From: a virus
Taxonomy: Duplodnaviria > Caudoviricetes
Length of the DNA stretch: 40,263 nt
Strand: one strand, 5' to 3'
IMG/VR virus record: IMGVR_UViG_3300036797_000049
Span: 1 to 40,263 of that record
Made by a program: the position numbers and the translations under genes. The notes beneath the pieces were generated by a model. That model had not been told where the DNA came from. It saw only the letters and a list, made by a program, of their open reading frames with translations, and did not search any database. This document shows positions 1 to 40,263 of this stretch, one piece after another; the first letter of the stretch is position 1; each line of letters starts with the position of its first letter.

Positions 1-60
1 TGTGGGATTGTGTGGCCTGCTGGCTGTCGTCTCCATGTGGCATCCGCATCGCATCGGCGA

Positions 61-160
61 GACATCCGCAGGGCATTCGCAGGACATCCGCAGGGCATTC
101 GCAGGACAATCGCGCGCATCCCTTCGCAGGGCATTCGCAGGGCATTCGCGGCCGATTCGC
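61..160 (+). repeat. Tandem 11-bp repeat array, G(A/G)CAT(C/T)CGCAG
   Basis: gacatccgcag|ggcattcgcag|gacatccgcag|ggcattcgcag|gacaatcgcgc at 61-115, then ggcattcgcag|ggcattcgcgg at 130-151. Confidence 0.95.
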
Positions 161-202
161 TGTCAATAAATAATGCATTGCACATGCAGCAACATTTTTC
201 TG

Positions 203-231
203 TTGACACGTTCACCGGCCGATGTCATCTT
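203..231 (+). promoter_or_regulatory. Putative sigma70 early promoter
   Basis: Perfect TTGACA at 203-208, 17-bp spacer, TG-extended weak -10 (TGT-CATCTT, 223-231), with an AT-rich upstream tract. Confidence 0.55.
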
Positions 232-258
232 GTAGTTGCTTCACTGCTTCAACGATTC

Positions 259-276
259 TCGGGTTCGCCCGTACCT
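259..276 (+). repeat. 18-bp hairpin repeat copy 1 (TCGGGTTCGCCCGTACCT)
   Basis: Identical to copies at 1028, 1283 and 1529. CGGG-TTCG-CCCG stem-loop followed by a GGAG RBS and ATG at 298. Confidence 0.97.
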
Positions 277-297
277 CTGAATGGAGAAACAAAGCAA

Positions 298-993
298 ATG
301 GAAACCCTATTCGCACTCGAATCGCAGGCCATTAGCGCGACATCCGCAACGGCATCAAGCAACCTCACCTTCGAGTTTCCGCAACCTCTCACTGAAAAGT
401 ATCGTCCTGAAACGATCGATGCCTTTGTTGGTCTGGAGAAGCCGCGTCGCATATTCGCGAAGCTAGTCGCGAACCCGTACCCTTCAGCATGGCTTTTTGT
501 TGGTCCTTCTGGGACTGGTAAGACTACGCTTGCCATGGCGATCGCGGCCGCGATTCCGGCAGAGGTTCACCACATTCCCTCGCAAGAATGCAATCTCGAA
601 AACATCGAACGGGTTCGACGTACATGCCAATATGTACCGCGTCTCGGCTTCAAGATGCATCTCGTTCTGATCGACGAAGCCGATCGTATGACGGATGCGG
701 CGCAAGTCTCTCTTTTGTCTAAGCTTGATTCGACAAACTTTCCGCCTAACACAATTTTCATATTCACTTGCAACGGTACAGACCGCTTGGAACCTCGATT
801 CCTCTCACGTCTTCGTACGGTGGAGTTTTCCAGCTATGGAATCGCCAAGGAAGCGGCCGCACTACTGGCGCGCATCTGGGAAGCTGAAGCGAATGGCGCG
901 CCAGCTCCGAATTTTGCGCGCATCGTCAAAGAGTCGAATAACAACATTCGCGAATGCCTGATGCGCTTAGAAACGGAACTAATGTTGGCCTGA
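298..993 (+). CDS. Clamp-loader clade AAA+ ATPase (RFC-small/DnaX/RarA-like), lacking the C-terminal collar
   Basis: LTEKYRP N-terminal motif, Walker A GPSGTGKTT, Walker B VLIDEAD, SRL (SRC-like) arginine finger. Start reassigned to ATG 298 because of the GGAG RBS. Confidence 0.88.
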   Translation: METLFALESQAISATSATASSNLTFEFPQPLTEKYRPETIDAFVGLEKPRRIFAKLVANPYPSAWLFVGPSGTGKTTLAMAIAAAIPAEVHHIPSQECNLENIERVRRTCQYVPRLGFKMHLVLIDEADRMTDAAQVSLLSKLDSTNFPPNTIFIFTCNGTDRLEPRFLSRLRTVEFSSYGIAKEAAALLARIWEAEANGAPAPNFARIVKESNNNIRECLMRLETELMLA

Positions 994-1022
994 TTCGCAG
1001 GCCATTCGCAGGCCATTCGCAA
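990..1022 (+). repeat. Second 11-bp repeat array (3 units)
   Basis: ctgattcgcag|gccattcgcag|gccattcgcaa, same ATTCGCAG core as 61-160. Confidence 0.9.
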
Positions 1023-1025
1023 CTG

Positions 1026-1080
1026 AATCGGGTTCGCCCGTACCTTCTAAACGCACCGAAACAACAGGAGAAAAACAATG
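1026..1080 (+). repeat. Hairpin repeat copy 2 plus RBS module
   Basis: aatcgggttcgcccgtaccttctaa...acaacaggagaaaaacaATG, nearly identical to 1281-1335. Confidence 0.97.
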
Positions 1081-1281
1081 CAAGCACGTAACGCTATCAT
1101 GGTCGCTCAACTTGACATTTGCCAGCTCAGGATTCAGGTACTCATCGGACGCGCGCGAATGCTCACACAGCTTAGTCTCGACCTTTCGAATGCGTCCTAT
1201 CGTGATGCGCAACAGATCGAGATGCTGCACACTTACCTTCACCGGATCACCTACAAAAACTTCAACTCCAGCACCTTCTAA
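1078..1281 (+). CDS. Small hypothetical early protein (67 aa)
   Basis: Strong AGGAG RBS; bounded by repeat copies 2 and 3. Confidence 0.8.
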   Translation: MQARNAIMVAQLDICQLRIQVLIGRARMLTQLSLDLSNASYRDAQQIEMLHTYLHRITYKNFNSSTF

Positions 1282-1335
1282 ATCGGGTTCGCCCGTACCT
1301 TCTAACTCACCAGAACAACAGGAGAAAAAACAATG
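1281..1335 (+). repeat. Hairpin repeat copy 3 plus RBS module
   Basis: aatcgggttcgcccgtaccttctaactcaccagaacaacaggagaaaaaacaATG. Confidence 0.97.
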
Positions 1336-1527
1336 ATTGACACTTCCGCGCGCGATCGCATCCTTGCTATTCACGAAGCAATGACGAAGGTTTGGACACT
1401 CGTTCTTAACGTCGACGAGTTCGGCTTTGTCCCACCAGAGAGCGCGATCGAACTCGACCGCGCGCGCCGATGCATTGACACTGCACAATCACACCTTCAG
1501 AGTGCAGCATTCCCCACAATCAAGTAA
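1333..1527 (+). CDS. Small hypothetical early protein (64 aa)
   Basis: Strong AGGAG RBS; bounded by repeat copies 3 and 4. Confidence 0.8.
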   Translation: MIDTSARDRILAIHEAMTKVWTLVLNVDEFGFVPPESAIELDRARRCIDTAQSHLQSAAFPTIK

Positions 1528-1528
1528 A

Positions 1529-1546
1529 TCGGGTTCGCCCGTACCT
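1529..1546 (+). repeat. Hairpin repeat copy 4
   Basis: tcgggttcgcccgtacct directly after the TAA of the previous gene, followed by AGGAG and ATG 1564. Confidence 0.97.
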
Positions 1547-1563
1547 CGACAGGAGAAACAAAC

Positions 1564-2484
1564 ATGGCAGAGAAAACGCACATCTACGAAGTCATCACCG
1601 ATCGAATCATCTCCAGCTTAGAAAGCGGGGTGATTCCATGGCGGAAAGAATGGAAGACAACGGGCGAGGGATTCGGCGCAATGCCCGTAAACTTCGCCAC
1701 AAAGAAACCCTATCGCGGTATCAATGTCCTAACTCTGCTTTGCTCGGGTTACTCCTCGCGCTACTGGATGACCTACAAACAGGCTCAGGAGTTGGGTGGA
1801 CACGTTCGCAAGGGTGAAAAGGCTTCGCCCGTTGTCTTTTGGAAGTTTTCGAAAGAGACAGATAAAAAGACGGGTGAGGATAAAGAGTTCGCATTCGCGA
1901 AGCAATACAGCGTCTTCAACCTCGAGCAAATAGACGGACTCGAACAGGTCGACGGAGTTAAGCCGACACTTCCCTTTGATGCTCCACAATTCGACGCGAT
2001 CGCAGAGGCGGCCGCGATCGCCGACAAATACCTTACCAGCGCCAATCATCCGACACTCGGCCATGGCGGAAACAAAGCGTATTACTCACCGGGCGCCGAT
2101 CACGTTCAAATGCCAATACAAACGGCCTTTAGCACATCGGCCGCGTATTACTCCACTCTCTTCCATGAGTTCGCACACTCCACCGGAAACAAGTCGCGAC
2201 TCGATCGGGTGGAGCTGGTTAAGATGGCTGCATTAGGCGATGAGGATTACAGCAAAGAAGAGTTAGTCGCGGAGTTCACGGCCGCGTTTCTGTGCGCCGA
2301 GTCGGGATGCGCGAACGATGCGATTTTGACCAACGCGGCCGCGTACATACAAGGTTGGATGCGATCGCTAAAGAATGATCGGACGCTGGCGATCTCGGCC
2401 GCACAAAAGGCGCAACATGCGGCCGACTATATCCTCGATCGCAAGGCCTCGGCCGTCGCTACTGAAACGGAGGTGACAGCGTGA
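1564..2484 (+). CDS. ardC: ArdC-family antirestriction / ssDNA-binding protein with zincin-like domain
   Basis: ITDRII..LE.G..PW.K.W, Y.GIN...L, W.TYKQAQELGG.VRKGEK, YYSTLFHEFAHSTG (HExxH) and YSKEELVAE motifs. Confidence 0.93.
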   Translation: MAEKTHIYEVITDRIISSLESGVIPWRKEWKTTGEGFGAMPVNFATKKPYRGINVLTLLCSGYSSRYWMTYKQAQELGGHVRKGEKASPVVFWKFSKETDKKTGEDKEFAFAKQYSVFNLEQIDGLEQVDGVKPTLPFDAPQFDAIAEAAAIADKYLTSANHPTLGHGGNKAYYSPGADHVQMPIQTAFSTSAAYYSTLFHEFAHSTGNKSRLDRVELVKMAALGDEDYSKEELVAEFTAAFLCAESGCANDAILTNAAAYIQGWMRSLKNDRTLAISAAQKAQHAADYILDRKASAVATETEVTA

Positions 2485-3374
2485 GAGGCATCCCGTACAC
2501 ACCTCAAAGCGTCGATCTCTTCGGTAGCGTGGCCGTCGATATGGTCGCCATGCAACAGTCTTACAGCGCCGACACAATAGGGATGCATGGCAAGATTCGC
2601 AAGCCTTTCAAGATGGACGGCGCTGAATGGACCTCGACAGGTTCGTGCGGTTCTGGTGCTGGCGATCGCATCCATTCCATCTATCGCCTGTGCTCACTGC
2701 CAGAATTTAGCGGTAAGCCGACAACCTACAAAGAAAAGATTCACGGCGATGGCAACCATGGGGAATCAGCACGGAAAGACCCCAACGGTTTCTATCACGG
2801 CATGACGGTCCACCATGGCGGGAAGTGTTACGTCATCACCGGGCCGGAATATTCGATCGAAAGCAGTCCAGAAGACTATCAGGACTATTTGCGCGCAACC
2901 TACCACACCGATCGCAAAGAAGACGAAGACGCGATCGCGGATGAGTACGACGATGACGACGACGATCTCGAGCTGGACGACGACGACGATCTCGAGCTGG
3001 AGGATGACGACGACGAAGACAGCTACACCGGCGCGCGAGATCCTCGCAATGATCGACCTAACACTGATCTAACAGACGAAGACGACGAAGACGATTACAA
3101 TGGCGAACCGATCGACGACGACGACTTTATCGACGAGACTCGCATCGCGGTCGCGATCGCGCGGCTCACCAGCTCGACACTCTGCAAGTGTGGCCACGCG
3201 GAAAAAGATCACTTCAACACGGATGAATGCGGTTGCCACTGGTCAGAAGGTAGCGGCAAACATTACCGCAATTGCGAATGTGACGCCTTTGAACCTGCTG
3301 ACGAATCGCCTGCTATTTCTGATTACATCCCCCACGAACCTACGCAGCTCGGCCTCTTCGGAGGCGCGCTGTGA
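2481..3374 (+). CDS. Hypothetical protein with long Asp/Glu tract and C-terminal Cys/His cluster
   Basis: GTG overlaps the ardC stop with a GGAGG RBS; DDDDDDLELDDDDDLELEDDDDED tract; CKCGH...H...CGC...CEC cluster. Confidence 0.8.
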   Translation: MRGIPYTPQSVDLFGSVAVDMVAMQQSYSADTIGMHGKIRKPFKMDGAEWTSTGSCGSGAGDRIHSIYRLCSLPEFSGKPTTYKEKIHGDGNHGESARKDPNGFYHGMTVHHGGKCYVITGPEYSIESSPEDYQDYLRATYHTDRKEDEDAIADEYDDDDDDLELDDDDDLELEDDDDEDSYTGARDPRNDRPNTDLTDEDDEDDYNGEPIDDDDFIDETRIAVAIARLTSSTLCKCGHAEKDHFNTDECGCHWSEGSGKHYRNCECDAFEPADESPAISDYIPHEPTQLGLFGGAL

Positions 3375-3406
3375 GCCCAAAACCCTTTCACCCTTTGGAG
3401 GATTCA

Positions 3407-3682
3407 ATGCCTCAGCTTGTAGCCCTTCCGCCTGCCGCGACCGATCATTCCACCCTTTGGGACACTAACCCGGTACTCGCCGCACACTGCGATCTGGTGG
3501 ATGCCTCCACCAGTCTTCGCATCATGCTCCTGGCCGCTCGATCGCAAAAGCGGCTTCACTTCGCGGCCGAACTCGAGCGCGTCATCCAGACGACCGACCG
3601 CGTTAAGTCCTACCTGCGCACTCAGGTACGCGCCAGCTCTACACCCATGGAGTCCACCGATGACACAAGCAGAACAGCCTAA
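3407..3682 (+). CDS. Hypothetical protein
   Basis: GGAGG RBS before ATG 3407; alternative GTG start at 3371. Confidence 0.65.
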   Translation: MPQLVALPPAATDHSTLWDTNPVLAAHCDLVDASTSLRIMLLAARSQKRLHFAAELERVIQTTDRVKSYLRTQVRASSTPMESTDDTSRTA

Positions 3683-3821
3683 GCCGCATAAGTTCGTCGC
3701 GATCGACCGCAACGTGATGCGCGGCAAAGATGAAGCGATCGCGCGCGCTGTCACTCACAACATGGCCAAGCGCATCGCTAACGCCCTCAACCGCTACACT
3801 CCCAACGCGAAAGGATACTGA
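3660..3821 (+). CDS. Small basic hypothetical protein (53 aa)
   Basis: GGAG RBS before ATG 3660 within ORF 3501..3821; fills the operon. Confidence 0.65.
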   Translation: MTQAEQPKPHKFVAIDRNVMRGKDEAIARAVTHNMAKRIANALNRYTPNAKGY

Positions 3822-3826
3822 TTCCA

Positions 3827-4132
3827 ATGCAAAACACTTACCGCAAGCTGAACGCCTCCGCAATTCTCCGAACGGCACGCATCGCAGTGATGAAAGCAGG
3901 CAACGCCGAAATAGTTGTAAATGTGCCAGGACGCGAAGACTTCGTGATTGCGATGCTCGGACAGCGCGAAGATGGATGGGGCGGGGCGATCTCCGACGCG
4001 CTTGTGCTCTCCGATGTCGAGGGTGTCATCTGCCGAATGGCGACGACACGCGCCAGTCTCGCGAGGCTCGAGGAGTTGACCAAGGAATGCGAACTGCAGC
4101 AGGCCGCTGAAAACACGGCGAAAGGATACTGA
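3827..4132 (+). CDS. Hypothetical protein flanked by a 16-bp direct repeat
   Basis: AAAGGA RBS; GCGAAAGGATACTGAT at 3807-3822 and 4118-4133. Confidence 0.75.
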   Translation: MQNTYRKLNASAILRTARIAVMKAGNAEIVVNVPGREDFVIAMLGQREDGWGGAISDALVLSDVEGVICRMATTRASLARLEELTKECELQQAAENTAKGY

Positions 4133-4614
4133 TGTCGACGCTGGTTATTGTTCCCTGTGGTCAACAGAAGGTATGGGATAAAAACTTTATGCTGCCGCCG
4201 ACCTCGGCGCAGGATGCTTACACGTCGACACTCTTCCGGCTGCATCGCAGGTTCGCAGAGTCGCGCGGCGCGTGCTGGTGGATTCTATCGGCAAAGTATG
4301 GTTGGCTCTGGCCTGATACACCGATCGAAGACTATGACCGAAAGTTTACGGCCGATCAGCTCAACCAAGTTTGCAGCCTGACGCGCGACTTCGATCATCT
4401 TCGATGGAGTAACCGGGCCGCTGCCATGCTGAGCACCTACCGCGATCGGACGGGCATCCGCATCGACCGCGTCGTCCTCCTGGGCGGATGGCTGTATCGC
4501 GAGGTTGCTAAAAGAGAGCTGCGCAATCTGGGCCTGACGATCGAGGAACCCTTCGCAGGCCTCGACCTATTCCAGACGATGAAGGCGCTTAAAGGGGCTC
4601 AACTCTCCAACTAA
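4132..4614 (+). CDS. DUF6884-like protein
   Basis: LVIVPCG..K.W, A.DAYTS.LF and W.ILSAKYG.L.PD..IEDYD motifs typical of DUF6884. Confidence 0.75.
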   Translation: MSTLVIVPCGQQKVWDKNFMLPPTSAQDAYTSTLFRLHRRFAESRGACWWILSAKYGWLWPDTPIEDYDRKFTADQLNQVCSLTRDFDHLRWSNRAAAMLSTYRDRTGIRIDRVVLLGGWLYREVAKRELRNLGLTIEEPFAGLDLFQTMKALKGAQLSN

Positions 4615-4627
4615 AACCAGTACACGC

Positions 4628-4670
4628 AAAACGGCGGCGAATCTCATGCGGATTCGCCGCCTTTGTGTTT
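4628..4670. terminator. Intrinsic terminator, probably bidirectional
   Basis: 11-bp stem ggcggcgaatc/gattcgccgcc (4633-4661), followed by tttgtgttt and preceded by aaaa; sits between convergent operons. Confidence 0.85.
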
Positions 4671-4723
4671 CGTGGGGTGGGCTGTATTGCTAAATTAACA
4701 GCCGATCCGCGCAGCGTGCAAGT

Positions 4724-5383
4724 CTACCTCCTAGGCAGATAACGAAGGTGCTCCAACGTCGCGCGCTTCAGCTCTGCGATCGCGGCCGGTCCCTCCTTCT
4801 CGGCCTCCTCGGTGAGATTGTGATAGCCGCTCTCGATCGACCGCACAACCTCCTCGCGGATCGCTGGCCTTCCCTCTGAAAACCACTCCCACCTAAACGG
4901 GTTGCCAAGCTTCCAGAGGACGCCTCTGCCGACGTGGATAACATCGAATCGCTTCGTATACCACACCAGCGAAACGCCGGGATTACGCGCCAAGGGGATT
5001 CCCGGCGCGTTGTTCTCTAACCAGTCCGGCATCCCATCCTCGCGCCGTTTCATATGTGGCTTGGTAAGAAACGGGCAATTCTGAGCCGACCATACCGCAC
5101 ACTCGCGATGTGAGGGCGGCTCTGAGCTGACGCGGTTGATCGCGCACATCGGGCCGATCACGAAAACCTTCTCCTCGAATAGCTTTTGACCACACACCCA
5201 ACAAAGGTTTTTGCGGACACACGCGACGATGTGATCGGTATTCGCGACGCGAAAATCGAGCACTCCCTTGTTGTGGCCAACAAAGCAGGGTATGGGATAG
5301 CCGCGCTCGTCGACGGGCAAGGCTGCGATGCGCGGCGGCGGCGGCGTCAATCCCTGACGCAGGGCATAGGGGCATGCACTCAA
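4724..5383 (-). CDS. Conserved-type phage hypothetical protein, Cys/His rich
   Basis: RGYPIP, CWVCG, GPMC and EPPSHRECA...CPFL motifs; TTG start overlaps the upstream TGA. Confidence 0.8.
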   Translation of the reverse strand: MSACPYALRQGLTPPPPRIAALPVDERGYPIPCFVGHNKGVLDFRVANTDHIVACVRKNLCWVCGQKLFEEKVFVIGPMCAINRVSSEPPSHRECAVWSAQNCPFLTKPHMKRREDGMPDWLENNAPGIPLARNPGVSLVWYTKRFDVIHVGRGVLWKLGNPFRWEWFSEGRPAIREEVVRSIESGYHNLTEEAEKEGPAAIAELKRATLEHLRYLPRR

Positions 5384-5601
5384 AGCCACACCTCCACGAT
5401 CGCCGGGTCGTCGGCCTCGTGCCGATCGATCTGATGAAAGAAGGGCGGCACCAACTTGCGCGCTTCCTCGAGGCTCGGGGCCGTGTTGAAGATATTCGTT
5501 GGCTTCCCCACCTCGCCGGCGATCTCCCACTTGCGGACGACGAAGCAATCGGGATAGTCGCGCGGGTGGTCATAGATCACATACATGCTTAGATCGCTCA
5601 A
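5380..5601 (-). CDS. Small hypothetical protein (YDHP.DYP type)
   Basis: YVIYDHPRDYPDCFVVR...DDPAIVEVWL; translationally coupled on both sides. Confidence 0.75.
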   Translation of the reverse strand: MSDLSMYVIYDHPRDYPDCFVVRKWEIAGEVGKPTNIFNTAPSLEEARKLVPPFFHQIDRHEADDPAIVEVWL

Positions 5602-5903
5602 GCGGTTCCACCCTTCGTAAAAAAGCACCGCGCACAACACTTCTTGATGGTTGGATCGCTGGCCAGTATCCGGCGATCGCGCGGGTCGAGTGCCAGGTCT
5701 CCGCTGCACACATCGCAGGAGTCGCGCGTCGCGTCCGAATGCGGATGAGGCCATAGGCCGCCGAGGACGAAGCGGCCGAGATCCTTAACGGCCGGGTTAT
5801 AGGTCGGCAGGTCGCTCCACGTACCGGCCTCCGAATTGAGTCTTGCACCCATTCCCTGCGGTTCGGCGATGCCGATCGCCTCCAGTAAATCTCTAATACT
5901 CAT
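5598..5903 (-). CDS. Hypothetical protein with two CxxC pairs
   Basis: ATGA overlap with the loader gene; CDVC and CARC. Confidence 0.7.
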   Translation of the reverse strand: MSIRDLLEAIGIAEPQGMGARLNSEAGTWSDLPTYNPAVKDLGRFVLGGLWPHPHSDATRDSCDVCSGDLALDPRDRRILASDPTIKKCCARCFFTKGGTA

Positions 5904-6730
5904 CGCCGCCCTTTCTTGGCCCGATAGTCCTCGCCGCTCATCTCCACTACTAAACACATCTCCTGCAACCTCGAGTGCATGCGCGCGCCGATCCGATCGC
6001 CAAGCGTCTCGCCGCGTGCCGCTGCCACCGCTCGGCCGTAGTCGAGCGCCGCGCCGTCGAGCTGGTTGCCACCGGGCGGCAGGTTCGGCAGGTTCGTCGT
6101 TATGATCGTGCTCTTGTTGTCGTTGTACCGGCCGTTGATGATGCGTTCCACCGCGTCGAAAGTCCAGTCCGTCGCCTGCACCGCTCCAAGCTCGTCGAGC
6201 ACCAGGACGTCGGCCGCGAAAACTGGATCCAGAATCTCGGCCTCGGTCACGCTCTTGTCGCTGAACGTCCGCTTGATCTGGTTTAGCAGGTCGCGGAAGT
6301 CGCAGAACCGGCCGCGCGCTCCCTTGTGCATCACCAGCTCGCGAAGGATGCCAACCGCTAGATGCGTCTTCCCTACGCCTACGGTCCCCACCATGAGCAC
6401 GCCACGGCCGCGGGTGCCGACAGGGTACTCCGCGACGTATCGGCGCGCTGTAGCCAATCCTCGCGCGAGGGACGGGTGTCCTCCCATTGCGTCGTAACTG
6501 TCAAGCGTCTTCTCTCGGTATCGCTCGGGAACCTGGGCGCGCCTCAGATGCCCGTCGACGCGCCTCCGGATAAGACAAATGCAGTCCTTCATGTAACGGT
6601 GGCCACCCTCCTCCACCGCTACCATGCCAACGCCTCCGCAACCGCACTCCATCGCGATCGGGTCGGCCGGGGCCTCTGCCATTTGCGGGATAATCTTCTG
6701 AAATTCCTCTTCTAGTCGGGCTCTCTTCAT
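5900..6730 (-). CDS. DnaC/IstB-like ATPase (helicase loader)
   Basis: N-terminal Cys cluster, Walker A GTVGVGKTHLA, LVLDELG, RYN..K.TIITTN and RM.SRL.EM. Start reassigned to ATG 6730 (coupled to the upstream stop). Confidence 0.92.
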   Translation of the reverse strand: MKRARLEEEFQKIIPQMAEAPADPIAMECGCGGVGMVAVEEGGHRYMKDCICLIRRRVDGHLRRAQVPERYREKTLDSYDAMGGHPSLARGLATARRYVAEYPVGTRGRGVLMVGTVGVGKTHLAVGILRELVMHKGARGRFCDFRDLLNQIKRTFSDKSVTEAEILDPVFAADVLVLDELGAVQATDWTFDAVERIINGRYNDNKSTIITTNLPNLPPGGNQLDGAALDYGRAVAAARGETLGDRIGARMHSRLQEMCLVVEMSGEDYRAKKGRR

Positions 6731-6924
6731 CGGCGCGCTCTCCTTTTCAGCTCTGCTACCTTCTTCGCCTGCTTGTCTTTCTCCTTCTTCGCGGCCGCGA
6801 CCTTCTCGGCCTCGAGCATCAGGACGTGACGCGGGCAATAGCCGGAATCGTTGGCCAGCGTCTTGCACCATTCAACTGGCTGCAACTTCGAATTTTTTCG
6901 GATGTACTTGCATGGCGTGCTCAC
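6727..6924 (-). CDS. Small Cys/His, basic protein
   Basis: C...C...CPRH followed by a Lys-rich tail; coupled in the operon. Confidence 0.7.
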   Translation of the reverse strand: MSTPCKYIRKNSKLQPVEWCKTLANDSGYCPRHVLMLEAEKVAAAKKEKDKQAKKVAELKRRARR

Positions 6925-7214
6925 TTCCGAACCTCGACGCTTTCGACGATAAAGGTGTTTCCGAGGTTCGGCGCGATATAGACCGACTCCTTACACCCTG
7001 CGAGAATGCAGCGCGCCAGGACTCCACCGGCCTCGGTGATCGTGATCTCGCTCCGGTCAATGTCTAGGATGTGGACGTGCGGAGGAGTCGGGGCGACCGG
7101 ATCGGGGCGGTCCTGCTTCTTCGCCTGCCGTTTCTTGAGCTGATGGCCGACGAAGCCGCAGAGGGGGAACCAAAGCACCAAAAACGCTATGCACAAAAGG
7201 CCGGCAATGTTCAT
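6921..7214 (-). CDS. Hypothetical membrane-anchored protein
   Basis: N-terminal hydrophobic helix followed by a basic patch. Confidence 0.7.
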   Translation of the reverse strand: MNIAGLLCIAFLVLWFPLCGFVGHQLKKRQAKKQDRPDPVAPTPPHVHILDIDRSEITITEAGGVLARCILAGCKESVYIAPNLGNTFIVESVEVRK

Positions 7215-7594
7215 TTTTTCTCTCTCGTCGTGGGATGGATGGGACGGTACAGCTTTACCTCTTCGTAACCGATCATGTGGGGAACCTTATCCCCTGGTGA
7301 CTTCATTCTTCTCAGGACATCACCCAAGAAGGTGTTGGATACATCGAGCATTAGCGCGAACTCTCTAAGACTTCGGCCTTTGCGCTTCGACTCGAGTAGG
7401 TCGACCAGCTCGAACTCGGTCAACCATTCGTCTCGATCCGCCTGGGGGATGCTTGCGTGTGTGTTGTTTCGTGTTGGCATCTCGTCCTCTCTGGCATATC
7501 TGCGTTTTCCATCGCAATGGAGGCATGGACAGGTTTCGGGCGTGAGCGGGGGGATGTCAATCCCCCCTTCGCGCGTCGCTTCATCGGTCGGCAT
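7211..7594 (-). CDS. Putative HTH DNA-binding protein
   Basis: SLREFALMLDVSNTFLGDVLR resembles an XRE-type helix-turn-helix. Confidence 0.65.
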   Translation of the reverse strand: MPTDEATREGGIDIPPLTPETCPCLHCDGKRRYAREDEMPTRNNTHASIPQADRDEWLTEFELVDLLESKRKGRSLREFALMLDVSNTFLGDVLRRMKSPGDKVPHMIGYEEVKLYRPIHPTTREKK

Positions 7595-8961
7595 TACTTG
7601 GCCTTGCTCGCCTTCCCTGGCTTCTTCTTGCCGCCCTCGGTCTCCGCTACCTCAGCGACAGCAGGCTCGGCCGGCAGGTCCTCGGTGTCGTTGTTCGCGA
7701 TCACCTCGCCGTCTTCCATCACGATTCCCACCTTGCCGCTCGTGTCGACAACCTCGATCCAGATCTGATAGTCGCGCGCGATCGCCATCTGCTTGACGAT
7801 CTCCATGCTCTCGTCATCAAGCAAGCTGCCGTCTGTGATCCGGATGATCCGCACCTGCGGGTTGCTGGCCATGGCGATCGCCAGGGAGACGCGAAGCTGC
7901 TCGGCACCGCTGGCCTGATTCAGTGGCAAGTCGTTATAAGTAACCTCGCCATCCTTGAACCCGAGGCCTTCGATCGGCATCTCGGCGCGCGCGATCGCCT
8001 CCTCCTTCGTCGTCTCGCGGTTCTTCATCGACTCGGTGAGCCTGTCGGCCTCGGCCTGCTTCGCCTCGAGCTGCTGCTGCAACCGCTCCTTCTGGGTCCG
8101 CTTGTCGATCTGCGAGTTGGTCGCGCGCGCGTTCTCGATCTCCTCCTGCAGGGCCGAGACATCGAACGGCTGGCCGATGACTACGGCCTTGATCTCCTTC
8201 GCGTCCTCTTCGATCGCCTTCCTCTTTAGCTCCGCTTTCTCACGCAGCTCGCGGGCTCGCGTCTCAAGCTCTTCGGCCTCGACGATCATGTTCATCACTT
8301 CGTCGCGGTGCTTATTCAGGGCATCATGCCGACGCGCCAGTTGTAGCCTCTGCTCTGCCAGCTTCGTATTCTCCTCGCTGGCCGTCGTCATCATGCCAAG
8401 CAACCTCGAGATGTCGATCGGCTGCTCGGGCAACTCCTTCACGAAGCTGATCGCGTCGATCTGCGCCTGCAGCTGCTTTACCTCGCGGTTCACCTGCGTC
8501 CGCGCGTCATAGTCTTCTTTGTTGGCGGCGTCGATCGCGGTCGGGTCAACGTCCAGCCTCGAGAGACGCTGCAGCTCGGCCGCCTGCTCCTTCGGCTTCA
8601 TGCGCGTAAAGGCCAGCGGGTCGAACGAGAGATCGCCGAAAAGCTTGTCGAGCAACTGCTGCGGCTTCTGGAACCGTTCGCCCTTCTTTCCTTCGACGAT
8701 CAGCACATTTCCGTTGGGCGTGAACTTACGCAGCACGCGATAGTCGCCCAGGTCGATAAAGATCCCGCCCTTGTCTGTACCCTTGCGGATCGGCTGGCTC
8801 GGCAGGTCCTCGGTGCCGGCGAGAGCATACAGGATGGAGTCGAGCACCGACGTCTTGCCCGATCCGTTGCGGCCGGTCAACTCGATAACGTGGCCCTTGG
8901 GTTTGATCTGTACGACCTTCAGCTTTTTGATGTTCTCGGCCTGAAATTCAATGATCTTCAT
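7594..8961 (-). CDS. SMC/SbcC/RecN-like coiled-coil ABC ATPase
   Basis: MKI....ENIK start, Walker A GRNGSGKTS, long coiled coil, signature ASGAE, Walker B/D-loop-like IRITDGSLLD. Confidence 0.88.
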   Translation of the reverse strand: MKIIEFQAENIKKLKVVQIKPKGHVIELTGRNGSGKTSVLDSILYALAGTEDLPSQPIRKGTDKGGIFIDLGDYRVLRKFTPNGNVLIVEGKKGERFQKPQQLLDKLFGDLSFDPLAFTRMKPKEQAAELQRLSRLDVDPTAIDAANKEDYDARTQVNREVKQLQAQIDAISFVKELPEQPIDISRLLGMMTTASEENTKLAEQRLQLARRHDALNKHRDEVMNMIVEAEELETRARELREKAELKRKAIEEDAKEIKAVVIGQPFDVSALQEEIENARATNSQIDKRTQKERLQQQLEAKQAEADRLTESMKNRETTKEEAIARAEMPIEGLGFKDGEVTYNDLPLNQASGAEQLRVSLAIAMASNPQVRIIRITDGSLLDDESMEIVKQMAIARDYQIWIEVVDTSGKVGIVMEDGEVIANNDTEDLPAEPAVAEVAETEGGKKKPGKASKAK

Positions 8962-8996
8962 GGTTCCCTTTCGTGGTTGCTCTGCTGTGGTAGTTG

Positions 8997-9323
8997 TTAC
9001 CGGCTAGCTCCGTCGACGATGTCGAGCGCCAGGGTGAGGCCTTCGCGCTTTGCATAGGCCGACAGGATGGTGCGTATCGAGCGCGCCGTGCGTCCCTGCT
9101 TGCCAACGATCTTGCCGATGTCCGAAGCTGCTGCGCTGACGCGGATTACAGGGTTCGATCCGAGTCCGCAGACCATGACGTCGACGCGCAACTCTTCAGG
9201 GTTGTCGATAAGCGAAGAAACCATCGTTTCAACCAAGTTGCTCGCGCCGCTAAGCTTCATCTCATGCCTGATGCGACGAGCTGCTTCTTCCAAGGGCTTT
9301 ACTGCTTCCAATATCGCGTTCAT
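8997..9323 (-). CDS. khpA: KH-domain RNA-binding protein, KhpA (UPF0109/YlqC) family
   Basis: LVETMVSSLIDNPEE...DIGKIVGKQGRTARSIRTIL closely matches the KhpA signature with an intact GxxG loop; ATG 9323 is coupled to the upstream stop. Confidence 0.9.
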   Translation of the reverse strand: MNAILEAVKPLEEAARRIRHEMKLSGASNLVETMVSSLIDNPEELRVDVMVCGLGSNPVIRVSAAASDIGKIVGKQGRTARSIRTILSAYAKREGLTLALDIVDGASR

Positions 9324-9541
9324 TCGGCCTCGTCCTCTTCCTCTTCTTCTTCTTCGTCTTCCGCCGTTGCCTTCGAGCTGAGCGTTACCCAATCGAGATC
9401 GAGTTCTTCTGCAATTTCATCCATCGAGATCGCCTGCTCGGCCTTGTCTTCGGCCTCGATCCGAGTCTCGGCCTCGACCTCGCGCTCAAGATCGACGGTC
9501 TGGTGGACCTCTACTTTTACCTTGACTTTCCAAGTGGCCAT
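9320..9541 (-). CDS. Small highly acidic protein
   Basis: GGAGG RBS; C-terminal EDEEEEEEDEAE; first gene after the promoter. Confidence 0.8.
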   Translation of the reverse strand: MATWKVKVKVEVHQTVDLEREVEAETRIEAEDKAEQAISMDEIAEELDLDWVTLSSKATAEDEEEEEEEDEAE

Positions 9542-9565
9542 TTAGCCTGTTGCCTCCTACACGCG

Positions 9566-9594
9566 AATGTATCCTCCATGTAGCACCTTGTCAA
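9566..9594 (-). promoter_or_regulatory. Sigma70-type promoter for the middle operon
   Basis: TTGACA (9594-9589), 17-bp spacer, TACATT (9571-9566). Confidence 0.8.
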
Positions 9595-9607
9595 CCGTTT
9601 TGATTGC

Positions 9608-9638
9608 AAAAAAACGGGCCGGGAATTTATCCCGGCCC
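9608..9638 (-). terminator. Intrinsic terminator ending the late operon
   Basis: 9-bp stem gggccggga/tcccggccc followed on the - strand by a T7 run. Confidence 0.85.
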
Positions 9639-9695
9639 AGTGGCCAAATCTGCTTTTCATCCGGCGTTAGGATCGCCGCTTTGATTCTCTCTCTT

Positions 9696-10049
9696 TTACA
9701 GCGTTTCGGGTAGTGCGGTTAGGGTGCTCGGGTCCGTCGTGGTCTCGGCGAACTTGTAGCCAGCCAAGGCCGCAGAGAGGGCCGCGGTGAGGCTGCTTGC
9801 GATCGCGAGCTTGGTCGTCGACAGCGTGCCGCTTGCCATCAGCGTGTTGATCTCGGTCTGGATACCAGACAGCGCGGCCATGGTTGCATCCGTGGTGCTG
9901 CCTCCGCTGGTCAAGGCGGTAATCAGGCCGGGGATGGACGCGCCGAGGCTGGCCAACAGTGTTACGAGACTCGAGGGGATGACGCCGGCTCCCTCGAGTA
10001 TCTGAGGCACAAGGGTAAGCACAAGCGTTATGACGGTGGTAATTGACAT
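9696..10049 (-). CDS. Hydrophobic Ala/Thr/Leu-rich protein, probable lysis accessory
   Basis: AGAGGA RBS before ATG 10049; hydrophobic N-terminus; last gene of the lysis cluster. Confidence 0.7.
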   Translation of the reverse strand: MSITTVITLVLTLVPQILEGAGVIPSSLVTLLASLGASIPGLITALTSGGSTTDATMAALSGIQTEINTLMASGTLSTTKLAIASSLTAALSAALAGYKFAETTTDPSTLTALPETL

Positions 10050-10142
10050 CGAAAGTCCTCTTTCTGTCCGTGCGGTTGGTGTACGCAACTGTGGGGCGAG
10101 TTTCGTTATCTGGGAATCCGCCCCCGAATTATTTCGTTTTGC

Positions 10143-10856
10143 TTACTGTGCGGCGAGGGAAGTCTGCGCCGTGCTCCATGCGCTGAGAACGGCATTCAGC
10201 GCGGCGGTTAGGGCTGCGGTGCTTCCTCCACCAGCCTTGTGATACGACTGCTCGGCCGCGTCCGCGATGTTCAGCGCCTTGTTCATCGAGGTAACGGCGG
10301 TCTTCTGCGTGGCGGTAACAGTCAGCTTTCCGCTCTGGATGTCGGCCGAGATGCTTGCCGCGAAGTCGTGGGCCGGTCGCAGCACCTTGAAGGCGTTGGC
10401 GTCCGTCTGGTCGACCGCACCAGCGGGAAGGGTCGGCGCGGTTGCGGTCGTCGTTGCGGTAGCTTTGAGCGCGCATCCCGTAACGGCAAAGCCGACCGCA
10501 AATGCCAGCACCAGACCTGCCGCCTTCATCCCCACATTAGAGGTTTGCGCCGGGGCCGGATCCTGCGATCCCTGGGTGAGCGATCGCACGGTGCCATGCA
10601 AGCCAGCGGAGCCCGCGATCGTCAAAAGCAGATTCGACCAAAAGGCGGCCGTCGAGATATCGCCAGGGTGAGCGACCGAGAGAAGGCCTGCGAAGGTAAG
10701 CAGGCCATTCAATACGATCGCCCAGGTGCCACCGATCGCGGGATATTTGGCTTTGATCGCCTGCAGGACGACGTAAACGATGCCGGCGATCGCGACCAAC
10801 TTAACAGGCAGTGCCGCCCAGAATGCGGCGGTAAGAATGAGAGTCAGGAAATGCAT
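10143..10856 (-). CDS. Holin-like multi-TM protein fused to a lipoprotein-like domain
   Basis: AAGGAG RBS; about three TM segments, then an internal MKAAGLVLAFAVGFAVTG-C lipobox. Confidence 0.7.
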   Translation of the reverse strand: MHFLTLILTAAFWAALPVKLVAIAGIVYVVLQAIKAKYPAIGGTWAIVLNGLLTFAGLLSVAHPGDISTAAFWSNLLLTIAGSAGLHGTVRSLTQGSQDPAPAQTSNVGMKAAGLVLAFAVGFAVTGCALKATATTTATAPTLPAGAVDQTDANAFKVLRPAHDFAASISADIQSGKLTVTATQKTAVTSMNKALNIADAAEQSYHKAGGGSTAALTAALNAVLSAWSTAQTSLAAQ

Positions 10857-10916
10857 GGGAAGGGCTCCTTTTGAATCTGACATTGGTGGTTGAAATTTAA
10901 CCATCGCTTGAAAACT

Positions 10917-11522
10917 TCAGGCGGCGGCGTGGCCTTGGGCCTGCTTCTCAGCATCAAGGAATTGGGAAAGTGTCCAATAATTGCGTTCGGCGAATGCTGC
11001 ATCGCTGACGTTGCGGCGGCTCTGCTTGGCTGCCGTCATCCAATCCTCGGCTGCGAGAGCTGCATTCAGTTTGGTGTAGTGGAGAAACCTCTTCGGTCCG
11101 AGGTTGTAACGCATATCCAGCGTAGCCAGTTTTACAGCCAGGGGCCAGCTTGCATAGTTTGCGAATTGCTTTCTCAGCCAGCGATCGCATTCAGCAACGA
11201 CGCTGAACAGTATCGCGTCGACATCCTGATTGAGAAGCCGAACCGATGTTGACGACAGGTAATAAGTCGGCAGGTGTCCCGGCTCCATTGCGGAAACTCG
11301 CGCGAAGTCGGCCGCGATCTCCTCCATCGTTGCAGGCTCGCCGCTCGGAGATCTGAACGGCAAAGCCTGCGCCGCCAGGACACTCGCCAGCATCTTGCCG
11401 ACGCCCGTCGTGACGTGTCGATACGTGTCGAGATACAGCCACTCGACCCGCCCTTCAAAACCTTCGATCTTCGAGGCAGATAAATCTAGGTACTCCAGTC
11501 CTGCAGGTGTTGGGACGTTCAT
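10917..11522 (-). CDS. Endolysin, GH24 / T4-lysozyme-like
   Basis: FEG....LYLDT..HVTTGVG catalytic E-D-T pattern; DMRYNLG; ERN.W. Confidence 0.88.
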   Translation of the reverse strand: MNVPTPAGLEYLDLSASKIEGFEGRVEWLYLDTYRHVTTGVGKMLASVLAAQALPFRSPSGEPATMEEIAADFARVSAMEPGHLPTYYLSSTSVRLLNQDVDAILFSVVAECDRWLRKQFANYASWPLAVKLATLDMRYNLGPKRFLHYTKLNAALAAEDWMTAAKQSRRNVSDAAFAERNYWTLSQFLDAEKQAQGHAAA

Positions 11523-11537
11523 AGCTCGCCGCTCCTT

Positions 11538-11810
11538 TTAGTGGCTTACTGTTCTTTCGTGAATCTGAATCACGATCCAGATAACGCCCAAGATCGCATT
11601 GAAGGCCGCGAGCCCTTTGATCGCGCCGCGGAGCTGGTTGATCGCCTCCGTCGAGTTGTCGGTCTTATCATCGTTGCTGGCGATCATCAGCTTGAGGCTA
11701 TTGATCGCAGGTACTAACCTCTTATCCTCGAAGACTGCTAACTCCGTTTGAATCATCTTGAAACCTCCGTCTCTGGTGAGTGGCATCCCCCCCGAGTCTT
11801 CTGCATGCAT
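11538..11810 (-). CDS. Small protein with C-terminal TM helix (holin/antiholin candidate)
   Basis: GAGGAG RBS; coiled coil plus hydrophobic C-terminus; directly upstream of the endolysin. Confidence 0.65.
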   Translation of the reverse strand: MHAEDSGGMPLTRDGGFKMIQTELAVFEDKRLVPAINSLKLMIASNDDKTDNSTEAINQLRGAIKGLAAFNAILGVIWIVIQIHERTVSH

Positions 11811-11898
11811 GGCCTCTCCTCCTCGAGATGGTTAGAACCTTTGACAGATATAAAAAAATCGAAGTATTGCAATGCCTTCAAGGTACGACGATCTGCAG

Positions 11899-14784
11899 CT
11901 AGGGTGTACACGTCGCCGCCGTAATGACTCCCTTAACAATCGCCGTGATGGTGCAGGACGATCCGTTGACCGTGACGCCTCCCGCCAGGGGATCGGCGAA
12001 GGTTGCGTCTTCCCGTAGATAGCGGGTCGTGCCTGCGGTAGCGCCAGGGTCGGGAACGATTCCCGTCTTGTGATTCGTTCCAGATGCACCGAAGACGGGG
12101 ATGAGGGTCGAGCAAAGCTGCTCGCCGAGGAGTCCGGTGGTGTCGAATGTCGCGCACTGCGTCCCTGCTGCGGCAAAGTGAGGGAAGGTGTAAGAGTTAG
12201 CGGTAAGAGTCATCGGCCCTGTACCCGCTGAGATGCTGATCAGATTATCGTTCACTTGGATTGTTCCACCGGTCCCGTGACCAGTCCCCCCGACTATTTG
12301 AGTCAGTCCAGCATTCGGATCGTAAGTTGCAAAAAATCCGCAATTCCCGCCATTGGCTTGGAAGCAAAAGGGGAAATAAGTATTGCTACCGAAATTCGAG
12401 GTTATGGCTGGATTGGTTCCAACATCAATCACTCGACCTCTAGGCAATGGTGCATCCATGTGATATCCGACGGAGTGCGGCCCAGCTGAGAGAAATACAG
12501 TCGGCCCGGTGAGTCTCCCGTTTGCTCCGGTGCAGGTTGTATTACACCCTCCTTCGTAAAGGGAATAGGGGTTCTGATTGAAGTCAAAATATCCCCTAAA
12601 TGATCCAGAGGTAACGCCATGACCCGCATATCTCGCCTCAAACAGTGCCGAACTTGATTGAAGATTCGGCATTGTTTCAAATTGATGCAGCGCCGTAATG
12701 ACGTGGACGGAACTTTGCATGTCGTCGACAGCGGTAAAAAAGTGCCCGTTTGTCCACGTCATGTCATTTGGATAAATCTCAAGCGTTCCACTGAGTACGG
12801 CGGTTTTTACTCCATTCGAATCGGTCGTAACAGTGCTATCGGCTTGCCTAATCATCGCCGCTGGCAAAACGTAGAAAGCGCCCGATCCGTTCGCCCCTCC
12901 CACGGTTCCACCGATTGTGATAGTCGCGCCAGTTGTCGAGGCGTTCGGGCCGCTGTTCGCATAGGTTACGCAGAGTGAGGAATTATTATTCGAAAGCTGC
13001 ACTCCCGTAGCGTTGAAGGATGAGTCTGCGGCTCCGGTGATATCTGCCAGCTCACCGCCGTAATCGGTCGGCGTATTCCCGAGATTGCACGCCGTGACGA
13101 CGTTAGATGCTCGAGTGAGACTTGTAACCTGCTGTGTTCCGAAATTGTGCATCCAAGGAATAATTGTTCCCTGCGCACCAAAAGCATAAGTTGAAATCGT
13201 TAGATGCGTTGCATCGGTCGCGCCAACGACATAATAGCCAGTCCGCCACGCGGATCCATTTCTGTCGTACACAAGATCCAGAATCCCATGTGTACCCACC
13301 GTTCCATTGCCCCATGCTGCCTGCGCGACAAAGCACCCTGACGCGTGACCATGGTAAACAAGGCCGGTTATCACCTGATTGCCGGAAGCGTCTTTGGCGC
13401 TGACGGTATAGTTTTTCAGGAACTCAAGTTGTGGTTCTGGACAGCGAAGCGCGATAACATCCGTGCCATCAAATCCCGCTGCTCCTGGGGTGTTGTCGTT
13501 GTCCACGTGAACCGTGAAGGTCGCCAGCGAACCGTTTGCGGTGAAGGTCGTAGGGACAATGGTAGTGATCGTGGTTCCCGTTACTCCTGATGCCGTGATG
13601 CATCCCGGCGCTACTGTCACTACATTCGTCGCGCCGTTGTAGCCGTTATATGCGACATTGCACGGTCCCGCCATCGGTGCGGACGGATCGAAGGCAAGGC
13701 CTTCGGGTACTACGTCGGCAAGATTTACGGCTGGCGAGAATGCAACCGTGGTTGCACCAACTGCCGGCGAACCCGATACAAGTCCTTGAAACAGGTGGGT
13801 GATTAGATTTCCCCCGTTGATCCTGATCGGCGTAATGCCCTCATCGGCCGGAGTGATCGCGCCTCCGTGATTGAACATATTGAAATAGAAACCCGCGCAG
13901 TCATGAAGTTTTGCGCAAAAGATATTGCCACTGATTACCTGAGAGATGGCCGGGGTATGGAACTGGATCTCATAGTCGTCCACTTTCACGACTGCGCCGC
14001 CCGCCTTGTCTACTGTCGTAGGGCTGCCGTTATTCAGATTCGGGCCATTGAAAAGGGCCGTGTGATAGTGATAAAAATCCTGCCCAAACCCTGGTGTCGT
14101 TCCTTGAATGGTGGGCTGGTCGGCATAGTATTGCTCAAGATTCGCGCACTGCCTGCCTCCGCAGAATCCAATCTGCGAGGAGTTCTGTTGAAGTAGTTCC
14201 CACCGCATAGATCCGACCTTGTTTATGGTCTTGTCGGAGCTGGTGAAGATGTTAGTTCCGGCGAATGCTGTGTTGCTATTGTTCGACTGGAGTTCGAGGG
14301 AAGCGCCGCCCGGCGTTCCTCCTCCCCCTGAAGGGGTGAAGCATCCCGCCGCCGCGAATCCGGCTCCTACGCCCTGCGCGGCCTGCCCTGCGGGGCATAG
14401 TGTCGGCGTCCCTGCTGGTCCCGCGGCCGTGGCCGCTGCGGGCAATGCGGCCTGATACTGCGTCGAGCTCCACATGTAGGAGGTCGACGGCGCTGTGCGT
14501 CGATCTTCGATCTGGACCTTGGTGCATCCACCTGTGACGCCTGCGATCGTGTCGCTCGGGGTGGCCGCTGCCGGGATGACGATGCGCGCGCCTGCTGTGG
14601 CGCAGGCCTTCGTCACGGCCGACTGAATCGTCGAATAGATTCCCGGTGCCGATCCGATGTAGTAATCGGTATTGATTTGTGGAGTTGCGACCGCTCCCAT
14701 CTGCTGCTGAGCAAACATCATCGCAACAGTTCCAACCAGAAACACCAAAGCAGCAATGCAAAAAAAGGCCCTTTTCAACTTCAT
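11899..14784 (-). CDS. Tail fibre / tailspike-like receptor-binding protein
   Basis: 961 aa, rich in G/T/N/A; lies in the tail region; central part looks lower in GC. Confidence 0.75.
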   Translation of the reverse strand: MKLKRAFFCIAALVFLVGTVAMMFAQQQMGAVATPQINTDYYIGSAPGIYSTIQSAVTKACATAGARIVIPAAATPSDTIAGVTGGCTKVQIEDRRTAPSTSYMWSSTQYQAALPAAATAAGPAGTPTLCPAGQAAQGVGAGFAAAGCFTPSGGGGTPGGASLELQSNNSNTAFAGTNIFTSSDKTINKVGSMRWELLQQNSSQIGFCGGRQCANLEQYYADQPTIQGTTPGFGQDFYHYHTALFNGPNLNNGSPTTVDKAGGAVVKVDDYEIQFHTPAISQVISGNIFCAKLHDCAGFYFNMFNHGGAITPADEGITPIRINGGNLITHLFQGLVSGSPAVGATTVAFSPAVNLADVVPEGLAFDPSAPMAGPCNVAYNGYNGATNVVTVAPGCITASGVTGTTITTIVPTTFTANGSLATFTVHVDNDNTPGAAGFDGTDVIALRCPEPQLEFLKNYTVSAKDASGNQVITGLVYHGHASGCFVAQAAWGNGTVGTHGILDLVYDRNGSAWRTGYYVVGATDATHLTISTYAFGAQGTIIPWMHNFGTQQVTSLTRASNVVTACNLGNTPTDYGGELADITGAADSSFNATGVQLSNNNSSLCVTYANSGPNASTTGATITIGGTVGGANGSGAFYVLPAAMIRQADSTVTTDSNGVKTAVLSGTLEIYPNDMTWTNGHFFTAVDDMQSSVHVITALHQFETMPNLQSSSALFEARYAGHGVTSGSFRGYFDFNQNPYSLYEGGCNTTCTGANGRLTGPTVFLSAGPHSVGYHMDAPLPRGRVIDVGTNPAITSNFGSNTYFPFCFQANGGNCGFFATYDPNAGLTQIVGGTGHGTGGTIQVNDNLISISAGTGPMTLTANSYTFPHFAAAGTQCATFDTTGLLGEQLCSTLIPVFGASGTNHKTGIVPDPGATAGTTRYLREDATFADPLAGGVTVNGSSCTITAIVKGVITAATCTP

Positions 14785-14797
14785 ATTTTCCTGTCTC

Positions 14798-15562
14798 CTA
14801 GCTGTACATCACTGGACTTGCTGCGTCTAAACTTCCGTCTTTGTCTGCCGCGAACAGGTACACCGATCGCGAGTTTGCTGCGGGGCTGACTACTCCAGCG
14901 TTGCGTATGCTCCCCGCCCAGGTGACAGCATGGCCGCCCGCGCCGTCCTGCACCAGTCGCAGGGGAACGAGAGAGTTGCCGCCCAGGTTGGCTACCGAGA
15001 TCGTCGTGTCGCCGCCTAATACGCATTTGAACGAGCTGCCGAGATGCCCGTCGAGCACAAGGTTTGCAGCCCATGGAAGGACGTAGACGCCGCCGGTGTT
15101 ATTGATCTGTCCGGTGACTGTCAGATCTCCATTGATCGTGATGGAGCCATTGATCGTTTGCGTCGCCGCGCCTGCCGGATCTCTGAGAACAGGATTCACC
15201 GACAGGATCGAGGGCGGGGGAGGATCGTAGAGCGCCGCGCTGCTGAGGTCATACGTTCCGGCGCCGGCGAACTGGTAGGCGTTGAGCTGGACCACATTGC
15301 CCTGGTCGTCGGCGACCGCAAAGGTGTAATAGGTTCCTGCTGGCGTGATGACGTCGTTGCCCCAGATGGACATCGTAATGATTCCGGTGCCGCCAGCTTT
15401 GACGGCGATCGGCGAGGTCTTCGCGATCATGCCCGTTCCAGAGATGCGCGGGACCTGGCTGCCATAGCCGCATAACTGCATCTGCAGTGTGGAGTTCGAC
15501 TGCAAAGCTCCGATGAGATCGGCCATTGTTGCTGTAATCGTTACCTGGGGAGTCTGGGCCAT
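14798..15562 (-). CDS. Virion structural protein (fibre adaptor/attachment-like)
   Basis: Beta-rich; C-terminal LVQDG.GG..VTW motif common in phage tail proteins. Confidence 0.7.
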   Translation of the reverse strand: MAQTPQVTITATMADLIGALQSNSTLQMQLCGYGSQVPRISGTGMIAKTSPIAVKAGGTGIITMSIWGNDVITPAGTYYTFAVADDQGNVVQLNAYQFAGAGTYDLSSAALYDPPPPSILSVNPVLRDPAGAATQTINGSITINGDLTVTGQINNTGGVYVLPWAANLVLDGHLGSSFKCVLGGDTTISVANLGGNSLVPLRLVQDGAGGHAVTWAGSIRNAGVVSPAANSRSVYLFAADKDGSLDAASPVMYS

Positions 15563-15568
15563 GGGTAT

Positions 15569-15982
15569 CTACCTAAAAAAAGAAGTAAGTCCGATGGTCG
15601 CAACCAGCGGATGATTTTTTCTATCCTGCGCGATCGTCTCCTTGAAGTACTCGCTTGTGACGTCGTGCAGGTCTGCGTAATACAAAGCTCCATTAGTCTC
15701 GTCTTCCGCGCTGCCGTGGTAGACGTCATCCACTTGCGGCAAGAAGACTTTCGCGTGTGCCTCTCTGAGTGTCATCACGCGGCACGTCTCGGGAAACGGG
15801 GTGTAACGGCTCAGCTCTGCGGCCTGCAATACCAGCAGCCAGTCGCCGCCATACCATCCCGCGTCGACGCGGTTCCGCAAAACATGCGCGACCGCGAGCA
15901 TCTTGTCGGACCCTCCCGAGACAATGCCCTCGCGAAGACAGAAGTCAGCAAGCTTTCCCTTGATGAAGGTGTCCGCGTTCAA
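15569..15982 (-). CDS. Cell wall hydrolase, SleB/Hydrolase_2-like
   Basis: REG...MLAVAHVLRNRV...D.TNGALYY...VATIG...FFR pattern. Confidence 0.75.
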   Translation of the reverse strand: MNADTFIKGKLADFCLREGIVSGGSDKMLAVAHVLRNRVDAGWYGGDWLLVLQAAELSRYTPFPETCRVMTLREAHAKVFLPQVDDVYHGSAEDETNGALYYADLHDVTSEYFKETIAQDRKNHPLVATIGLTSFFR

Positions 15983-16278
15983 GACGGTTCCACCCTGCTT
16001 TTCATGGTCGACGCGATCCAGTGCGCCATTTGTGCGCCGCCTACCCCAAAATGCCTCATCTCGACAGTCTTCGATCGCTGGAATTTTCCGCTTGACGTGT
16101 TCTCTGTGGTGAAGCCGATAGTGAGATCGCGGACTGGACCATAGTCGCCGCGCTCGATCTCGCGGGTTAGCTTCCGCAACTTCCCTACCACGTCATAGAC
16201 CGTTCCCTGATCGATGCAGCGGACTTTTGCCTTTCTACGTACAGGATGAACAGATTCTTGAATCGCCGGTTTGCTCAT
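15979..16278 (-). CDS. Hypothetical protein
   Basis: Translationally coupled on both sides. Confidence 0.7.
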   Translation of the reverse strand: MSKPAIQESVHPVRRKAKVRCIDQGTVYDVVGKLRKLTREIERGDYGPVRDLTIGFTTENTSSGKFQRSKTVEMRHFGVGGAQMAHWIASTMKSRVEPS

Positions 16279-17006
16279 ATCTGGAGGCCCATTTTTACCC
16301 TTCGATTGATCTGCAACTGCTCACGGTAAAACTCGCCTGCAGGCCCTAACGCTGGCCCGAATGCCTTCTCCGCTTCCTCTTCCGTGATGACATCCGAGAC
16401 GATCAGACAAAGCAGCACCGTCCGCCATCCGCGAAAGCGTTCCTCTTTCGGCACGTCGTACTCGTTGAATCGCATGATGGAATACTCGGGTCCGTAGGGA
16501 TATTGAAGCGATGTGACTGTCATCGGTTCGCCGAGTACTCGAGCGTTGACGCCGATCCTGCCGAGTGCCGACCATGGATTGAGCCAGAGGCGCGCATTCT
16601 TGTGCTCCTCGACTCGCGCGTCGACGCCTGCCTGTCGCAGCTTCAACAGAAACTTATACGGGTGCATGATGTTGACGAGCCGCATCTCTTCGGCTTCTTT
16701 TCCCTTCCATCGCCGCTGCCCTGGCCAACGCTGGCGGCGGGTGGCCTCGTGGTTATAGCTCAGCTCGTATTGATAGAGCGCCATTTCGATGTTCTGATTC
16801 GATGACTTCACATACCGGCGTTTCATCTCGCCGAGTATGGCCGCGATCTTCGGGTCGCGCGTCAGCGGGTTGTCCAGCTCGCGATCGTAGTCGTCGGCCA
16901 TCTGCGCGGCGATCGCCGCCTTTAGCTGCTCCGGTGACATCAAACGCGGATCGCTTCCGAAAAAGAAGCTCCTCGACTCTTCGGGACTATGGGCCTGGGG
17001 AATCAC
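16275..17006 (-). CDS. Hypothetical protein
   Basis: 243-aa coupled ORF with a GGAG RBS. Confidence 0.8.
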   Translation of the reverse strand: MIPQAHSPEESRSFFFGSDPRLMSPEQLKAAIAAQMADDYDRELDNPLTRDPKIAAILGEMKRRYVKSSNQNIEMALYQYELSYNHEATRRQRWPGQRRWKGKEAEEMRLVNIMHPYKFLLKLRQAGVDARVEEHKNARLWLNPWSALGRIGVNARVLGEPMTVTSLQYPYGPEYSIMRFNEYDVPKEERFRGWRTVLLCLIVSDVITEEEAEKAFGPALGPAGEFYREQLQINRRVKMGLQI

Positions 17007-19264
17007 TTGCTGTTCTCCTGCGTGGGTTGTGATGGCTCGCTGTTGAGTGCTCCCGCGATCAGCGGGGCGAATATCTTCGGATTGACCTGATGACGCACGG
17101 CATAGTCGACCATGGTCCCGACGCGCGGATTGATCGCCGCCTGACGTAGCACGAAGCGGCCGCCGTCCTCGAGGGCTGCGCCGGCGAGCGCTCCGGCTCC
17201 GGTACGACGGATGAGACTGCCGACCGCGCCGCCGATGAGCGCTCCCTTACCGACTCGGCGCGTCAGCTCGCGCGCGATCTCCTTCGCGGCATTCTGCGTC
17301 TTGCTTACCGTCTCGGGCTTCGAGAGGAGGTCAGACACGCGATAAAGATTCTCGAGGCCGTCTTTGCCGATCACGCGCTCGATATTGGCGCGCGCGGTCG
17401 GGGTCTTCGTCACCAGCTTGTTGAGTCGGGCCTGCAGGGTGTCGCCGCGAATGATCCTCTTGGTCCCGAGGGAGTCGGCTATGTCCTGCGGCGCGCCCTT
17501 AATTGAGCCCTCGATCGCGCGGTGCAGGTTGTCGAGGACCTGGGCGTCGCGCCAAGCTGCATTTGCGCTCTGCAGCTCTGTCCGGCTGACCGAGGTTCCA
17601 TGACGGGTAAATAGATCCTGAATACCCTTGTCGGCCGCGGCCTTGCTCTCGAGCGCCTTGTCGTAGGCATCTATGCTCCCAGGCTGAAACATGACCTTCG
17701 ACGCGGCCTTGGCCTGATTGCGTAACGCTGTGAACTGCCCGCCCGATACCTCATCGAGCTTTTGATAAACCGGCTTCGCGGTCGCCTCGAGCTGGTCGGC
17801 CGCTTCGCCAAAGCTCGACACATGACCGGCGAGGGCTGCGGAGTCGACCGGCTCAAAGTGCGGTGTCGATCGCGCTGTCGCGTGATACATATCGAGCTGC
17901 TGCGTGAGCGACTTGTGCAGTCCTCGGATGTGCGCCTGCTGCTCGGCCGACATCTCCTTGAACTGCGCGCTATCCATCACGCCGTCAAGCTGGCTGAGTG
18001 TCCGCTGAACGAGGCCTGAATCGCTCGTGACGAGGCGGCCGCCTCCACCGACGACATCCTGCGCGCCTGCGGCCTCTCCTGGCTTCGCGCTGGAGAGATA
18101 CTGCCAAACGGGCTCACGGTGCGAACCTCTAACCGGCGCAGCATCCTCGGTGGGCGTCGCCGCGGCCGCGCCATCCTCGACCGGCCGGAAGCTGCTTGCG
18201 TCGTAATTGTTGCCGCCCGGTCCCTTGCCTTCGACGACGCGCGTCCCGATCTGCTTCTTTCTCGCGCTCGAGAGCAACGGGCCTTCCGTGCTCTCCTCGA
18301 CGGGTGGCCCGTCGATCGTGAACTGGAACCCCTTCGAGCCCTCGGGGGCCTCGAGCAATCGCGCGGGGTCCGTGACAGGCTGAACGGCTTGCCGTACCTG
18401 ATTCACGCGATCGAGCGCGTCTCGGGTGGCGCGCTGCGCGACGTTGGTAATCGCGCGCCTGCCTCCCTGCTGCTGCGCCTCGGCAATGGCCTCGGTTCCC
18501 TTCCCGCCCATGGATGCGGCCTTGGCCGCGATCGGCGCGGCTCCTGGCTTCTGTGAGGCGAGAACGGGAATCGTCTCGCCGGCGATCTCTGTCGTGCCTG
18601 GGCGGATCTTGTCGATCAGGCTCTTGGCTCCGCGAGTGATCGACGGCAGTACAGACTCCGCGAGGCCTGCGGTTGCGGCCGTTACCGCTCCCGAGGTCAT
18701 GGCGTCGCCGGCGCTGTCGCCGTGCTCGGCCGACTGCGCCGTCGCGACCGTTCCCTGCCGGATCGCATTGCCAAGGATCTCGACCAATCGCGGCGATGCC
18801 TTCTCGAGCTTCGTCAGCACCGGGACGATCTTCGAGAGCTTGTCTGCCGTACTCAATCCCTTCAGCGCCGCGTCACCTGCCATAAATTCGGCGAGCGATT
18901 CGATGCCTGCGCCGATGCTCTGCGCCATGTTCGCGTTCGGCTTCGCGCCTTCGGTCTGGTCGTGCTTGATCTGGTCCTGGTCGATCAGGTCGCCAAGCAC
19001 CGGCACCTTGCTAAGCAGCTTCTCAGGCAAAACCATCGACCTGTCGACGGCGCGCCCAAAGCCGGTGTTGAGGTCCGAAAGGAAGCTGTGATCGTCGGTC
19101 GTCGGGTCCGGTGGCGGCGTAGTCGTCGACGAGCTGGTCGGCGGCGCAGGCGCGCCAGTGCTCGCGGCCTGCCCGCCGTATTGCGCGTAGGGGTCGGGCG
19201 AGGACGTGGCCGACGATCGGCCTCCATACTGTGCGTAGGGATCGGTCTGTGCGGGGCTTGCCAT
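17003..19264 (-). CDS. Probable DNA ejection / internal virion protein
   Basis: Duplicated N-terminal DPYAQYGG; Ala-rich and helical; third of three genes in the podovirus ejectosome position. Confidence 0.7.
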   Translation of the reverse strand: MASPAQTDPYAQYGGRSSATSSPDPYAQYGGQAASTGAPAPPTSSSTTTPPPDPTTDDHSFLSDLNTGFGRAVDRSMVLPEKLLSKVPVLGDLIDQDQIKHDQTEGAKPNANMAQSIGAGIESLAEFMAGDAALKGLSTADKLSKIVPVLTKLEKASPRLVEILGNAIRQGTVATAQSAEHGDSAGDAMTSGAVTAATAGLAESVLPSITRGAKSLIDKIRPGTTEIAGETIPVLASQKPGAAPIAAKAASMGGKGTEAIAEAQQQGGRRAITNVAQRATRDALDRVNQVRQAVQPVTDPARLLEAPEGSKGFQFTIDGPPVEESTEGPLLSSARKKQIGTRVVEGKGPGGNNYDASSFRPVEDGAAAATPTEDAAPVRGSHREPVWQYLSSAKPGEAAGAQDVVGGGGRLVTSDSGLVQRTLSQLDGVMDSAQFKEMSAEQQAHIRGLHKSLTQQLDMYHATARSTPHFEPVDSAALAGHVSSFGEAADQLEATAKPVYQKLDEVSGGQFTALRNQAKAASKVMFQPGSIDAYDKALESKAAADKGIQDLFTRHGTSVSRTELQSANAAWRDAQVLDNLHRAIEGSIKGAPQDIADSLGTKRIIRGDTLQARLNKLVTKTPTARANIERVIGKDGLENLYRVSDLLSKPETVSKTQNAAKEIARELTRRVGKGALIGGAVGSLIRRTGAGALAGAALEDGGRFVLRQAAINPRVGTMVDYAVRHQVNPKIFAPLIAGALNSEPSQPTQENSK

Positions 19265-21157
19265 TTATAGGACCTGTGCCGTGGGGTTGTCTTTCATGAA
19301 TTGGGCTTTGCTGGAGGCGGGGATCTGGCCCGGTGGATGGCCGGGAATCTGAACGTTGATCATCTGCTGCTGTGGCGAGAGCTGCGTGCCGTAACGCTGC
19401 TGGATATAGCGGTTACGCTTCGCCATATCCTGACGCGAACGGTTGAGCACGTCGGAAACGGTGTCGACCTGCCCTTGAAGATTTTCGAGGGTGGGGTTAG
19501 CGCCGAATGCTTCCTTGGCCGTCCTTAGCTTCTGATCGGATTCGCCACTGCCTAAAAGCGGGTTTCCAATGAGCGTTCCGAGATTGCTCTGCGTCTCAGT
19601 CAGAAGCGTGTCAAAGTTCTTCGCGGCCGTGTTTCCGAATCGAGTCTTGATGAATTGCTTCGCCTCATTCCACGGTGCGCTGTTGCCTAGGCCTGCTTTC
19701 TTCGCGAGGCCGAGAAGCTGCTGCAACTGTCCAGTGGTCGAACCGTCTCCGACCATACGATCGACGCCCTCGAGATAGGCCTGCGTCTTCGGCGCGCTGG
19801 CAAATTTGTCTTCCTGCTCGATGATCGTCGGGCTGAAGGGCAACCCGTACTTCTGCATTGAAACCCGATTTGCATCGGCCATCTGGTCCTGCACTGTCGG
19901 CTGACCTTTTCCAGTCCGCTTCGGTAGCTGGCTGACCTTATAACGTCCGCTGGCGAGGCCTTCGGCCGTGTCCTCTCTCGTCGTGCTATTCTGCGCGGAA
20001 TTGAGCGCCGAAGTGGTCGCGTCGGCCTGACCTGCTTCCGCGTTGGCCTTGTTCGCCTCGGCGTTGTTCTTGTTGATGGTGCTCGCGTCGACCCTGTCCT
20101 GATGGAGTTGCTTATGGTTTTCCATCTGCCATTTCAGGATGTCGTTTCCAGCTGCGGTCTGTCGATTGATAAAGTCGCCGTTGCTGATCGTTCCGGCCTT
20201 TACGGTCTGGGATTCGATCGTGGGCTGATCTCCTGGCTGCGTCGGCGGCTTCAGCGCGTAAAACTTTTGATCGGTGTCAATCTTCGCGTCTTTCCACTGC
20301 GGCGTTACCAGCGCGTAGCGCGTACCGTCGAAAACTCCATCGGCATTGATATGCGGAACCTGCACGATGTTTCCCTGTGCATTCTCTTTGATAAGGTTGG
20401 GCATCTCCTGGTGCATCTTCAGAATGTCGCTGAAGCTCTGCGCGACGCCCAGGTCCTGGCTCCCGTTGCCTCCGCCCTGAATCAGCTTGACAAAACTATT
20501 TTCGCGATCCGTGTCCTGCGCCTTCGCTTCGACCTGCGCGCGCGAGAGTTGGAATGCAGCGAGTGAGCCCTGATAGGTCAAGGCCTGCGTCTGCGCCTTG
20601 CGTACGAGCGCCTTCTGCTCCACGTCATAATTTTGATCGGCCTGCTGGCGCGCCTGCTGGTCTCGCTGCTGCGCTCCCTGCACTCCTGCCTGAATGCCCG
20701 CGCCTGCCGCGCGCTCGAGTCCGCCAGGGCCCGGGCCGACTCCGAGGCCCGCGGCGGTTCCCTCCACAGCGCCAGAGATGATGCGCTTCCACTGTGTTCC
20801 CGGTCCGGAGGCCGCTTGCGAGACGATCATCTTGCCGGTCTGGGGATCTCGCGAATAGCTCACGTCATTTGTTCCGCCGAGAGCGCTGAGGATGCCGTGA
20901 TAGACGCGCGAGGCGAAGTTCTGCGGCGGGGCCTTATAGTCGCCGGCCGCGGCGGTGGGTGCCTGCGTCTGGTCGGGGGCCTGCGTCTGGTCGATCTGCT
21001 GCATCGACTGCGGCGAGGCCTGCGTCTCGATCGGGGCCGGGGCTGGCGTCGATACGTCGACCGATGACCCTGGGGCCGAGGGCGGCGGTTGCGGAGCTGC
21101 GGGCGGTTGCGGCGGCGTGGGCGGGGTTGCGGGGGTGCTGGCTGCTGTCTCGTCCAT
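19265..21157 (-). CDS. Probable DNA ejection / internal virion protein
   Basis: Pro-rich N-terminus, Gly/Ala amphipathic segment, Gln-rich helices; synteny. Confidence 0.7.
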   Translation of the reverse strand: MDETAASTPATPPTPPQPPAAPQPPPSAPGSSVDVSTPAPAPIETQASPQSMQQIDQTQAPDQTQAPTAAAGDYKAPPQNFASRVYHGILSALGGTNDVSYSRDPQTGKMIVSQAASGPGTQWKRIISGAVEGTAAGLGVGPGPGGLERAAGAGIQAGVQGAQQRDQQARQQADQNYDVEQKALVRKAQTQALTYQGSLAAFQLSRAQVEAKAQDTDRENSFVKLIQGGGNGSQDLGVAQSFSDILKMHQEMPNLIKENAQGNIVQVPHINADGVFDGTRYALVTPQWKDAKIDTDQKFYALKPPTQPGDQPTIESQTVKAGTISNGDFINRQTAAGNDILKWQMENHKQLHQDRVDASTINKNNAEANKANAEAGQADATTSALNSAQNSTTREDTAEGLASGRYKVSQLPKRTGKGQPTVQDQMADANRVSMQKYGLPFSPTIIEQEDKFASAPKTQAYLEGVDRMVGDGSTTGQLQQLLGLAKKAGLGNSAPWNEAKQFIKTRFGNTAAKNFDTLLTETQSNLGTLIGNPLLGSGESDQKLRTAKEAFGANPTLENLQGQVDTVSDVLNRSRQDMAKRNRYIQQRYGTQLSPQQQMINVQIPGHPPGQIPASSKAQFMKDNPTAQVL

Positions 21158-22005
21158 TACTTGGCCTGTGCCTTCCTAAGTGCGAGGTTGAAGATCGGCG
21201 TAAAGATCCGGCGCAGCGAAACATGCTTGCGGATGCCTGCGGCGATACGCTCGCCGAATCTCATATAAAGCTTGAGGACGACCGCGCCGATCGCCGACCG
21301 AGAGAAGTCGCCGACCAACCACTCGCGCACAAGGACGGTGCGGGGCTCGTACCATCCGCCGAAGATCTCGGCGGCGATCCAGCACGGCGCGGCCGGTACT
21401 GGCTTCAGATACGTCGCGGCCGCTCCTGCGACTCCACCGAGCGCGCCCATGACGGCAGTAAACGGCGACATCGCCGAGGCCGAGATCGCATTCGCCTCGC
21501 TCGCCTGTCCGCTGTTGGCCGTGTTGACCTCGCCGGCGTAGCTCGTCGGGTTTAGCTGCTGCGCGACTCCAAGAGCGCCATTGACTGCGTTGTTGTAGTT
21601 GGTATTTCCCTGGGTATAGTCAGACGTGAGGATCTGATTCCGCAGGGTCGCGTCGGTTGTGGCTCCGGTCGCCGCTAACTGCTCGTCCTGCTGCTGGCTC
21701 ACTCCGGACGGAATGAAGGTATCGCCGCCACCCTGCGCCGCCTGACCTTCGCCGAGCGCCTTCGACGCATTGGTCATATTCGCCGCGACGTTCTCGGTCG
21801 CGGACGTCTCGAGCGTGTTCAACTGGTCGGCTGAATAGCCGGTCTGACTTGGCCCGTTGGCGATGATCTGCTGGAAGCCATTATTAAGGTTAGTCAAAAT
21901 ACTTTGCTGTTCGCCAAATACGGCAGTGTTTTCGTTCATCATTTGCTGCGAAAATTCTTGCTGCTGTTGGTACGTTGCATCCTGTTGGCTGGTATCTCCG
22001 CACAT
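21157..22005 (-). CDS. Probable small ejection (pilot) protein with a C-terminal CWIA domain
   Basis: MCG start, Q/N-rich body, MGALGGVAGAAA segment, then CWIAAEIFG...LYMRFGE domain. Confidence 0.7.
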   Translation of the reverse strand: MCGDTSQQDATYQQQQEFSQQMMNENTAVFGEQQSILTNLNNGFQQIIANGPSQTGYSADQLNTLETSATENVAANMTNASKALGEGQAAQGGGDTFIPSGVSQQQDEQLAATGATTDATLRNQILTSDYTQGNTNYNNAVNGALGVAQQLNPTSYAGEVNTANSGQASEANAISASAMSPFTAVMGALGGVAGAAATYLKPVPAAPCWIAAEIFGGWYEPRTVLVREWLVGDFSRSAIGAVVLKLYMRFGERIAAGIRKHVSLRRIFTPIFNLALRKAQAK

Positions 22006-22038
22006 AGGCGTCTCGACCCTTTCCTAAATAATGTGTTG

Positions 22039-22536
22039 CTACCGCTGCGCCTGTTTTTCTTCGGACGTTTGGGAGTGTAGAGCGGCTACCCTGTGGGAAA
22101 GCTCATTCGGAGCCTTGCGGAAGGCAAGACGCCTTTCTGCGTATCTGGTCAACGGCCGGTTGGTCGAGTTGAAATTGATCTCCCAGATTCCCGATCCGGC
22201 TGCGGCAATGCGAAGCCATTCGAACCCGCCATCCAAGGCGTCGGCGTTTCGCTGCTTCTCGGCGATCGTGCCGGCCGGTCCGAACTGGATATCGAGGCGC
22301 AGCGTGCGCGTCATCTTGATATAGAAGACGACGTGGCCATTGAGGTCTTCGACCGCGAAACACTCCTGGCCCTTGATGTCCCGCTTTCGCTCTCCCTTCC
22401 CTGGCTGCTTGCCGAGAAAGAAGTCGGGGGTGACGCGGCCGCGATGGTCGGGGTCTCCCTCGATCCACTGCGCGATCAGCTCGCGGTCCTTCTCTGTCGC
22501 CGGTCGCAATATGTGCTTGCCGATTCCTACGTTCAT
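22039..22536 (-). CDS. GNAT-fold-like virion assembly protein
   Basis: LRPATEKD.ELI..W start; position between nozzle and ejection genes matches T7 gp13 / P22 gp14. Confidence 0.6.
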   Translation of the reverse strand: MNVGIGKHILRPATEKDRELIAQWIEGDPDHRGRVTPDFFLGKQPGKGERKRDIKGQECFAVEDLNGHVVFYIKMTRTLRLDIQFGPAGTIAEKQRNADALDGGFEWLRIAAAGSGIWEINFNSTNRPLTRYAERRLAFRKAPNELSHRVAALHSQTSEEKQAQR

Positions 22537-22769
22537 TTGCCACCAGTCGGGGAGAGGATGCGCGTCTGCGGTACGCCCGAGCCGTAAAACTGCCGAGTGA
22601 GCGAGTCATAGGTCGACGCGCTCGTCGGCATCGCCGCGTGCATGAAGGGCGATCGCTGCGTCGACGGATCGGGAAGGATCGAGGTCGGGCCGCTCGAGGG
22701 CGCGGCCGCGGGCGTCGCCGGCGCGAGCCTGCTGCGGTCGACATTGGTTGAGGCGCTAAGGCTAGGCAT
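22533..22769 (-). CDS. Small hypothetical protein
   Basis: GGAGG RBS; fills the gap between coupled genes. Confidence 0.6.
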   Translation of the reverse strand: MPSLSASTNVDRSRLAPATPAAAPSSGPTSILPDPSTQRSPFMHAAMPTSASTYDSLTRQFYGSGVPQTRILSPTGGK

Positions 22770-25700
22770 CTATCTCGCCTCCGTTTCGTTGTGAAGTGCG
22801 CCGAAGATCGTGTATGTGAGGAGTTCGTTTGGGATGTCTTCGGCGGTCCAATCGAAGCGGATCTGCAGGTGTCGGCACCATACGGTCTTTTGGTTCTGCA
22901 TGATGTCGAAGCGGTCGTTATAAAGCGTTTCGGCCGGGGGAAGCAGCGGCGGATCTTGCCGGGTGCGATAGAGCTGATCGAACAGCTCAGGATGATCGGG
23001 GCCGTTGATCTCGCCAAGCATCACAGCGATAGTCGGGTTCGTGCCGACCTTGGCCGACTCGAGCGTCATAAAGGCCAGCTCTGCGACCTGTCCCGGTTGC
23101 GCGAGGACGATGGAGCCGATCATCGACCACATCGGATACAGCGCGCCGTTATCATTCGTCACGGTGAGATCGCGCTGCAGGATGGGGCCGTTATATGAAG
23201 GGCCTGCGAGGAGACGCTTCTGCCCTGGCGAAACCTCGACCGAGGCCAGCGCCTTATAACCGATGCCTAGCGTTCCCTTTGGGCTCCACACAAGGCCCTG
23301 TTCTGGGGCCGATAGCGAACTCATTCGATACCAGCTCGAGGCCGCGTCTCCCACAAAAAGGGCCGTGTCAAAGGTTCCGCCTTCATGCCATGCGAGCCGC
23401 GCGGTTGCGGGGTTGCACTGCGCGAGGATCTGGTCGGCGATCGGGAAACCTGGCTCTATGATTCCCGAGCTGGGGTCAAGCGCGAGGACCGAGCCCGTCG
23501 AGTTCATCAGATAGGGCGTCGTTTTGTTGAAGGTGAAGGCGTCGTAATTCAGCAGGCCGACGCCGGGGATATACATATCGGGAAAGAGCGGGCTGGCGCT
23601 GGTCCCTGATCCGTAGACGATGTAAATGTCGGACACGGTAAAGACGATCAGGCCGAGGGTGCAGGGCCACGCATAAATCACCTTTGCGGGAAACGTGAAG
23701 AAGTTGCTTGGACTGAAGGACTGGTTGGGGTCTCCGGTCTGATTCGTTGGGTTGCTCCAGCTCAGCACATTACCCACTGCGCCCCAGATGCGGCCGAGAT
23801 GATAGGCCAACGGCTTGAAGCCGATCGGCGGCGGGTTGTTCGAGCTTGCGATCGCGGCCGGTAGGAGGTCATTGAGCGCGCTGTCGGGGAGCTGGTCGGT
23901 ATAGTTCCACATCTGGCCCTGCGGCGGCGCGGGGATCTCATCCATGTAAAGCAGCGTTGCGCCGCCCTGGGCGTATCGATAGATAACGACGATGTCGGCC
24001 TGAGTGTCGGGGCTTCCTGGTGCCTGCAGGAACGCATAGTTATTTGCGGCCATGATGATCGGCGCGCTGAGAGACGACGCGGTGCTCGTGTGGTTGGTCG
24101 CCGTCGTCTTGTACGCATAGGCCCACTGTGACGGTTGAGTACGCGCGGCCGTCGTGATTCCTGTGTTGATCCAGCTCGCTTGATAGTCGAGCGTAGTCGC
24201 GCCTTGAAGCGTCTGCCACGTCGGAGCGGTCGCGCTCGAAACTCCGCTGACGACGATCTGCTGCACGTTGCTGTTTCCGTCGACGACCTTTTGCGAACCG
24301 ACGACGGTCGTGGTATTGGGGACAACTGCGACGGCAAGCACATTGCCGTCGCCCGTCCATGAGTTACCGGAGTTGTCGCGGTAGATATAGCTTCCGGTCA
24401 GGCCGGCGACGGTGCAGCTATAGCCGTGTCCGTGGTTGCCTCCTGCTGACGTCCATCCCGACATCGCAGTTGTAGCGAATACAGTTGCATTTTCAAAACC
24501 GGAAGGAAGACCAAAGCTCGCTCCGTCGCTGATCGTCGCCTGAATCAGAGAAATGCTCTGCCCGTTGATCGTTGGGATAACGAGCGCGATTCCACTCGTC
24601 ACGGCTTCGACCGTAATTCCGCCGCCAGGGGAGAAGTAGACGACCATGACATTAGCGCTGCCCGTCCATGTATTTCCATCATTGTCGGTGTAAAGCGTCG
24701 TGAGCTTGAGCGATGCATCGAGAGTGCAGGTCTGTATCCCCTGCATGATGTTTGCCGCGCTGTCGGTGCTGCTCATTCCGCAAAGATTGATCTGATTCGC
24801 GGCGGAAAATCCGGCCGGCGCTGTCGGGACAGTCTGCCCGTTGGCGAGAGTCCCGACGCAAATACAAATCTGGTCGCCGTTTTCGGTCGTGAAACTCGCG
24901 TACTGAAATCCTGCGCTCGCGGTGATGGTGACGGCGGCTCCATCCGTCCACGTCATCGCCGCCCAATTGGTCGACGTCGGGAAAGCTGCCGCGCCGCCGA
25001 ATTGAGCCGTAAAAAAGCTATTCGCGATGCCTCCGATTACGTTCGAGTTGTATACGCCAGAGACGACAAGGTCGCTCCCGCTGAATCCTGCGCCGATCGA
25101 GGCCCATCCAAGCATCCGCGTCGCCGCGTATCCGGTGGGGAGAGCGATCGCCGTTCCACTCGCGAGGCCCTGCCCGGTGCCGATCGCGACGAATCCGCCA
25201 CCCTGAACGGGAATCGTGCCAAAGGTTCCGATGATGCTCGAGGAAGTTACGCTCGACCACTTGGCGGCGATCCCGACCATTTCCCAGGTCACGCCTCCGT
25301 CTCTTACCTGAGCATTGAGCGGGGTAGGAAAGACGGGCGGCGCGGCCGCGGTCGCTCCATCGGTGAGCGCCTTATAAAAGCAAAGCACTCCCGCCGCGTT
25401 GGTCGCCAGGACAAAGGAACCGGATGCGTACGCGGTAGAGCTGGCGTAGGCTCCTGAACCTTGACAAGTCCAAACGACCGATCCGTCTGCGGTGGTACTT
25501 CCTGCGACATCGACGAAATCTGGCTGAGATGATCCGGTAATCCCAAAGGTAGTAGCCAGATGAATAAAATTCGCATCGTCATAAATGAGATAGCAGGTCG
25601 AATAGTAGGTGCGCGGGCTCCATGCCGGGTAAGTCGTCGGTAGTGCGGCCTGGGCCACGGTTGGCGCTACGGTCGGCGGTGCAATGCCCCAGTTCTGTAC

Positions 25701-26639
25701 CGACGAGCCCTTGCATATCCACTGCACGCCGCCGTCATAGGTATAAGCGCCGATCGAGGTCGACCAGCTCGGGGCCGCGCCTCCGCTGATACCGCTTCCA
25801 CTGTTCGCGGCTCCACTGTCTACAACCGGACCATAATCCGCATGAGCAAAAGCGGCCGTGAGAATGTTGCTCTTGTAGGCCGGCACACCCTGGGGAACGG
25901 TCGCGATCGTGATCGTCTGCCCGTTAAGAAATGTCGCGTTGACGACTCCCGAGAGGGTGAGCTGCAGGCCAACCAGAGACATCAAGTTGGTTGGCAGGTT
26001 CGGATCGTTCGGGTCGAGCGTCAAGGTAAGCACATTGCCGGCGACGGCGACGGATGCGATTCCGACGACGATCCCGCCCTCTGCTACCTGCAAATTGTTG
26101 TTGCTGTCGACGATGAACTGCCCGACGTTGAAGTTGGTATTAGCCGCCCACTGCGGCTCCTTCTGCGCCCACTTCTTTTGATCGACGCCATTGCCGAAGA
26201 AGAGATTATTTCCAACTGACTGGAAAGTCGTATCTCCAGCGCCGGGGCTCTTGTCCCAGATGTTGAGCTTGCGATCTGGGCCGGTCGCATCGTAGACCGA
26301 GGCCACACTATCGGCCATAACGCGGATTGTTTCGGTCGCGGTCGAAAACTCGCGGAAACTGTAAAAGCGATTGATCGCGGGGAAGCTCTGCGAGTTGTAG
26401 ACGCTGAAGCCTGGGCGTCGGCCGAGCGTCATCTTCGTGCTCAGCTCGAGGTTCAGGCCTCCGATCAGAGAGTCGAAGCGACTCGCCGAATAAAACTGCT
26501 CATACATCAGCGGAATCGACGCAGATCCGCCGAGTTGGTTGCGATTCGTCCAGAGGCCCGTAACGAAACGATTCGTATGCAGTGGAGCGAACTGCGATTG
26601 TCCTGTGACTCCTCCAGCTTGTGTGATCGGTGAGGCCAT
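22770..26639 (-). CDS. Tail nozzle / stabilization-type protein with inserted binding modules
   Basis: N-terminal RRPG motif and C-terminal beta-propeller-like region typical of P22 gp10 / T7 gp12-type proteins; internal W..DG.V.W repeats. Start reassigned to 26639. Confidence 0.72.
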   Translation of the reverse strand: MASPITQAGGVTGQSQFAPLHTNRFVTGLWTNRNQLGGSASIPLMYEQFYSASRFDSLIGGLNLELSTKMTLGRRPGFSVYNSQSFPAINRFYSFREFSTATETIRVMADSVASVYDATGPDRKLNIWDKSPGAGDTTFQSVGNNLFFGNGVDQKKWAQKEPQWAANTNFNVGQFIVDSNNNLQVAEGGIVVGIASVAVAGNVLTLTLDPNDPNLPTNLMSLVGLQLTLSGVVNATFLNGQTITIATVPQGVPAYKSNILTAAFAHADYGPVVDSGAANSGSGISGGAAPSWSTSIGAYTYDGGVQWICKGSSVQNWGIAPPTVAPTVAQAALPTTYPAWSPRTYYSTCYLIYDDANFIHLATTFGITGSSQPDFVDVAGSTTADGSVVWTCQGSGAYASSTAYASGSFVLATNAAGVLCFYKALTDGATAAAPPVFPTPLNAQVRDGGVTWEMVGIAAKWSSVTSSSIIGTFGTIPVQGGGFVAIGTGQGLASGTAIALPTGYAATRMLGWASIGAGFSGSDLVVSGVYNSNVIGGIANSFFTAQFGGAAAFPTSTNWAAMTWTDGAAVTITASAGFQYASFTTENGDQICICVGTLANGQTVPTAPAGFSAANQINLCGMSSTDSAANIMQGIQTCTLDASLKLTTLYTDNDGNTWTGSANVMVVYFSPGGGITVEAVTSGIALVIPTINGQSISLIQATISDGASFGLPSGFENATVFATTAMSGWTSAGGNHGHGYSCTVAGLTGSYIYRDNSGNSWTGDGNVLAVAVVPNTTTVVGSQKVVDGNSNVQQIVVSGVSSATAPTWQTLQGATTLDYQASWINTGITTAARTQPSQWAYAYKTTATNHTSTASSLSAPIIMAANNYAFLQAPGSPDTQADIVVIYRYAQGGATLLYMDEIPAPPQGQMWNYTDQLPDSALNDLLPAAIASSNNPPPIGFKPLAYHLGRIWGAVGNVLSWSNPTNQTGDPNQSFSPSNFFTFPAKVIYAWPCTLGLIVFTVSDIYIVYGSGTSASPLFPDMYIPGVGLLNYDAFTFNKTTPYLMNSTGSVLALDPSSGIIEPGFPIADQILAQCNPATARLAWHEGGTFDTALFVGDAASSWYRMSSLSAPEQGLVWSPKGTLGIGYKALASVEVSPGQKRLLAGPSYNGPILQRDLTVTNDNGALYPMWSMIGSIVLAQPGQVAELAFMTLESAKVGTNPTIAVMLGEINGPDHPELFDQLYRTRQDPPLLPPAETLYNDRFDIMQNQKTVWCRHLQIRFDWTAEDIPNELLTYTIFGALHNETEAR

Positions 26640-27349
26640 TATTTTTGACGTCCTCCGATGCCCTGGCTGGTTTCCATCTGGGCGCGCTGCGCCATCTTCA
26701 TCACATCGAGCCACTTCGCGAGGAAGATCGCGCGCTGCGTCTCGTCGAGGCCTTGCTGCGCGCCGAGAAGATGCGAGATGAAGCGGTCGTTATAGATGGG
26801 AAAGAGCGGACTGCCGACGATCGGCAGAGTCATCGCGAGGAAGCCGGGGTTATAGATATAGCTCAGCTCATCGGGGATGGGAGTCCAACGGCTCGCGAGT
26901 GAGTCCATTGGGACAGCCTTCTGCTGATACATGACCGTGAGCGTCCCGGCCTTGCTCGGGTTCGGCATCAGGCGGAAGGTGATGTTTCCCTGTCCGTCGT
27001 CTTTATGCACGGAGATAAACTGCGGCCGCTCTTTGGTCGAGTCCTTCGACAGCGGGCTCCTAACCTCGAGTTCCTTGGTTTCGCCGCTCGTCGTCTCGGT
27101 AAACCATGCCTTTTCGATAAATCCCCACATCGGCAGGGCTGCGACATAATCCTGCGTTCCTGCGGTAATTGCGATGGCATCCGACTCGGCGCGATTCCAT
27201 GGCCAGGAGAACGGCGCGCCGAGCATCGTCTGCTTGACTAGGTTCGCGTTTGAGATGGTCGGCTCGAGGCCTCCGATCGTGAGCGGCTGAAAGCGCACAA
27301 AGGGACCGGCCCACAAAACGGACTGCTGAAGGTTCATCGTCGACGGCAC
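26639..27349 (-). CDS. Head-tail adaptor (tail tubular A-like) 2
   Basis: GTG start coupled to the upstream TAG; F.W.WN and PIPDE motifs; synteny. Confidence 0.7.
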   Translation of the reverse strand: MPSTMNLQQSVLWAGPFVRFQPLTIGGLEPTISNANLVKQTMLGAPFSWPWNRAESDAIAITAGTQDYVAALPMWGFIEKAWFTETTSGETKELEVRSPLSKDSTKERPQFISVHKDDGQGNITFRLMPNPSKAGTLTVMYQQKAVPMDSLASRWTPIPDELSYIYNPGFLAMTLPIVGSPLFPIYNDRFISHLLGAQQGLDETQRAIFLAKWLDVMKMAQRAQMETSQGIGGRQK

Positions 27350-28347
27350 TATCGGCCTCCATTCCACGGCCAACCGTTGCCGTAGGGGTTGGCGGGTCCG
27401 ACGTCGCCGCAATAGCCGTTCCCCATGACGTTTCGGTCTGGGACGAATCCGGCGTCCTCGGTCTCCCGGTCGCCCTGCTTGAGAGCTGCGGTGATGTCGC
27501 CGAGCCACATCGCTTTCATGGCGGGAAACTGCCGCTTGAGATTCGGATCGACGGCGTACTTGTGGCAGTAGGTGTAAACGCCCGACCGAAAAGATCCTGC
27601 ATAGTCGTCAGGGATGGGGTCGATCATCTCGTCGAGGGTCGTAAACTGCGGCGGGTTGCCCTGGGCGACGACGTTGATCTGATAGACGACGCCCGACATC
27701 GGCGGCATGGGGGAGATGCGGAAACCCTGCGCGTCCGGATCGGCGACCGTCCAGATGCAAGATCCGTCTTCGACGGTCGCGCCGATCGCAGGCTCCGCGC
27801 CGGCGTCGGGGGCCGTGGCTCCGGTGATGCCGTAGGTCGTCAGTACCAGGATGTTGCCGTGCGCGTCGTTGATATTCGTCGGCGGGTTCTGAGGTGTGCC
27901 GGTCGCGCCGAGGGGCTGCGTATAGGTCACGGTAGGACCGGGCCATGCGCCCTGTTCGAGTGTGCGGTTGTACTGCCAATCCACCTTTACCGGAGGGCTG
28001 GCGGCTTGGCTGGTGGGCTGCAGGCCTCGAACGGCTGTCATCGGAAGTCGGGGCTTGGGAAGGGAAGTGTTATTGATATCGGTCCACGTTGCGTTTTCGA
28101 GCCAACCGATGCCCGACTGGTCGATTGTTGCGTAGTCGTTCTGATAACTGACTGTCCAGAACGGGGGAACCTTGAAGGAGTTCCATTTCCAATTGAACCG
28201 CTGTGATACGAGATCGTTCGTGACATCGTTCGCAATAGCGAGCCAGGTCAGCGTCGAGAATCCTCCCGCTGCCTGGGCTACGCTAAGCGAGCCCATGGTC
28301 TGCATCAAGTCGACTACGGATTGAAGAGAGACGGTACTGCTTCCCAT
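27349..28347 (-). CDS. Head-tail adaptor-like protein 1 with an inserted module
   Basis: FNWKWN and PIPDD motifs shared with the downstream gene; inserted TTYG.TG...DGSCIW module. Confidence 0.7.
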   Translation of the reverse strand: MGSSTVSLQSVVDLMQTMGSLSVAQAAGGFSTLTWLAIANDVTNDLVSQRFNWKWNSFKVPPFWTVSYQNDYATIDQSGIGWLENATWTDINNTSLPKPRLPMTAVRGLQPTSQAASPPVKVDWQYNRTLEQGAWPGPTVTYTQPLGATGTPQNPPTNINDAHGNILVLTTYGITGATAPDAGAEPAIGATVEDGSCIWTVADPDAQGFRISPMPPMSGVVYQINVVAQGNPPQFTTLDEMIDPIPDDYAGSFRSGVYTYCHKYAVDPNLKRQFPAMKAMWLGDITAALKQGDRETEDAGFVPDRNVMGNGYCGDVGPANPYGNGWPWNGGR

Positions 28348-28362
28348 GGGGCCGTGCTTCCT

Positions 28363-28788
28363 TTACTTGGTTTGTGCTTCGGTGGTGGTGGTGGGCTCGT
28401 CGATGTGGATGCCGTGAGCCGAGAGCTTGGCCTTCAACTTGTCCTTCAGGTCTCCGACAACGTTGTGAGCTGCGCGCTCGGCGAGCTCCATCAAGAATCC
28501 GCCGTCGACTGTCGGGGTTCCCGGATCTCCCTTCTCGCCCTTCTCGCCCTGCGGTCCTGCGGGTCCGGTGGGTCCGGTGTCGCCCTTCTCGCCCTGCGGT
28601 CCCTGGGGGCCGGCGACGAGCTGCGTTGCGGCCGGGGCCGGGGTTTGTCCCTGCGTTGCATCGACGGATGTGGCTTCGGTCGCGGTGTCGGTGGCTGCAT
28701 CCTGCGCCGGCGCTGGCGTCTGATTCGAGACCGAAGCTTCGGTCTGGGTGAGGGCTGATTCCTGAACGTTCGCGTTCTGCTCGTCCAT
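28363..28788 (-). CDS. Collagen-like (Gly-X-Y) repeat protein
   Basis: [31 protein letters not shown]; AGGAG RBS. Confidence 0.85.
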
Positions 28789-28840
28789 CGGTTTATTTCT
28801 CCTGTGTTACGGTGTGCCGTCGAGAGTCCTCGGCGGATGT

Positions 28841-29383
28841 CTAGGCGGCGCTACGCTTCTTGCCGCGAGGCCTGCGGATCTGCTCCGTGTCTGCCTCGTC
28901 GTCGGTCGGCCGCGGCCGTGGAGCGCGCTGCACCAGAAAGATCTGCATCCCCATATCCTCGTTATCGGTGGGCCACTCGCAGGCGATGCGGAACTTGCGG
29001 AGCTGGTCGGCGTAGGCATCGGGGTCGCTGCGCTTGAGCGCGACGGTTGGCTTCTCCCAGGTGCAGCCGCAACGCTGGCACATAATCACCAACTCGCCGG
29101 TCGGCATCGTTTGCCGAACGATTGCGTAATTGCTGTCTGTGCCACGGTCGAGGCCTGAGCGGTTCCTGCCGCCCTTCTTGTGCTTGCAGTTGTCGAAACG
29201 CGCCTGCTCCTGACGAGCGTTCTCTTTCATGTCGCGCTGCTGCTGCTCAAGCTTGAGCCGCCGCGCTTCCTTCTTTTGGTTGATCTCTGCAAGCTGCTCT
29301 TTCTGCAGTTCGAGTTGTACGCGCTTCATCTCGAGGTCGATCGCGGCGGATTCCTCTAAAAGCTTCTCTGTTTCGGTAGGCAT
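28841..29383 (-). CDS. Hypothetical coiled-coil plus Zn-binding protein
   Basis: GGAG RBS; N-terminal coiled coil; CKH...CQRC. Confidence 0.8.
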   Translation of the reverse strand: MPTETEKLLEESAAIDLEMKRVQLELQKEQLAEINQKKEARRLKLEQQQRDMKENARQEQARFDNCKHKKGGRNRSGLDRGTDSNYAIVRQTMPTGELVIMCQRCGCTWEKPTVALKRSDPDAYADQLRKFRIACEWPTDNEDMGMQIFLVQRAPRPRPTDDEADTEQIRRPRGKKRSAA

Positions 29384-29448
29384 GGCGTCTCCGTAGACGG
29401 CGTGAAATTTGGGCGGTACAACAAGCGCCGCCCGTCGCTGTTTGAGGG

Positions 29449-30636
29449 TTAGGAGATGTTGGTCGGAGCGTCGATGGTGCGGACACGGCCGACGAGATCA
29501 GGAACGACCGATGCAACGAAATTCACGTTGTACGCGGTCGAGCCGCCGATCATGTTGGCCGGATCGGAGACGCTGACATCGTCATAACGCTTCGTGTACA
29601 TCTTGAGATTCCGCCAGTCTCCCTCGCCGATCTGCGCGCCTTCCTTCTTGCCGAGGCTGACGGTGAGCACGCCATTCTCGCCGAAGATGTAAGTACGCAG
29701 AGCGGTAACGCCAGCATTGCCCTTGTAGTTCGGGGTCATGGTGACTTCGGTAGACGGGAAGAAGCTGCAGCCCGCCCAATCAATCACGCGCGCGCTATCC
29801 TCGCCGGTCGGCAACTCCTCGAGCTTCATCTGCCCTTCGATCGTGTGCTTCAGAACGTCGGTCAGCGAATTATTGGAGTTGTCGTTGAGGGTGTCGCCGA
29901 CCGCGAAGTCGTGAATGACTCCACGGAACCGACCGCCGCCGAACGCCTTCACGTTGCGGCCGCCCATGGAGGAGATCGCCGTCGTGATGTTGCTCTTGCC
30001 AAACGGGACGTTGAAAGCGTTCTGCTCGTTGACCGAGGAGTCAACCGCGCTGAGGCCATCGGCCACCAGACGTACCAGTTGCGACGTAGTGCGCGCGAGC
30101 CTATAGCCGAGTTCCTTCGCTCCGTTTTCGAGCGCCGGGTCGATCGCCAACTGCAGCGAGAATTTGCTGTAGTTGAGATAGTCGGCAAAGTTCCCCATCT
30201 TGGTGAAGTTGTTGAGCACCGAAATGGTGAGGCCATCGCCGACAACGCCTTCAGCGGCCTGCGACGTATTCGCGCCGAACGTCTGATATTCGAAGAGAGC
30301 CAGGGTGTTACCGGCGTTCTCGGGCATCTCAATGCGTCGCGTGCATTTCAGATACGGGGTCTCGGCCTTCAAGTTGTCGATGAAGGTTTTCTCGTAATAG
30401 ATCGCCTGCGTCTGCGAGAGGTTGCTGGTGTTGTTGGATGCGGGGCTGTAGCCGTCGTGACAGACGACTTGACCGCTCTGCATCCATGCGAAGGTGCCGA
30501 CCGTAACGATACAGGCGCGCCAGATGACGCGGGGGAGGATCATCACTCGACTACCAAGGGCAAAAATCAATGTTGCGATTGCTGCGAAGATTCGGGCCGT
30601 AACCAAGACGGCGCGATCGAAATTCGTGTATTTCAT
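29449..30636 (-). CDS. Major capsid protein (N4-gp56-like family)
   Basis: YYEK.F..NLK, MP.N.G.T..L, EG..G, A.ELGY, DP.N..G pattern; directly follows the scaffold gene. Confidence 0.85.
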   Translation of the reverse strand: MKYTNFDRAVLVTARIFAAIATLIFALGSRVMILPRVIWRACIVTVGTFAWMQSGQVVCHDGYSPASNNTSNLSQTQAIYYEKTFIDNLKAETPYLKCTRRIEMPENAGNTLALFEYQTFGANTSQAAEGVVGDGLTISVLNNFTKMGNFADYLNYSKFSLQLAIDPALENGAKELGYRLARTTSQLVRLVADGLSAVDSSVNEQNAFNVPFGKSNITTAISSMGGRNVKAFGGGRFRGVIHDFAVGDTLNDNSNNSLTDVLKHTIEGQMKLEELPTGEDSARVIDWAGCSFFPSTEVTMTPNYKGNAGVTALRTYIFGENGVLTVSLGKKEGAQIGEGDWRNLKMYTKRYDDVSVSDPANMIGGSTAYNVNFVASVVPDLVGRVRTIDAPTNIS

Positions 30637-30692
30637 CGGTCGTTCTCCCTGTGCATTCCAGTCCGCCAGGATGCTCGACTCTGCTAGTCGGT

Positions 30693-31499
30693 TTACATCT
30701 TCATAGAATTAACGAACTGCGCGAATCCCGCTTCGTTCGCCATCTTGTCCGCGTAAACGTTTCTTGGCATCTCGAGAATCTGCTGACGGGTGTACTTCGG
30801 CGTGGGCTTCGGGGAAGTGGTTCCGCTTACATCGCTGGAACGTATTCCGCTGGCTCCGACGCTTCCGCGTGGCCGAGTTGTTTGCGTGGGAGCAATCCGC
30901 TCTTGCCTGGGCTCGGGTTGGGGTGGTGGTGGCGCTGCCGGCCTTCTGGTCAACAATCCGCTGCCGTTCAGTCGAGCAAATGCAATTTGAAAGTTGTTTA
31001 GAGTATGGGCCATTCCGTGCTGCTCCATATAACCCATAAGTGTTACTTTGTTCTCTTCAATCGGGAACCAATCCGGCTCCGACTGATTGAAATCCTGGGC
31101 GGCTTTGACAGCGGCCGCAATACGCTCTTTTTCGTCGTCCTCCTGGAGTCGGCTCGTGATCTCCTTGAGGTTGCCGCCGATCGAGGCCTCGATAACGGTA
31201 TTGATCGCCGCGTCGACCTTGTCGGGGTCCTGCAGATCTCCCGCGATCTGGAAACGCTCATTGGCCGAAAGGCTGCGCGGCTTGAACTCGAGAGCCTTCG
31301 GAGCGGGGTCCGGTGTCTGCGTCTTCTTCAGCTCATTGATCCTGCGGCTGGCGTTGCCCTGCGCTGCGAGTAGCTTGTCGGCTACTTCCTTCACGGTTGC
31401 GCCGCGAAACGTCTGAACCTGTGAGCCGTCCTCCGGATCTACATCCGCGATATATTCGCCGTCGATCGGCTCGCCGTTATTTCGCCATTCTGTCGCCAC
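30693..31499 (-). CDS. Probable capsid scaffolding protein
   Basis: GGAGG RBS with GTG 31499; charged and helical, Pro-rich linker, short C-terminal helix; lies between portal and capsid genes. Confidence 0.75.
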   Translation of the reverse strand: MATEWRNNGEPIDGEYIADVDPEDGSQVQTFRGATVKEVADKLLAAQGNASRRINELKKTQTPDPAPKALEFKPRSLSANERFQIAGDLQDPDKVDAAINTVIEASIGGNLKEITSRLQEDDEKERIAAAVKAAQDFNQSEPDWFPIEENKVTLMGYMEQHGMAHTLNNFQIAFARLNGSGLLTRRPAAPPPPQPEPRQERIAPTQTTRPRGSVGASGIRSSDVSGTTSPKPTPKYTRQQILEMPRNVYADKMANEAGFAQFVNSMKM

Positions 31500-31536
31500 T
31501 TGCTTTACCTCCACCAATCCGGTGTATTTCTGGGTG

Positions 31537-31893
31537 CTACGGCCGTACAAAAATCTGTGCTTCGTCGTACTCGTCGGCGGCGCGCGCATGATCGCGGCGC
31601 TGCTCGTCGATCGCGTCCTGTATCGCGCGCTCCTGCTCTACCTTGCGTTGAAGCGCCGTGAACACCTGCCAGAAGGCTTTTGAAAACTGGTGTTCGGCGA
31701 GTATGCTGCTCGGCTGGTCGACCGGGGTATTGACTAGGTTTCCTTCCTGCTCGATGCAGCACATCTCGATCAGGTCTAGCAGGGCCTCATAACCGGGCAT
31801 CTCGCGGATCGCGAGGAGTGCGACGCGCTGCTGTGGTGGCAACGTCGCCTTCAGGCCATGCGTGCGCTCGTTGCGGATCTCTCTATCGCTCAT
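31537..31893 (-). CDS. Hypothetical protein (post-portal)
   Basis: Coupled to the portal stop; helical. Confidence 0.75.
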   Translation of the reverse strand: MSDREIRNERTHGLKATLPPQQRVALLAIREMPGYEALLDLIEMCCIEQEGNLVNTPVDQPSSILAEHQFSKAFWQVFTALQRKVEQERAIQDAIDEQRRDHARAADEYDEAQIFVRP

Positions 31894-33986
31894 AACGCGC
31901 CCATCCCTTCCCTCATCTGTTCACGGCTTTCCTGCCTCAGCACATAGGCCGCGGCCTCGGCGTTGGAGTTGAGCATCATCTTCGAAGCTAGCGAGGCCTC
32001 GTGATTCTGGTCGATCTCCTGAGTCTTGGCCGCGTGCTTCGCCTGGACGACGGCGATGTCGCCCTGAACCTTCTGCAGTCCTGGGTTGTTCTGCTGAAAC
32101 TTGGCGTACTCCTCCGGGGTCATGGGGCGAATCAGTTCGCGCCGATCTCGCCACTCGCTGACCTCCATGAACATATCGAACAGGAGCTTAGCGTCGACCG
32201 CGTAACCCATGGCGTTGAGCTGTGAGATGAGGGCCGGATTCTCGAGAATCTGAATCATCAGCGGCAATGCCTGGGCCATCGCCTTTTTCGCTGCCAGCTT
32301 CGCGCCGGCGAGGACTTCAAACTTATCGCTGGAATTGAGGAAGTCCGTCTCATCGAGAAGGAAGGCGTCGCCCAACTCCCGGCCAAGGATCTCGCGGATC
32401 TCCGACAGCGGCATCCGCTCCTTTACCAGCTCGTCGATGAACTGGAGGAAGGGAAGGAAGACTCCACGCACGAAGCGGCCGACCGGACCCTGAATCTTTC
32501 CGGCGTTGGCCGAGATGATGCCGCCCGCGCCGGTGGCGGTACGGGCCGCACTGGATCCAGCGCCGCCGAGTACGCCCTGCGCGAATGGCTGATCGGCTCC
32601 GGTGGTCGACTGGCTCGACTGCTGCGACTGCTGCAGGATGGGGAAGACTTCGGCCGGGACGCGCGGTTGCTCGATCAGGCCGAACGCATCCTTGACGCCT
32701 CGGCCTTGCGGGACGTCGACGTCGACGATTCCGCCCAGGCGAGTACGGATCTGCTGCGAGGGTACGTTTGCGCCGCGATCGCGCGCATAGCTCGGATTGA
32801 GCGAAAAGCTGAGGATGTCTAGAGCGCCGTCGACGAGTCCCTTTTCGACGCGCTGATCGCTTCCGACCAAGCGCCCGACTCCGATCCCATAACCGGCATT
32901 CGGGATGTTCCAGAAATTCCACGCGAAGAAGGGAATGCGGCTAAAGCCGTGCTCCTCGTCGCGGATGACGACAACATGATCGTCATCGGTCCGGAGGACC
33001 GTATAGACATAAGTCCCGTCCCAACGCTCAAGCATCTCTATCGGGGCCTCGAGCGGGTCGTCGCTCGTGATCTCGTTGCGGTCGGCCGCGTGATAGATGG
33101 CGGCATTGTTGGTCTGTTGCGCCTCGAAGTCTGGAACCGGGTTCGCATTCTGCTTGTGCGAAAAGAAATAGTCCTCGAGCGACTTCGCGGATGGGATGCT
33201 ATACGCCTTATTCTGGCGCAGCTTGTCGATATCCTTGAACGTCGGGAAGGTTTGATGAATAACAAACTTTGCCTTGTCGATCCTATTCGGATGACGCCAA
33301 CCAGCATCGACAAAGATTGATCCAAGGGGGCAATACTCGAAGAATGGCCGGTTGGTCGTAACCTCGGTCTCGACGACTTCAAACTCGTCGCTTTCGGCCG
33401 TGTGGACCTGCTCATCGCGATCAGAGAAGGGCATCGTGACGGTGATCGGTGCCGACTTCCGAACCTGCGTCTTTACCTTCTTCGTCTCCGTTACCCATCC
33501 ACCCTTACAGATGGCCGTGCCGCTGTTTACTCCGTTCTCGATCGCAAGCACGCATTCGTCTTGAAACTCGATCTCATCCAGTAGCGCGCCATAGAGCGCC
33601 ATCTTCGCGAATGCGGTCTGCTGGCTTTGGCCAGGTCTCGGCCGGGTGAGGAATGGAGGGTTTTCGTAGAAAAGGCCCTGCTCGATCATCGGAGCCAGGG
33701 TGTTTACATGCGTCGCGACCGTGAAACGCGACACGTTCGCGCGCGAAACGACGGAGTTTTCGAAGTTGGTTTTGCCGCGCGGCGACTGGTAGAGTGCATC
33801 AGCCTCGTTCCAGTGGAGCGCCCACTGCTTCTCCTGCTGGAAGGCCCTCGCGCGCTCCATATCGCCGACGACCAACTTGGCGACGGCCGGCTTCAGGTAC
33901 TGCGGGGCTAGGGTCGGGCCTTGCTGCCTGACCTCTGACTGCTGGATCTCGCCTGTGGTGCTGATTGCGCCGGGTAGTTCGCTCAT
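31890..33986 (-). CDS. Portal protein (podovirus type)
   Basis: 698 aa directly after terminase; G.AI.K.GW, YGIGVG and RTATGA motifs; Gln-rich C-terminus. Confidence 0.88.
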   Translation of the reverse strand: MSELPGAISTTGEIQQSEVRQQGPTLAPQYLKPAVAKLVVGDMERARAFQQEKQWALHWNEADALYQSPRGKTNFENSVVSRANVSRFTVATHVNTLAPMIEQGLFYENPPFLTRPRPGQSQQTAFAKMALYGALLDEIEFQDECVLAIENGVNSGTAICKGGWVTETKKVKTQVRKSAPITVTMPFSDRDEQVHTAESDEFEVVETEVTTNRPFFEYCPLGSIFVDAGWRHPNRIDKAKFVIHQTFPTFKDIDKLRQNKAYSIPSAKSLEDYFFSHKQNANPVPDFEAQQTNNAAIYHAADRNEITSDDPLEAPIEMLERWDGTYVYTVLRTDDDHVVVIRDEEHGFSRIPFFAWNFWNIPNAGYGIGVGRLVGSDQRVEKGLVDGALDILSFSLNPSYARDRGANVPSQQIRTRLGGIVDVDVPQGRGVKDAFGLIEQPRVPAEVFPILQQSQQSSQSTTGADQPFAQGVLGGAGSSAARTATGAGGIISANAGKIQGPVGRFVRGVFLPFLQFIDELVKERMPLSEIREILGRELGDAFLLDETDFLNSSDKFEVLAGAKLAAKKAMAQALPLMIQILENPALISQLNAMGYAVDAKLLFDMFMEVSEWRDRRELIRPMTPEEYAKFQQNNPGLQKVQGDIAVVQAKHAAKTQEIDQNHEASLASKMMLNSNAEAAAYVLRQESREQMREGMGAL

Positions 33987-35656
33987 CCTGATAACCCCGG
34001 CATGATGTCCTCGAGCCCGTAAGGATTCGTTTGTGGCATGTACTCCTCTTCCTCTTCCTCGATCGGCGTCGGATCTACTTCAGGGGCGGCATAGCGGCCG
34101 CGGCCATAGACCATGTTGTGCAGGTCGCGCTCTCGAGCTGCCTCGAACTCCTCATCGGATTCCTCTTCTTCGCCCGGGTGAGCGATCGACTTCGGCAGAA
34201 CCTCGCAGACGCGCGCGACGCACTCGACAATCTCGTTCTGCTCGACCATGCCGAAATTCGTAAACTGCCGAGTAAGGTCATTCATGGGTCCGATCGCGTC
34301 GGAGAACTTCACGCGGCCGGTCGCGATGAGCGGCTGAACCGTCTTCATCCGGAGATCGCGAGCTGAGGCGTCCTGATCGAATGGAATCCACTTCAACGCG
34401 ACCTTATAGCCGACCTCGAGAGCATAGTTGTGGATGTGGTGCTCTAAGTGGCGCGCGCCTGGGGAGTCGATGATCTGCACGGTTCGCGCATCATGTTTCT
34501 TCGCCAGCTCGACAACCTTCCGCGCCTGGGTCGAGGGGTTGTAAACTCCGCGCACAACGTCAAGGATGAACATCACGCCAAAGGCCGCGCGGCCGACTGC
34601 GGCGCCGGCGTACTTCATCGAAGGCTCTGCGGAGCTGCTAAACCTCCATACGATCTGCACCGGGCCTTCCACCGGGTCGCTCTCCTCGTCGACCATGGCC
34701 TCGGCCATCTCCTCCGGATCGAAGATCACCTCCTTACCGCCGTAAGCGTCGTTCATGTACTGCGTCATAAATGAGCTGTAATCGTCATCGTAGGAGTCGC
34801 GGAGAAATTCATAGCTCAGCAGGGAAGGGAAGGTTAGCGTGCATTCATCCTCGGCCGGCCAGTTGTCCGACGTAAGGCGCTCGCCGCTGTGCATCACCAG
34901 CGCAGGGCGGCAAAGGATCTTGATCTTGCCTGGGCGGGCCTTCGCGATATCGTCGCCGTAGCAGTCGAAGGGGTCATAACGGGTGCCTGCGGTGTCGCGA
35001 TAGCCGTAGGGCATCAGCATCTTGCGGTTGACGTGCCGATTCTTCTTCACCTTTTCGATACCGCTCGGCGTTTCCGAGTTGCGATTATCGACAATGTCGT
35101 CTTCCTTCAACCATTCGAAATGCCAGCCCGACATCGCGGCTTCCATCGAGCCCGACATCAGCGTGTCGTCTTTGCGCATCGTCTGCCGATTGGGTGCTAA
35201 ATAGCTGCCAACCCTGACGGCCGAGGGAGGGATGCAAAACTCGGGGAAAAGCTCCTGAAATGTGCTCCCGCTGACGCCTTTCGGCTTCACAAAGTGCTGG
35301 CCAACCTCGCCGACGAAGGCCTGCGCCAGCTTCAATGCTCCCGACATCAAAAGTCCGCAGTTTTCGGGGAAGCAAATGATCCACTGGACGCAGTCACCCA
35401 TGTTGATCGTCGACTTGAAGGTGCCGCGCGGGTCCAGATGCAGCCGGTTCTTTACGGTGTCCTGCTCCTCGATCGGCTTGCGAGGATCTTTCTGCACGTA
35501 ATGATCGGCGACGGCGCGGTGTACGTCCTCGGTGAGCTTGTCATAGCCCAGGAGTTCGTAACACAGCCAAAAGAGATCGGTCTGCGCACGCAGGCGCAGG
35601 TCGTCTCGATATGCGCGGTCTTCGCGAATGCGCGCCAGATTGATCGTTGCAGACAT
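33983..35656 (-). CDS. Terminase large subunit
   Basis: Walker A PRGTFKST, G.HF...EDDIVD Walker B, GTRY..D.YG coupling motif, F.TQYMN. Start reassigned to ATG 35656. Nuclease acidic residues look atypical. Confidence 0.9.
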   Translation of the reverse strand: MSATINLARIREDRAYRDDLRLRAQTDLFWLCYELLGYDKLTEDVHRAVADHYVQKDPRKPIEEQDTVKNRLHLDPRGTFKSTINMGDCVQWIICFPENCGLLMSGALKLAQAFVGEVGQHFVKPKGVSGSTFQELFPEFCIPPSAVRVGSYLAPNRQTMRKDDTLMSGSMEAAMSGWHFEWLKEDDIVDNRNSETPSGIEKVKKNRHVNRKMLMPYGYRDTAGTRYDPFDCYGDDIAKARPGKIKILCRPALVMHSGERLTSDNWPAEDECTLTFPSLLSYEFLRDSYDDDYSSFMTQYMNDAYGGKEVIFDPEEMAEAMVDEESDPVEGPVQIVWRFSSSAEPSMKYAGAAVGRAAFGVMFILDVVRGVYNPSTQARKVVELAKKHDARTVQIIDSPGARHLEHHIHNYALEVGYKVALKWIPFDQDASARDLRMKTVQPLIATGRVKFSDAIGPMNDLTRQFTNFGMVEQNEIVECVARVCEVLPKSIAHPGEEEESDEEFEAARERDLHNMVYGRGRYAAPEVDPTPIEEEEEEYMPQTNPYGLEDIMPGLSG

Positions 35657-35663
35657 CGGGGGC

Positions 35664-35963
35664 CTAACCTGCCTGTGTCGGGTCCATACCTGGTGATGGT
35701 TGGGGTGCCTGAGGCTGTCCCTGTCCGGCTGGCGGCTGGTCGCCCATCGCCTGCTGCACATTGTCGCCAAGGGAATCGTTATCAGGAACGACGTGGGTCT
35801 GAGTTCCGGCGTCGTTTCCGTCCTGATCGCGCATGTGGTGACGGACAATATGACCGCCACCATCGGCGCGCTCGATCTCCATCCGGTGTACGCGGTGCTT
35901 GGTGCTCTTTTTTCCCGACTTTTCAGAACCAAGGTGAGACATCACTGCATCATGCTTCGCCAT
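35664..35963 (-). CDS. Hypothetical protein
   Basis: 99 aa, His/Lys-rich N-terminus and Q/P tail; immediately upstream of terL. Confidence 0.7.
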   Translation of the reverse strand: MAKHDAVMSHLGSEKSGKKSTKHRVHRMEIERADGGGHIVRHHMRDQDGNDAGTQTHVVPDNDSLGDNVQQAMGDQPPAGQGQPQAPQPSPGMDPTQAG

Positions 35964-36136
35964 AAAGGGGCCTATGCTTCCTGGGTAAACGGGTAGGGGC
36001 CGAGTCTATCGCCCGGCCTCCTACCTACCTACACCAACCGGAGAAATCAGCCGCTCCGTACCGGCTTGCTGTAACCTCGTTACCTTTCGCGCCCTACTCG
36101 GTATCCGTACATTCTGTTACAGCATCGTGGAAGTTT

Positions 36137-36670
36137 TTAGTAATCGAGAAAGAAGTCGGCAAGCTTGCCGATGTTCCCAACGTTCGCCGCGCTGAAGGTG
36201 AGACCGACCGCAACCACCAGGGCGGGCTCGGCAGATCCGACGATGCCGGCGAGCTGGGCCGCGAGAGCCGCCGAAGCTACGGGAATATTGTTCACGCAGC
36301 TCTTGAAGGTTCCCGACAGCTTCCCAGAGATCGAGTCAAACAGCGCTTCCATCTCAATCTCCCATCCTGCGGTCGTGGTTCCGATTGCGGACGCCGTTCC
36401 GACGCCGATCGCGGTCCAGTTTGCAGGAACGAGAGAGGCTGCGGGCGTGACGAGGGCAGCAAACAGGGTGGGAAGCACGGTAAAAGCGCCGGCAGTCGTC
36501 GCAATTCCCGACGCCCGCACCTTGAAAACCTTCTGCTCGAGGCGATTGGTCCCGAGGATATTCAGGACACAGGCCGCCGCAGGGCTGGAATTTAACGCAG
36601 GGAAAATTTGGGCAGTAGCAACCGCCGCGCTGATTGCAGCCGCGGGTACAGCTTTATTCACAATGGACAT
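36137..36670 (-). CDS. Hypothetical beta-rich protein, possibly virion decoration
   Basis: AAAGGA RBS before ATG 36670; Ala/Thr/Val-rich. Confidence 0.7.
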   Translation of the reverse strand: MSIVNKAVPAAAISAAVATAQIFPALNSSPAAACVLNILGTNRLEQKVFKVRASGIATTAGAFTVLPTLFAALVTPAASLVPANWTAIGVGTASAIGTTTAGWEIEMEALFDSISGKLSGTFKSCVNNIPVASAALAAQLAGIVGSAEPALVVAVGLTFSAANVGNIGKLADFFLDY

Positions 36671-36763
36671 GGGGAGGGTCGTCCTTTCAATTTGGCCGCT
36701 AGGCCCAAAACCATTGCTACTGTAACAGATACATTTTTGCAACACCTTTCTAGGGGTGTGCAA

Positions 36764-37222
36764 CTAAAGCGGTAGTTTTTCCCTTTTTGAACGCATTAGG
36801 CTTTGACCGGCCACAGTTTCGGGTGCTGCTCCGCTAGCTGCTTCGCTGGCCTCGCGCGTCGCCTCGAGCATCTGCCAAAGTACGGCGGGAATATGCGGCG
36901 TGGTCGGCCATGGCTCGTATTCGATCGCCTCTACCGGCAGGCGATAGGTCCAATAGCCCGGTTCGAACTTTTCCGGTGGAACGATGTAGGGGGGAAAATA
37001 TCCCATCACCGCCAGCTCGCCCGCGCGCCAGCGGTCGACCATGAGCTGCTGCGCATAGTGATATTCGCGATCGGCTTCCGCCTCTTCCTTCATCAGTGCC
37101 AAGTCAAACGGCGATCGGATTCGCAAGATGGTCATAAACCAAAAGGATGCTGCTTCGAATGGCCAGGGCCGCGACGTACTCCTGCCGCGCGGCCAGCCTT
37201 GAATGATATCTCTAGCCTTCAA
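36764..37222 (-). CDS. Hypothetical protein
   Basis: AAGGAG RBS before TTG 37222, in frame with ORF 36764..37321. Confidence 0.65.
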   Translation of the reverse strand: MKARDIIQGWPRGRSTSRPWPFEAASFWFMTILRIRSPFDLALMKEEAEADREYHYAQQLMVDRWRAGELAVMGYFPPYIVPPEKFEPGYWTYRLPVEAIEYEPWPTTPHIPAVLWQMLEATREASEAASGAAPETVAGQSLMRSKREKLPL

Positions 37223-37370
37223 TTTCTTTCTCCTTCGGTAAGCGGCAAACATGCTTAGGCATTCTATTTCCGAAAATCTCGGTATAGTACATCGCGCCAC
37301 ACCTCGGGCAGCTTTCGGCATGATAGGTGCAATAGCCTCCGATTATTCCGATGGGGTCGTTGGGGTTCAC
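37212..37370 (-). CDS. Small Cys/His protein (52 aa; not in the supplied ORF track)
   Basis: GTG overlaps the upstream TGA with an AAGGAAG RBS; reads MNPNDPIGIIGGYCTYHAESCPRCGAMYY...KHVC...EG*. Confidence 0.55.
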   Translation of the reverse strand: MNPNDPIGIIGGYCTYHAESCPRCGAMYYTEIFGNRMPKHVCRLPKEKEIEG

Positions 37371-37546
37371 TGCTTCTCTTCCTTGTCGTTATGCCCTGCA
37401 CATGACCCGATACAGCCACAAACCAAGGGCACAGATCCATCCGCGCATCCCTGGTAGTCGTGCAGGTTCTCGGGACGGTTGGCAAATAGCCGATTCAACC
37501 TATTTTCTCGCTCTGCTTCATCAAGTCTTCTATAAAAATCACTCAT
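37367..37546 (-). CDS. Small hypothetical protein
   Basis: ATGA overlap with the upstream stop; GGAG RBS; MSDFYRRLDEAE... Confidence 0.55.
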   Translation of the reverse strand: MSDFYRRLDEAERENRLNRLFANRPENLHDYQGCADGSVPLVCGCIGSCAGHNDKEEKQ

Positions 37547-37833
37547 TCGCTTACTCCATTCGTCTGTGGTATTTCGGGTGTTGCCTGTTCGGGCTTGACC
37601 TTCTTCGGACGTCCTTTTTTGGCTACAGGGAAGGTCTGTTTGCGCCACTGCTGAAAGAGCTTTCTTTCCTCGATCGAGGAAGGGCGAAAGCACATGCGGC
37701 AAACGGTCTTGTCCTTATGCTTCCGGCGCAACTCGGTAAGCTTTTTCCTGCATTCGGGGGAACATGTAACAGCCTTTCGCCGTTCGCGCTCCTCGGGGAT
37801 CTCTATCTGATCGATTACACAGTAAGTTGGCAC
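37543..37833 (-). CDS. Zn-finger-like basic protein
   Basis: CVID...TCSPEC and CRMC motifs; KKGRPKK. Confidence 0.75.
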   Translation of the reverse strand: MPTYCVIDQIEIPEERERRKAVTCSPECRKKLTELRRKHKDKTVCRMCFRPSSIEERKLFQQWRKQTFPVAKKGRPKKVKPEQATPEIPQTNGVSE

Positions 37834-38264
37834 TATCGTCTCCTTAGGTCGTAATGCTTGAAAAAGTTAAGAAGCTCCTCGCAGGAGTCCGTAACACAGA
37901 GGTAGGCCGCGCCGATCTCGTCGACCCATTCCTTGAACGCTTGCTGGTCGCCGGTGAGTTTTCCGGTTCCAGCCTTGCACTCAATCCATAGGGGAATGGT
38001 GACGGTAGTCGTTGACAGTTCCTTTTTCCCGGTTAGAACTCCCAGGCATACGCTCGGCTGAGCCAGCAGATCGGCCATACCCTTACGACGCTTCACGCCC
38101 ATCCGATCGATCCACTCGCCTACAAAGAAAGGCCGCTCTTTGCCGCCCTTGCCTGGGACCGTGAAGGTTCGAGACTGCATTCTCGTAACCGGCACGTCGT
38201 AAAGATTGCAAACATCCTCGACTGCCTTCATAACGCCGTTGCCCGCGTCGCTTGCCCTGCTCAA
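37833..38264 (-). CDS. VRR-NUC / PD-(D/E)XK nuclease
   Basis: KGMADLL...WIECKAGTGKLTGDQQAF...GA.Y motif. Confidence 0.88.
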   Translation of the reverse strand: MSRASDAGNGVMKAVEDVCNLYDVPVTRMQSRTFTVPGKGGKERPFFVGEWIDRMGVKRRKGMADLLAQPSVCLGVLTGKKELSTTTVTIPLWIECKAGTGKLTGDQQAFKEWVDEIGAAYLCVTDSCEELLNFFKHYDLRRR

Positions 38265-38317
38265 TCCTTCATCCTCCTGATTGACTTAACCCGTACCAAT
38301 AGGATACATCAGTATCT

Positions 38318-38566
38318 ATGAAGAATAAAAAGAAATTACTCTCCCGACCTGTCTCCATCAAGACAGAGAAAAACTATCGCATCCGTTTTCGAGATGAGGA
38401 TCAGCTAGAGCTAGTCAAGGACGCAGCTCGCCAACAAGGTATTCCCTTCAATACGTTCGTCATCGACGTTTGCGAGAAGGCCGCGCGCTTTCTCCTCGAG
38501 AACAATCCCCGCGATGGCGCTAAGGTCCTCACCAACGCTGTAAATGCATCTCTCACCGAAAGGTAA
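38318..38566 (+). CDS. Ribbon-helix-helix DNA-binding protein (Arc/DUF1778-like)
   Basis: YRIRFRDEDQLELVKDAARQQGIPFNTFVIDV pattern (beta strand plus two helices). Confidence 0.75.
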   Translation: MKNKKKLLSRPVSIKTEKNYRIRFRDEDQLELVKDAARQQGIPFNTFVIDVCEKAARFLLENNPRDGAKVLTNAVNASLTER

Positions 38567-38577
38567 TTCCGCCAGTC

Positions 38578-39657
38578 ATGCCTAAAGTCGACATATGGAT
38601 GCCGTGGTATATCGCCGAGTATCAAGCAGATACAGCCCATCTGAACCCACCGCAAGATTCCGCCTATCGCCGCCTTCTTGAGCATCAATGGAAGACTCGC
38701 CGACCGCTCCCGAACGACGTCCTGGCCCTGATCCAGATCACGAAGATGAGCCATTTTTTTGTCGATGCTACAAGCATTCCTCTTGCATGTGTTGAGCATG
38801 CCTCTAGCATCGGCCGAGCATCGGCCTCAAAAGAGGATCGGATGCTCTATGCATGGATTCTGGATCTCCTAAATCAGTTCTTTCACCAGAATCCGGATGG
38901 TACTTGGTCGCAGCTCCGACTAGAGAAGGAACTGCGTGTTTGGGGCGAAAAGAGCGACGTTGCAACGGAAAAGGCACGGCGCGCGGCGTGGAATAGATGG
39001 CACCCAAACGAGCCATATCCCGGCGATGCTCCAAGCATTACGCAAGCAGAACCCGAGCAATCCCCTTCATCGTCATCAGGAAAGCTTAAAAGCAAGTACC
39101 AACAGCGGACTATCGTCCGCTTGCGGCCTGAAGCCGGAAAGCGGGTTGGTTCGGTCCGGTCCTCCGAGCGACCTAAAGGCGAAACAAAAACGAACCCCAA
39201 AAACGTCGCTGGAGCGATCGGAGAACCCCTAAACGTCTCCGAGGTAGCCCCGAGGCGATCGGAGCGCGCCAAGGTGCCCCAGAAATCTGTTGCTCATGCA
39301 ACCAAAACAGGCGGGGAGTCGACAAAAACACGTCCGGAGACCGACCCGCGATTCGGATCCTTCCGAGATGAGTTTTTCAAGTTCTGGAAGGAGGTAAACA
39401 GGAAGGTGATCGCCGAGGGTAAGGTGAGCCCTGCGTGTCCGTGGGGGCCGCGTGAGCGTTCGGAGCTGGCGCGCTGGCTGGCTATAAATACGGCCGTTTC
39501 GCTTCCGATGCTCCAAGCATTACTTTTGCATCGCGCGGCGTCGGAATTAGTCGTAGCCTCTCAGCCTCCGTATATATGGATAAAGGATCTATCTAGTTAC
39601 GCCTATGGGCCGCTCGATCGGTACAAGAAGCCGCAGCGATCGCGCCCAGGTAGGTAA
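38578..39657 (+). CDS. DUF1376 (YdaU-like) phage replication protein
   Basis: WMPWYIAEYQADTAHL...AYRRLL..QW...PLP.D and KARRAA..RW motifs; internal iterons. Confidence 0.85.
   Translation: MPKVDIWMPWYIAEYQADTAHLNPPQDSAYRRLLEHQWKTRRPLPNDVLALIQITKMSHFFVDATSIPLACVEHASSIGRASASKEDRMLYAWILDLLNQFFHQNPDGTWSQLRLEKELRVWGEKSDVATEKARRAAWNRWHPNEPYPGDAPSITQAEPEQSPSSSSGKLKSKYQQRTIVRLRPEAGKRVGSVRSSERPKGETKTNPKNVAGAIGEPLNVSEVAPRRSERAKVPQKSVAHATKTGGESTKTRPETDPRFGSFRDEFFKFWKEVNRKVIAEGKVSPACPWGPRERSELARWLAINTAVSLPMLQALLLHRAASELVVASQPPYIWIKDLSSYAYGPLDRYKKPQRSRPGR
38764..39060 (+). repeat. 11-bp-phased iterons (TGC-N5-GCA-like), probable replication origin
   Basis: (A/T)GCAT at 38773, 38784, 38795, 38806 and 38817; AGCA at 39034, 39045 and 39056; CGATGCTCCAAGCATTAC at 39024 and again at 39506. 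Confidence 0.75.
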
Positions 39658-39768
39658 CACTTTCAATGAACCTTTTGGCACCAGCGTGCATTTTTGCTGG
39701 CGATTTTGCTTGCTTTCTGATTCGCTATAAATTCGCCTATAGAGGGTAAGAGCATCTAAGCTTGAGAA

Positions 39769-40059
39769 ATGGAGGGTACGAACGTGGTCAAGGATGTAGA
39801 CGGAAACGAGCTTCGCGAGAATGACATCGTGAAGGTAGACGTCACGGACACGACGCGCATAACCGGCGTCATCAAGGAGTTCCATTCTGGCAAAGGCCGG
39901 TCGCAGTCGAAGAGATTCATGCGCGTAGCCTTCCAGTACGACGTACCGATCGAGAGCGATGACCCGATGGAGGGCGTTGAGCGGATCATAGAGAGTGGCA
40001 CCTATGCCGCGAAGCCTGCCCGAGTGAGTAAGGCGTCTAAGTCTGCCCGTAGAGCGTAA
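39769..40059 (+). CDS. Small hypothetical protein (SH3/KOW-like beta barrel)
   Basis: KDVDGNELRENDIVKV motif. Confidence 0.65.
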   Translation: MEGTNVVKDVDGNELRENDIVKVDVTDTTRITGVIKEFHSGKGRSQSKRFMRVAFQYDVPIESDDPMEGVERIIESGTYAAKPARVSKASKSARRA

Positions 40060-40263
40060 TAAATAAGCTGCACATGCAGCGACACATTTAGCCCGGTTAG
40101 CGATCTTTATACGGTTGCGCCGGGTTTTCTGTGCCTGAAACAACAAGCTAAAACATTGCCACAATCGCTAGGTGTGAGAGCGTGTAAGCAAGAGGGCGAA
40201 GTGTCCTTTTACTAAAATATTGAAACAATGCTTGACTTACGCGCTATGAAATTGATACCGCCG

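Follow-up and report, generated by a model that had tools for sequence, protein, structure and literature searches.

A repeated hairpin leader linked to a small basic protein: a candidate mRNA-level feedback system in early operons of uncultured soil phages

Related systems and the left-end operon

T4 RegA, the MS2 coat protein with its hairpin and Mu Com are small phage proteins or systems acting on an RNA element at the ribosome-binding site (RBS). To our knowledge, none of these systems repeats a covarying operator ahead of several genes in a single operon, and no sequence or fold match was found between these proteins and the 53-aa protein described here. A closer precedent is Aca2, dimers of which bind two hairpins in the 5′ UTR and block translation; the openly available text also notes Aca motifs between genes (PMC13551039). 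In layout, the locus presented here matches that text's description of Aca2: a strong early promoter leads into anti-defence cargo, hairpins sit at the RBSs, and a small, basic, predicted-dimeric protein is encoded downstream (PMC13551039). It differs from the Aca systems in its cargo (ArdC, DUF932, an AAA+ ATPase and unknowns), in carrying up to five or six leader copies per operon and in its promoter, where no conserved inverted-repeat operator is seen by eye, the hairpin lying after +1. No acr gene was identified here using Pfam and PHROGs; ArdC and DUF932 could be named, and most of the cargo has no known function.

In pLS20-family plasmids, the repeats EGeRS1 and EGeRS2 likewise mark establishment genes that vary, ardC among them, and relatives have swapped one regulatory system for another, according to the available text (PMC8708921). 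However, as described there, EGeRS1 spans 400–600 bp with multiple inverted repeats, compared to 18–58 nt of common sequence here, and EGeRS2 comprises a promoter and DNA operators for an RHH repressor, whereas our element is ~20–45 nt long, lies in the transcript and occurs in phages (PMC8708921). Mycobacteriophage stoperators are likewise short, oriented repeats at a promoter and at further sites, served by one phage protein, but the available description is of asymmetric, monomer-bound DNA sites found genome-wide (PMC9283540), in contrast to a covarying hairpin of variable spacing (6–11 nt) and constant orientation in one operon of the window. STAXI, a pseudoknotted repeat near antirestriction genes, is a different element as described in the available text (PMC2864571). 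Our literature search, mostly of openly available texts without supplements (those of PMC13551039 and PMC2864571 hold further motifs), found no paper on the motif or the protein.

The stretch of DNA analysed here (the window) is a virus record of 40,263 bases with portal, terminase, capsid and adaptor matches, and its + strand gene run 298–4614 begins with a hairpin array (Table 1). The first-pass annotation, made from the letters alone, had described an 18-mer recurring without mismatch ahead of early genes. Our counts agree, with four exact copies (259, 1028, 1283 and 1529), all on the + strand, against a chance expectation of 0.05; no further copy was found in the window even at 3 mismatches, nor any minus-strand match at 3 mismatches that might be an antisense partner. 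The isolated 18-mer is predicted to form the proposed CGGG-UUCG-CCCG hairpin at −5.2 kcal/mol, no better than shuffles (z −1.4). A GGAG RBS does follow each copy, 11, 26, 25 and 10 nt past the stem in copies 1–4; the stems of copies 3 and 4 begin 2 nt past the previous stop codon, again as described, and that of copy 2 begins 35 nt past a stop codon. Copies 2 and 3 are near-identical modules (52 of 58 aligned columns match), and the gene labels clamp-loader-like ATPase and ArdC were upheld by family matches.

The predicted promoter ahead of copy 1 was not called by a strict promoter scan owing to its weak −10 box. Separately, a weak promoter-like site lies at 1475–1503, near leader copy 4. The two ~65-aa ORFs between the ATPase and ardC match only themselves in a word-indexed protein search and, by genomic context, may be anti-defence candidates, as had been suggested. 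In Rfam, no gathering-level match was found in the window and none on the motif at E values up to 5, a search that very short motifs may escape.

Table 1. Features of the left-end operon of the window (P1 and P2, first and second helix; SD, Shine–Dalgarno sequence)
Feature	Coordinates	Strand	Details
Predicted sigma70-type promoter	203..231	+	TTGACA, 17 nt, CATCTT; start ~237; from sequence
Leader copy 1	259..286	+	P1 260-271, UAC linker, weak P2 over SD 283-286
Clamp-loader-like AAA+ ATPase, 231 aa	298..993	+	PHROG 168, E 2e-30
Leader copy 2	1028..1070	+	P1 1029-1040, SD 1067-1070
67-aa ORF, variable cargo	1078..1281	+	No relatives found
Leader copy 3	1283..1324	+	P1 1284-1295, SD 1321-1324
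64-aa ORF, variable cargo	1333..1527	+	No relatives found
Leader copy 4	1529..1555	+	P1 1530-1541, SD 1552-1555
ArdC anti-restriction protein (ArdcN + MPTase)	1564..2484	+	PF08401 + PF18818
53-aa basic beta-beta-beta-alpha protein, candidate cognate regulator	3660..3821	+	Co-occurrence, predicted fold
Terminator-like hairpin, closes + strand operon	4633..4661		Scored on both strands

A family of hairpin leaders among relatives

An exact scan for the 16-nt core of the repeat found 20 stretches, five of which came from two ~40-kb contigs carrying 2 and 3 copies upstream of the same ATPase; the remaining 15, each a lone match with no leader around it, were discarded. Loci were then gathered through the ATPase, not through the motif, and those of low ATPase identity were excluded (3 of 87, 73 of 75 and 66 of 80 in successive searches, two of the last being duplicates). 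In loci where a TTGAC promoter has the ATPase as its first gene, this gene is often preceded by a hairpin leader. Three repeated leader types were seen among the relatives: type A, the window's own family, of which the 18-mer is one phage's version; type B, a bulged hairpin present in up to 7 copies (in L038); and type C, which ends in GAGCAGCTAA. The pattern of relatives with the same gene order and a decayed repeat, which the first-pass annotation had raised against its own proposal, was not found. Two Acidobacteriota MAGs, one of them Candidatus Angelobacter, contain close ATPases (scan of 4 of 64 parts), as do 4 of the 401 genomes searched from that order; on this thin evidence, the hosts of these uncultured soil phages are probably Acidobacteriota. 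A loose motif pattern matched 78 times on the plus and 41 times on the minus strand and so could not serve as a strand control; a stricter rule, formulated after the motif had been seen, gave 3 reverse-strand calls in 108 loci.

The type-A set comprises 60 copies from 28 loci, hand-curated as hairpins, and omits visible copies in L084, L102, L298 and L301. Conserved in the family are the GG/CC stem, which varies by compensatory changes, the AC linker and an SD close by, the loop being free; copies are near-identical inside a genome and different between genomes. Eighteen copies share one geometry with a 4-nt loop. In these, all 72 cells of the four core pairs are paired (two pairs invariant, one present in all four Watson–Crick forms and one in three) and stem covariation is 0.353 versus 0.085 for shuffled copies, although these statistics are inflated, and are not a probability, because the copies are kin and were selected by hand for their hairpins. 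The outer, fifth pair is unpaired in 7 of these 18 sequences. Mimicry of a tRNA acceptor or of RNase P by the stem plus ACCA was considered and rejected, given this missing fifth pair and the variable base after ACC.

The loop, which had been called an invariant UUCG, is so within this genome but varies among the relatives, with 25 different sequences of 3–7 nt in the 60 copies. UNCG or GNRA loops make up 6 of 13 distinct tetraloops compared to 12 of 256 expected (p ~1e-5). As far as sequence comparison can tell, the compensatory changes and the choice of tetraloop show selection on structure. The core half-site spacing ranges from 6 to 11 nt, and hairpin length varies between copies inside L295 and likewise inside L314.

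This free loop bears on the idea of a protein-bound site, which had been proposed in two versions. For boxB-like antitermination, with the 53-aa protein acting like lambda N, the promoter-proximal hairpin and the small basic protein would be suitable parts; however, boxB is recognized by its protein through a conserved GNRA-like loop, one copy per gene would be superfluous for processive antitermination, the sole + strand terminator-like site between the operon's ends is weak and falls inside ardC, and the protein gene stands last rather than first. We regard this version as highly improbable, whereas translational control is the best supported of the earlier proposals and now has a candidate protein.

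The position of the leader also points to translation. A TTGAC promoter lies upstream of a copy in 19 of the 28 curated loci, and the spacers of these 19 promoters have, by eye, nothing in common beyond the −35 and −10 boxes. The promoter-proximal copies (n=22) sit at about +3 to +23 and never on the promoter. The stem is no more than 15 nt from the SD in 49 of 60 copies, whereas the gap from the upstream stop codon ranges from 2 to 90 nt (40 copies). Since the former distance is short and the latter variable, the element appears to be anchored to the downstream translation start, which in turn suggests RNA as the target. Stop-anchored translational coupling was rejected as a general rule on the same spread of stop gaps.

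A further proposal was that the repeat is a signal for host-nuclease cleavage or 5′ stabilization yielding monocistronic mRNAs, in which case the small gene would be linked for some other reason. RNase III processing of T7 early mRNA offers a parallel, and of 12 relatives scanned, 5 have true twister ribozymes besides the motif, so processing does happen in such operons. The twisters nevertheless accompany the motif and do not replace it, copies at about +3 leave almost nothing to remove, a stem of 4–5 bp falls well below the length of an RNase III site, and the gene linkage goes unexplained. Our analysis gave no positive evidence for this proposal, which we consider improbable.

A 53-aa protein gene that accompanies the leader

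When the 42 genes of the window were compared with nine related genomes, nearly whole (for G004, 40 of 47 kb; for G014, 60 of 68 kb), only the query ATPase and the 53-aa ORF had matches in all seven type-A genomes. The 53-aa ORF had no match in the type-B and type-C genomes of this comparison, and one of the type-A genomes (G010) shares no virion gene matches with the window. The gene belongs to the same operon as the leader array and lies beyond the genes that the first-pass annotation had discussed. Three other candidate binders were rejected on their distribution: a KH-domain gene (9000–9392), found in 2 of 15 records searched and 2 of 7 motif-bearing genomes, an RHH-like gene (38318), with matches in 3 of these 7, and an HTH-like gene (7214), with matches in 2 of 7.

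Across 92 deduplicated ATPase loci scored by this after-the-fact rule, motif and gene were both present in 12, the gene only in 5, the motif only in 3 and neither in 72. Restricting the comparison to the 47 well-flanked loci (flanked by 100 nt or more upstream and 2.5 kb or more downstream) left the motif in 11 of 12 loci with the gene and in 0 of 35 without it, the one gene-only locus (L039) having, by eye, a variant motif tail. The Fisher p value of 7e-10 for this association overstates it because the loci are related; on the ATPase phylogeny, a quick tree, the gene label needs 6 changes, of which strong branches force 2. With the small protein as the sole query, an independent set of 24 loci was retrieved, 17 of them new and 16 distinct, and the leader was present in 7 of the 16 by rule and in 13 by eye, often repeated 4–6 times and with new stems. 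In L293, L295, L297 and L298 the leader occurs without the ATPase.

Motif and gene thus occur together across unrelated backbones, separated by up to 3 kb of variable genes, and a 53-aa-type gene lies downstream of all leader copies in 25 of 25 loci. The exceptions run in both directions. The gene is found without a visible motif in L085, L302 and L304, whose contigs are truncated upstream (those of L302 and L304 begin shortly before the gene), and with half a motif in L309. The motif is found without the gene in L072, L074 and L113, which have only 325–1370 nt of downstream sequence; the small protein had no match in the MAG containing L113 and was not found in 401 genomes sampled from the class of its host. 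Type-B loci have no 53-aa-type gene, but a ~101-aa protein is encoded near the operon end in 3 of 5 distinct type-B loci (the other two contigs being short) and in no other locus; used as a query, it found no new locus.

Clustered at 50 % identity, the small-protein family comprises 472 clusters; Pfam and NCBIfam gave no match to it, and PHROGs none of significance. Its domain is C-terminal, basic and ~42 residues long, with a median net charge of +6 and an invariant Arg, Ala and Leu in the helix (150 members). A tree of the family (49 columns, some rows badly trimmed) was unreliable. Both models predicted a fold of three strands and one helix (pLDDT 80 and 83.5), a topology that, as predicted, cannot form an HTH or RHH domain and so separates the protein from Aca. 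Foldseek found no match at E 0.001, and no clear relative emerged from fold searches, from the Atlas or from comparing the sequence with the PDB; by structural comparison against nucleic-acid-binding folds (dsRBD-like, PC4-like and DUF1508-like), the best VIA Z scores were 4.7 (rmsd 5.1, 47 aligned) and 4.6 (rmsd 4.1, 50 aligned). The homodimer prediction scored 0.78 compared to 0.01 for the best control, a level that 20 of 30 solved pairs but 1 of 23 single chains attain; contact agreement between runs was 100 % and pLDDT at least 76. The modelling supports a dimer through strand 3 and the helices.

A two-fold symmetric dimer would also suit a DNA palindrome, which counts against a reading in terms of RNA only. 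The same dimer might bind CGGG-N4-CCCG as double-stranded DNA, acting as an operator protein after +1 and as a stoperator-like roadblock at the internal copies, perhaps in addition to RNA. Positions +3 to +23 are usual for operators, and palindromic changes in DNA are indistinguishable from stem covariation. Repressors of mycobacteriophages are also described, in the available text, as stopping elongation at many sites (PMC9283540). However, half-sites whose spacing differs even inside single genomes, loops enriched for RNA-stable tetraloops, a one-sided AC tail and internal copies that hug the SD and not the upstream stop all argue against a DNA site, and we consider this explanation unlikely.

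Feedback model, cassette exchange and implications

Taken together, the co-occurrence, the position of the gene, the RNA signs, the predicted basic dimer and the Aca2 precedent suggest Aca2-like feedback, in which the 53-aa protein would bind the mRNA hairpins and repress translation of the ATPase, ArdC and the other cargo. We put the probability of this reading at roughly 55 %; that the protein binds, that its target is RNA and not DNA, and that the outcome is repression are what we infer. A host sigma70-type promoter would fire upon phage entry, and the marked genes would be translated at once, the regulator still being absent and P2 weak. The regulator would then build up from its downstream gene, and its predicted dimer would bind the stem and the AC linker and hold P2 over the SD, ending the burst. 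Such a system would work like Aca, yet on its predicted protein topology, its lack of a promoter operator and the lack of an identified acr gene, it is not a member of that group.

AC occurs within 5 nt past the stem in 57 of 60 copies, and the second helix (P2) is predicted to open directly after P1 in 51 of 60. P2 often lies over the SD, with a modest effect (SD pairing of 0.60 versus 0.52 in linker shuffles, and below 0.3 in 13 of 60 copies). A protein that binds the RNA could instead activate or stabilize it, keeping the AC(C) linker single-stranded, opening P2 and freeing the SD, as Mu Com does in activating mom mRNA by SD release. In many copies, P2 does start within the linker and reach over the SD, as this would require, and the co-occurrence data fit equally well. 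On the other hand, an activator encoded after its targets would delay the entry genes, the layout resembles that of repressive Aca operons, and P2 is weak; activation therefore seems distinctly unlikely. Binding need not mean repression, because Aca1 is described in the available text as binding an RNA motif without silencing reporters (PMC13551039).

The leader also acts as a site of exchange, in line with the earlier suggestion that it provides homology for swapping cassettes. Between the window and L021, homology runs from copy 1 to near the end of the ATPase gene and resumes exactly at copy 4, the genes between being different; between L192 and L193, it stops just past the SD of an internal leader and resumes in the small-protein gene. 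The remaining pairs compared were less clear-cut. These alignments document at least two genuine cases of swapping at the leader. The genes so marked are varied: 34 further motif-headed genes included 11 ArdC-like, 3 DUF932 and 20 without an assigned function.

These two breakpoints, together with copies that are near-identical inside genomes and differ between them, would also fit a repeat that is no more than a good translation-start module, duplicated and used as homology, with the small gene simply co-inherited. Swapping alone leaves selection on the fold unexplained, as shown by the compensatory changes and the choice of tetraloop, and it does not account for the linked gene, which travels with the motif on unrelated backbones, without the ATPase in places and across intervening variable genes. 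We find this quite improbable as a full account. Under the feedback reading, exchange would be a by-product: the repeated leader would form the junction, and an incoming cargo gene would already be under control.

In summary, what is new here is an RNA motif family together with a named candidate cognate protein, Aca-type feedback itself being known. We tentatively extend this to a wider proposal, which we hold to be possible but doubtful as it stands: soil phages and related elements may run their entry operons by interchangeable, RNA-only operator–repressor pairs, in which the ~42-residue dimeric domain reads the type-A hairpin and the unrelated ~101-aa protein reads type B, the operator doubling as a swap junction so that captured genes are controlled on arrival. 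Both candidate partners are named, which makes the system directly testable, and motif and protein give a guilt-by-association handle on the entry genes of uncultured soil phages. If this wider proposal is true, the motifs would mark an unexplored set of anti-defence genes and provide translational repressors that are both orthogonal and very small. Under the feedback reading, the pairing of a 20-nt operator and a 53-aa repressor would be a compact tool for synthetic circuits. That reading would also extend Aca-type feedback on anti-defence operons to a protein family without known relatives, acting on the mRNA gene by gene.

Ribozymes and repeats beside the leaders

Our search revealed Twister-P5 ribozymes in the entry operons of six related loci (L numbers, fetched by the ATPase or the 53-aa protein) equivalent to that of the window, all intergenic and all exceeding the Rfam gathering score; in two loci the ribozyme lies just 5' of a type-A leader, the hairpin that precedes the Shine-Dalgarno (SD) sequences of entry-operon genes. 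An Rfam search of the whole window found no Twister-P5.

Short TCGC/CCGC-type repeats with an 11-bp phase precede the left-end promoter as well as some of the internal leaders. They occur both in loci carrying type-A leaders and in those carrying type-B leaders, and might serve for phased DNA binding or mark genome ends. Another repeated intergenic element, ~28 nt long, lies 5' of SDs and is sometimes fused to the 3' side of the type-A hairpin; judged by eye, it looks pseudoknot-like.

Locations of the features described
Feature	Location	Remark
Twister-P5	L066:2110-2165	
Twister-P5	L301:2224-2285	
Twister-P5	L306:1830-1893	immediately 5' of type-A leader
Twister-P5	L311:2153-2213	
Twister-P5	L313:1819-1889	immediately 5' of type-A leader
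Twister-P5	L314:2087-2151	
TCGC/CCGC-type repeats	window 42-160, 309-347, 993-1020	
TCGC/CCGC-type repeats	L021, L022, L024, L030, L038, L075, L076, L190	
~28-nt element	L021, L022, L193, L303, L306, L311-L314	
Type-B leader	L024/L080, L029, L030/L031, L037, L038	example L038:6064-6366
Insertion	L022 (G002) ~900-1870	bounded by inverted repeats
Joined promoter and small-protein gene	L309 ~7860-8130	
Clamp-loader-like ATPase	window 298-993	~230 aa
297-aa ORF	window 2481-3374	3' of ardC
KhpA-like protein	window 9000-9392 (-)	PF13083, E 2e-17

Leader types and possible rearrangements

The type-B leader is a bulged hairpin with the SD at its end, present in up to 7 copies per locus, and a ~101-aa protein of no known family is its own candidate regulator. 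The type-C leader (~45 nt, 3' end GAGCAGCTAA) has four matches in each of L082 and L257 and a single partial match in L023; it gave no match in an Rfam search, and a cognate protein sought in its loci was not found.

The insertion in L022, containing a short remnant that we take to be transposase-like, is accompanied by a duplicated ATPase 3' end and leader, a possible snapshot of how leader copies originate. In L309, a promoter, half a hairpin and the small-protein gene (the 53-aa candidate regulator) are joined directly, as if the entire cargo had been deleted.

Composition and proteins of the window

Across the whole window, CGATCG was the most frequent 6-mer (n=99) and GCGATCGC the most frequent 8-mer (n=24). 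The phage encodes a KhpA-like KH-domain protein, present too in the related genomes G001 and G007. The 297-aa ORF, which matched no family, has a Cys-rich C-terminus as well as a long stretch rich in Asp and Glu, and is possibly a DNA mimic. The clamp-loader-like ATPase is short, matches the N-terminal two-thirds of loader profiles and is usually encoded by the first gene of the entry operon; it may thus act on its own to inhibit the loaders of the host.
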